Source: Octopus vulgaris
Taxonomy: Eukaryota
Assembly (NCBI GenBank): GCA_951406725.2
Contig: OX597816.1
Location: 5,084,001-5,148,000, forward strand
Length of the DNA stretch: 64,000 nucleotides
Reading direction: 5' to 3'
This document shows positions 1 through 64,000 of this stretch, one piece after another. A program made the position numbers and the translations under genes. Below the pieces are notes generated by a model that worked only from the letters and a program-made list of their open reading frames with translations, searched no databases and was not told the DNA's origin. Within the stretch, counting starts at the first letter, position 1, and the number at the start of each line of letters is the position of its first letter.

Positions 1-762
1 TATCACATAAACCACACACAACCATGGTTATGGCTTCTACCATATTGTTTAATCTTTATCCATCCGACGGATTCATTGTGTCCTACATTCTCTACCTCCC
101 GATTCTTCGCTTTTCTAGCTCCAGTCTGGCAAGTCCATCGGTTGTCACATCGTTCCGGAACGTCTATCCCTTTTTGATCTTCAATGGTTGATATTTCCTG
201 CTGCGGCTTGCAAACGCATACCCTTCAAATGGTAGCAGGCTTTTGCAGTAATGATAAACTGCTCATGATCGATATTACTATTGTCTTCTTCATATTCTGC
301 CATTCCATGCATAGTCTTCTGCTCATTTCATCCTTTCATCTAAGGATATGTTGCAGTGAATTGCGACTTCTTGGGCTTGTATTCCAGGTTATCAGACAAA
401 GAGTGTTGCTCAAGGTGTAGCTGCCTTATCATCTTGTTGTTGGTCTTCGATCTCCATATTTGGACGAAGGCGTTGGAATACGGACGTTGCTTTATCTATC
501 CTGGTCTTGACTTCAAATTCTGTTTCACTCTCGATGGAAATATAACGCTAATAATCAGTTGTAACAATGGCTCGGATCTCATGTATGTAGGTATGTATGT
601 ATGTATGTATGTGTGTGTGTGTATGTATGTATGTATGTATGTATGTATGTATGTATGTATGTATGTATGTATGTATGTATGTATGTATGTGTATACATAC
701 ATACTGCATGTATACATACTTAGAGATGACATATATATAAACATAAATAGATACACACGTGT
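1..762 (-). repeat. Deletion-riddled duplicate of ~1715-2638 (LINE fragment plus TATG microsatellite)
   Basis: Blocks identical to 1720-2225 alternate with shortened, garbled blocks; 566-762 is near-identical to 2446-2638. Confidence 0.8.
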
Positions 763-765
763 AAA

Positions 766-873
<108 letters not shown>

Positions 874-1034
874 GTGTAAAGGAATAGATTTGAAATCCGG
901 GCAGGTACGTTATTAGCAGCACTGTAATATTATAATCCATATCTGGCTAACCACATAAAATGATGGGGAACATACAGGATTGTTTACCTGGTGGTGCTTC
1001 AATCAATAGGTAAATATCGAGTTTACTTCGTTGG

Positions 1035-1071
<37 letters not shown>

Positions 1072-1087
1072 GCGTGTGTGTGTGTGT

Positions 1088-2460
1088 CATTATTCAGTTT
1101 ATTTCAAGGTTTCTTGGGCATAGAGAAAGAACCGGTTTCTAACCTAGATCAAGGTTCCTTCATTGGAATTTCAACATCATAAACAGGATATTTTTGTATG
1201 TTTTTTTGTATGTATGTATGTATGTATGTATGTATGTATGTATGTATGTTTGTATGTATGTGCAGGTTTGTATGTTTTGCTTTATGTATGTATTCTCATG
1301 CATATAGCTACATATCTAGACATGCTCATATATATATTTAAATGATAAACTTACGGAAAGTTTTTACAGATCTTTACAGTTCCAGTGATGGATTGGATCT
1401 GTAGTCTTCGAATCAGCTTTCTCCTTTCTTGTTTCGAGAAGCCTAATTTCTCAAGGTTGGTATTTAGGCAGTGTGTTACATATCCCAGGGCACCAATAAT
1501 TACTGGTATAAACCTGAACTTGTAATCTGGATAGAGTAACTGCAGATCTCTCAATAGTTCAGCATAGGTGTTCTCGTTTTCGCTGATCTTCACCTTTATG
1601 TTAACATCCACTGGGCAGCTAATTTCCACAACCGTGCTCAGTTTCTCTTCTCCATCCCAAATCATTATATCAGGTCTGTTGTGCTTATATTTTATTGAGG
1701 TCTTCACTGGGACATTCAACCAGTGGTTATGGCTTCTACCATATTGTGGATTCTTAATTCTTTGTGCTCGGGATTATCCATCCGACGGATTTCATTATAG
1801 AGTGTCCTAGCTACAACATAATGTCTCATCGATAGATAATATCGCGATGACATTTTCGGACAGCTGCTTATGATGTGGGTAATATCTTCAGTGTGAACTC
1901 CGCAAAGTCGGCATCGGTTGTCACATTTTACAGGTTTTCCCTTATCTCTATCCCTTTTGTGTATCAAGTATCTGGTTGATATTTCCTGCTGCGGGATTGC
2001 AAACGCATACCCTTCAAAATGAGAGGTAGTAATCCGGCTTTTGGTCCATGATAAACTGCTTTCATGATCGATATTACTATTGTCAGGGAGCCTTCTGCTA
2101 ACATATCCATGCATAGTCTTCTGCTCATATAGGCTCATCCTTTCATCTAAGGATATGTTGCAGTGAAGTAGTGCGACTTCTTTGGGCTTGTATTCCAGGT
2201 TATCAGACAAAGAGTGTTGCTCAAGGATCTGCCTTCCAAGTCTTAAGATGTTATCAGCCTCAAGGGATGCACTTCGGTATTTGGTGGTTAAAAGATGTTG
2301 CCGAAGGGATATGATGCGACATTGAAAGGCAATTTGGATTAATGCTAAGCCTCAGCTGCCTTGTTTTCGTTTTAAGTAGAGACGGTCTACATCACTGTTT
2401 ATGAGGAAATTGTGTGCTTGTTAGTATTTTTCGGGTTTTCACATCAATGGCTCGGATCTC
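1088..2460 (-). mobile_element. 5'-truncated R4/Dong-type (RLE) non-LTR retrotransposon, frameshifted
   Basis: Motifs in order: EIRAIDVKTRKILT..DVDRLYLKRKQG (end of RT/thumb), CCHC knuckle CRLCGVHTEDITHIISSC plus RH, and restriction-like endonuclease NRPDI..VEISCP.D..IPVIIGALG; followed by a probable 3' UTR containing a TACA repeat. Confidence 0.92.
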
Positions 2461-2739
2461 ATGTATGTAGGTATGTATGTATGTATGTATGTGTGTGTGT
2501 GTATGTATGTATGTATGTATGTATGTATGTATGTATGTATGTATGTATGTATGTATGTATGTATGTGTATACATACATACTGCATGTATACATACTTAGA
2601 GATGACATATATATAAACATAAATAGATACACACGTGTATACACACACTTTGTACATTTGTGTGTATACAGCGATAGATAGATAGATAAATAGATAGACA
2701 TATAGATAGATAGATAGTTAGACAGACAGATAGATAGAC

Positions 2740-2809
<70 letters not shown>

Positions 2810-2812
2810 ACA
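2461..2812. repeat. Compound (TATG)n/(GATA)n microsatellite at the LINE 5' truncation point
   Basis: Direct reading. Confidence 0.95.
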
Positions 2813-3521
2813 GACAGTAAATAAATCATGTTTGTACGCATGTATGTATTTACTATCTATTACAATCTACTATTTATCATTACTATCTATCTCTCGCTGT
2901 ATATCGATAGAATATTGGGGAGCGGCCTGGCAGAGACGCGAAAGAGCAATATAATGCCACAATAAATACCATTTCTGCTGCTTTGAACTTAGTTTTATTA
3001 TTCTATTTACTTTATTTCATGACAGTATTAAATTTTTTTGTTTCATTTTATTTCCTCGCCAAATTTTTTATGCAGCTCATGTTTTGCTGCCGTCCTTACG
3101 CCAGTCAGTCGTGGTGTGTCTAATGATGTATCGTTGCTCACCTACCAATGATTTACATCAAGTTTGGATAGGATTTAGAAAGATTTATTTATGAAAGGAT
3201 CCGTAAATAAATACATTTGAAAGACATTCATCGGATAAGAAAGGTTACATTATTCAACTCATGTTACAATATTGTTCCATTGTTTCCAACAGACGGGGTG
3301 GGGGAAAAAAGGAGAAGTGACAGAGATTCAACAATTGAAGAATTCAGGTTCAGAGTTTATTGAATTTTTGAAGGAATTGTATACGTGGTAAATATTTTTC
3401 TCTTTTTTTTTAAAATTCTTCACAAAAAAAACTTTCTTAATCAAAGATGTTCCGATCAATTTAATATTGTTCTCTTTTTCCTCTGTTATTTTTCCTATTC
3501 TTATACTCAATTGCTTATGTA

Positions 3522-3792
3522 CTTCTTCTTCTTCTGCTTCTTCTTCTTTTCTTCTTCTTCTTCTTCTTCTTCTTTCTTCTTCTTCTTCTTCTTCTTCTTC
3601 TTCTTCTTCTTCTTCTTCCTTCTTCTCTTCTTCTTCTTCTTCTCCTTCTTCTTCTTCTTCTTCTTCTTCTTCTTCTTCTTCTTCTTCTTCTTCTTCTTCT
3701 TCTTCCTTCTTCTTCTTCTTCTTCTTCTTCTTCTTCTTCTTCTTCTTCTTCTTCTTCTTCTTCTTCTTCTTCTTCTTCTTCTTCTTCTTCTT
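3522..3792. repeat. (CTT)n microsatellite
   Basis: ~270 bp trinucleotide array; source of the poly-F/S/L/E/R/K ORFs. Confidence 0.98.
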
Positions 3793-4357
3793 TCTCTCTC
3801 ATACTTCAAAACCTTGATCTTCATTATTTAACCCTATCTGCAATTTCTTTTCCTATTCAACATCTGTTCCTTTCTTTTTATTTTTTTATCTATTTCCTTT
3901 TTTTCCCCCTTTTTTCCCTTCCTCATCTTCCTCCTTCGCCTCTTACATCTTCCCCCCACCCCCCACTAAATCTTATTCTCTGTATTCCTTTGTTTAACCC
4001 ATCTTTTTTCGTATCCTCGCTAATTCCACATCTACCAAATTTCTTTTTTTCGGCTGCTGTTTCTCCTTCAAATGTTTTATGACCAAAGTCAGTAGTATTA
4101 TTATATTAACAACTACTACAACCACCACCACAACAACAACACCATCTACACAGCAAAAACATCTACAGCAGTAATATCAGAAAGCTCGGTTCCTTAATTA
4201 ACAGACAATCATTATTTGGAAACTATACGTGATGTTCTGTATCGTTTTTATTCCTATCTGATGTATTTCAGATATTTTTAATTAAGAATGCGGCAATAAA
4301 TTTGCAGAACTTATTGGAATCGGTTTTATTTGTGAAAATTACCATATTACTTGCTAA

Positions 4358-4703
4358 GACAGCGAGATGGCAGAATCGTTAGCACGCCGGGCGAAATGCT
4401 TAGCAGTATTTCGTCTGCTGCTACTCTCTGAGTTCAAATTCTGCCGAGGTCGACTTTGCCTTTCATCCTTTCGAGGTCGATAAATTAAGTACCAGTTGTA
4501 TACTGGGGTCGATGTGATCGACTTATCCCTTCCCCCCAAAATGTCAGGCCTTGTGCCTACAGTAGAAAAGGTTAGCACGCCTTCGTCCGCCTTTACGTTT
4601 TGAGTTCAAATTCCCCCAATAAGTACCAGTTAGACATTGGGATCAATGTAAGCGACTTACAAACTCCGCCGAAATTGCTTTGCCTTGTGCCAATATTTGA
4701 AAT
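4358..4703 (+). mobile_element. SINE-A (tRNA-derived) copy plus adjacent partial copy
   Basis: A box TGGCAGAATCG, B box GAGTTCAAATT, conserved core GCCTTTCATCCTTTCGRGGTCGATAAATTAAGTACCAG shared with many copies in the window. Confidence 0.88.
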
Positions 4704-5344
4704 CAGTCAGACAATCAGAAAATCGTTTACGGGAGAAAGGACTTGAAAGAAATTTATTGCTTAAACTTTGTTTTAGATTAGATAAAAATGAGAATAGTTG
4801 AAAGTAAAACCACCTGAGTTTTAAATCCAAATGCATCTTGTCTCTGTTCTCGCTAAAACTAGTATTTGGAATTTCAAAGAATTCATTGCTTCCTTTTGTG
4901 CGCCATTGAGTTAGAAGTGATGTAATAGTGTTGAGAACAAAGACAGATTCATGACGACGGACATTAAGTATTCTTAATCATCAACCCGTTGACAAGATCA
5001 TTCTTCTTGGAAGGTTCCTACGTTACAATCGGCAAAGATTCTAATGGCAAATACATCAATAATCAAAAAGTCAACAACTTTACAAAGACATCAATGGGTT
5101 ATTGCATTTCTTTTACAGCTCCATATAAACCATTTCTAATTATAGATGTTCCCTTATATCAATACAGAGTTTTCTCAAAGGGTTTTCAGGGTTTCACCTC
5201 CTAGACACCTTCGAGTACGACGAAAATGTTGTAAACCACCTTGACTTGGTTTGCTTAAACTTTTAACTGTATAACAGGGACAGGAAGTGACTCAGATCTC
5301 AAATCATAAGCAGAACTTCAATCGTATAATTATTATTTATAATG

Positions 5345-5770
5345 AATGATGCAGAAACGCTTGTGTCCCACGGTCCATTGACATTATTCTAGCTCAAATA
5401 TCTGTTTTTTTCACACATGCTGTCTATAAGAAAAAATTCTCTGGAGATAGTTTCTGCAGCGCTTGTCTCACCATGACTGGATAAACCTCTGCTAAGTGTG
5501 CCTCTGATTAATTTCAGTTAAACTAAACTTCGTGTACTACAGCAAATATACCTTTTATTGTTCTTATATAAGGACAACCTGTTCTTAGAGGCTCTGAAGA
5601 ATGATTCAGTATCCATTATTAACGATGTGCTTGCTATAAGGTAGAAACGCATGCGTACTACTGTACTGACATTATTCTAGCCATGTGGACTGCTTTTCAC
5701 ACATATTGTCTATAAGGGGAATTTTTCTCTTGAGACAATTTCTGCAGTGTATGTCTTTCCACGTCCGAGT
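5345..5770. repeat. Diverged tandem duplication, period ~290 bp
   Basis: agaaacgc..tgacattattctagc..tttcacacat..tgtctataag..tttctgcag occurs at 5351-5480 and 5641-5770. Confidence 0.75.
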
Positions 5771-5859
5771 GCACACGAACATCTTCAATATGACAGTAAA
5801 CGCTTACATTGCATTCAGCACGGCATAGTTTCATGTATCACAATTAGGAAGATAATATT

Positions 5860-6198
5860 ACTCTCTACTCTTTTACCTGTTTCAGTCATTTGACTGGAGC
5901 ACCGCCTTCAGTCGAGCGAATCGAACCCAGTACTTATTCTTTGTAAGCCTAGTACTTATTCTATCGGTCTCTTTTGCCGAACCGCTAGGTTACGGGGACG
6001 TAATCACACCAGCATTGGTTATCAAGTGATGTTGGGGGGACAAACACAGACACACAAACATACACACACACACACACACACATACACACACACATATATA
6101 TATAGGCTAGTAGAAGGCACTTGCCCAAGGTGCCACGCAGTGGGACTGAACCCGGAAGCATGTGGTTGGTAAGCAAGCTACTTACACAGCTACGCCTA
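5860..6198 (-). mobile_element. SINE-B (tRNA head, CORE-like GTGGCACCTTGGGCAAGT segment), internally deleted
   Basis: Colinear with the copy at 41476-41896. Confidence 0.88.
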
Positions 6199-7369
6199 TA
6201 TTGACTAATATAATTCCATTGCTATATATACAAATTCTCAATTATGTTTCTCCTCGCAGACTTATCTCTTTGGATAAAATTACTGAGAAGGAGAACATAC
6301 GATCTATGCATCGTTCTATTGAAGGCAGCGGGTGCCTTCATACAGAATACATTGGGAGAGATCTATCAATACACAAAAAAAAACTGCTGCTTCGTAGAAT
6401 ATTGAATCGGTTCATATGCTATCAATATCTTATAAGCCTTTAGAAGATAAAAATATATATCGTATATTAGAGATGTGAAAATTGTGAAACTATGTATCAA
6501 GTGAATGTATATTTTTTCTCTTATTTTACAACTTAAAATAGAAGTTGGAAGACAAGTTTCTCCATGATCTATAATAATTTTATGTTTCATAGTTTCGTCT
6601 GATCACGGTTTCCTCACACCTCACAGATGAAAGAATGCGGTGGCCATTTGCGTTATCAGACAGCCAGAACATAACCATATAACGCTGTTTATTTTTAAAA
6701 TTATAAAATTATCCTTTGTAAAAACAATGTGGTGTTGTTTTTATGTTGTTTACAATCTGAATATTTTTAGTCTTCTAGAATTTTCACAATAACACACTCT
6801 CTTACTCAGGCATTGATATACAAACATAGATACAAACATACATGTGTGTGTGCGCGCTCATATCTATATATTCATAAACATATATATACTGATAGATATA
6901 GGTATAAATAAATAAATAGATATACATATATTTATATATATAAATGTGAGGCGGGCAGGGGCTGAGAATTTCATATAGCGATTCTTCAGGCTGAATAAAT
7001 ATTTAGTGAGCTTCAAACTATTTTGAGAAGATATGAAGACCTTCTTGAATTATACGTTAGGCGATGGGTTCTCGGTATGATGAGAATGTCGGATGTGACG
7101 TGGTTTTGGGTGTAGCTGTTTGCTCGGTCGTAATATTATAAGGTGTGTAGTGTTGAGGTTAGAATATGAAATGATCAGGATGAGTGAATGTGTAAGGAAA
7201 CAAAAGGGGGCAAGTCAAGTCAGGAGATTAACACCGGTTAAGGAGCCGTTGGAGTTCTTTTTGGTGATGTTACACCAGGATGTTAAACGGTCGACCTTAA
7301 TCGATTCAGCTGATTATCAGGGAAGTGAGAGGACGATTGAAAAACAATAGAAGGGAATAAATATATTTT

Positions 7370-7500
7370 ATTTGTTTCAGTCATTAGACTGCAGTCGTAA
7401 ATCGATCCCAATATTTATAATTTATGAAAACCTGGTACTCATTCTATCGGTGTTCTTTGTAGAACTGTTAAATTACGGGGATCTGAACACAAACAGAAAC
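7370..7500 (-). mobile_element. SINE-B 3' fragment, followed by (TATC)n
   Basis: tgtttcagtcatt..gtactcattctatcggt matches the reverse complement of the SINE-B tail. Confidence 0.7.
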
Positions 7501-7527
7501 ACTCGCACACACATCTATCTATCTATC

Positions 7528-7579
<52 letters not shown>

Positions 7580-7632
7580 GATCTATCTATCTATCGATCT
7601 ATCTATCTCTCTATATATACTTTTTTCTGTTA

Positions 7633-7796
7633 CAGGAGTGGCTGTGTGTTAAGGAGCTTGCTTATCAACCACATGGTTCCGGGTTCAGTCTCATTGTGTG
7701 ACACCTTGTGCAAGTGTCTTCTACTATATCCTCGAGCTTACCAAAACCTTGTAGTGGATTTGGTAGACGGAGACTGAAAGAAATTCGTCGTGTATA

Positions 7797-7829
<33 letters not shown>

Positions 7830-8030
7830 TTGTGTCTCTGTGTTTGTCCTCCCACCATCCCTCGACAACCGATGCTAGTGTATTTCTGTCATCATAAGGT
7901 AGCGGTTCGGAATAAGAGACCGATAGAATAAGTACTAGGCTTACAAAGAATAAGTCCTGGGGTCGATTTTTTCGACTAAAAGTGGTGCTCCAGCATGGCC
8001 GCAGTCAAACGACTGAAACATGTAAAAGAG
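7633..8030 (+). mobile_element. SINE-B, near full length
   Basis: caggagtggctgtgtg head through gtgctccagcatggccgcagtc..gactgaaac tail. Confidence 0.9.
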
Positions 8031-8056
8031 TGCAACAAACCCGTCATATATATATT

Positions 8057-8112
<56 letters not shown>

Positions 8113-8254
8113 AAAGTAAATAAATGGTACAACGAAGCACCGATATCTACTGGAAAATAGCGAACGTAATAAATACGACGCTAATGTATAGCTTCACTGC
8201 GTATGTACTAGTAAAGATGCGTGTGTGCAACAAACATGAAAAAAATTGTCTTAC

Positions 8255-8269
8255 CTCCAGGAAGAACAT
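8255..8269 (-). CDS. Candidate 15-nt microexon (phase 1-1, would add D-V-L-P-G)
   Basis: Minus strand reads gtttttcattttcag|ATGTTCTTCCTGGAG|gtaaga; frame-compatible with the phase-1 end of exon 15018-14292; no transcript evidence. Confidence 0.3.
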
Positions 8270-8298
8270 CTGAAAATGAAAAACCTAGATAACGGATA

Positions 8299-8371
8299 AT
8301 GCAGTACCGGTTTCGGATTTTTCAAAATACGCTTGCCAAACGTATACTTGATTTATCCTCATCAGCTGCAT
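8299..8371 (-). ncRNA. Type I hammerhead ribozyme motif (minimal palindromic stem III)
   Basis: AUGCAG-CUGAUGA-GGAU(extended hairpin)AUCC-GAAA-CCGG-UA^CUGCAU: 6-bp stem I, intact core, GUA cleavage triplet. Confidence 0.85.
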
Positions 8372-8519
8372 AAACCTCAACAATATTTCAAAAGTTGCCA
8401 CATCTATGCCAGTACACTCGTCTGAACGCCACAACGTTAACAGAACGAGAACAGTGAAGAAGTTTCAATGAAAATAGCAATGCAATAATGTATGTATTTA
8501 TGTATGTATATATACATAT

Positions 8520-8660
8520 GACGGGTTTCTTTCAGTTTCCGATCACCAAATTCACTCACAAAGCTTTGAACACCTTGAGACAACAGTAGAGACTTGGTAA
8601 AGGTACCACACAGTGGAACTGAACCCGAAACCATGTGGTTGGGAGGCAAGTTTGTTACCT
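8520..8660 (-). mobile_element. SINE-B 5' fragment
   Basis: tttcttcagtttcc..ctgaacccgaaaccatgtggttgg. Confidence 0.75.
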
Positions 8661-9100
8661 CCCATTTACATCTATGACTATGTGGGGAAATCTTAAAATA
8701 ACTGAGAATAGTTACACCAGATGTTGGTGGGTTGACGGTGGTGAGGGTTATGCGCCGATATGTGAATATTTGTGTTTCAGGACAGGAGAGTGTATGTGTG
8801 TGTATATCAAGGCTTCTATCTTTATATGTAAGCATGGATGTGTATCAAGGAATACCTGTAATTATACAGTGTAAAGGCTGTAAGACGTGACCTGAACAGC
8901 TGGAACAGAGAATATGAAGCCGTGGCAGATGCAGTGATGTTGCCCTAGTTGCCCGGGCAACACGCTTTCTGGCCGAGCCAATACAAAAAAAAAATCGGGA
9001 CCAAGGCTTAAGAAGGGTTAAATTTTGAAAATACAAGCTTGAATTTCAATGATGGTTTTGTTGTTTTCATTAACTTAGATTCTAAAGTGACCATAATAAA

Positions 9101-9222
9101 CTTCTATATTTAAGAGATGAGGAATTATGTACGTTATTTACATTTGACGATATTTGCCCTCATCTTGTTTGTTGTTAACACAACGTTTCGGCTGATATAT
9201 ACTCCAGCCTTCATCAGGTATC
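9101..9222 (-). ncRNA. Penelope-LTR-like repeat carrying a minimal hammerhead (9177-9222)
   Basis: GAUAC-CUGAUGA-A-GGCUG..CAGCC-GAAA-CG-UU^GUGUU; homologous to 59148-59255. Confidence 0.78.
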
Positions 9223-9764
9223 AGATGGAAACTGATGGCAGCTACTCGGCGTAAACTGCTATCTCCCAGCCATAATCTAGTTGAAATTTGTTTTCTATTC
9301 CCTAAAATACTTTTATCTTTGGATGGATATACTCTGCTTAATTTTCCTTTTATACCAACAGTCAAATTTAGCCCGAACACCCTGCAACAAAGACGCACCA
9401 CGTTCACTCCCACTTCAACGCCTCAAATCCAGTCAACCTCTACCTTCTTCTATTACAACACTTCTCTCTGTACTTTTCAGAGAAGATCCCAAATTTCGTA
9501 TAAATATACACTAAAATTTTCAAAATATTTATTTAGTCTGACGAATCGCAACATTACACTACCAGTCACAATTCCTATAGACCTTTCCATTTCCGGAAAT
9601 ATATAAATATATACATTATACACCAGACTAAACAAATATACTCCAATCTATATTTATTAGGAAAGCGATCTCTAAACGTAATATTTAATAGTACATTAAT
9701 CCATAAGGAGCTAGCGTTTGTTTGGGATTGAGGAGCCGAAGCATGATGGACTGAATGATGGATA

Positions 9765-9821
<57 letters not shown>

Positions 9822-9894
9822 CACACACATATACTTTATACTAAGTTTATAACATGCATATACAGAGACATCAGTAGACAGATATATATATATT

Positions 9895-10273
9895 GTGGCA
9901 CTCCGTCGTTTACGACGACGAGGATTCCAGTTGATCCGATCAACGGAACAGCCGGCTCATGAAATTAACGTGCAAGTGGCTGAGCACTCCACAGACACGT
10001 GTACCCTTAACGTAGTTCTTGGGGAGATTCAGCGTGACACAGAGTGTGAGAAAGGCGGCCCTTTTGAAATACAGGTACAACAGAAACTGGAAGAAAGTGT
10101 GAAAAAAAGTTGTGGTGAAAGAGTACAGCAGGGTTCGCCACCACCCCTGCTGGAGCCTCGTGGAGCTTTGGGATTTTCGCTCAATAAACACTCACAACAC
10201 CCTGTCTGGGAATCGAAAGCGCGATCCTACGATCATGACTCCACTTCCCTAACCACTGGGCCATTGCGACTCC
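9895..10273 (-). mobile_element. SINE-C (tRNA-derived)
   Basis: Colinear with 42841-43227 and 61068-61453. Confidence 0.9.
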
Positions 10274-11396
10274 AGACGTAGATATAGATATACATACATA
10301 TACACATATCTGGTATATACTCAAGTATGCAATATATATTTATTAGCTATGAATATATCAAAAAAGCTATGAATATATGCAAACACGCACGCACGCACAC
10401 ATACATATGCATCTATATATATATGTATACCTATATATCTATATATGCATTATATACTTGTTACAGCATGTTTGTAAAATAGGTTCTCTATTCTAATCTC
10501 TCATGATTATTACTTAAATCCATTTAAATACATTTTTAAAATATATCTGTTTGAAATAAAATCACTGATATCAGAGCGGAAGATAAAACATTTACAGAAA
10601 AATCTCTGCTCTGAAGCGCATGGTTGTTATGTTGCTTCCATTTGAACGCAACACTTCAAAGAGCAGACGTTGTATCCTATGATCAAAAGAAATATGTTTT
10701 ATCTAATGTTTTTTATAAAATTATGTGGATATAATCTTATATTTTAGTTATGCAATATATACTGGTCAAAATTTATTTCTAACACTTTATCTGAACGTAA
10801 AAATCTCTGTTAACAGATCGGCAGCTTTGGTTAGACTAAGCTTCGCTGATGGAATCTAACAGAACGAAATCTCACTATAGCTTTACAGATCCCATTTTCT
10901 TTCTTCAAAACATGTAAATTTGAAGTGTGAATTTCTTGTAATTTTCTCCCTTTTTCTTTGTGCGTTGCTAACAATTACCGCTGGGTATTTGTTGTCTTTC
11001 TCGAACTAAGAACTAAATTTCAAATCATAAAATATTTGCATACGATATGCAGCTCATGACAACCTATCGCATTCATTCAAACTCATACTGTTGGTCGATT
11101 TGAGTTATTACCCCTTAGTTCATTTTAAATGAGAACCTAAAAAAGAATTGTGGGAGACTCTTCTTCAAACTAGCATGTTCCTATGTCATCATTGATTAAA
11201 CAAACGAATGACCTATCTAGCCTTGACCACCTCATCGTCTTTTATAAAGAACGTGAATCTAAGATAATCTTATCCAATGTGTCCTTCTTTTGGGCACAAT
11301 AGATTGTGATTTGAGGGAGAGGAGTTCGACTGCTATTTCTGACAAATTAAGCAACTTAATCCACTGGTCCGTCTGTGTGTGTGAGGAAGAGAAAGG

Positions 11397-11460
<64 letters not shown>

Positions 11461-11894
11461 GAGAGTAATATGATTCTTCTATAGTATCACACAATCGATT
11501 GAATTGTTTTTTTTGTTTTTGATTTTGTTTTCTTTTTGTTGTTCTTTGTTCTGTTTCAACTCGCCGCTTCCTCTATCCATAAGGACGAAACTGCATCAGG
11601 CAAAAATGTAAATACGATATGTAATAATTCAGTTCTTTCTTCTCCGACATCAAAAACATGCAACGCCAACCAAATTTATCTTGAATTCCTCGATTCTATT
11701 TCTTCCTAAAAATATCCAAGCAAGCAAAAGCACACTGGGTGTGTGTGTTTGTGGGGGGTTATACAGAACTGCAATGACAGAACCATTATTTCAAGCAACG
11801 AAACTTAATAACATCTCATTTAGATTCGTCTATGAATAACCACACCTAAAATATTTGATCAACAACTTCTGAACTGCAAAAACAGTATCAATAA

Positions 11895-11984
<90 letters not shown>

Positions 11985-12102
11985 TAGATACATACATACA
12001 TACATACATGTATATATAAGCATGTAAGTATATGCATGAGAATACATACATAAAACAAAACATACAAATCTGCACATATACATACATATATACATACATA
12101 CA

Positions 12103-12133
<31 letters not shown>

Positions 12134-12605
12134 TAGAAAATTTTATGCTATTAGGATTCGTGTTGTTACTGAAATTAACACACAAACACATAAGTTTATA
12201 TCAATGTATTCACATAAATACATCCATATATACTATTTCTCAGATGAACATTGAACGCTCACATTCATCTGCTTACAGTCATTTTATTACTTTTTCTCAT
12301 GGAACACAACTTTATATATTTGAATCCGAAACCTGATCCTCAAACTAGACTCATTAATGGAAATATTAAACTTGCAGCGCAAACTTCAATTATTACAGGA
12401 AAACAACTTGAAGTCATCACATATGACACGCACGCTCACACACACGCATGCACACACATACACATACACACACAAATGTATATGTTTTGTATTCTGTTGT
12501 CCAGCTTGTGTACATCAGGCCTTAGGCATGTACCAATTTTCTTCTGGTGGTTAGTCACTCTATTCAACGGAACAATACTCAACATCCATGTTTGAACTTA
12601 CCGCT

Positions 12606-12679
<74 letters not shown>

Positions 12680-12812
12680 CACACACACATACACACACAT
12701 GTAGGCTTTTGGTGTACATGTGTTCGGTGCATACCGATTCATGTAACTATCTGCAGCATAATTCTGCAAAGTGAACAATAACTATTTAGCAGTGGGTTGA
12801 GATATTCAAAGG

Positions 12813-13137
12813 GTGAAGGCACCTTGTTTAGTGGTTACGGTATTCAGCTCCCGATCGTAAGGTCGTAAGTTCAATCCCCGGCGGTGCGTTGTGCCTTTGA
12901 GCAAGACACTTTATTCCAAGTTGCTCCAGTCCACTCAGCTGGCAAAAGTGGGTCCTACCTGTATTTCAAATGGGTCAGCCTTGTCCCATTCTGCGTCAAG
13001 CTGAAACTCCCTGAGAACTACTTTAAGGGTACGCGGGTCCGTGGAGTGCTCAGCCACTTGCACGTTAATGTTACGATCAGGCTGTTCCTTTGATTGGACC
13101 AAGTGGAACCGTTGCCCTGCTAACAGACGAAGTACCT
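12813..13137 (+). mobile_element. Older SINE-C-related element
   Basis: tRNA-like head (tagtggtta..gttcaatccc) and shared block ctacNttaagggtacRcg..gtggagtgctcagccacttgcacgttaat. Confidence 0.8.
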
Positions 13138-13357
13138 CTCGTTTACAATATTCAAATTTGCGAATTAAAAAGTTTGAGCAATTTAGGTATTTTTCATGTC
13201 ATAATTGAAGCGATTTTGAGAACACCATTTAAAGTATAAAGAATCCCTTATGAAAGAAGTGCCTGAACACTACGTCCCTCCTAGAAATAGTGACCAGAGA
13301 CGATGGATGAGTGGCTGGATAGAGTTGTTCGATGATTGCCAGTGGTCTTGGCATACC

Positions 13358-13770
13358 TATTTCTTTACTACCCACAAGGGGCTAAACACACAGAGGACAA
13401 ACAAGGACAGACAAACGGAATAAGTCGATTACATCGACCCCAGTGCGTAACTGGTACTTATTTAATCGACGCCGAAAGGATGAAAGGCAAAGTCGACCTC
13501 GGCGGAATTTGAACTCAGAACGTAACGACAGACGAAATATATGTTTCTTTACTACCCACAAGGGGCTAAACACAGAGGGGACAAACAAAGACAGACACAC
13601 GGAATAAGTCGATTACATCGACCCCAGAGCGTAACAGGTACTTATTTAATCGACCCCGAAAGGATGAAAGGCAAAGTTGACCTCGGCGGAATTTGAACTC
13701 AGAACGTAACTACAGACGAAATACAGCTACGCATTTCGCCCGGCGTGCTAACGTTTCTGCCAGCTCGCCG
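13358..13770 (-). mobile_element. SINE-A with one head and two tandem bodies
   Basis: Body and tail occur twice; flanking direct repeat tcttggcat(a/g)cc at 13346-13357 and 13771-13782. Confidence 0.92.
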
Positions 13771-14154
13771 TCTTGGCATGCCATAAACCCAATATATTTT
13801 GTTGTCATACACTTCCTCTGTCTTATAAATATATTCCCAAGTGACTTTAAAACTTAGCATTGACAAAGCACTCAATACATAACACGAAGTATCGTACTTT
13901 TAATCGTCCCTTCTTTCTTTCTCTCACTACGTGTCTCTTTATTCTTTTTTCTCCTTGTTCCTTTCATTCCGATTCTTCTTGTTCTTTCATTGTATCCCCC
14001 CCCCGCTCCATTTTAATAATTTTTTTCATACGTGTACTACTTTTCTCAACTGTCATATTTATTTATAAATTTCAGTAACTGAGCTGTTCGATAAACAGAG
14101 ATCGATAAAATACACATTAGATAGCAGTACGTAGAAAGTTTGATATGGATGAGG

Positions 14155-14215
14155 ACGGTGCTCCAGCATGGCTTCAATCCGATGATTAAAATCAGGAAAA
14201 AGAGATAAAAGATAT
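14155..14215 (+). mobile_element. SINE-B/CR1-type 3' tail fragment
   Basis: cggtgctccagcatggc..aaaagagataaaaga. Confidence 0.6.
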
Positions 14216-14291
14216 GTGAAAGGATATAGAGATATAAGGAGTAAAAAAAATGTTTTTTTTCTTTCGATTAAAGCTAAAATAAGGAACTTAC

Positions 14292-15018
14292 CATGGTGTT
14301 TCTTCGCAAGCTGTGCTGCTGGAACCGCTGGAGTTACTCTCTTAGTGTTCGGCAATTTTTTTAGTGTTTTGATAGTAACGGTATCTTTTTTTGTTGTAAA
14401 CCCAGGGTGAACCAAGTTGGCCGGCTTTGGCACTGCACGCTGAGGCTCAACTGATGCAGTAACTTTCGTTTTGTATTCAATTTCGACTTTTTTACCTGAT
14501 CCAGTTGTCTTTTTAACATCTCCGACAAAGATTTGACCTGTATTTTCAATGGTGTCTTCAAAGAACCCGTTGTTAATTCCCATCGGCTCCTCCTCTGAGT
14601 ACGACAGACGTTTCTTGTGTCCATCAGTTGATTGTTTAAGATTATCAGATTCTTCATATTTCAAGAAATTATCCTTCTTGCTTGGTTCCGAGAAGCTAGT
14701 CGTTGTTGTCTTGATTCCAGTGGTAGTGCTACTTTCAGGCTGTGTTCCAGACTTGGCAGTTGTTTTAAATTTATGCAAGTTATGAAGTTTTTTCAACTTG
14801 CCTTTACTCAAAACATCAGACTGACTTTCCCAAATGCCATTGTCTTCCCAGTTATAAAAGTTGTCACTTAGAGAATCCTGTTTTTTCCAGTTTTCATCTT
14901 GACCTTTTTCTGGCAAGAAATCAGCAGTCTCCAGATTCATCCACCTATGGCTAGGATGAATTTTTCTGTGATGTGCATTAACCTCACTGGTATGCTCTTT
15001 GTATTTTCCATGGTGAAC
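14292..15018 (-). CDS. Internal coding exon (727 nt, phase 0 to phase 1) of an unidentified K/T/S-rich protein, VHHGKYKEHTSEV...PAAQLAKKHH
   Basis: 242 non-repetitive open codons; acceptor gctaat..ttgtgttttctgttttgtag|GTT with branch-point-like motif and polypyrimidine tract; donor CATG|gtaagt. Confidence 0.85.
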
Positions 15019-15115
15019 CTACAAAACAGAAAACACAAATTATTAGCTATATTTCGGCTTTCACTAGTGATTTTAATTTCAAATTATACTGGTTTCTTAT
15101 ATTTCGAAAGAACCT

Positions 15116-15228
15116 TAAATTTTACCGGTGAGACATAAAAGAAAATGACTCTCCCCAGACACAACAGAATATGCTTCAACACACGAACTCATATAAAGAA
15201 TCTTGCAAACCAAATCCAAAAACAAAAA
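15116..15228 (+). repeat. Interspersed repeat family D fragment
   Basis: Near-identical to 50551-50675 and to the reverse complement of 60826-60950. Confidence 0.85.
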
Positions 15229-15616
15229 AACCTTAAATTTGTTATGACAGAAAATAGGCGATCGAATAATCTCCGATATATCTGGTATTTATTCGTCTTT
15301 TGTTTATTTTATTGCGTGTCGAAATACAAAAAAAAAATTAAGAAGATTCAACTCAGGATGTAGAGTGAGGTGAAATCAAATACTGTAAAGCATTCAGTGC
15401 GGTGCTCTACTCTTTCTTTCAGTCGCTCTCTTTCTTTGTTCTCATATGTAAATAATTACTGCGACTCACAATAATATAAATATTAATGCTTCCCAATGAA
15501 ACAGGACCCCACACACACTCACAATTACGCACATAGGGTTTTAGTGTGAAAAGGGCTTCATCTCTTGAAGTGACCTTCATATATGTGTTACTAATATTGG
15601 CAACATTTTTTTTTCA

Positions 15617-15810
15617 ACGGCGAGCTTGCTGAATGGTTAGCAAACAGACCAAAATGCTTAGCGACATTTCGCCCGTCTTTACGATCCGAGTTCAAATCTC
15701 GCCGAGGTCGACTCCACCTTTTATCCTTTCGGGTTCAATAAAATAAATACCAGTTGAACACTGGGGGTCGATGTAATTTAAGCAACTTACACCCACCCAC
15801 CCTGAAATAT
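15617..15810 (+). mobile_element. SINE-A, diverged
   Basis: cggcgagcttgctgaatggttagc head, gagttcaaat B box, core. Confidence 0.82.
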
Positions 15811-16909
15811 TATAGAACTGTAAAAGCAAAGCAGAGTCTGGCAAAATTTGAACTCGTGTTGTAGAGAAACGGAACGAATTAATCTGACGCATTGAATCCG
15901 AGACTACGGTTATCCGAACTGAATAATCCACGAAAATAAAGAAAGAAAAATGGTGTAAAGTTTTAAAAATCTGACAGAAAATATTCTATATTTAGGCGAT
16001 AAATGAAAGCTGACAAAATTAAACATTGGAGATAAGCAGCAAGACTTCATGTCTTTATTGAAGTATTTCACTGCTAGCGATAAAAGCAATGTAGCCACAC
16101 ATATAATTCGAAAATTCTTGGAAGAATAGAGAATTTGCCGCAGATATTGTGTACGAGAGTACCTGCTCTCGAAAAAATAAGCATTGTTGATGAAAGCAAT
16201 TTCCTGAAATGTACAAAGAAAAGAGCCCAATTTCTTTGTGAATGTTGGTTACGCGTAATAATCAAGATTTTTTCTCTTCTCAAATGGCCATCATAGATGT
16301 CTGTGACGATTCAGAGAAATAATGAAGGGAGAATACTTGAAACCGATAAGGAGATTTGGAGATAGCGGCATAATGTTGTCGAAGTATTCGGCCAGTCAAG
16401 ATATTGGATCAACCATTCCTTGTCATCAAAGTACCATTTATTGTGCGGTATATCACAGTGGAAATTTTACAGTTCCGTTTTCCATTTATAGAACAGTTTA
16501 TTTAATCCAAACTTGCAATATAACTGACCAATTCTACCCTGTTAATCAATAGTTTTATCAAGATCATAAAACTGAGACGATTTTGACTAGAATCCTATTG
16601 GAAATTGATGACAGATCATTAAAGCCAATATAATTCAAGAAACTTCGAAAGAGAGAAATCTTTTCTAAGGAAATTCAGAAAGGATTGTGCAAATCAGAAT
16701 CGGTGTTATTGAAGAAACTTGCTGACAGAATAATTAAAAGTTTAAAATAAAACTGTAAGAGAATCCTGTCAGAGCCATGATTATCAAATTCTAGTTGAGG
16801 AATAAACAGAAATCTCATTTCTTTAAATATTTGCACGATCAGGGCTTTGATTTTTACAAATCAAGAAATCAATAAAGCGTGTTATATATATATATATATA
16901 TATATATAG

Positions 16910-16957
<48 letters not shown>

Positions 16958-17039
16958 CTATGTATGTATGTATGTATGTGTGTGTATGTATATATATATA
17001 TATACATAGTATATCATTTAATATACATATGTATGTATG

Positions 17040-17088
<49 letters not shown>

Positions 17089-20000
17089 TATGGCACTTTC
17101 TATAATAATTGTGCAGTCCATCTTGAATGCTCCTTTCCTCTCTCCGTTACGACACCCCACTAGCAGGCAATGATTGAGAAAATAATTTGAATATTTCACA
17201 TGCACGTTCTTCAGAAAAATCGATTTATTGAATGCAAATATCTAAATCTTCTCCCAGATCATCTCTCCCCATGTACTGGATTACAACACTGAAGAATCCA
17301 ACTGCAATTGTCTTGTAATCTTCTGGCGTCAGTGCTTGAACCGAACTTGCAACTAACTCAGTAAATGAAAAGCTAAAAAAAAAAACTCTGTCAAGCGATG
17401 TCAGCCTACATTTGTGCGGCGCTCGTTATTCTTTACAGATGTCGCATCACAAAGTTTGCATGCAATGTTGATTAAGAACAAAAATGTCTTGCCTAACCAA
17501 AGGATGTGTCTCGTCTATAAGAAGCAAAAAAAGCAGTTGTAATCCGGTCATAGGAAAATAGTATGGAAGACAACACTGAGTGAAAGAACCACAGATATCA
17601 GTTTTGTGCAGCGTTAAAAGTAACCAAGAACATTGGTGAAACGATAATGGAAGCAAAACACAAACAAAGAAAAACGACGTAAAATAGACGGATAACCGTA
17701 AATGTAATACATAAACTTATATCATAAAATTTAATTGCATTTTGCATTAATATAATATATTTATGCATGTATAATGCATACAATGCATTGATATTAGAAC
17801 GAACGATCAAAGTTGGCGAATCTCATAATAGATGACGATAAAATTTTCAAAAGTATTATTTGGCCAACCAGCATCGATAATTTTTGTTTTATATTATCGA
17901 TAGCCTGCTGCCTGAATTCTCTGATAGTTCAATAATATTTAAAAAACATTATATATTTATTTATTTTAAACTTTACTTAAATTTTATTTCAAACATACCT
18001 TTTTTTTTTTTCTGTGATCGTTTATCATTGTTCTGAGGCGATGTATTTATTCTGCATAATTATTCTTAGTCGACTTTTAATAATCAATACGGGGAAACAA
18101 GACTAAAGCAAGTTTAAAATAATGCCATATATATGTTAATACTAAACATCACAAACCGAGCGATCAAAACCTTGTAAAGTGTGCAGCTTTAATAGACTTC
18201 ATAGAAATATAGTTCCTCCTCCCACACACACTGAGTTTTACTTATTTCAGTATTCAAATCATTATCACCATACACATGCGATGGCATTGTGCTTATATAA
18301 ATGCAGTAAGTTGCGTCTTGTTACGGTACCATCCAACCATTGGCTTACAAATTCGCGGAAGCACACTTACAGAGCAAAAAGGCAACCAGCACTAGCATCA
18401 ACGGTTCAAGAATTTGGAACTGGAGATCTCCATTTCCAGTGACTTCGAGGGCGTCAACGAAGAGCCCTCGACTACAACAAGACGACCAAAGTTTTTTTTT
18501 TCCAAGGTCTGGGGTCTCCCGCCCCTAAACCCTAGACCATCACCTTAATCACCCTTACCCGTCTTGTTGCTTAACAAACAACAACAACAGCACTTGCATC
18601 AAACCAATTCATCTCAAAGCAAAACTATAGCAAAGATTAGAAGCAATACCGTATGACTAGGTTCATTGGTAAACTGTAATTCGTACTTTGAAATGAGTGC
18701 ATGAAAAATACGTAGAGTAGGGCACGGTAAATGCCTTGCCTCCACGAACAGAAGCAAACAACAATAAATATGATGGTAAATCAAATAAACGAGCAGAATT
18801 TACTGCTGAAGGACTACAAATAAAAGTTTAAAATTTATATGGCTCGAAAGGAATGTATATCCGTCTTATAAAAATATATATTTTACAGAACCTATCATAA
18901 TAAATATTCAAAATATCCGGAGAGAAAATAGCCGTGCGCCAGAAATAACCTTGTATCTCAAGAGGCTTTTAAGAAAATAGATTCTTAGATCTAAAATGAT
19001 ATCAAACAGAAATACAAATTCAAAAAGTAAAGACACATAATGTGTATACAAACAATAAAGGGAAAGAAACAATAAAAAATACAAACAACGAAAATAAATA
19101 TAAAAATGTTAAACTGAAAAATATGGAGAACATGAGTGACAAACCTGAAGTTGGCAGAAGCAAAACAAACAACTGAAAATAAGAAGCATTTAACTCCAGA
19201 ATCTTTACAAATTATCGACCAAATACTGCTTAAACCAAAGAAAATATGAGCGAAACAGTATATGTGAAAGATGTGAAGGTAGAAAATTATTGATGTTGGA
19301 AATTGTGAATAAGCAATAATCTAATTAAAGAATTAAAATCGATACATGTCCCTTAGGACAAAAGAATTACCAACCCGAAGATAGAAGTTAATGATAGAAT
19401 AACAAAAACATACAAACAAACCGAAATTGGGTTGTCGTAGACACCGAACATATTGACATCAATATCACTTGTGTAAAGTGACACATTACGTTTATAAAAT
19501 AAATAAGAATGCCTTCAGGGACGGTAAGACGGTAATACCTAGAAAACTCAAGCTGAAGTAGTAAGCAGGTGTCTGGAAACATTAATGATAAAAATCTAAA
19601 TTAAGAATGTTATGTTAAATAAAATGTTCGGAAGAAAATCTCCTTCATGAATATTATGGAAAACCAGGACAAATCAGAAAAAAAAATAGAATATATCTGT
19701 GACACGGGATTAAACAACAACCTGCAGAACAGAATTAAAAGACTTCATATATACAGCAGAGAATACTCTAAAAGCAAGATAAAATTATCATAGTATAGGG
19801 CATGTCGATTTCAGGAGACAGATCGAATAATGAAAATGGCAGATACTTTTAAATCGCAGACAAGAACCCCTGCTAACCTATTCCAAAAGGCGGCAATATG
19901 TCATTGAAAAGAAAGACACCGCTACAGACAATACACGGATTTATTCGAGTAAGTGAAACGAGACTTGAGTTGCAAAAATGCTTCATGACAACTTTGAAGA

Positions 20001-20319
20001 GAAGATTTATTAAAAACATTAATGCCGTCTTAGATAAATATACACTCATAAGAAGATTATTCCAAACACAGACTTCCAAAGACTAGGAATTAACAAGCAA
20101 GATAAGAAGTACCACACATTCGCAGACAAGCACGTAAGCACAAATGTATGAAAAGGTTAGGAATGTATATCATAGACACATTAGATTAATATGTAAAGCG
20201 CTAAATAAAAACTGTATTAATAAGAATCACTATTTCAGTTTTCCAAGTAAGAAGTTCTAGTTATAAATGTTGTCAACAAGAATAAGAATTAATAACCAAA
20301 GTAAATGGAAAGCAGCGAT

Positions 20320-20725
20320 AATGATTGCATTTAGAATACACCACCCAAACGATTAAGCGTGTTGTAACTGTCTCGTCAGAGTCAGGTGAGAATACATATA
20401 CAAAGGTGACAAAGTTAAGGCTTTCAAAGTGGAAATTATGCTGCATACACCGGACAAGGTGTCGGTGAATGACAAAGCGACCATACTCTGGGATGTGTTG
20501 GTCCTGAAAGACAAGGAGATTATATATAATGATCTGGGTAGAGTTATCAAGACCAAGTAGTAAAGAAAGACCCACCTGATGTGGTGGCGGCGGTGATGGT
20601 GGTGGGTGGGGGTTAGTCTAACCAGACAATAATAAATCTCTTAAGGAAATTAAGACATTACCTAAATTTTAAGACCTGGGAAGAGAGATAGCTAGAATGT
20701 GAAGATTGCAAACAGAATAATCCCT

Positions 20726-20730
<5 letters not shown>
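20320..20730 (+). mobile_element. Old R4/Dong-type RLE endonuclease relic
   Basis: Translates with stops to HTPDKVSVNDKATILWDV..DKEI and SLKEIKTLPKF*DLGREIARM*RLQTE, matching the RLE domain pattern. Confidence 0.75.
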
Positions 20731-20756
<26 letters not shown>

Positions 20757-21437
20757 GAGGGGAAAACAAGAAAAATAATGACTGGATTTAGATTGTACCA
20801 CCCAAAATCTGTCATAGAAAGGCTATATATAGAACGTATCGAAGGTAGTAGAGGCCTTATACAGCTGGAAAACTATTACAAAACAACTACAAAGACTGCA
20901 AAAATACCTACTTCAGAAAACTAATACAAATAGCCACAAAACACGAACAAAAGAAAAAAAACCGTTTTCAGTCTTTAAGGAAGTTGACAAATACAAAAAA
21001 GAAGTCATAGTACCGAACGACTATGAAGAAAAAGAAGAAACAAGAAAAGCTGTAAAACAAATGAAATCCAAACTAAAAATAGAACAGCAAAGAACCATGA
21101 TAAAACAATGGCAAGAAAAACCCCTTCACGGCAAATACTGGACAAAACTAAATGCAAAAGAAATAAACAAAGAAAAATCCCAGCAATGGTTGAGAAGCTC
21201 AGGACTCAAAGCAGAGACAGAGGGATTTTTAATTGCAGCACAAGACCAAAGCCTCCCCACCAGAAATTACCAAAAACATGTAATGAAAAGAAATATAACA
21301 AGTAACTGCAGAATATGTGGAGATGGACAAGAAACAATAAATCATATTATCTCTAGCTGCCCAGTCCTGGCTAAGAAGGAATATATTCACAGACACGACA
21401 GAGTTGGGACCTATATACACTGGAAGCTATGCCAATA
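20757..21437 (+). mobile_element. R4/Dong-type LINE internal fragment (RT thumb, linker, CCHC)
   Basis: KTRKIMT..HPKS.IERLY..RGLIQLE; WQEKPLHG; ETEGFLIAAQDQSLPTRNY; CRICGDGQETINHIISSC..RHDRVG; begins directly after a (TAA)n tract. Confidence 0.92.
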
Positions 21438-21614
21438 CTCAACTGGTACTTATTTTATCGATAATGATATCGATAGATTTGGTAATTTTTATAACAGATT
21501 CAAGTTTCCACAATATACAGAAAACGATGCTATTAAGCAAGGGAACATATTATGTAGAGTCAAGGAGTCATCACATTGAGGTAACTCTCCCATATTATTA
21601 TGTGAATGTATAAG

Positions 21615-21810
21615 GCAGTGAGCTGGCAAAAATGCTAGTGAGTCCAAAAAAATACTTAGTGGTATGTTTTTCGAAACCTTACATTCTGAGTTCAAATCTC
21701 GCCCAGGTCAATTTTGCCTTCCTTGATCGATAAAGTACTTGTTGCGGGGTCTGTGTAATCGATTAACTCCAACCGCTAAAACTGCTGACCTTTTGCCAGA
21801 ATTTGAAATG
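21615..21810 (+). mobile_element. SINE-A, diverged
   Basis: ggcagtgagctggc head, ttctgagttcaaat B box. Confidence 0.72.
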
Positions 21811-22384
21811 ATAATACGAATGTATGTTAGTGTCATGAGACCTCTCCATATGATTACGAAACCAATGAAAGGTCAGACCGTGTCAATGTAGGCAACATCC
21901 GTATATCGACCTTTTAAGTCATCAGTTATATTTATAATGCAATTGTCATTTTCAGACCGTAGCTGGTTGCTAACACCTTCCCTTCTTGAAACTTTTAATT
22001 AAAATCTAGTGGACTACAGCTAGAACTGGGAACCCGCAATAAATCCTTAAAACAATGTCATGCTATACTAAACAGAAGAATGGCACTTCTGTCATAATTT
22101 TTAATTAATTCTCCTCTTAACGGATTCTCCTTTTCTCTTCCTTTTTCCTCTATTGCAACCTTACAACCAATATATGAAACGGTTACAGCATACACTTAAA
22201 ATTAAAATACAGCTTTAATTTTCTAACTAATCATATACTAAAGAAAGCATCCAGCTGGCATAATTCTTAGTGCGTCGGACAAAATGCCTGGTGGTATTTC
22301 GACTCATCATCGACTGGGGGCGATGTAATAGACTCACCCATTCCCCAAAAATTTCTGGCATAGTACTAAAATCAGGAACTAATT

Positions 22385-22591
22385 TTGGCAGCAGGCCAGC
22401 AGTTTTATCAAGGAAGAGTTTTGACGATTACATTGAAGCAAGTGCTCAACGAGTACTTTATATATCGACCCTGAAAGGTTGAAAAGCAACGCCAACCTCG
22501 ATGGAATTTCACGTATGAAAGTAAAACGGCCGGAAGAAATGCTGCGTAGCATTTTCTCCGACGAGTTCATAATTCTGCCAGCTCGCCGCCT
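22385..22591 (-). mobile_element. SINE-A, diverged
   Basis: ttctgccagctcgccgcc head on the minus strand, core remnant. Confidence 0.72.
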
Positions 22592-23151
22592 TTGTACCAT
22601 AATTTGAAAGAATATTTAGCAAATAAAGAGAGACCTATTATTTTCTTCAACTGATGTAAGATCCTAAGTACAACCATTTTATTTTTTTTTTATTTCATCT
22701 AGTTTCAGCTCACGAGCTGTGGCCATGCTGGGGCACAAATTTCTTTTTGGTTTAATTGCTTTGTAGCAATTGTGGAGATGATATTCTGTCGATCCTGGGT
22801 TTCTTGAGGAAAAACCTAAACAGATTCATAAAGTCTAATCCAGAGCTACAAAGGTCGTTTAGCCTGAAGTCAGGTTTGATCGAGTGATCTTATGATCAAC
22901 GGCAATCTAACCGTAACCATCCCGTCTTATTCGCCTAGAATTACTATAATCCTACTGCGTTCTCTTTTCAATTCAATAAAGTGTAAATTGAAGTAGATTT
23001 GGCAGTGACTTCGAGAATGCAACCACGTTTAGATTCTCGCATTGGTCTGTAGAAGTTGATATCCAAACCGCAAATTAATTGAATTCTTACTAATCAAACA
23101 ATAAATTTGTCCCTTATATTGGCGAACTGTAACTATTAATATTTGTCGACT

Positions 23152-23350
23152 AAGGCAACGAGCTAGTAGAATCGTGAGCGCGTCGAACAAAATGCATAGA
23201 AGCATTTCGTCTGCCTCTACGTCCTCAGTTCAAATTCTGCTGTAGTCGATTTTGCCTTTCGGGGTCGATAAAATAGCATCAGTTGGGCACCGCAGTCCAC
23301 ATATTCACCCATTCCCCCAAATCGCTGTTCTTGTGCCAAATTTTGAAACC
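23152..23350 (+). mobile_element. SINE-A, diverged
   Basis: aaggcaacgagctagtagaatcg head; gcctttcggggtcgataaaat core. Confidence 0.75.
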
Positions 23351-23398
23351 GATTTTTGTCGATTGTGAATCGGGCTGAACCAAAAACAGTGAAATACC

Positions 23399-23820
23399 TA
23401 TTTTTTTACTACCCACAAGGGGCTAAACACAGAGGGGACAAACAAGGACAGACAAACGGATTAAGTCGATTACATCGACCCCAGTGCGTAACTGGTACTT
23501 ATTTAATCGACCCCGAAAGGATGAAAGGCAAGGTCGACCTCGGTGGAATTTGAACTCAGAATGTAACGGCAGACAAAATACCTATTTCTTTATTACCCAC
23601 AAGGGGCTAAACACAGAGGGGACAAACAAGGACAGGACAAACGGATTAAGTCGATTACATCGACCTCAGTGCGTAACTGGTACGTATTTAATCGACCCCG
23701 AAAAGATGAAAGGCAAAGTCGACCTCGGTGGAATTTGAACTCAGAACGTAACGGCAGACGAAATACTGCTAAGCATTTCCCCCGGCGTACTAACCACTCT
23801 GCCAGCTCCTCGCCGCCTTA
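23399..23820 (-). mobile_element. SINE-A with one head and two tandem bodies
   Basis: 14-bp TSD aacagtgaaatacc at 23385-23398 and 23823-23836. Confidence 0.93.
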
Positions 23821-24684
23821 AGAACAGTGAAATACCATTGTCACCCACCAATTACAGCAACTGCGAGAGAACACGAAGCTTCTATTTTTCGCCCCGCAAT
23901 CTGACACATTATTGCCGCAGTCAATTGCTACTTAATTATCCCGATATGATTCAAGATCATAACGTCCCTGTTTATCATCCAGTTAATTATTAGCAGCGGT
24001 CATCGGCCTGGCTATATTCTTTATGCTAATTTTTTTTTTCGTTCTGTGCACCTAATTTCGCAAATTTCAGTTTATGCTGATAATAAAGTTAAGAGAAACA
24101 TATTTGATGTCCAATTTTATACACAGCCTGTCTGTGGAGAAAAATCGTTCAACTGCAACCATTGTGGGTAATTGCGCAAATTACACAATATCACCAACCA
24201 AGTTATGTGAAAAAGTCGTTCAATAATTGAATTTGATTTAAAGCCAAGTCACTAACTTTATCGCATTTATCTTGCTGCTGTGCAAGGCTAAACTTTTAAA
24301 ACATGTTCATACTGGCATAAATCTTATTGCTATACAGCAGGTCAGTTAATTTGTTTGCAGCATCTTTATACTATAATTTACTGCTGTACAATACTTCAGC
24401 TAAGTTCAGATATTACCATTTTTATACAATGAGTCAGAATGGTTATGCGGAGATCACAATGGAATACCAACTCGTGTTTACTGTGTCTAAGTCTACTGTG
24501 GCAATTCCATTGTGTCTTTAATCAATATTTCTTATTCTACATATTATAGTTTATCTACCCATTGGTAAAGAGTGGCGGAATTTTATCTGCGATGGACTGG
24601 AATTCTATACAATGGAATATATTACTCTCAACCTCTTAACGCAAAAGAAATCCTCCCAAAACTGGGCGAATGTCGAGAATCTTT

Positions 24685-24906
24685 AATCTTTTACTAGTTT
24701 TAATCATGAAACTCCGGCCATGCTGGAGCACCGCCTTCAAGAATTTTAGTCGAACGAATCGACTCCAGTACTAATTATATTTTTGTAAAGTTTGGTACTT
24801 ATTCTATCAGTATTTTTGCCAAATCGCTAAGTTGCGGAGACGTAAACACACCAAGACAGGTTTTCAAACGGTGGGGGAGGGGGATCGAAGACACAAAGAC
24901 GCACAC

Positions 24907-24960
<54 letters not shown>

Positions 24961-25123
24961 GCGACGGGTTTCTTTCAGTTTCCATCTACCAAATCCACTC
25001 ACAAGGCTTTGGTCAGCCGAGGGTATAGCAGAAGGCACTTACACAAGGTGCCATGCAGTAGGAATGAACCCGGAACCATCTGGTTGAGAAGCGAATTTCT
25101 TACAACGCAGTCACGCCTGTGCC
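24685..25123 (-). mobile_element. SINE-B with internal (TA)n
   Basis: Colinear with other SINE-B copies. Confidence 0.88.
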
Positions 25124-25242
25124 TTCAAGGATGGGGTGGGGTAAAAACCGTAACGTGTATCGTATTCAGTATTGCAGCTTTCAGAATCAACAGAACGTGA
25201 CCCAACTGGCTCCGGTGTCGCTGTTATAAATTCCAACCCTAT

Positions 25243-25666
25243 CTATTTCTTTACTGCCCACAAGGGGCTTAACACAGAGGGGACAAACAAGGACAGACAG
25301 ACGGATTAAGTCGATCACATCGACCCCACTGCGTAACTGGTACTTTGGTTATCGACCCCGAAAGGATGAAAGACAAAGTCGACCTTGGCGGAATTTGAAC
25401 TCAGAACGTAACGGCAGACAAAATACCTATTTCCTATTTCTTTACTATCCAAAAGGGGCTAAACACAGAAGGGACAAACAAGGATAGACAAACGGATTAC
25501 GTCGATTATATCGACCCCAGTGCGTAACTGGTACTTGTTTAATCGACCCTGGAAGGATGAAAGGCAAAGTTGACCTCGGCGGAATTTTGAACTCAGAACG
25601 TCACGACAGACGATATACGGCTACGCATTTCGCTTGGCGTGCTAACGTTTCTGCCAGCTCACCGCC
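25243..25666 (-). mobile_element. SINE-A with one head and two tandem bodies
   Basis: Duplicated body and tail, same junction as 23399-23820. Confidence 0.92.
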
Positions 25667-25734
25667 AACAGCAACAATTATGCTGTATAACACCGATGTA
25701 CAAATTCATTTTTGGTAATTTGTTATAAGCGAAG

Positions 25735-26192
25735 ATCTGCTCCCAAGAGGGAAGGCGTGAAAGACATGCAGTGATATCCATGTGGTAGATCCGAGAAATT
25801 CTAGCTTCCAGATTTGGAAATGGAAACTAAACCAACCACCAAACTAGGCAGCACTTCATAGTACCAAAAATTTCGTCTTTTCCATCTAGAATAATGGTGC
25901 AGTACTGTGACAGACTGGGTTTAAAGAGTCCACAACTGTTCAACATTTTGCCAATCAACCTCAGAGATTTGCGAGGTTTAATTAAGGGGGTCTTTAAAGA
26001 GCGTCTGGACAAATTGTTACCTGATACACCTGATGAGCCTATATCGAGGTAGGAAGCACAAAAAGTAACAGCTTCGTCTAATTCGCTACTTTACCAGAAA
26101 CGGTAGAGAAAAGAAAGCCAATCACACTGAAAAGCAGTGCTCCAACATGGCCTCAGCCACTGGCTGAAACCAGTAAATGATAAAAGATAAAA
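25735..26192 (+). mobile_element. CR1-group LINE 3' end (ORF2 C-terminus plus tail)
   Basis: SQEGRRERHAVISMW* then SPQLFNILPINLRDL..FKERLDKLLPDTPDEP..SNSLL; tail gcagtgctccaacatggcctcagccactggctgaaac. Confidence 0.82.
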
Positions 26193-26883
26193 AATATTGT
26201 ATAACTTATTATCTATTCATTTTCAATTTGTTCTGACAGATCCGAACCCGACTATGCTAATCGCTGTGGTTTCTCATTCGAATCTACCAGAGCGAATTCA
26301 AAATGAACAGATACGTTAATGTTTGGATTGTCACTGTTCTGCGTGACCCCCACCCACGACTTATTATATTGTATGTTTTGCCGAAATATTTAAAATATTT
26401 AATCTTCGAAGGACCAGTCAGTAGAGAGGTCTCGTCTAGAGCTGAAGTTTACCAAGATGAACAGTACCGGTGCTGTACAGATGACAACTATTTTCTTTAT
26501 TACCATATTTAGATAATTCCTATTACCGCTGCCTCGAAGAGATAAGTTCTTTTGAAAGCCAATAAATTTAATCATATTTTGAAAGCTATATCTTCTGAGG
26601 AGATGTTCTGAAAATATCTGTCGTAGTATCAACAAAGAACTATTGAGTGATTGATGATAACTTATCATATCATAGGTTAGTAGTGTATAAGTTATGCTAT
26701 CAAATTTAACATCGTCCGATCTTTATGTTACATGCCACGCGGGTATAAGATGTCAATTAAGTTAATCTGTAGAAGCTGGCCTTACAGTTGTATAATTAAT
26801 TATTCAAGTTAAATGTGTCGCAAAGGCAGTATCCGTGGCAGGCTGCTTGTAAATGGTGTAACAACACATCGCAAGCATTTACT

Positions 26884-26903
26884 GGAAACTTCTAGAAACT
26901 TCT
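26884..26903. promoter_or_regulatory. Perfect four-unit heat-shock element
   Basis: gGAAacTTCtaGAAacTTCt matches nGAAn-nTTCn-nGAAn-nTTCn; function untested. Confidence 0.4.
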
Positions 26904-27659
26904 ATTTCACAGCACAAATAATTTTCAGGTTGGTCATGAATTAGAAAGTTTCAATAAGTCTACACAATTGAAAGAATAATTCTGTAATATTCATAAATAG
27001 TTGATTACAAAGTTCTGTACTTAACTTGCCAAGACTGGAGAAAATATGCACGTCGGATTCATATCGGCCAACTATAATAACATATCAAGGTTGAGTAGGA
27101 GCCGTAAAAACGACTTTTATAAACAGCAAAAGAGCGTGTGGAGCTGAACGCGGGTCTCCACACATTAAATGTCGGTGCTAAAAACATGCTTTTTTATAAA
27201 CCTTGTACCTGGACGTTCCAGAAGGGGCGAGAATAATAATCTATCACGTGAAGTTTCGCTGTTGATTGCTTCATAACTGGGCCTCTCACATGAACAAGCT
27301 GTTGCTATGCCGTGATTTAAACTTCGCCAACAGACGACTCGGTTTAGTGTCTTTTACAAAAGTTTATTTTTTCCAATCGTTTCAACGAAAAAATATACGG
27401 AAGATTGCACAAAGAATCTTCTAGACTAAATGGTGTGGTAGCTTCAAGTTTACAGGTTAAAAACAGATGTTAGCAGATATGGGTGTGTAGTTAAGAAACT
27501 CGCTTAACAATTACATGGTTAGGAGTTCAATCTTAGCGCACTGTACCTTGTTCAAGACCATCTACTACAGCCGTGAATTGACTTATGCCTTGTAAGTGAA
27601 TTTGACAGAAGGAAACTACTCCTTCGAACTCACTATTAACCCTCGAGTATGATAAATTA

Positions 27660-27842
27660 TTTTCTACTCTAGGCACAAGGCTCGAAAATTTTTTTTTGTG
27701 GGGGGGCAGTCGATTGGTACAACCCCGAAAGGAAGAAAGCAAAGTCAACCTCGGCGGGATTTGAACTAAGAACGTCGCGACAAACGAAATACTGTTAAGC
27801 ATTTCTTCCGGCGTGCTAACCATTTTGCCAACTCGCCGCCTT
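27660..27842 (-). mobile_element. SINE-A (alternative 3' end)
   Basis: Head gccaactcgccgcctt, core, and ggcacaaggc-type tail as in the 4358 and 42107 copies. Confidence 0.8.
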
Positions 27843-28219
27843 CTCGCGTATTATACGCGGTATGGAGAGCGTAGAGCTGCCACAACCGTTAGCGCTTTCG
27901 GCAGCAAGCTTGACGTCATTTCTTCTGTGTTTTTTTAAAATATTTTGTTTGAATTCAAACGAGGTCGACTTTATCTTTCCTAAGGTGATAAAATAAGTAC
28001 CAGTCATATAATGGATAGAGGTAATCAATTAATCCCATCCCCATAATTTTCTACCTTTTTCTAAAAATTATAAATGGCCAACACCCTTGAATGATGAACG
28101 GTATTAATCCTTCCTTCATTCGAAATCATCTCACTTACGCAGCCAATGAAAAGATCATGAACGCCACAACATCCCATTTTACTCCTCCTAAACAATTTTT
28201 CTACACATATTTGTCTTTT

Positions 28220-28447
28220 TTTTTTACTTGTTTCAGCCATTAGACTGCGATCATGTTTGAACATCACCTTGGAGAATTTTTAGTCGAATGCATCGACCCC
28301 AGGACTTATTTTTTAACGTCTGGTACTTATTCTATCGGAACTTTTTTGCCGAACCGCTAAGTTATGGGGAATAAACAGACCACCCCGGGTTGTCAAACGG
28401 TGGTGAGAGAGGGAAAACACAAACATAAAGACATACACAGATAAATA

Positions 28448-28515
<68 letters not shown>

Positions 28516-28655
28516 GACGGACTTCTTTCAGTTTCTGTCTATCAAATCCACTCGCTCTGGTAGAAGACATTTTCCCAAGGTGTCACGCAATGGGACCGAA
28601 CCCGGAACCAAGGGATTAAGAAGCAAGCTTCCTATCACACAGCCACGTCAGCGCC
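28220..28655 (-). mobile_element. SINE-B with internal (TA)n
   Basis: Colinear with other SINE-B copies. Confidence 0.85.
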
Positions 28656-29602
28656 AATAAATGCAAGACGAGTCGTCCCTACCCTCATAGTTTATTTGAA
28701 TACAATTCCTGCTTTATATTCTACTTCACTCTTTTCCTATTTCCCACATTGAACACAAGCTTCAGGTTTGCAAATTATAAAACTGTGAATATAATTTTTA
28801 CCCTATTAATTTTATTCAATTTCCTTTAAAGCAAGAGAGATGAATACAAATTAGCTAATTGCTACTAATTACAAATTAGGCGTGCAAATTATTAGCTCAC
28901 AGATATGAACTCAAGGCTGTTTTGTTTTTGTTTTCGCTATTTCAGTTTAATTCTATGCATTTGTACGAGTGGGTTAAGCCAGAAAATAATAAATAAACAA
29001 ACGAATTTTAAAATGGAGAAACTAAAATGGATATGAAATAATATAACAATTTTTTCGCGAAAATAATTACATTAGGACGGCATCTTGAGATTTATTTGTA
29101 ATTGCAGGAAAAAATATATATAACCACCCAAGTGAGTGTGTTTTGTGTGGGGAGTGCATGTGTGTATATTGCGTGGTGCTATGCGTGTTAAACATTACAA
29201 CATATGTGGTAAGATGCCATTGGATCAAGACAGACCACGAAACAAATTGAGTTTAGCGTCACACTTGAAGCCAATGCGGAGACATCGCACGAGGAAGATG
29301 TAAAAAAAGAATTTAAACTAATTTACGCGTAAATGAGTGGGACACGTAAATATTTGGCTTTAAAGGTTAGACTCTTGCATACATGCACACACGCACACAC
29401 ACACACAGACCACCATAATTATGGTGATAGGTGTGTGTGTGTATATATATATATATATGTATATATTATATTGTATACATATATATATATATCATATATA
29501 TATATTATATATATATTTCATATAAATATTATATATATCATATAGATTATATATATATATTATATATATTATATATATTTTATATATATATAATATATAA
29601 TA

Positions 29603-29683
<81 letters not shown>

Positions 29684-29684
29684 G

Positions 29685-29770
29685 TGTTTAACATTGTCCC
29701 AAAACTGATCAAAGAGGAAAAGGACCCCATCAACTTTAAACGGAGTCTGGACAAATTTCTTCAAGGCATA
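29685..29770 (+). mobile_element. CR1-group LINE fragment
   Basis: FNIVPKLIKEEKDPINFKRSLDKFLQ, homologous to 36350-36435. Confidence 0.7.
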
Positions 29771-29904
29771 CTGGGCCTGGACCAATCTTTCTGTCCGGTT
29801 TTATACCTAAACCCGTTACTAGTTTCATATGTGTAATTAATCAAATTAATTATGAATTTCTTGTTGAACACTTTATGTTAACGGTGAAGTCACATATTAC
29901 TGTT

Positions 29905-30150
29905 GTGTGTGTATGTGTGTGTGTGTGTTTGTGTGTCTGTGTTTCTGTGTGTCTGTTTTTGTCCCCCATCATCGCTTGACAACCGATGCTAGTTTGTTTA
30001 CGTCCCCGTGACATAGCGGTTCGGCAAAAATGACCGATAGAATAAGTACCAGGTTTACAAATAATAAGTCCTTGGGGGTCGATTTGCTCGACGAAATGTG
30101 GTGCTCCAGCATGGTCACAGTCAAATGACTGAAACAAAAGAATAAGAATT
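29905..30150 (+). mobile_element. SINE-B 3' half
   Basis: cgcttgacaaccgatgct..gtgctccagcatggtcacagtcaaatgactgaaac. Confidence 0.88.
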
Positions 30151-30969
30151 AAGAATTTCTATTTTGGAAAGAAACCCTAAAAAATTTACCTTTCACTGTA
30201 ACAATTTATATAATCCCCCCCCCCCGTAGATACAATACGGTTCTAAACATAGAAACCCTCAAGTTTTGCGCCAAATCGGTGTTCCCTCTTTGGTTAGAGC
30301 CATGACAGCTCAAAGACTTTGGCTCTCCATCCTTTACTCCTACGATAATGACTATTTTTAAAAAAATATTATTATTCAATAGTTTCCTTTCAGTTCATGA
30401 TTTTATTTTCTAGAGAAACGCTTTCACATTCTGATGCAGGTCCAACATTTTCGGCTTCCTTTTAAAGAAAGTAAATATCTTTTCTTTGGTGGGGCAGTAA
30501 ATACTGAGAGATGAGCAAAGAGGTTTGAGCTTCTTTTTGTCTTTTATTATCTTTTAATGCTTCTCTTAATTATGGTATAACAAATTTGCCGCACAAGGAG
30601 GCATTGTATCTCGTCCATGTTTTATTTTTTGTAATCTCATTTTATATTATCTCTTAAGACTTTTGCAAATTTTTGCGTAACAAATCTCATTTTCATTTCA
30701 CATTTAAATAAGCTTCGATATCGAATGAAATCGAAGACATGAAGCCACAAGAAAAGATATGACTGAGACGATACGAGCAAAGGACGAGGGCAGAATACAG
30801 ACATGAAATGAAGAGGACATTCAAGATGAAACCGACGGATGAGAAGAGACAGCATGACGAAGCACGAACGAGAAGGATGACTGCGGTGTCGAAATGGCCG
30901 TCAAGAGATATGAAGGAAGGACATAGACGTTGTATAGCAGGTTAATTATAAGTGACAACAAACAGAGAG

Positions 30970-31000
<31 letters not shown>

Positions 31001-33280
31001 TGCGAGCAAATAGAAAGAATATAGAACAGCAAACATTGAGATAGGAATTGACTGCTACGAGAAATCCTGAACAGAAAAGATTTGCTTGATTTGAGAAATA
31101 TTTTAAGACAACATCGGAGACAAGTTGACGATCCTGTGACATGACTTGCAGTCAAACGAGAGAATATTGGATGAAAAAGATTAACCATGTCCTAACGCTT
31201 TGAGGTTCAGAAGTGAGACTCTAAACTGCGATGGGTTTATTTCTCTTTTGCAATTTTATTTTGAGGAATTCAAATTACTGTTTGGTACGAATCATGTCGA
31301 CGTTTGTAATTTCGGAAAATAAAAGACTCTAATTATAATTTCACGGTTTCTTTTACTTCGTTTGGTGCAAATATTACTGCTCATCAAAGAAAGGGACCTT
31401 ACTTTTTAAGAATTCAAGGAAAGACACACCTTTCTACTTCTGTTCTGCACCCAGAAAATATCACCAAATTTCTGATCAACTACTTAACAGAAACACCTCT
31501 AAATGCAAGACGTTTGTCTAATGAGAAGAACTTGATAAAAGAAATAATATAAAAAAATATGTTTAGAAGAGTTGCAATAAAGGGTGCCAAAGATAAATTC
31601 CTCTATAGATTTTTCGGGTAAGCAGACACTATATTTTTATAGGGTATCTCGTCAATGCAGGTCTACTCTTTTTGAGCTGAATCAAACGTTCATTGTAAAA
31701 TTGTCCTTATTAGCAGTCTGGTGTATGTTCTCTATACGACAGACTGCTAGTCTAGTATTCTTAATCTACCCGGTATCTTTCTCTTTGTCTTCATATACAT
31801 TGTTCGAAACATACTCCAGTCCTTGATTTGTTATTTCAAAGACTGTGAACTACGGATACTTCAAGGCAGAATTGGTATATTATCGACAGGTATACGACAA
31901 GCAACTTCGGACCGAAATTTGATTTGTCTCCAGTTTTGAAGCCCACCCGTATTCTTTCATATGACATATTCCTATCGTTCCAAATATCATCAACCGTTTC
32001 CTTTTGCTGGGTTTTTTTATGATAGCATAATAGAAACACCCTAAAATGTCTTCTTCCCTTTCCGTTTTGTTTTCATTTTTTTTACTTGGGATCCTCCCGC
32101 CCCATCGTTCCTTCATCAAGTATGATGAAGAAACATTTCTGATATTTGCCATGAGATTTTGGTCATCGGTTCCTGGCAACCAGGACGAAGCGATTTCTTC
32201 CACTCAGAACTGAGACGAGTGCTACTCTAGAATCCAACAGGCCCTGTGACTTGCTTTTACTATTGCTGTCTCGCTATTGTATTCTCTTTATCTTCCTCTT
32301 TGGTCGTCTTGCAGAAAACCTTCAAGAAGCTCCAACTCCCATTATTATGTTACAGAAGAGGTTTCTGTCCAGCCCCACTACACTTATTACCTTTCTATCT
32401 GAAACCGCAATGGAGATCCTCTCCTGAGTTGCTTTGTGTTCTGGTGTCATCAGAACCTTTATTCACATGCAAACCTCACTCAGTTACAAGAAGTCTAATG
32501 CTACCTCGAAGCTCATTCCTTGCACAAACAGCACCACAAAGTCGAGCTAATGGTCAACATTTCCCCCATGTGTTAAGACACAAAACTATAGGCTCATGTG
32601 TCGTGCAACAGTTCAGCCTGCTTTCTTGCTCTATTCTTATTTCGGAACTTTGGACACACATCAGTTTGCTCTAATGTGTATTCTATCAATGACATTAAAC
32701 CAGATATCGTCTATGGTTACCTTAATTCCCGTTAAAAACGCAGGAAAACACACCAGGCTTTGCAAAGTAGAAGTCGGTCTTTATGGTTCACCTTTTCGCA
32801 CATTCGTCAGGTAAGTAGGTACAAGCTTTTGCACCGGAGCACTACCACGAATATTCATTTTGAATGGATTCCTACCGTGTGTGAAACCTCCTTTTGACTT
32901 GCACAGAAATATAACTTCCTACTTCTGTCATTAATATCGTACAAGTTATCGTACGTGAAAATGTGTGTTACGAGTGTTATGTCATAAAAAAAAACAATTT
33001 TGTGTAGCTTTTATAAAATAGGAAATTTTCGGGTATTAAAAAATTATTGCATTATTTTGTGAGTAAATTTGTATATTCAATATTATTCACTTTGTTATTA
33101 GCATGTCTTTCTTCTCCAGATGCTATATTAAAAAAAGTAGACTAAAGAAAAAATCTCAAGAAAAAAATGTCTAAAAGCGAAACTTTCCGTCTGCTCATAG
33201 AACAGAAGTAGAAATCGATACGTTCAGAAGTCTGCTGATTCCGAAATAACACCAAGCCGCGCGAACATATATATATATAT

Positions 33281-33425
33281 ACCGGAGTAAACACATAAAT
33301 GTGAAACAAGGTGGAAAAAAGAGTACTCAAATACCAGTGGTAGAGTAATATGCTTTATTTAAAGCAGCAGAAAATTCAACAAAACCTGTTACTCTGAGTT
33401 TCCCGTTGCCGTTCGTCGGACAGTT
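33281..33425 (-). ncRNA. Repeat carrying a variant hammerhead-like motif (33386-33423)
   Basis: CUGU-CCGACGA-A-CG(GCAA)CG-G-GAAA-CUC(A)GAG-UA^ACAG; second copy at 37081-37118. Confidence 0.6.
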
Positions 33426-33593
33426 CTATATACATATATATATATATATATATAGAATATAATATAATATAATATAATATAATATAACATAAGGGTAAAT
33501 AATTATTAATTTAAAAAAAAAACACCAATTATTTCGGGTAGATTTCGGTATGTAAATATAACCATTATCGGTAGAAACTTTTTAAACAAGAGT

Positions 33594-33647
<54 letters not shown>

Positions 33648-34225
33648 CCGGGACATGGAAATAACTGGGTTGGTGTCCAGGCGCGCGGTTGGCCCTTTGG
33701 GCGTGGGAGGCCCCTCTGTTGTTGTTAGAACATCTCTCTAGGAGAGGAAAACTCTGAGTGAAAACCTGCGAAACAGTCAATATTCGATGATGTGGACAGG
33801 TTCTTCTTTTCGAGTTTATGTTGTCGGTGTTCAGAGAGTGGGACTGGATTTGTGCAAATCCTTTGCCCCACTATAAACAAAATATGCACAGGTATTGCAT
33901 GAAAAAGTAAGACTTATCGCAAAAATGGCTGGTCGTAGCGTTCGCATGTTTCGAACTTTCGATCAGGTGATGTCAATACTATATCACGAGTTTGCAGCCA
34001 TCAGCCATCATATATATATATATACTATTGAACCTTGGGAGGGGCATTATGCCGGTAATAATAAACACACGCACTGGTTCGGTCTTTTATTGATATTGTT
34101 AGGTTATGTTACTTTGCTAACAAATTTATCGCTCAGCCGTTTTTCACTAGTTTTTCAATGTTCAATAGTATTTCTTTCAACACAGGAAGTTACATCAAGA
34201 ATCTTGCAAACCAAATACAAAAATG

Positions 34226-34277
<52 letters not shown>

Positions 34278-34391
34278 GACTCAGTTGAATTAGGTACTTG
34301 AGTTGAAGCACCAAGTCAGTGCGGTATTATCCGGACACCTCCAAGTAAGGTGAATAAAATCAAAATAAGCAACAGGATATCAAGTAGTAAT

Positions 34392-34475
34392 GCAGTACGA
34401 CTGTTTCAGGCGGGTCCATTTAATTGAACAATGCAATCGATAAATTAAATTAATTGCAGTGCTATCTTCAGCTGC
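34392..34475 (-). ncRNA. Type I hammerhead motif with long stem II insert
   Basis: GCAG-CUGAAGA-(~57 nt)-GAAA-CAGUCG-UA^CUGC; same stem I and downstream context as 8299-8371; base of stem II is weakly paired. Confidence 0.62.
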
Positions 34476-35374
34476 CTAAATAAATAAATGAAATTTTAAC
34501 AAGTAGGACACATTAATATAATTTTTCTTAAATATATTAACAGAGCAAGAAGATGGAAGAAATTCATGTTGTCGCTATTGTAGCAGAGTGGCTAAGAATA
34601 GATTACAATTTCTTAGAATCGCATGGAGTATAATGGAGACATAGGGTTGTAATTCATTTCTAATTTATTTCTCTCTTTATCATCTAATAAACCTGAGACT
34701 AGAAGACTGTGTCTATTTTGAATAAAGAACAAGAGTGAGTTGACAGCTCATGGCTAGATGTGGTCATAAATATTATCATAGGTATCCCTATTCTCCAAGA
34801 GAAAGGAAATAAAACATTAGGAAGAGTCAATTTCATAGAAATAACTGTCTGTAATAATGAGGGGTGGCAGGGGCAGATTTTAAATCATGATGTTAATTAC
34901 CAGTTAAAGGGGCAAGACACTAAGAAACTTAAAGGGGCACAATGGGGGTAAAGTTTATAAACAGTATTATTATGTTGTATGAAATAATATTTAAGAATTC
35001 CAAAATGATATCATAACCAAAATAGCTAAAAGGTGTGTATATAACAATTATAAACATTAAAATACTAAAACGGAAGATTATGTAGAATCAATCTAATAGC
35101 AATTCTTGTAATTAATTAATTAATTATTAGGTGGTTTCTATAAAGACTGTTCCAGACACTTCCATATGGAATATCTGGAAAGACATACAGACTATCTATT
35201 AATTTTATGCCATGAATCAAAAGCGGAGAAATGAGATAATGGTAATATATAGACATATTTAAACAATATGCGGCATGCTAACGATTCGGGGTCGAAAAAT
35301 AAGTACCAGTTGAACATTGGTGTCGATGTAATCGACTCATACACACCTTCCACAAGCTGTCCTTGTAGCAAAAA

Positions 35375-35405
<31 letters not shown>

Positions 35406-35563
35406 TATCATTATTATTATTATTATTATTATTATTTTTTCTTCTTTCAAATTTGCTTCCATTTCTTGCCGAGTGTCTTCCCGACTCCTTGGGCAGAGAA
35501 ACTCATAGTATACATTGGTAGGCCATTAAACTAAACTCACTAGTTCGTTCATTTAAAAAAAAA

Positions 35564-35618
<55 letters not shown>

Positions 35619-36027
35619 TATTATTTATTATTATTATTTATTATTATTATTATTATTATTTATTATTGTCGGAAGAAGAAAAAAGAAGAATGCTATGAAC
35701 AATATAATAGATAACAGGCACCCTCAAGGTGAACATCTCTACATATGCTACATAGATAGTATGACACGCGTGTTTATATATGTGGGTGTGTGTATTTAAG
35801 TATGTATGTAGGTATACAAACATATATATAATGTATATACATGTATCTATATATATATATATAAGTATAATATATATATTACATATACGAGTATATATAT
35901 GTATATGTATATATACAAATATGCACACGTTTACATATATATGCATACATATACGTATATATTTATGCAATATAATGTGTATATCATAATCTACGTATAT
36001 ACATGTATATAAAGTACAAATATATAT

Positions 36028-36133
<106 letters not shown>

Positions 36134-36134
36134 C

Positions 36135-36602
36135 GATGGAGTCGACTAGAAACGCTCATGCTTTATCCCCTCCAACGCCGCCGAGGGCGTTACATCATCT
36201 GCATGTTATGGAAAGTATTCCATCAGCATTGCCCAAATGATGTTGGCATCGCCTTTAAGATACACCCCGTGTTATCTGCTCACAACATAAATCATACTTG
36301 TATCACAGAACAACAATACGGCACAATTATTCCACCTCAGTTGGTCCCGTTCTCTTTAACATTACACCAAAATACATTAAAGCAGAAACAGACCCTATAA
36401 AGTTCAAGACGTCTTTGGACAAATTCCTTCAAAAAATCCTGGATAAACTTCTTACACCCGGATATGTCTCTGCAGTCAATAATTCGCTCCTCGAATGGAC
36501 CATATTGTCCGATTCCTGATCTGAATGCCTGTGCCAGGTGGTGCTATTAAGTTTTAGACATGGCCTGCGCCAATACTAGCTGAAACCTATCAAATTATCA
36601 AA

Positions 36603-36604
<2 letters not shown>
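36135..36604 (+). mobile_element. CR1-group LINE 3' end, second family
   Basis: WSRLETLMLYPLQRRRGRYIICMLWKV..GPVLFNITP..FKTSLDKFLQKI..NNSLLEW; tail catggcc..gctgaaacctatcaaattatcaaa. Confidence 0.85.
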
Positions 36605-36634
<30 letters not shown>

Positions 36635-36649
36635 TCATATACGTATACA

Positions 36650-36843
36650 TACTGAGAATTTACAAAAGAATTTAATAAATAATGCAAAACAGGTGTATTA
36701 GTTTAACGCGCGGGAAGTGAGAAAGTCTTTTATGTTTCGAGCCTATGCTCTTCATCAAAAAGGAATACAGAAATAAACAGGGAGAGAAAATAAAAAAGGT
36801 TTAGTGGCTAACGATCTATCATGACGAATGCCGGACAGAGGGA
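36650..36843 (-). mobile_element. Penelope-LTR-like repeat with a mutated hammerhead (36727-36762)
   Basis: CUUU-uUGAUGA-A-GAGC(AUAG)GCUC-GAAA-Ca-UA-AAAG; homologous to 47585-47775. Confidence 0.7.
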
Positions 36844-37080
36844 TCCTATATATATATATATATATATATATACCGGAGTATTTTATTCAATGTAAGGTTT
36901 TTCCTCGAATTTTATAATTTTTATAATCTATATATATATATATTTTGAGCTCATCTTTGTTTATCGCTCGAAAATTGACCGTTATTTCTAAAGGGCCAAT
37001 CAAACAAGTCCATTTTTTAAAGGTTTAGCGTTTGTAATAGTCTGGATAGAATTGACATATCGGTTCCATTCTAGCAAAAA

Positions 37081-37118
37081 CTGTCCGATGAACGGCAACG
37101 GGAGACTCAGAGTAACAG
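37081..37118 (+). ncRNA. Variant hammerhead-like motif, GAAA mutated to GAGA
   Basis: CUGU-CCGAUGA-A-CG(GCAA)CG-G-GAgA-CUCAGAG-UA-ACAG. Confidence 0.5.
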
Positions 37119-37143
37119 GTTTTGTTGAATTTTATGCTGCTTT

Positions 37144-37175
<32 letters not shown>

Positions 37176-37301
37176 ACACACAAAATATGTGTAGTTTACA
37201 TATGTATGTATATTGGCATATACATATCCCACCATAGGTATTCAAAAGAAAAGCACCACCTGCCGCACTAATGGCCTTACATAGATATATGCATGCCATA
37301 T

Positions 37302-37339
<38 letters not shown>

Positions 37340-37377
<38 letters not shown>

Positions 37378-37570
37378 TACACACATATATGTATGTATAT
37401 ATATGTGTGTGTGTGTGTATGCATATAAATATATGACATGCCATTATGTATATGTATATATACACATATATATATAGATATACACACAAATATATACACG
37501 CACGCAGACACATATATATATATATACATTTATATATGTGTGTGTATATATATGTATATATATTTACGTG

Positions 37571-37601
<31 letters not shown>

Positions 37602-37930
37602 ATGTATATAAATATATGACATGCCATTATGTATATGTATATATACACATATATATATAGATATACACAAATATATACACGCACGCACACACACATATAT
37701 ATATATACATTTATATATGTGTGTGTATATATATGTATATATATATACGTGTATGTGTGTGTATGTATATAAATATATGACATACCATTATGTATATAGA
37801 AACATATATATATATAGATATACACAAATATATACACGCACGCACACACACATATATATATACATTTAAATATGTGTGTGTGTATATATATGTATATATA
37901 TACGTGTATATATACACACATACGCATGCA
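37340..37930. repeat. Higher-order repeat of compound TA/CA microsatellites (~170-185 bp, three units)
   Basis: Marker tataaatatatgacatRccattatgtatat recurs at ~37425, ~37606 and ~37767. Confidence 0.85.
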
Positions 37931-39060
37931 CGTGTGTGTGGCATAGGAGGAAGCGTCCACCCACGGTAACGCATTCACTATCACCGACATATTTGAATGG
38001 ACTCATTCAGTTACAAATAGTTTTAAGTCATACAAAACATGACAATCTTCGATCTCTTTTTTTCTTCTTCTTATTGTTTGTTGGTTTTTTTTTACTAAAG
38101 AAAACTCTGATGCTTTAGCTTTATAAAAAGTTCGCTGGAATAAAATAAAGAAAAAAAAAACCGAAAATCAAGACTTCTGTTTTAAATTTATTTTATGTTA
38201 TCATGTGCGTATTGTCGCCATTATATTCACATCACTTCATGTTACTATCAGCTTCTATACTACAGACCCGCATGTCATTCAAACGATTTTTTTTACCTTT
38301 TTGCTAACACCTTTATTCCACTTTTTCTTCTTTTGCATAATTTTTTTCTCTCTCATTGTCGTAATTCTTATATTTGCTTCGAATTCTCATACGTTTTTAT
38401 TTCTCTTCTTGTTTTTCTTTTCTCTATTTTTTTTTCTAATTCGCAGTATGTTCAGTCATGTATCATATCAAAAAACACAAAAAACACTTCTGCTTGAAAG
38501 ACTCAGCCCTGTATTTTCTCTCTATCTTGTTTTTCTCTCAAAGCATTCGCTGTTTTCTCACATCAGACACACTCGTTACAAGTGGTAAACAAATATCATA
38601 CAAATCTAAGTTAAAAGTTAACTTATCTCATTTGTAACCAATGGAATAAGCGAAGGAGATAGTTTTTATCAATTTTTTTCTCCTATCTATTTACAAATTC
38701 CTTTTATTTTCTTATCTTTGGAGTGGTGCAGTTTTAAAGTAGGTTGTAACATGCTTATAATCATAAAATATACATGACTGCATTTTGAAGCATCTTCTTT
38801 CTTCAGATCCAACAAAAGCATATAAGGATGTATGTGGGGAGGTGGGGGGGGTGACCAAAGATCTGATAACCAAAGACTGTCTACAGATAAACATATCAAC
38901 CAGTACAACATATGCACAGTTGTACCATCAAGGACAAAACCAAAACAACACCAGTTTTACTGTTTAGGAGATAAGGAAGATTTTTCCCCCTCACCCTAGG
39001 AGATAAAAAAGAAGCCGTGAAAGTGTGGATGAATACAAGAACGTCGATGCCCATCTAAAT

Positions 39061-39147
<87 letters not shown>

Positions 39148-39254
39148 TGTGTGTGTGTGTGTGTGTGTGCATTTATATATTTACGAAAATGCACCCAGGA
39201 GAGCGTTTATTTCCACTTGTAACTTGCGGTTTTTCTAATCTCTGGTTATCTTAC

Positions 39255-39560
39255 CATTTCTTGCTTGTTGCTAAGTTCAACAGTCTCAGACACACAGAGA
39301 GTGTTCCTAATGTTACACCAATATTTGTACGTATAGAATTTGACGAGTTGGTAATTTTTCCCCCTGTTTTCAAGTTTAAGCCGAAACTCGATCATCACAG
39401 ATCGAACGTCAAACATTTCGTTCTGGTGACTGAGGAAAGTCACGCGCCCGTGACAACGAAACACCGTGACTGCTGTAGTTTCTTCGCAAAGGATGGCACA
39501 GGTGTTACAAGATAGGCGGAAACGATCGCAATTCTATGGGAACTGGAATAGCTACGCCTT
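39255..39560 (-). other. Candidate first exon/promoter, ending in ATG|gtaaga
   Basis: CpG-richer unique sequence; caagaaATG|gtaagat gives a phase-0 donor compatible with the phase-0 acceptor at 15018; 5' boundary unknown. Confidence 0.35.
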
Positions 39561-39595
39561 GTATTGGAGTGTCAATCAGTGTCTACGTGATGGAA

Positions 39596-39981
39596 TATTT
39601 CTTTCTTTACTACCCACAAGGGGCTAAACACAGAGGGGACAAACAAGGACAGACAAACGGATTAAGTCGATTACATCGATCCCAGTGCGTAACTGGTACT
39701 TATTTAACCAACCCCGAAAGGATGAAAGGCAAAGTCGACCTCGACGGAATTTCTTTACTACCCACAAGGGGCTAAACATAGAGGGAACAAACAAGGACAG
39801 ACAAACGGATTAAGTCGATTACATTGATCCCAGTGCGTAACTGGTACTTATTTAACCGACCCCGAACGGATAAAAGGCAAAGTCGACCTCGGTGGAATTT
39901 GAACTCAGAACGTAACGGCAGACGAAATACGGCTAGGCATTTCGCCCGGCGTGCTAACGGTTCTGCCAGCTCGCCGTCTTA
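39596..39981 (-). mobile_element. SINE-A with one head and two tandem bodies
   Basis: Second unit restarts just inside the B box (junction ~39750). Confidence 0.92.
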
Positions 39982-40349
39982 ATGTAGAGTCAATGAATCG
40001 CTGTAATAAAGCTTATGTTCTATGAAGGTGTAAATTTAGTTGCTTGATCATATCTTTAACCTTAGTGACATTAAACATCCTTTAAACATGGAAAAGAATT
40101 GATAAATACTAAAACATAAAATGGTGAGAATAGATTTTCCATTCAACAATTTTCAGATAAGGGACGTAGTCGATAAAATCGATCCTACGAAAGTAATATT
40201 TCGCTACAAAAGCGGAAATAATACTTGCATATTTACACACCTGTCCTTTCCTCGATTCTCAATTCACACCACAAGATAGCATTCCCTATAGATTTTCAAA
40301 TCTTCGTCTCTTTTTTTTTTTTGCACTATTTCTTTTTCCTACTTGCTTT

Positions 40350-40385
40350 TCTTCTGGTGAAGTTCTAACGCCTGAAACGTTAAGA
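40350..40385 (+). ncRNA. Degenerate hammerhead relic
   Basis: UCUU-CUGgUGA-AG..CU-GAAA-CG-UU-AAGA; context resembles the 36650/47585 family. Confidence 0.4.
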
Positions 40386-40567
40386 CACTCTCACTTATAA
40401 TTGAAGTGTTAAACTAATGCTAAAACTGTCAAATTTTGTTGTGATTTTTAATACCTATTGTCTTTATATTGCATATGTGTGTGTGTTTAGATAGATATTG
40501 AATGAGGCATAAATAAAGATTGTGAGATAGTAACGAATAAAGATGGAGAACTGAAAAAGAGGATGGA

Positions 40568-40617
40568 AGACAGACAGACAGGCAAGCAGACAGACAAACA
40601 GACAAACAGACAGACAA

Positions 40618-40705
<88 letters not shown>

Positions 40706-40733
40706 CTATATAGATAGATAGACAGACAGATAT

Positions 40734-40774
<41 letters not shown>

Positions 40775-40851
40775 CAAATATATAGATAGATAGACAGACA
40801 GACAGATAGATAGATAAACAGACAGACAGATATATAGATAGATAGACAGAC

Positions 40852-40890
<39 letters not shown>

Positions 40891-40951
40891 CAGACAGACA
40901 AATATATAGATAGATAGACAGACAGACAGATATATAGATAAATAGACAGAC

Positions 40952-41042
<91 letters not shown>

Positions 41043-41043
41043 C
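40568..41043. repeat. Compound (GACA)n/(GATA)n microsatellite
   Basis: Direct reading. Confidence 0.97.
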
Positions 41044-41430
41044 GTGAGTGGGAGAGATGAGAAAAAATGTGATTAAAATTGCACAATGGTAACTAAAAAA
41101 ATGATAGATTCTTCTTACTTTCAGACGCTCTCAGACGAATCCAAAGAAACTTTACTGAAAGAAATCAATGTGAAATGGCAAAAAGATTGACCAGATAAAG
41201 AGGAAAGACGTCAGAAGAATGTCAGGAAAAATGTAGCCGACATTTCTTTTGATTTTTAGCAGACATTTCATTGTAGATTCTTGAAAACTGAAGATAATTG
41301 AAAAATGATAATAGTTTAAACATGGAGTATTATCACAAACTTTTAAAGCATTTTTCTCAGAATTATCACGGCAACTGATTGAAAGTTAAGCGATTGTGTA
41401 AAAGGACAACAATGGACTAGTATTGATTTC

Positions 41431-41475
<45 letters not shown>

Positions 41476-41623
41476 AGGCGCAGGAGTGGCTGTGTGGTTA
41501 GTAGCTTGGTTCCGGGTTCAGTCCCACTACGTGGCATCTTGGGCAAGTGTCTTCTGCTATAGCCCCGGGCCGACCAATGCCTTGTGAGTGGATTTGGTAG
41601 ACGGAAACTGAAAGAATCCTGTC

Positions 41624-41666
<43 letters not shown>

Positions 41667-41896
41667 TGTGTGTGTATATGTTTGTGTGTCTGTGTTTGTC
41701 CCCCTAGCATTGCTTGACAACCGATGCTGGTGTGTTTACGTCCCCGTCACATAGCGGTTCGGCAAAAGAGAGATCGATAGAATAAGTACTGGGCTTACAA
41801 AGAATAAGTCCCGGGGTCGATTTGCTCGACTAAAGGCGGTGCTCCAGCATGGCCGCAGTCAAATGACTGAAACAAGTAAAAGAGTAAAAGAGTAAG
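41476..41896 (+). mobile_element. SINE-B, young near-full-length copy
   Basis: aggcgcaggagtggctgtgtgg head, gggttcagtccc B-box-like motif, tail ending in (gtaaaaga)n. Confidence 0.93.
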
Positions 41897-42106
41897 GCCA
41901 AGCTACTGTGTGAAAAATACAGTCGATCGAATCGTGTGTGTTACAGAATTGATGTTTATTTTATCAAGCTACCAAGGAATAAAAGGCGAAGTTGACTTTG
42001 TTTGCATTTGAACTCAGAGAGTACATGAGCTAAGCTAAATACTACACGATCTTTAGTATGGCAATATTCGCATCACTAGTTTAATAGTATTATTCTTTGG
42101 TTGGAA

Positions 42107-42320
42107 GGCGGCGAGCTGGCTGAAGCGTTAGCACGACGGGCGAAATTCTTAGCGATATTTTGTCTGCCGTTACTTTCTGAGTTCAAACTCCACCGAGGTC
42201 GACTTTGCCTTTCATCCTTTCGGAATCGATAAATTAAGTACCATTTGCGTACTGCGGTCATCGTAATCGACTGGCCCACTCCCCCAAAATTACGGGCCTT
42301 GTGCCTAAGCAAAAAAGAAT
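42107..42320 (+). mobile_element. SINE-A (alternative 3' end)
   Basis: aaggcggcgagctggc head, core, ggccttgtgccta tail. Confidence 0.88.
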
Positions 42321-42840
42321 ACTTTGGGGTTGGTTAAGTCACTTTTATCGAATTCCTTCTTATTTTCTATTATTTGCTTGTTTTGTTTTTTATTGAGCCT
42401 CATAAGATTAATTTCTTGAGAAGTTTTAACCCAAAACCAGAGGAACGGCGTTTCGAGAGTGTTTCAGCTAAATTATTTGACAGTCGGTCTTGTAAGTTCA
42501 CGACGGAGGGTAAATTACTCAGAGAGATCATCTGCACGAAAAATAACAGTAAAATTAAAAGAAGTCGAGAAGAAGGAAGCATTAATTAAACCAGAAACGT
42601 CGCAATGTGCTCTGGTTTATTTTCGTATCCGTTTAAGATAACATTAGTCATTCAGCATTATTATATTCTCCTCACTGCAAAACTTAATTCATTAGTTTTT
42701 CTAACCCACAAGTATGGACTACTTTAATTAAACCAAACATTGAAACTTCGACGTAACCGTTCGACCTACAAGAAATAGCGACTAAGTCTGTCTAAAATCA
42801 TACCCAACAGTCGTACAAAGGACACTGGGCAATTCATGAG

Positions 42841-43227
42841 TGGATGGAAGCACTCCATCGGTTACGACGACGAGGGTTCCGGTTGATCCGAATCAACGGA
42901 ACAGCCTGCTCATGAAATTAACGTGTAAGTGGCTGAGCACTCCACAGACACGTGCACCCTTAATGTAGTTCTCGGGGATATTCAGCGTGACACAGAGAGT
43001 GACAAGGCCGGCCCTTTGAAATACAGGTACAACAGAAACAGGAAGAAAGAGTGAGAGAAAGTTGTGGTGAAATAGTACAGCAGGGTTCGCCACCACTCCC
43101 TGCCGGAGTCTCGTGGAGCTTTAGGTGTTTTCGCGCAATAAACACTCACAACACCCGGTCTGGGAATCGAAACCGCGATCCTACGACCGCGAGTCCGCTG
43201 CCCTAACCACTGGGCCATTGCGCCTCC
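42841..43227 (-). mobile_element. SINE-C, full length with TSD
   Basis: A box TGGCCCAGTGG, B-box-like GTTTCGATTCC; TSD aattcatgag at 42831-42840 and 43228-43237. Confidence 0.95.
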
Positions 43228-43341
43228 AATTCATGAGTATCATTAAGATCATATCTGTTCGACTGGGGATTTCTTTTCTACTCAAGGCTAACGTTTCTGC
43301 CAGCTCGCTGCCTTGTTAATCAACATTAAATGACAGAATAT

Positions 43342-43574
43342 ATTTCTTTTCTACCCACAAGGGGCTAAGCACAGAGGGGACAAACATGGACAGACAAATG
43401 GATTAAGTCGATTACATCGACCCAAGTGCGTAACCGGTTCTTAATTTATCGATCCCCGAAAGGATGAAAGGCAAAGTCGACCTCGGCGGAATTTGAACTC
43501 AGAACGTAGCGGCAGACGAAATATGGCTACGCATTTCGCCCGGCGTGCTAACGTTTCTGCCAGCTCGATGCCTT
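43342..43574 (-). mobile_element. SINE-A monomer with 17-bp TSD
   Basis: attaaatgacagaatat at 43325-43341 and 43575-43591. Confidence 0.95.
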
Positions 43575-43849
43575 ATTAAATGACAGAATATGTTGAATGT
43601 GTTAAGAAAGATTTTTGCATAAATATAAACGACATATTTTCCGAACGAGTTGTTATTATTACTCTTTCGGTTTCCTATATCCGGCAACATTTATAAATAT
43701 ATTTCCATCTCAAAATATTACAAAATGCGCCCCAAAAAGAAAAAAAGCATTTTTAAGAACAAAACTAACATCTGTTTCTGTCACCTCTATTCTCTTTACT
43801 CTCGATAAATCGCTCCCAACATCTTTCTTTAAGAAAACAGCTTAGAATG

Positions 43850-44810
43850 CGTTTTCAAAGAACAGTGGGCAGTTCCTGTGAAGAATTTCAATTTGGGAAA
43901 TAAAAATGTGTACAGTGGCCAAATCCTAAGAATAGGGTGGCTGAGAGGCAAGAATGGTCTCGTGCTTTGCCAAAAAGTTACTGATGAGAAGTGATGTGTG
44001 AGTAGGCGCGATGTCGGGGTAGAGTATCTGAGGGTTTCGGCCGATGTTTCGAGCCCCTTCCTTCGCTTTACCTCAACACTTAGTTGATCGTGTAACTACG
44101 CAGAAGAAACGACCGATATACACCACCCTTCCAATCGAAGATGGTAATCACTGATCTCTGTCTTTCATGCTTGAGCGATTCAGACGTGCGTCTGTGTATC
44201 ATAGCAACAAGGTTTGAATATATCACGCGATGACTGCCCTTTTGTATTTCGTCAATGCGCGCGACACTTTTCAAAATATTTTCATCGACATTTGAACACC
44301 TATTTCTTTATTACCCACAAGGGGCTAAACACAGAGGGGACAAACAAGGACAGACATAGGTATTAAGTCGATTACATCGACCCCAGTGCGTAACTGGTAC
44401 TTAATTTATCGACCCCGAAAGGATGAAAGGCAAAGTCGACCTCGGCGGAATCTGAACTCACAACGTAACGCAGACGAAATACCACAAAGCATTTCGCCCG
44501 GCCTGCTAACCTTTCCGCCAGCTGAACACCAACTGGCTGTGACTCGTTCTTTTGTCGCTCATCTGTCAAGAGACGGCACACAAATCTTGCGGCAGCATAA
44601 CACATCTTCATTTTCATTTTAAAACTGTGACAAGAACGTTTACGGAAGCGTGCGCCTGACACGCTTCACGGATAATCAAGAAACGATTTTCATGGACTGC
44701 TGCACGCCCTTTGGCATTGCGATCGTTGTCTTCCTTAAGGGAAAAGCGTCCAGATTTGGGGTCATCTCCAGTGGATGTTCTTTATGATTTGAATCGCTTG
44801 AACCTCCCAG
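43850..44810 (-). pseudogene. Mariner transposase relic, interrupted by SINE-A
   Basis: FKRFKS*RTSTGDDPKSGR (HTH), AARFVCRLLTDE (WVP linker equivalent), DIAPTHTSLLISNFLAKHET and QPPYS*DLA (YSPDL motif). Confidence 0.85.
44301..44522 (-). mobile_element. SINE-A inserted in the mariner relic
   Basis: TSD tgaacacc at 44293-44300 and 44523-44530. Confidence 0.92.
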
Positions 44811-44973
44811 TTTTCACACAAACAAACCCTTACTCTTCCAAATCCTTTATTGTCACAAATCACCAAGTGCACTAAACATACGTTCAATCTAGCACGTGTA
44901 GATAACATTTAAGTGACATGCCGTCACGTGACTATTATTAGAATGGAGATCAATGTCCCTTATACACAACACT

Positions 44974-45205
44974 TATTTCTTTATTGCGCTCAAGGGGCTA
45001 AACATAGAGGGGACAAACAAGGACAGACAAAGGTATTAAGTCGATTGCGTCGACCCCAGTGTGTAACTGGTGCTTAATTTATCGACCCCGAAAGGATGAA
45101 AGGCAAAGTCGACCTCGGCGGAATTTGAACTCAGAACGTAACGGCAGACGAAATGCTGCTAAGCATTTCGCCTGACGTGCTAACGATTCTACCAGCTCGC
45201 TGCCT
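44974..45205 (-). mobile_element. SINE-A monomer with TSD
   Basis: tccctt(a/t)tacacaacact at 44956-44973 and 45206-45223. Confidence 0.93.
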
Positions 45206-45249
45206 TCCCTTTTACACAACACTGCTGTCGCAAACACGCTGCGTCGACC

Positions 45250-46250
45250 TTATGGTGTGCTGTTTGAAAATCTCGATCTCCTTTGGAGAGACTTTGTATA
45301 TCATTTCGGTTGTATTGAAGTTCATTTGATTGTTCCGTATTTATATCTAAGAAACGAAATAGATGAGGGGATAAGATATTACACTCTCATCAGGCTTCAG
45401 GCTTTGGGATTATATCAGCGGCTATTGTTGCATTTCTGGCCAGAATACTTAATTCTACGTGCCTCATTTCACACACAGGGAAATAGTTATCATATTAACC
45501 AGAAATGTTTTCTCCATATTACCAGCACCCGGGTCATAGGATGGAGGGGGGGGATTTTTCTATCACCTGATAAGCGCTTCAGAATGGAAAGATAATCACT
45601 GATCACATTATCCGTTGCACTTAATGTCGTAGAAGGATTAGCAAAAGACGCTTTATAATGGTTTGCTACTTTGGCGCGAGGCCACAAATTTGTAAGAACG
45701 AAGTGTAGTTAATTGAATCTACTCCAGAAGTTATTAATTAAATATTTTATCAACCCGAGAAAGAGGGAAGTAAAGTCGATTCAGGTGACATCTAAACTTT
45801 ACAACAGAGTCACGAATCTTATACTGAAAGACATTTAGTTCGGCTCTTCTCTCTTTCTACCACTCAACGTCACTTTAAGAGACAAATTACAAATAATTTG
45901 TATATACATTTATATTTATTCGCGGTGTGCCTAATGGCATCAAACTATCTTCCCAAAAGTTCCCAGATTAGGAACAAATTTATATAATCAGCTTAAAAGC
46001 TTGGAAGACCTTTTGCCATTTCTAGAGGGCTATTGTAGATAAATATTAGTGTTGTGTATATCAAACACATACCGTTGAACCGAATACGTTGGCAAGTTTC
46101 CATTGAGAATGGTTTCTCTATGTTCAAAGCAAGTAAAGAGTTGTAATTCACAACAAATGAAGTTGGTTCTGATACTTGCGGATAATCAGAAAATTCGGGC
46201 GAAATCAGCGAATTCACTCTGCAGATGTATACAAAATCTGAATGCGACTT
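45250..46250 (-). mobile_element. Probable old CR1/Crack-group LINE relic (end of APE and tether)
   Basis: QVSEPTSF..NYNSLL resembles QLIxEPTH..SSCIDL; YLSILKRLSGDRKIPPL resembles YWSILK..KKIP.IPPL; highly degenerate. Confidence 0.4.
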
Positions 46251-46591
46251 GTATTATTTTAATGTTTCGGTAACGCAAATTAAACCCATCGGCAAAGAAC
46301 TACGCAAAACAAGCTTATCAAAAGCCAAACAAATTTTGAAACTAATAGATTACTTAAAGAAAGAAACAAGATGATGAGCGTCGAACACGGAAATATTTTA
46401 AGGCAGAAGGAAACGAAAATATTTGGGGGGAAAATGTCCATAATGAGACGAAAATTAATTAATGTAGATATCTTAAATATATAAGAAAGTAGGTTTGGTG
46501 TGCATGTGTGTGTATATATACATATATGTGTGTGTGCGTGTGTGTGTGTATCTATGTATGTATGCATGTTTGTATGTACGTGTATATGCAT

Positions 46592-46625
<34 letters not shown>

Positions 46626-46646
46626 GTACGTGTGTGTGTGTGTGTG

Positions 46647-47050
46647 TGTGTGGTAAGTAGCTTGCTTACAAACTACATGTTTCCGTGTTCAGTCCCACTG
46701 CGTGGCACCTTGGGCAAATATCTTCTACTATAGCCTCGGGCCGACCAAAGCCTTGTGAGTGGATTCGGTAGATTGAAACTGAAAGAAGACCGCCGTGTGT
46801 ATATGTGTGTGTGTGTGTCTGTCTGTCTGTTTGTCCCCACCCCACCGCAACATCGCTTACAACCGGTGTTCGTGTGTTTACGTCCCCGTAACTTAGTGGT
46901 TCGGCAAAAGAGACCGATAGAATAAGTACTAGGCTTACAAAAGAATAAGTCCCGGGGTCGATTTGCTCGACTAAAGGCGGTGCTCCAGCATGGCCACAGT
47001 CAAAGGACTGAAACAAGTAAAAGAATAAAAGAATAAAGGAATAAAAGGAT
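46647..47050 (+). mobile_element. SINE-B
   Basis: Colinear with the family; tail (aataaaag)n. Confidence 0.92.
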
Positions 47051-47274
47051 ACATACATATATATATATATATATATTTATACATATATATATATACATAT
47101 ATATATATTTATATATATATACATATATATATGTACATATATATATATACATATATATATATGTTCATATATATATATACATATATATACATATATATAT
47201 ACATATATATATACATATATATATACATATATATATATACATATATACATATACATATATACATGTATATACAT

Positions 47275-47480
47275 CTTTTATTTGTTTCAGTCATTTGACT
47301 GTGGCCATGCTGGGGTACTGCATTGAAGAATATTTAGTCGAAACAATCGACCCCAGTACTTATTCTTTATGAGCCTAGTACTTATTTGCCGAATCGCTAT
47401 GTTACAGAGACGTAAACACACCAGCATCGGTTGTCAAGCAATGTTGGGTGGACAAACACAGACACAAAAACACACGCATA
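47275..47480 (-). mobile_element. SINE-B 3' half, inverted relative to 46647-47050
   Basis: tgtttcagtcatttgactgtggccatgctgg..ccagcatcggttgtcaagc. Confidence 0.85.
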
Positions 47481-47584
47481 TATATGTTTGAGTGTGTGTG
47501 TGTGTAAATGTGCATATAAGCATGTGTGCGCGCGGTGTGTGTGTGTGTACCTGCATAAAATTATTTAAATATATATATATATAT

Positions 47585-47775
47585 AGGGGAGAGTTTACGA
47601 AAAAATACAAAAAACGAAGACAGGTGGTGTACAAAACAAACAGATGTATTAGTATAACGCTCAGGAATAGAAAAAGTCTTTTACGTTTCGAGCCTACGCT
47701 CTTCTTCAGAAAGGGACACAGAAAAAAACAAGGAGAGAAAAAAATGTGTGTAGCGGCAAACGATCTATATATGAC
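47585..47775 (-). ncRNA. Penelope-LTR-like repeat with an intact minimal hammerhead (47678-47713)
   Basis: CUUU-CUGAAGA-A-GAGC(GUAG)GCUC-GAAA-CG-UA^AAAG. Confidence 0.8.
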
Positions 47776-48192
47776 GTACACAAAAAGCACGGTAATTGAA
47801 CGAAAAATCACCAAGTTCAAATCGGTGGTTAGAGGGAAACTGCCGGCTGAGGAATACACAGAAAACACAAAATTTATGCTAATAGAGAAGATAAGATATG
47901 CTAAATTAAGGGGATTGTTCGTGTCAAACAGTGAAAGATTAGGAGTGGAAGCGGTGTACGATGCCCTACTTCCAGTCGTGAGCTATGACGATTTGAAACT
48001 GTATATAAAATAATGTAAGTTTTAATATTAGAAAAGAAGCAAAAAACAAAAAAAAATGACGGAAAGACTACATACACACCAGCTGCAACGATAAAGAGAA
48101 AGAGATCAATTTTGATAAAGAACAGTTAAATGGTACTGCTCGAGGGTTCGAGTAGCCATAGCACCTTTATTTATTTATAATTTATTTTCAGT

Positions 48193-48595
48193 AAGGCGGC
48201 GAGCTGGCAGAAACGTTAGCACGCCGGGCGAAATGCTTAACGGTATTTCGTCTGCCGTTACGTTCTGAGTTCAAATACCGCCGAGGTCGACTTTGCCTTT
48301 CATCGTTTCGGGGTCGATTAAATAAGTACCAGTTACGCGCTGGGGTCGATGTAATCGACTTAATACCTATGTCTGTCCTTGTTTGTCCCTTCTATGTTTA
48401 GCCCCTTGTGGATAATAAAGAAATGGGTATTTCGGCTGCCTCTACGTTCTGAGTTCAAATTCCGCCGAGGTCGACTTTGCCTTTCATCCTTTCGGGGTCG
48501 ATTAAATAAGTACCAGTTACGCACTGGGTCGATGTAATCGACTTAATCCGTTTATCTGTCTTTGTTTGTCTCCTCTGTGGGTAGTAAAGAAATAT
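48193..48595 (+). mobile_element. SINE-A with one head and two tandem bodies
   Basis: Junction taaagaaatg|ggtatttcgg at ~48424; imperfect TSD tataatt..attttca. Confidence 0.93.
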
Positions 48596-50511
48596 ATAAT
48601 TCATTTTCATTCATTCTTTTATGTCCCCACTTGTTTTGCCTGTACTCTCCCCTCTATATTGGGCCCACGGTGGCTGATAAAGAAATGAGTTTACTTGTAA
48701 GGTAAGTAAAAGCCCACGTTCACGTTTAGAACTGGCGGTTTACTACTATTTTGGTACAAACCTACGTACTTAGTTACTTGTACACATACTTATAGACATA
48801 CATATTTACTGTGTACCACAATAATTTGGTTCACTATAATTATGTACAGTTTGCATTAGCCGGAGTAGTGTCCTCATCTCAGAAATATGGAATTGAACTA
48901 TTTATATATTCAGGAGCCAAACATAACAATCGAAGTAGGTGGTTTTAATTTACTTATATAATAAGACATCAAACACGCTGTAAACACAAAAATATCGAAC
49001 GTACAAAATAATAAGAGGTGACACACTTATTATTACAAGCAAACGTGTAAAACAAACACTAAAAAAAAATAGTTTGTGTCTATTGTAATCAACAGGGGAA
49101 AACAGCGCTCAGCAAATTGGTAAAAGTAAAAATAATAAAGGAAAAGTTAATGAAATAAATATCTTTGAAATCATCAATGTGAAAAACTTCCATAAAAGAT
49201 TAATACATTCGTGGTAAAGTCAGTGATTAGGAGCACCAAATAAACAGGAGCACTTCAAAGAATTGAAGTGCGAAAAACCACTTCTTCAAACGAAAAAAAA
49301 AAGTACTTGACCTTGTATAAGAAATCTCAGAAACAAACATTCGAGTCAAAAGAAATTAATGACCACAGGGTTTGAAGAAAGAGGACAAATGAAGAATATT
49401 GAAAAGTCATAATATTGGTTTCTTGCTTAAGCACAAGGCCTGTCAAAATAAGGGTTGGGATCTTACTCCTAGAATTTGATTGATACTTCATTTTATCGAC
49501 CCCGGAGGAAAGATAGAAGGCAAAATAAACCTCAGAGGCATTTGAACGCAGATTATTAAGATTGTAAAGCAATATTACAATTCAGTTTGTCCGTTGCATC
49601 AACAATCCAGCAATCCATCTCCCTTGGCGTAATAAGACAATATTGTTGGCGGGTTTTGTGCTAAATAAGAGCCAAAACTTAGAAAAAATAACTTTAGGTA
49701 CAAAACGGTTATGCAAGTGATACAAATAGATAAATATAATATTCTGTATATATATATAAGAGAACTGCAGGAAACAGAAGTCACTCTGAGTAATATAGAA
49801 ATAGATTAGGAAGTTGGAGCGGATGATTGATTGTTTTGGCTTTAAATCAGTTTATTCTATGAAAGTCTCGAAAAGAGAATTGAACTCCTGTTGATCCGGA
49901 CAATTTTAGTCGCAATGGAGTGATTTCTTTATGCTAACGGATATACAGATCACAACACTGCAAGCGAGGAAAATATACTTTCATTATATAATGTTTACAG
50001 AGATGTTTGTTTATTATATAAATCGTTATGGCACAAGAAACGAAGAGAGTTTACAATCAGAGAAATTTTTTAACAAGGAATATATGATTATTATTATATA
50101 AGACCATTCAAAGTGGGATGCTTTTGTCCAAGACCCGGTGCGGGTCTACTCACAGAAAAGGATAAAACGAATAAGGGCGATATCAGCTTTAAAATCAAAG
50201 ATGCTGTTCAAACTTTCACCATTATTTTCAGAACTTAAGGAACTTACAATATCAATGGAGACTCAAAACGATGACTTGCAGCGTAATAAGTGACAAAATC
50301 TATTTTCGACATTAAATTTCTAATTTCCTATTTTCACCGTCAACGTGTTGCTGGATTCAACGGCGATGATATGCAAAAGAAAAATTAAACATTGACTGTG
50401 GGTAGAAACTGCACGAAAATTAACTGGAAAACTTGTTCTAAATTGAATCTGGGCAACACTTGATATGACCAGCAAGTTTTAAACTTAGGGCAATCTCAGA
50501 GTTACTTCTTA

Positions 50512-50680
50512 AACGAAAATTTTAGGAAAATAAAAATAAGAAAAAAGTGGAAATTTTACCGGTGAGTGTGTTACATTATAAGGCACAAAAAGAAAATGAC
50601 TCCCCCCAGACACAACAGAATATGCTTCAACACACGAACTCATATAAAGAATCTTGCAAACCAAATCCAAAAACGAACTT
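50512..50680 (+). repeat. Interspersed repeat family D
   Basis: ttttaggaaaata..aattttaccggtgag..cttgcaaaccaaatccaaaaacgaa. Confidence 0.85.
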
Positions 50681-52064
50681 CTTAAATAAGTTTTCCATGT
50701 AATTGCTACTTGGTAAGAAAATCTGAAACAAAAAGTCTCCTGGGGATTGCAGCTTTTAGCTTAGCTCCTAAACTAGATAAGCGGACGTTGGTAAGATTTG
50801 AATTCTTACTAAATCCGTGTACTGAGGGATAAATAGGCAACCTGGTGCAATATAGCTAACGGTCGAATAATGAGTGGTGGTTGACTATTTTGTTTAATTG
50901 TCGCACTTTGCTGCAATTCTCTCTGTAGATGTTTAAAAATAAATCAATGGATATGTACAAAATGTTAGTGTCCCAGTCAAACCAAAAGCGATATGCTAAT
51001 GATTTTTTTTTCTTGTATGTATGCGAATAACCAACCGGGAATATGTCATCAAAGCTTACAATATTGACTTTAAAAGATTAAGATATCGGAATGAAGAAAA
51101 ACATACTTCCTTAAAAGAAAATTCGAAAAATCTATTGAATACTTTTTGAATGAACCAGATAACATTGTCTGATACAAAATTCAGTAAAGCAGACGAGAAT
51201 TTCAATATTCCCGACAATAGAATATCGACTGGGCGTAGGGAAGCATTATTCCAAGCTTTTCATTTTGTAGAACATAACTTGGTAATTGTACTATATTCGA
51301 AGTTCTAATAAAAAAAATGTCTTTGAGGCCGATCTCTCTAAGCTTCTTTTGTCGTATCGATTTATTAAAACGATTTATCGTATTCATAATGAACATTGAT
51401 TTCTTGCATTAGCACAATGACACCGATTTGTTAAAGTGTAGAGAGTCTGGTGAATTAGTATGTGTACATCACTTGCACTTACTTGATCAACTTTGATGGA
51501 TGAAAGACAAAGTGATTTTAGGAAAAATTTAACAAGGAACGAAGCGAAACAGAACTAAATACCAAATGTCATTTAGTTTAACACTCTACCATTCCGACAC
51601 TCCAGCCCCCTGTTTATAATAAATATTAAACTAGTATAGATGTACAGAGAGAAAATACATTCTTCAAAGTGTTTAAGAAGGTATGAATATACCAATTAAA
51701 GAAATTTGGTATAAATTCTTATATTCTTTGAAAAGTGTACGACAAAGAAATGGAATTGAGTTGAAACAACAAAACTAAATTAATAAAGAAAGTATCTCGA
51801 AACTAAACAAAGAAATATCATTCATTATAAGGAAATCAGAAAACTCCCTTTATTTGTTTACAATGGAGATGCGAAAGAAGTTGAATTAAATGCCGTGTCC
51901 ATAAAGACGGAGAAAAAAACTCTTCAGTAAAAGATACTAATCGAAAAGAGCTGTCAGTTATCGTTTGAAAGGGCCAAATCTCGTGAGAATTGTTGGAAAT
52001 ATTTCAAGAACAGTAGAACTTCACCTATTTTGTAAATGATGGAAATGTTTTTATAGTGTTAATA

Positions 52065-52466
52065 TTTACTCATTTACTTGTTTCAGTCATTTGACTACGG
52101 CCATGCTGGAGCACCACCTTTAGTCGAGAGCAAATCGACCCCGGGACTTATTCTTTGTAAGCCCAGTACTTATTCTATCGGTCTTTTTTGCCGAACCGCT
52201 AAGTGACGGGGACGTAAACACACCAGCATCGGTTGTCAAGCAATGCTAGGAGGGACAAACACAGACACACAAACATATACATACACATACATATATATAA
52301 ATATACATATATACGACAGGCTTCTTTCAGTTTCCGTCTACCAAATCCACTCACAAGGCATTGGTCGGCCCGGGGCTATAGCAGAAGACACTTGCCCAAG
52401 ATACCACGCAGTGAGACTGAACCCGGAACCATGTGGTTGGTAAGCAAGCTACTTACCACACAGCCA
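52065..52466 (-). mobile_element. SINE-B, near full length
   Basis: Colinear with 41476-41896. Confidence 0.93.
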
Positions 52467-53042
52467 GTAATATTTTCTAACGAGTGTTTGATAAAAGAGC
52501 GGCAAATGAAATCCGTTTTGCTTAAGACGTTGCCCTCTTAGTACTTAAGCATTTAAATTTATTATTTCTATTATTTATATATTTTCACACAAAAGCAGTA
52601 TGAAAGGTGGAAGCAACTACAAATGTACGAACAGTTGCGTTGTTTATATTATTCGATGTTACGTAATTCATGCTTCTAGATACATTTAAACAAAACTAGT
52701 TTCTACACTTTCAAACTGAGACAAATTATGGAAAATCTTAACCAACTGTAATAAAAAGGAATATTTCATTGATAACTTGAATGAATGAAGCTCACGGCTG
52801 GAGTTTGTACACCCACGAAATATATTACTTACATGTCTAACAATATTAACTGTATATAGAAAACGAAACACCTGTCAAGTAGATACAAATGCCTGCTTTC
52901 AACAATAATCTCCAGCCACCCACTTTACACAATATTTTGTCTTCTTAATTTCTAATGTTGCTACGGCAAGGCTACGGTAACGGTAAATCACTTGCATATA
53001 TAACACTTTAACCTCTTCCTCTGCCATACTTCTAACTGGATT

Positions 53043-53630
53043 TTGGAACGAGTACAGCTGTCGGCTGGATCTATAACAAAAATGATACCGCCAACTGGAC
53101 CCACAAAGGAAGGTAAGGCTTGTTTTTACTGTATGGTTGCAGTACTGATAGAGTGTATATGGAGAACTAGAATGGAAGGTTTTGTGACAGGGTCCTTCTT
53201 CTCCCGGCCCCGGATTGCTATATTACTTCAGATATCATCTGAAGAGCAAGATGGGGTTGGAGAGGGAGACCCTGCCACCGAGTGAATACGAAAAACGATG
53301 GAAGGATGTGATGAGAAAGGTGGGTGTGAGTAACCCAGCTTAATCATCGAAGAAAGGAAAAATTAGTTGCTGGGCCTTATAGGCTGCCGGGTTCAAATTT
53401 TGAACCTGCAATTTTTTCCCTTTTTTCCCTTTTTATCGTATGTTATGTTCTCTAGTTTTTTTTTGTTTTTTTTTTAAAGTTCTCGTTGTAAAGGCAAAAG
53501 TAAGCCAAGGTTTCGTTTATGTCATATAATTAAATTTTTAAAAGTCTCATTCGAACTCGTGTAACATTTTTGCATTTGTCTGTCTTGTTATGTCCTTTTC
53601 TATGATAAATCTCATGATCATAATAAAGAT
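53043..53630 (+). mobile_element. Tx1/L1-type LINE 3' end (ORF2 C-terminus plus 3' UTR)
   Basis: VAVLIECIWRTR, then after a frameshift LLYYFRYHLKSKMGLERETLPPSEYEKRW; T-rich UTR ending taataaaga. Confidence 0.6.
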
Positions 53631-54439
53631 TTTACTTCTAAGTGGATGTCAGCCTTAGAATCATCATTAATTATTTTGCCAAATAACTGTAATTTTCACT
53701 TAATGTGACAACGATATAGTCTGGCTGTTTGGAAACCGTTGAGTTGAATGTGTGTAGCCATGAAAATTCACTTGTGTGGAGAGGACGAAGGAGCCACAAA
53801 ATCAGTGTGGTGGAAGCAATATTTATGGGCAACATAAGGGACATTGGCTGGCTGTATTCTCCCTCATAACTTAAAAGACATTATGAAGATTGCACTTCCT
53901 CTACAGACCGGTCAACGATATAGTTTTATAGCTTTCAAATCTTAAACGATAGCACTGCAGAGACACTCGATTCCCATTGTCATTTATGAAGGGAATATAC
54001 ACCATTAATGGCAACATATATATATCCTACTTGTCAGTATAGACTGGTCTTCAACATAGTTGCTGGTGTAACGAGACACATGAATGCAGTAACACCGATG
54101 CATTAAGAAGTCAACATCAAGCTACAGTTGATTCCCCATAAGCTAGAAATAGCAAAAGTAAACGAAGCCCCACAATTTTCTATGGTGTTAGCGGTAGGAA
54201 AGTGTGTGTGGATTTATTGGAAGCCCTCGAATTCCCAATCCATTTTGTAATAATCAACCAAAATCCTGATTTCTCATGGTCTGACATGAAAGGAAAAATA
54301 ACATCCTAGTTGTGTAGCGGAGGGTCTCTAGAAAACCCAATTTGAGGTGAACACGTAAAATGTGGCTGTGTGGTAAGAAACTTGCTTCCGCGCATGCATC
54401 GGGTTATTTGCTGTCTGGATTTTGTAAGAGTCGGGCGTA

Positions 54440-55080
54440 GTTTTTTGTGTTGCTTAGAAGATGTACTCACTGAGTTGTCGGAGGAGGAGGAGGAGGAGGA
54501 GCTAGTAAGGGCGGTCATAAAGATGAACGGAGTGCTGAAGACAAGGAGTTTTGCTGAAGCCACGGAGGTGAAGCGAAGGGAGCTGGACTTGGCTGGTCTA
54601 AAGGAATATAAGAAGATGTCTCAGAAGGTGGGCGGCGACGTGAAGTTGTCACTCCCCAAAGGAATTATGGAGAGGACGGAGAAGAAAACGATCCCCTATA
54701 AGGTGCACTCGTTGAAAGAAAAAAGGCAGAACAGGTGGAGGCAGAAGTGGAAAAGACGCTGAGAGAACGATCAAAAAAACATACATGACCAAAGGAAGAA
54801 GACATGGGACAATGGTCGTCCATTTTAGGACAGTAGAGGAGACGAGGAGGCTGGCGAGTATGGCGGTGAAAACAGAGGAAGTAGTGCTTCTGCCCACATA
54901 CCTTGGAAGAAAGACTTCCAAGGTGAGGGTAGAAGCAATTCCACTGGATATAGAAGTGGCTTCGGTAGCGGCAGCTGCCCTTGTTGGAAGCGAGGAAAAG
55001 GTGGCTGTCCTCTAAGCCACAGAAATAGAAGAAGGAGGATGGAAAGGAAAGACTCATTATTCAGACGGAGGAAGTCAACA
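54440..55080 (+). mobile_element. Probable Tx1/L1-type ORF1 relic
   Basis: Purine-rich broken ORFs: RSFAEA..; GTMVVHFRTVEETRRL..LLPTYLGRKTSKVRVEAIP (RRM-like ORF1 pattern). Confidence 0.5.
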
Positions 55081-55799
55081 TAAAGTAGAAAATCTTTGAG
55101 AAGTGCAAGACTTGTTTTTGATAGCAGGAGAAAATGCAGGTTATATTTAGCCAAAAACTAACCATATTAAAATACTCTAAGCACCCAAATATCTACCTAA
55201 ACTACAGATGTGAGATCTTTTGCACTTGCCCACATGAAGGAAAGTATATTATGTCGTATCTACAGGCCCCATCATGGCTATAGTCTCCAGTCCTCCACCT
55301 TCAGCATTTTCACACCTTTATCCTGAAAACTCTGAACAGATTTTAACTAAACATATGAGCCCTAACATGGGATTAAGTTTTCAAACTCTCACCCAATACC
55401 CCCATCCTCCTCATAAACCTGTGCATATAATACCTTTATACACATTCGAACCCTACACAAACCAACCCCTAACCCCGACCCACCTTTTCAGAAAACGCTT
55501 GTAGATTCACTTCTCAAAGACCTTTGGGATCGAGAAGATATAACTCATGCTATAACCCTTGTTCATTTCGTTTCGTCTTTGTTCACAAACCCGATGTGAT
55601 TTTTCACCTCCAATAACAGTCAGCAGTTACCATATTGTTTTTTTTATATACATTCTTGCTCTGACGAGCACACAGTATTACGTAACCGTGCTGTTAACTA
55701 GCGTCCAGTTTAATACAAGTGCAAAACCGATTGTCAACTATTATAAAATTGCAGATATGCCACACCTCAAAAGGGAACTTTCTCTTACGCTTTGCTTCA

Positions 55800-55968
55800 T
55801 GAGCATCAGTACTGATCTGGTAAAACTGAATCTACTGGAAGTTTACCTTACTTACCAGTAATTCTCTCCGTCGAGGAATTTGGTAAAAGTAGCGGTGTTA
55901 CACTCGACATCAGAAAAGCTTTCAGCCATATTTGGTGGTATGCAAATCTATGGAAATTCTGTGCTTAG
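55800..55968 (+). mobile_element. Jockey/CR1-group reverse transcriptase fragment
   Basis: SVEEFGKSSGVTLDIRKAFSHIWW matches the LDISKAFDxVWH motif. Confidence 0.65.
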
Positions 55969-55994
55969 AGGTACCATTTTTATCTCACAATCAC

Positions 55995-57090
<1,096 letters not shown>

Positions 57091-57899
57091 GAACATTCTT
57101 CCTCCTACTACCATGCAATATCTTCACCACTCTTACTGTCACTTCCCCCTCCCCCCTCCAACTTCTTCTCCCTCCTTCTTTCTCTCACTCCATTCTTATA
57201 GACACATTATCCATTCTATTCTTCTTCGTTTCAATATATACACCATCGAAAAAAGACAAATAAAAACTAAAGCAATAACACCCAGAAAAATAGAAAAAAA
57301 AAAACGACAAAAAATATAAATGAAATAAGCAGGAATATTGAAAAGCGAAAAAAGACACGACAAACACAGTGAAAATGACTCAGCAAACCAGATTTGCAAA
57401 TGGAACTGTTGTTGCATTCTTCGCTGAAATAAATACGAGTGAAAACTGCCAAGATAGATGAAATTAGTTGATGATTTGTCAGAAATAATGAAAAATCTGA
57501 AGCAGATTTTGCTATATATCTTATTAAAGTATTTCTGTAGATTATTGATTTATGTAGGAGTTTACAGTGATGGGTTTTATTTAGTTTTTCGTTTGGATAT
57601 CTTAAATCAAAGAATGCTTTCCTTTTTGTCTGGTTTTGTTTTGAATTTTTGTTTTCTTCTCTTATTTGGTTGTCTTTTATAGTTTCGCATTAGATTCGTG
57701 TGTAAGAAGTTTGGCAGTAAAGAAATATGTAAGTTAGGTAACTCAGGTAGAGCATCGCACTGCTTTGTCTTTGAGGACGTGACACGGAATCTTACAGCTT
57801 AATTTGAAATGAAGAATGTGTGTTCTGTGAAACAGTAACTCAAAATTAGGATTGTCTTAGACGTAACAAAGATTTGTTTGTAAAGCAGTATGGAGGGGG

Positions 57900-58646
57900 G
57901 TCATGTATTGCGACAGCACGTCGCTGCATCCACCATTTGGTGGTAATTCCCTACTTCCGGTGAATGATACCTTTGCACCACTCAGGCAACAACCCTCCAA
58001 CCGGTGGGTCTGTTTGGGGAGTCAAGGCTGGCGAGGATTTTAAGAAGTTGGAGTGCAGATCCTACCTCAAGCTTGGTGAGTCATGGCTGGCGAGGATTTT
58101 AAGAGGCTGGGCGGACGGCAGATCCTACCTCAAGCTCTTTTAATCGTCTTTTATGATGCAGAGAGGAAGTGTTGGGTCTCTTCTTTAACGTACCAGACCC
58201 ACACAGCATTAGAGCAACATGTAAAGACGGATTTGCTTGGTGAGTCATGGCTGGCGAGGATTTTAAGAGGTTCAGGGGTAGATCCTAACTCAAGCTCATT
58301 TAGTCGTCTTTTATGACACACAGAGGAAATGTTGGATCTATTCTTAAACGTGCCAGACCCACACAGCATTAGAGCAACATGTAAAGACGGATTTGCTTGG
58401 TGAGTCATGGCTGGCGAGGATTTTAAGAGGTTCAGGGGTAGATCCTAACTCAAGCTCATTTAGTCGTCTTTTATGACACACAGAGGAAATGTTGGATCTA
58501 TTCTTTGACGTGCCAAAACCACACAGTATTAGAGCAACATGTAAAGAAGGGTTTGTCTCGAGAAAGCAACATGTTGCTCAATCCAGGAATTGAACCCATG
58601 ATCTGGTGGTCATGAGTGCAACATCCTAACCGCTAGGCGATGTGCT
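57900..58646 (-). mobile_element. tRNA-headed SINE-like element with an internal ~160-bp segment tripled
   Basis: Minus-strand head cgcctagcggttagg..gggttcaattcc at 58646-58580; units start at ~58071, ~58235 and ~58394. Confidence 0.7.
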
Positions 58647-58779
58647 GAAACCAATGAAGTCGTTTTATTGACCTTGGGGTGATGTAACGCAACATCTGAC
58701 CTAAAGGGTTCTGCTTCTCTGAAGACAGTTGTTCGTTTGGAAAGATAAATGTTGTTGGAGATAATAATAGTTTCTTTGC

Positions 58780-58897
58780 AGAAATCAGTTAATATTTAGT
58801 GTTTAAACTGGTTGCATCCAGAGCATATGGCGTAGTGGTTAAGAGCTACTAACCCCAAGATTCCGAGTTCGATTCAAGGCCGTGACCTGAATAATAA

Positions 58898-58955
<58 letters not shown>

Positions 58956-59255
58956 CATCATTATCATTCATGTCACGAACTTGAATCGAACTCGGAATCT
59001 TGGGGTTAGTAGCTCTTAACCACTACACCATATGCCCTGAATACAACCAGGTTAAACACTAAATGCTTGCTAATTTCTATAATAATAATAATAATAACAT
59101 CGAAAAATATCTTAGGAATGAGAACCCAAGTTCGAAATTTCCCCCAAGACACCTGATGAAGGCTGGAGGGTATATCAGCCGAAACGTTGTGTTAACAACA
59201 AAAAAGATGTTTGTTGTTAACATATATCCATCAAATGTAAATAATGTAAATAATG
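58780..59255 (+). mobile_element. tRNA-headed, hammerhead-tailed element with inverted duplication of head plus flank
   Basis: A box TGGCGTAGTGG, B box GTTCGATTC; arms 58780-58891 and 58967-59078 are reverse complements; hammerhead at 59148-59193. Confidence 0.75.
59148..59193 (+). ncRNA. Minimal type I hammerhead ribozyme motif
   Basis: GACAC-CUGAUGA-A-GGCUG..CAGCC-GAAA-CG-UU^GUGUU. Confidence 0.8.
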
Positions 59256-60825
59256 TTCTACCTGTTGTATGTTCAAATTGTCCTGATCTGACTTCTCACA
59301 CTGTTATAATGTGGATCCTCATCTGCTTGTATATTATTGTCGCCACTATTACGTTGTAGCGGTATTGCTCATCTTGTTATCTTTGACTCGTCTATCGTGC
59401 TATTGCTGACAGTTCCGCAAGATAATAACTTTGAAACATCTACCTTGATGGTAACTTAAACGCGTATATATCACACATAAATGGCACTGACTCCAACTGA
59501 GAAATTCATACAACGATTCTACTACTATTGTCCTCCCACAACGACTGAATGTCTAGCTTTGTAGTGAATAAGTCATACCATTTTTGCCACGTGGGAAGGG
59601 GTGTACCATTTCACTACGACACACACCTACCCTACAATGTCATCATCATCATAATCTATCATCCGTTTTCCATGCTGGCATGGATTAGACATTTTGATAG
59701 GAGCAGTTGTCTGTTTTGGCATGGTTGGATACCCTTCCTAATACCAAATTGTACTGAGTACTTTTTACATGGCACCATCCCCATGGCACCAGCACATTTA
59801 GTAAAACTAATTCCATTCATTATTGAGGTGCCGGGGTGGAATAATACCAAGGATTAAACTCAGTTCTATGTTTCACTTTGTCTCAAATGAAAGTTCTTGA
59901 ACCAAATGTTAGGTCTTTTCTCAAATGAAAGGTCTTGAACTAAATGTGGAATCTTGTCTCAAATGTTAAGAATCAATATGGGATCATTTCTAAAAGGATT
60001 GAAGAATATTTTGGTTAGAGTTCAACCAAATGTGTTCAGTGTTTACAACCAATGATCCTCTACATTCTGAACTGAAATGTCTTTAAGGACTGATATTGTC
60101 TCCAATCTTTCCAGAATTAATAAAATAAATAGATTTGTCAATATACTCAGATCGATTTAATCAGCTGAGTGCCCCGTTTCCAAGGAAACAAATCAATATT
60201 TCTGATTCAATGAAACAACTTAGTATTTCGCCTCAAAATTGTTTTTAACTTTCCTTATTTCACTTTTATACGTTTTATTATCAAATGTTGAATATGATCT
60301 AACTTCTGTAAATGGTGATCAATTACTAGAATCATTCGCATACCAGATAAAATGTTTGGTGGCATTTCATCTGCCTGTACATTCCAAGTTCAAGTTCCGC
60401 CAAGGTCAGCTTTGCCTCGATAAAATACAAATCCCTTCATCAGATTTGATCCTCTTCTCCAAAAGTACTGACCCTGTACCAAAATGTAAAACCAATTTCT
60501 GTAATGTGGCACCAAACATAATCCAACTGTTTTGATTTCAATTGCTTCTTAGTGACGTTATTGGCATTTATTAAAGTTAGAATCAGTAAGACTCTGAAAC
60601 TTGGTTCCTTCATAACACTTTGGGTCCTTCAGAAAATTACTCACACATCAGGAGGGGATCCAAGATTTTTTGTTTTGAGTGTTGCCCAAAAGTTTCAAAA
60701 AAATTCTATACAATGTGGGAATCACAATTCATAACAAATGGAACCATTTTAATATATTCTAGCTTTGTTGTAGCAGACCATATGCATAGGAAAGAGTATT
60801 TCTGTGAAACTGCTGGAAATAATAT

Positions 60826-61067
60826 TTCGTTTTTGGATTTGGTTTGCAGGATTCTTTATATGAGTTCGTGTGTTGAAGCATATTCTGTTTTGTCTTGGGG
60901 GAGTAATTTTCTTCTGGTGCCTTATAATGTAACACGCTCACCGGTAAAATTTCCACTTTTTTTGTTATTTCTATTTTCCTAAAAGTCAAGACTCAACGAA
61001 TATTTTAGGAAAATAAAATAAGAAAAAAAGTGGAAATTTTACCGGTGAGTGTGTTACGTTATAAGGC
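60826..61067. repeat. Family D as an inverted pair (foldback); right arm interrupted by SINE-C
   Basis: 60919-60984 is the reverse complement of 61002-61067; arm resumes at 61454 (..aaggcacaacagaatat). Confidence 0.85.
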
Positions 61068-61453
61068 GGAGGCGCAATGGCCCAGTGGTTAGGGCAGCGG
61101 ACTCGCGGTCGTAGGATCGCGGTTTCGATTCCCAGACCGGGCGTTGTGAGTGTTTATTGAGCGAAGACACCTAAAAGCTCCCCGAGTCTCCGGCAAGGAT
61201 GGTGGTGATCCCTGCTGTACTCTTTCACCACAACTTTCTCTCACTCTTACTTCCTGTTTCTGTTGTGCCTGTATTTCAAAGAGCCGGCCTTGTCACTCTC
61301 TGTGTCACGCTGAATCTCCCCGAGAACTACGTTAAGGGTACACGTGTCTGTGGAGCGCTCAGCCACTTACACGTTAATTTCACAAGCTGGCTGTTCCGTT
61401 GATCGGATCAACCGGAACCCTCGTCGTCGTAATCGACGGAGTGCTTCCATCCA
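61068..61453 (+). mobile_element. SINE-C, full length with TSD
   Basis: TSD tacgtt(a/t)taaggc at 61055-61067 and 61454-61466; tail ttccatcca. Confidence 0.95.
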
Positions 61454-62589
61454 TACGTTTTAAGGCACAACAGAATATTCTGGAACTAAAATAACAATGT
61501 TATTATATTTACAACAGTGCAGCAAAAATGGTTGTTGCTTGGGCAACTAGGACAACACTCTGCATCCACCACTGCACATCCCTTAAAATTGGATATAATG
61601 AATTCATTCTGAAGTTCTTTATTTAAAGCAAAAGTTTTAAACTTTTCCACAACTAAGGACCACTTTTATTTATAAGGACCCCAGATTTTTTGAAAACTCT
61701 ATTTGGTAAGTTCATGTTTTTAAGTAACAACTAATTCGTTTTCCAAGTTTTATCTCTCAACTAAAAGAACTGAAGAATTATATATAACAAGGTGTATTTT
61801 ATGCTGCAGTTCTTTGAAATTTCAAACACAGCTCACAGACCCCCAGGTGTTTGTAGGTTCCGGAGTAGGAACTGATGATCTGGAACAAGAGAGCTAAGCA
61901 AAGTTCAGCTGCTTATAGCATGTGTTCTGCACCAGGTCAAGCCACCTATTTATAACTAGAGGTCACTTTGAGAATCAAATGTACAGAGATTCTCTTCAGA
62001 CTACACAGCTGCAACGCTAACATATAAATTACTGAACTGACCAGATACAGCGCTTTCACAAGAAAACTAGTCATGTACTTAATTAAATGAAATGATTGCT
62101 ACAAGATTTTTTTTTCCATTTCCTATTTCGAATTAAACATGACAGAATGACAAGTTATGAATAGAATCTGATACAACAGGAAAAACAGACATTGTAAATT
62201 ATTTAAGATATTGTTTTCATTACTGGAGAGGAAACTGGTTTCTCCATTGATAGGATAAAAAAGAAAGAGAGTACAGAAATAAATTTATATGATGTTTCTG
62301 CTCACTGGTAAGGCATTCCGTTCATGATATAATACGTTGCTGGAATATCCAATTAACACAGAGTTCACAGTGTAATACCATTCCTTCTTAGAGATTCAAA
62401 TTACTTTTCTGATAATTTATTGCCATTTTGTTATCAACTTAATTTTAATTCCCTTTTATAGGATGACATAGTGACATTTTGATGGAAAAGATGGCCACTA
62501 ATCTTTACGTTTAATATGATACCAACATATCTGTGATGTTTGTGTCCATCTGTCTACAAACGGACCTCTGTATGTGACTGTGTATGTAT

Positions 62590-62591
62590 GA

Positions 62592-62622
<31 letters not shown>

Positions 62623-62672
62623 AGTGTGTGTGTGTGTGTGTGTGTGAGCATGTTCATCTCAGTGTGCGTTTT

Positions 62673-62720
<48 letters not shown>

Positions 62721-62984
62721 CATGTTCATCTCAGTGTGCGTTTTTGTGAGTGTGTGTGTGTGTGAGCATGTTCATCTCAGTGTGCGTTTTTGTGAGTGTG
62801 TGTGTGTGTGAGCATGTTCATCTCAGTGTGCGTTTTTGTGACTGTGTATGTATGTGTGTGTGTGTGTGTGTGAGCATGTTCATCTCAGTGTGCGTTTTTG
62901 TGACTGTGTATGTATGTGTGTATGTGTGTGAGCATGTTCATCTCAGTGTGCGTTTTTGTGAGTGTGTGTGTGTGTGTGTGCGCG

Positions 62985-63017
<33 letters not shown>
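62590..63017. repeat. Minisatellite: gagcatgttcatctcagtgtgcgtttttgtga plus variable (TG)n, six units
   Basis: Direct reading. Confidence 0.95.
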
Positions 63018-63018
<1 letters not shown>

Positions 63019-63704
63019 GCGGTTGTATTTACTCGTGGGAATATTTCAACGAACAATTTCAAATGCCAACAGAATTTAACCCATCCGCTACGAGATGCAT
63101 AATTCTCAGGCGGCCTTGCTACAGCCGGAGGTTGATGATGTTTTGCACAGTTGGCAAGTGTTTAATTAGTGAAGTGTGAAGGGTGGAAGATGACACATTT
63201 AATGGAGTCAGCAAAAGACAATATATCTAATCAATTAGAATTATATCCATAACCAAGAGAATAATTACTAACGTTAATGATAATACTTATCGTGAGGGGC
63301 AAGGGAGACCACTTGGAAGTCAAGATTGATCAAAAACAATTCAGAGTGTCAAGTAGGGTTGTTTGATTTTTGGTAAACACTCGGACACATGCATATGTTT
63401 TCCAGTCTTATGAAACCTTTTCATTAAACAATAATCTTGAGATGATAAAAACATTCACCGATTTAAGATATTAAATTAGTGGCTAGTTTGATATGTTACT
63501 CAAATTATTTCTTAAGGTGTTCAGAGAAAGATAGACTCTGTTTGGCAAACTAACCTGGATACACCTCATAAGAGATAAGGCCCTATAACTCCAAAGATCT
63601 CTGAAGCAACATATTCAACAAAAACAATAGAAAATTTCAACAGCTGAAAACAAATTAATTGTCTCTGTTGTTTAGTTTATTAATTATTATGTAATAATAA
63701 AGTA

Positions 63705-63968
63705 TTTTGCCCGGCGTGCTAACGGTTTTGCCAGCTCACCGCCGTTACAATATTTCTTAATTGCCCACAGGGGGATAAACAAGGACAGACAAAGGGATTC
63801 AGTTGACTACATCGACTCCCAGTGTGTAACTTGGTACTTAACTTATCAACCCCGAAAGGATGAAAGGCAAAGTTGACTTCAGTGGAATTTGAACTCAGAA
63901 CGTAACAGCAGACGAAATACTGCTGCGCATTTCGCCCAGCATGCTAAAGATTCTGCCAGCTCACCACC
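63705..63968 (-). mobile_element. SINE-A plus adjacent head fragment
   Basis: Core gaaaggatgaaaggcaaagttgac, head ttctgccagctcacc. Confidence 0.88.
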
Positions 63969-64000
63969 CTATTTGGTAATAATACTATATAAAAAGGATC

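Follow-up and report, generated by a model that had tools for sequence, protein, structure and literature searches.

The repeat at positions 58780-59256 of the window, i.e., of the whole 64-kb stretch of Octopus vulgaris DNA that was analysed, is a dead, decayed, and folded-back pLTR-only copy of a very common Penelope/Poseidon-type retrotransposon rather than a separate SINE. Its succession of tRNA-like head, (TAA)n linker and tail represents, almost certainly, the pLTR of an autonomous element of this type. The first-pass annotation had interpreted the same succession as a SINE/retrozyme hybrid with a SINE head grafted on a borrowed tail, an interpretation that had to be given up because the whole unit including the head is the pLTR of the coding element. 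With somewhat better than even confidence we favor a combined reading of the locus as a dead pLTR-only copy, whose head likely represents a Pol III promoter and whose foldback likely goes back to a local template-switch accident. The promoter boxes, linkers, inverted head and flank, tail, and hammerhead that had been described before were all found where they had been placed. The locus and a second copy of the pLTR in the window comprise the following features, of which the boxes and microsatellites were read from the sequence:

58780-58820, plus strand: host flank, single-copy and captured in the inverted duplication (a genome search with 58740-58822 matched only its own locus)
58821-58890, plus strand: tRNA-like head, forming the 5' portion of the Penelope pLTR (head position 1 is the first position of this copy)
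58828-58838, plus strand: A box of the first head
58867-58875, plus strand: B box of the first head
58891-58967, no strand assigned: (TAA)3-C-(TTA)n, the family's microsatellite linker and axis of the foldback
58968-59037, minus strand: inverted copy of the head (a 6-nt deletion and two substitutions are common to both heads)
59038-59078, minus strand: host flank repeated in inverted orientation (identical to 58780-58820 at 33 of 41 positions)
59079-59096, plus strand: (TAA)6, the point of return to the element
59097-59256, plus strand: tail, the 3' part of the pLTR and 5' end of the Penelope ORF (ATG at 59118)
59148-59193, plus strand: minimal type I hammerhead motif without loop III (predicted cut after 59188)
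59210-59222, minus strand: private 13-nt inversion of 59190-59202, competing with hammerhead stem I
9101-9222, minus strand: second, 5'-truncated copy of the same pLTR, from the hammerhead to the long 3' end and without head (by alignment)

The ORF frame of the locus copy is broken after eight codons from the ATG at 59118, the tail falls into the short 3' end class that lacks the 30-40 nt extension, and no target-site duplication is visible at 58780-59256. The length of the linker between head and tail varies widely among the copies of the family. The anticodon arm, which had been described as shortened, carries a 6-nt deletion in the locus copy; this does not apply to the family consensus, as an undeleted 37-mer of the head has 462 exact copies in the genome. 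Likewise, the tail that had been reported to occur alone at 9101-9222 does belong to the same pLTR, but comprises only the tail part from the hammerhead on (107 aligned nt, 82% identity). This copy sits inside an older repeat. The DNA upstream of 9222 was considered as a Penelope partner and rejected, since it is the end of an old and abundant DNA-transposon-like repeat (9223-9385, minus strand; approximately 80% identity, 1171 candidates) that received the pLTR copy and that may, judging from its terminus and ORF motifs, be a Tc1/mariner element. Several other repeats were observed. Directly upstream of the locus, three tandem 160-nt units (58117-58596) lead into a tRNA-headed SINE-like repeat (approximately 58545-58640, minus strand) that has decayed. 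A long AT-rich hairpin formed by an inverted repeat, perhaps a MITE, adjoins a SINE copy at 60921-61065, and identical microsatellite-bearing stretches at 622-739 and 2505-2615, about 1.9 kb apart, suggest a recent local duplication. About 8 kb downstream of the locus, and thus beyond the window, lies a back-to-back copy of the same pLTR (L282 3241-3532, G000:C3).

The pile-up of copies revealed a single open frame of 838 amino acids within a unit of 2,667 nt, with a spacer of 150 nt from the stop codon to the next ATG. Within the unit, the ORF end is followed after 29 nt by the head, then by the (TAA)n and by the ORF start with the hammerhead. The frame contains an RT domain (RVT_1, E = 5.5e-10), and the protein shares 40% identity over the RT and 29% over the C-terminal GIY-YIG region with a PLE protein of Anolis, which is assumed to be PAc-like. 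Domain order and the 40% identity to the Anolis protein suggest that the element is of the Penelope/Poseidon type. A C-terminal protein fragment had no relevant Pfam match, and ORFs of other Penelope families were not found in the fetched loci. At the family level the element displays the features of EN+ PLEs: a single ORF with RT and C-terminal GIY-YIG endonuclease, a pLTR-ORF-pLTR layout with the ORF start inside the pLTR (seen in L216 and the N-terminal loci), a minimal type I hammerhead motif in the pLTR, an optional 3' extension of 30-40 nt, and inverted 5'-truncated copies. L216, which was reached by walking upstream of a head, is a near full-length pLTR-ORF-pLTR copy and thus an instance of the autonomous PLE with the same pLTR for which the first-pass annotation had proposed to search. 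Continuity of ORF, head, and tail was observed in most of 29 + 29 ORF-selected loci, and three clusters of a random sample run 5' of the head into shared sequence that is the ORF end. The ORF frame reads through the hammerhead, and the encoded peptide is kept in a 53%-identical relative.

Head and tail are also joined genome-wide. When 30 head loci were taken in genome order and scored for tail distance and 5' start, a tail was located downstream within 700 nt in 26, further away in one, and not at all in three. The two circumstances named beforehand as speaking against the earlier proposal, adjacency at this locus only and a tail derived from the 3' UTR of a LINE, were looked at and do not apply; the tail is that of a Penelope element, and mobilization by a Penelope RT, which had been proposed, is well supported. 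A SINE family is non-autonomous and stands apart from its coding partner, and since the coding element itself contains this head, the unit does not qualify as one. The 3' features of tRNA-derived SINEs are absent too, as the 3' end is the Penelope ORF start and the (TAA)n is internal. The short form thus works like a SINE, yet fails SINE membership.

In 80 evenly spaced 10-kb stretches (800 kb) 10 clusters of the family were found, which extrapolates with a wide error to approximately 35,000 in the 2.8-Gb genome. Exact 20-mers had 9103 genomic matches for the tail and 5148 for the head, compared to 1013 for a 20-mer located 19-38 nt before the head and 879 for one about 190 nt before it (ORF, 160 nt further up). 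After calibration by the exact-match rates of the copy sets, these counts correspond to approximately 21,400 tails, 13,800 heads, 2,100 ORF ends, and 1,900 copies further up in the ORF. Hence, 13% of the copies are lost over 160 nt of ORF versus approximately 85% over the 65 nt across the head edge, and the copy number falls about 6-fold exactly at the 5' edge of the head. The starts of individual copies show the same cliff, with 24 of the 30 heads starting at positions -8 to +5, for which 1-5% would be expected from background truncation, and the remaining six at -14 to -211. DNA contigs from four organism labels likewise contained joints at this edge. Of five head clusters in the random 800 kb, however, only two start there. 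The 3' ends are bimodal, with 90 of 155 at tail positions 138-159, 56 at 182-196, and nine elsewhere; these two classes match the two internal RT start sites of PAc of Anolis (PMC11167929, in the parts consulted).

It is also conceivable that the short copies constitute a genuine SINE lineage, non-autonomous but with source genes of its own, that is transcribed by Pol III and depends on the Penelope protein for mobilization in trans. Short, pLTR-only copies outnumber ORF-bearing ones by about 6:1, and they contain the two promoter boxes as well as the RT start region, but no internal T4. Furthermore, Schistosoma has SINE-like elements that are tRNA-derived and bear a hammerhead (PMC2770079, PMC6765202), and animal retrozymes are described as deriving from pLTRs (bioRxiv 10.64898/2026.07.22.740005), as far as the accessible portions of these sources go. 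However, the fit to a single consensus is as good for short copies as for ORF-bearing ones, with 0.905-0.92 identity to the pile-up consensus in every set (about 91%), which indicates an old burst. The sole variant that was checked, the 6-nt head deletion, occurs in both kinds of copies: it was found in six other fetched loci, three of which are joined to the ORF, and therefore marks no short-only lineage. An unsystematic look at the fetched loci revealed no short-only subfamily either. A separate SINE lineage is thus considered improbable, and internal priming by the element's own RT, which sheds SINE-like copies, is the best reading of the copy ends.

As regards the polymerase, other SINE-like repeats in the genome have heads with 62-73% similarity to the Penelope head in the same register, and the latter may resemble a threonine tRNA. 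One of these repeats is an abundant tRNA-headed SINE-like family present in the window at 9890-10280, 43163-43218, and 61077-61460, for which the in-register alignment of the heads gives 62-66%. The Penelope head no longer folds as a tRNA. The Rfam tRNA model matched the undeleted head weakly and below threshold (10.8 bits, E = 9, model positions 8-63), Rfam made no tRNA or hammerhead call on the locus or on L146, and ARAGORN detected no tRNA in the 64-kb window or in the fetched loci. The 5' cliff of the copies lies 14-16 nt before the intact A box, the distance at which the start of a tRNA gene is expected. The head likely marks the transcription start, and from its boxes and the position of the cliff we infer that the polymerase is likely Pol III; that the head itself acts as the Pol III promoter appears moderately probable. 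A more far-reaching version, to which we give somewhat less than even credence, is that a coding Penelope element captured a tRNA-type internal promoter and that its 2.7-kb unit, which lacks a T4 terminator, would be transcribed by Pol III end to end, the same RNA giving rise, through internal priming by the Penelope RT, to the coding copies and to some 10,000 SINE-like ones. There are indeed no T4 runs in the 2,667-nt sense strand, compared to 2.9 expected by synonymous permutation (P = 0.022) and 4.7 by two other null models (P approximately 0.005). G4 runs are likewise absent from the unit (3.2 expected), and 16 other transposon ORFs contain 23 T4 runs versus 34 expected, with none in four of the 16; the avoidance of T4 is therefore suggestive only. 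The control LINE pile-ups were too shallow for this test. The abundant tRNA-headed SINE of the window is also free of T4 over 410 nt.

Alternatively, the tRNA-like segment might be a passenger, i.e., an old tRNA or SINE fragment, in an element transcribed by Pol II from a TATA-like motif or as read-through multimers, with the cliff representing a Pol II start or the point of self-priming at a TGCCC/GGGCA palindrome. A TATA-like motif covers the stop codon about 30 nt before the cliff and would suit either polymerase. For Adineta Penelope elements, the consulted parts of the description report pLTRs that lack a tRNA head and nevertheless begin at a defined 5' end, with palindromes and TATA/Inr-like motifs (PMC3846280). 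Since headless pLTRs thus also have defined palindromic 5' ends, the cliff marks a start or a foldback point, not a polymerase. The passenger hypothesis gains further from an exact foldback junction at -7 in at least five of the 30 heads, and from the five near full-length loci that reach the head edge, of which one stops there and four continue into an upstream ORF end; such run-on copies fit tandem formation by template jumps and, equally, longer transcripts. It is also in line with the weak T4 controls and with three RNA-seq runs from a species carrying the family (mRNA libraries of unknown strandedness, which would miss short Pol III RNA) that contained no Pol III-type transcript: the strands were equally represented, no start or end peak was seen, and the depth over the ORF was below 1% of that over the tail, a pattern as expected from copies riding in host transcripts. 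On the other hand, the cliff coincides with the start expected for a tRNA gene, as judged from the intact A and B boxes, several copies without a foldback are joined to host DNA at -8 to +3, the palindrome offers a stem of only 4-5 bp, and the whole unit is free of T4. A passenger head is thus regarded as unlikely, although it is a more serious contender than a separate SINE lineage.

With the head as probable promoter, a copying cycle can be proposed from the observed order of the unit and the observed end points of the copies. The RNA would start approximately 6-8 nt upstream of the head and 14-16 nt upstream of the A box, resembling that of a tRNA gene with a short leader. By analogy to PAc of the anole, the RT might prime inside the RNA at an AC-rich stretch that follows the hammerhead. 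If it primes at the 5' pLTR, a head-(TAA)n-tail copy of 250-300 nt would result, and if it primes at the 3' pLTR, copies that bear the ORF. A cDNA ending at -7 could fold back on the TGCCC/GGGCA palindrome, which would account for the common back-to-back pairs. At the locus under study, the head would have been joined to host DNA before the growing strand turned in the (TAA)n, copied the head and 41 nt of host DNA backwards, and returned to the (TAA)n; this template switch probably took place during insertion or shortly afterwards.

The arms of the foldback at the locus differ at 13 of 113 positions (11.5%), and the structure folds with z = -21.5 relative to 100 shuffled sequences; it is thus neither due to chance nor a read-foldback artefact, and is an old genomic structure. 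It is not part of the architecture of the family, but a rare structure: the foldback containing host DNA is private to the locus. The usual inversion in the family is back-to-back at the 5' ends and was found in 93 of 152 clusters (57 were single and two complex; the window's own loci were left out of this count), consistent with the standard Penelope layout (PMC8557442, in the part consulted). The locus shows the reverse arrangement, in which the copies meet head to head across the (TAA)n and 41 nt of single-copy host DNA are included. Of 144 loci, only two have host DNA in inverted form next to the element, the one at 58780-59256 and L262. In the latter (L262 917-1819), which is larger, both outer 3' ends of the inverted structure are flanked by 52 nt of non-element DNA in inverted orientation. 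Four contig sets gave no coverage of the inverted host flank of 58780-59256, an outcome without weight in either direction. The 6-nt deletion and two substitutions are common to both arms at 58780-59256; hence, the head was already joined to the host when one arm served as template for the other. A template switch that turned and returned within the microsatellite likely explains this. The timing is loose: the tail is approximately 3-5% from the consensus and the arms are 11.5% apart. As the tail is no more diverged from the consensus than the arms are from each other, the foldback may date from the insertion itself, during second-strand synthesis; a later replication switch is possible. The private 13-nt inversion at 59210-59222 is a second, small template switch.

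The hammerhead core of the locus is intact, with CUGAUGA at 59153-59159, GAAA-CG-UU at 59181-59188, and stem I formed by 59148-59152 and 59189-59193. It is of the minimal type without loop III and has a GUU triplet, and a 50-nt piece folds with stems I and II (z = -2.3). The private inversion pairs, in the predicted fold, with the 3' strand of stem I. This motif raises the question whether the family is a ribozyme-processed retrozyme that spreads via cleaved monomers or circles. The core is conserved, headless tandem (TAA)n-tail arrays with one hammerhead per unit exist (L015/L016, G000:C2:2733900-2735900, and L028), and 10 of 245 tail matches begin at tail positions 90-95, beside the cut after position 91, versus about three per 5 nt elsewhere. 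However, three of these 10 starts are internal rearrangements, a palindrome is located at the same place, and most copies span the cut site. No peak of RNA ends was seen at the cut in the three mRNA-seq runs. According to the parts consulted of the respective studies, single minimal motifs of Penelope pLTRs, which lack loop III, did not cleave (Cervera and de la Pena; PMC4209133), and cleavage is not needed for the insertion of PAc (PMC11167929). Tandem hammerhead units, as expected of retrozymes, are not typical of the family either; most clusters are single or inverted, and the tandem arrangement occurs at two places, both headless. These arrays are retrozyme-like satellites of the pLTR, whose units are joined at the point where the end of the tail is similar to that of the head. 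Spread as a retrozyme is thus very improbable, the earlier suggestion of processing by the ribozyme is unsupported, with 5' ends at the cleavage site weakly enriched, and the hammerhead is probably not needed for the copying or the foldback proposed here. Other hammerhead-like motifs were encountered as well: one with a long stem II at 8284-8380 (minus strand; Rfam HH9, 22.8 bits, E 0.36), which probably belongs to another Penelope family, a third minimal one at 47686-47709 (minus strand), and further distinct ones, some in inverted pairs, in L085, L087, L095, L101, L107, L121, L122, L133, and L157. Several Penelope-like families seem to coexist.

Comparison with known systems is based on the portions of the cited sources that were available. 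The octopus element resembles PAc/Poseidon of Anolis (PMC11167929) and Pen2/Pen2a of Adineta (PMC3846280) in its single ORF of approximately 840 amino acids with RT and C-terminal GIY-YIG domain, in a pLTR of approximately 200-300 nt that contains the ORF start, a minimal hammerhead, and an optional 3' extension of 30-40 nt, and in 5' truncation and inverted pLTRs with palindromic junctions. It differs in that its pLTR opens with a tRNA-like segment containing A and B boxes, followed by (TAA)n, a head of which these portions make no mention; the about 6-fold excess of pLTR-only over ORF copies sets it further apart. The combination of a tRNA head and a hammerhead is already known from Sm-alpha: like the octopus unit, Sm-alpha and Sj-alpha of Schistosoma unite a tRNA-derived Pol III promoter sequence and a hammerhead in one short, very abundant repeat (PMC2770079, PMC6765202). 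Sm-alpha has a canonical, active hammerhead and no coding parent in these descriptions, whereas the octopus unit has a minimal hammerhead and is the pLTR of a coding element. Non-LTR retrozymes of animals share with it the derivation of non-coding repeats from pLTRs, type I hammerheads, and the proposed use of PLE machinery, but form tandem arrays that give rise to circular RNA, while the octopus copies are mostly dispersed as single units or inverted pairs and have a tRNA-like head (PMC7761336; bioRxiv 10.64898/2026.07.22.740005). Fusions of small RNA-derived sequences to autonomous retroelements are also known from tRNA-headed SINEs with LINE 5' and 3' parts (Bov-tA, SINE2-1_ACar; PMC5786205) and from LINEs with small-RNA 5' ends (crocodilian Tx1 with U1/U2 ends; PMC4758252). 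These cases concern LINEs, and the SINE head is absent from the coding partner; the octopus head, in contrast, lies inside an autonomous Penelope element. No description of a tRNA-headed pLTR was found in the consulted literature on Penelope elements, SINEs, retrozymes, and cephalopod repeats, and Repbase/Dfam, the 1994 octopus SINE paper, or supplements such as the repeat library of PMC13282606 may contain the family.

The foldback of the locus, as an individual accident, matters little. The family as a whole offers a sharp and countable handle on two points of the Penelope cycle, the start site of the RNA and the reason for inverted pLTRs. In practical terms, tens of thousands of repeats in the genome would be mislabelled as SINEs. 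If the proposed reading is true, a tRNA promoter drives a coding retrotransposon, whose protein would have to be translated from an uncapped Pol III RNA. SINE-like repeats would then arise from Penelope itself, without a LINE partner, which would represent a route to the birth of SINEs inside an autonomous element.
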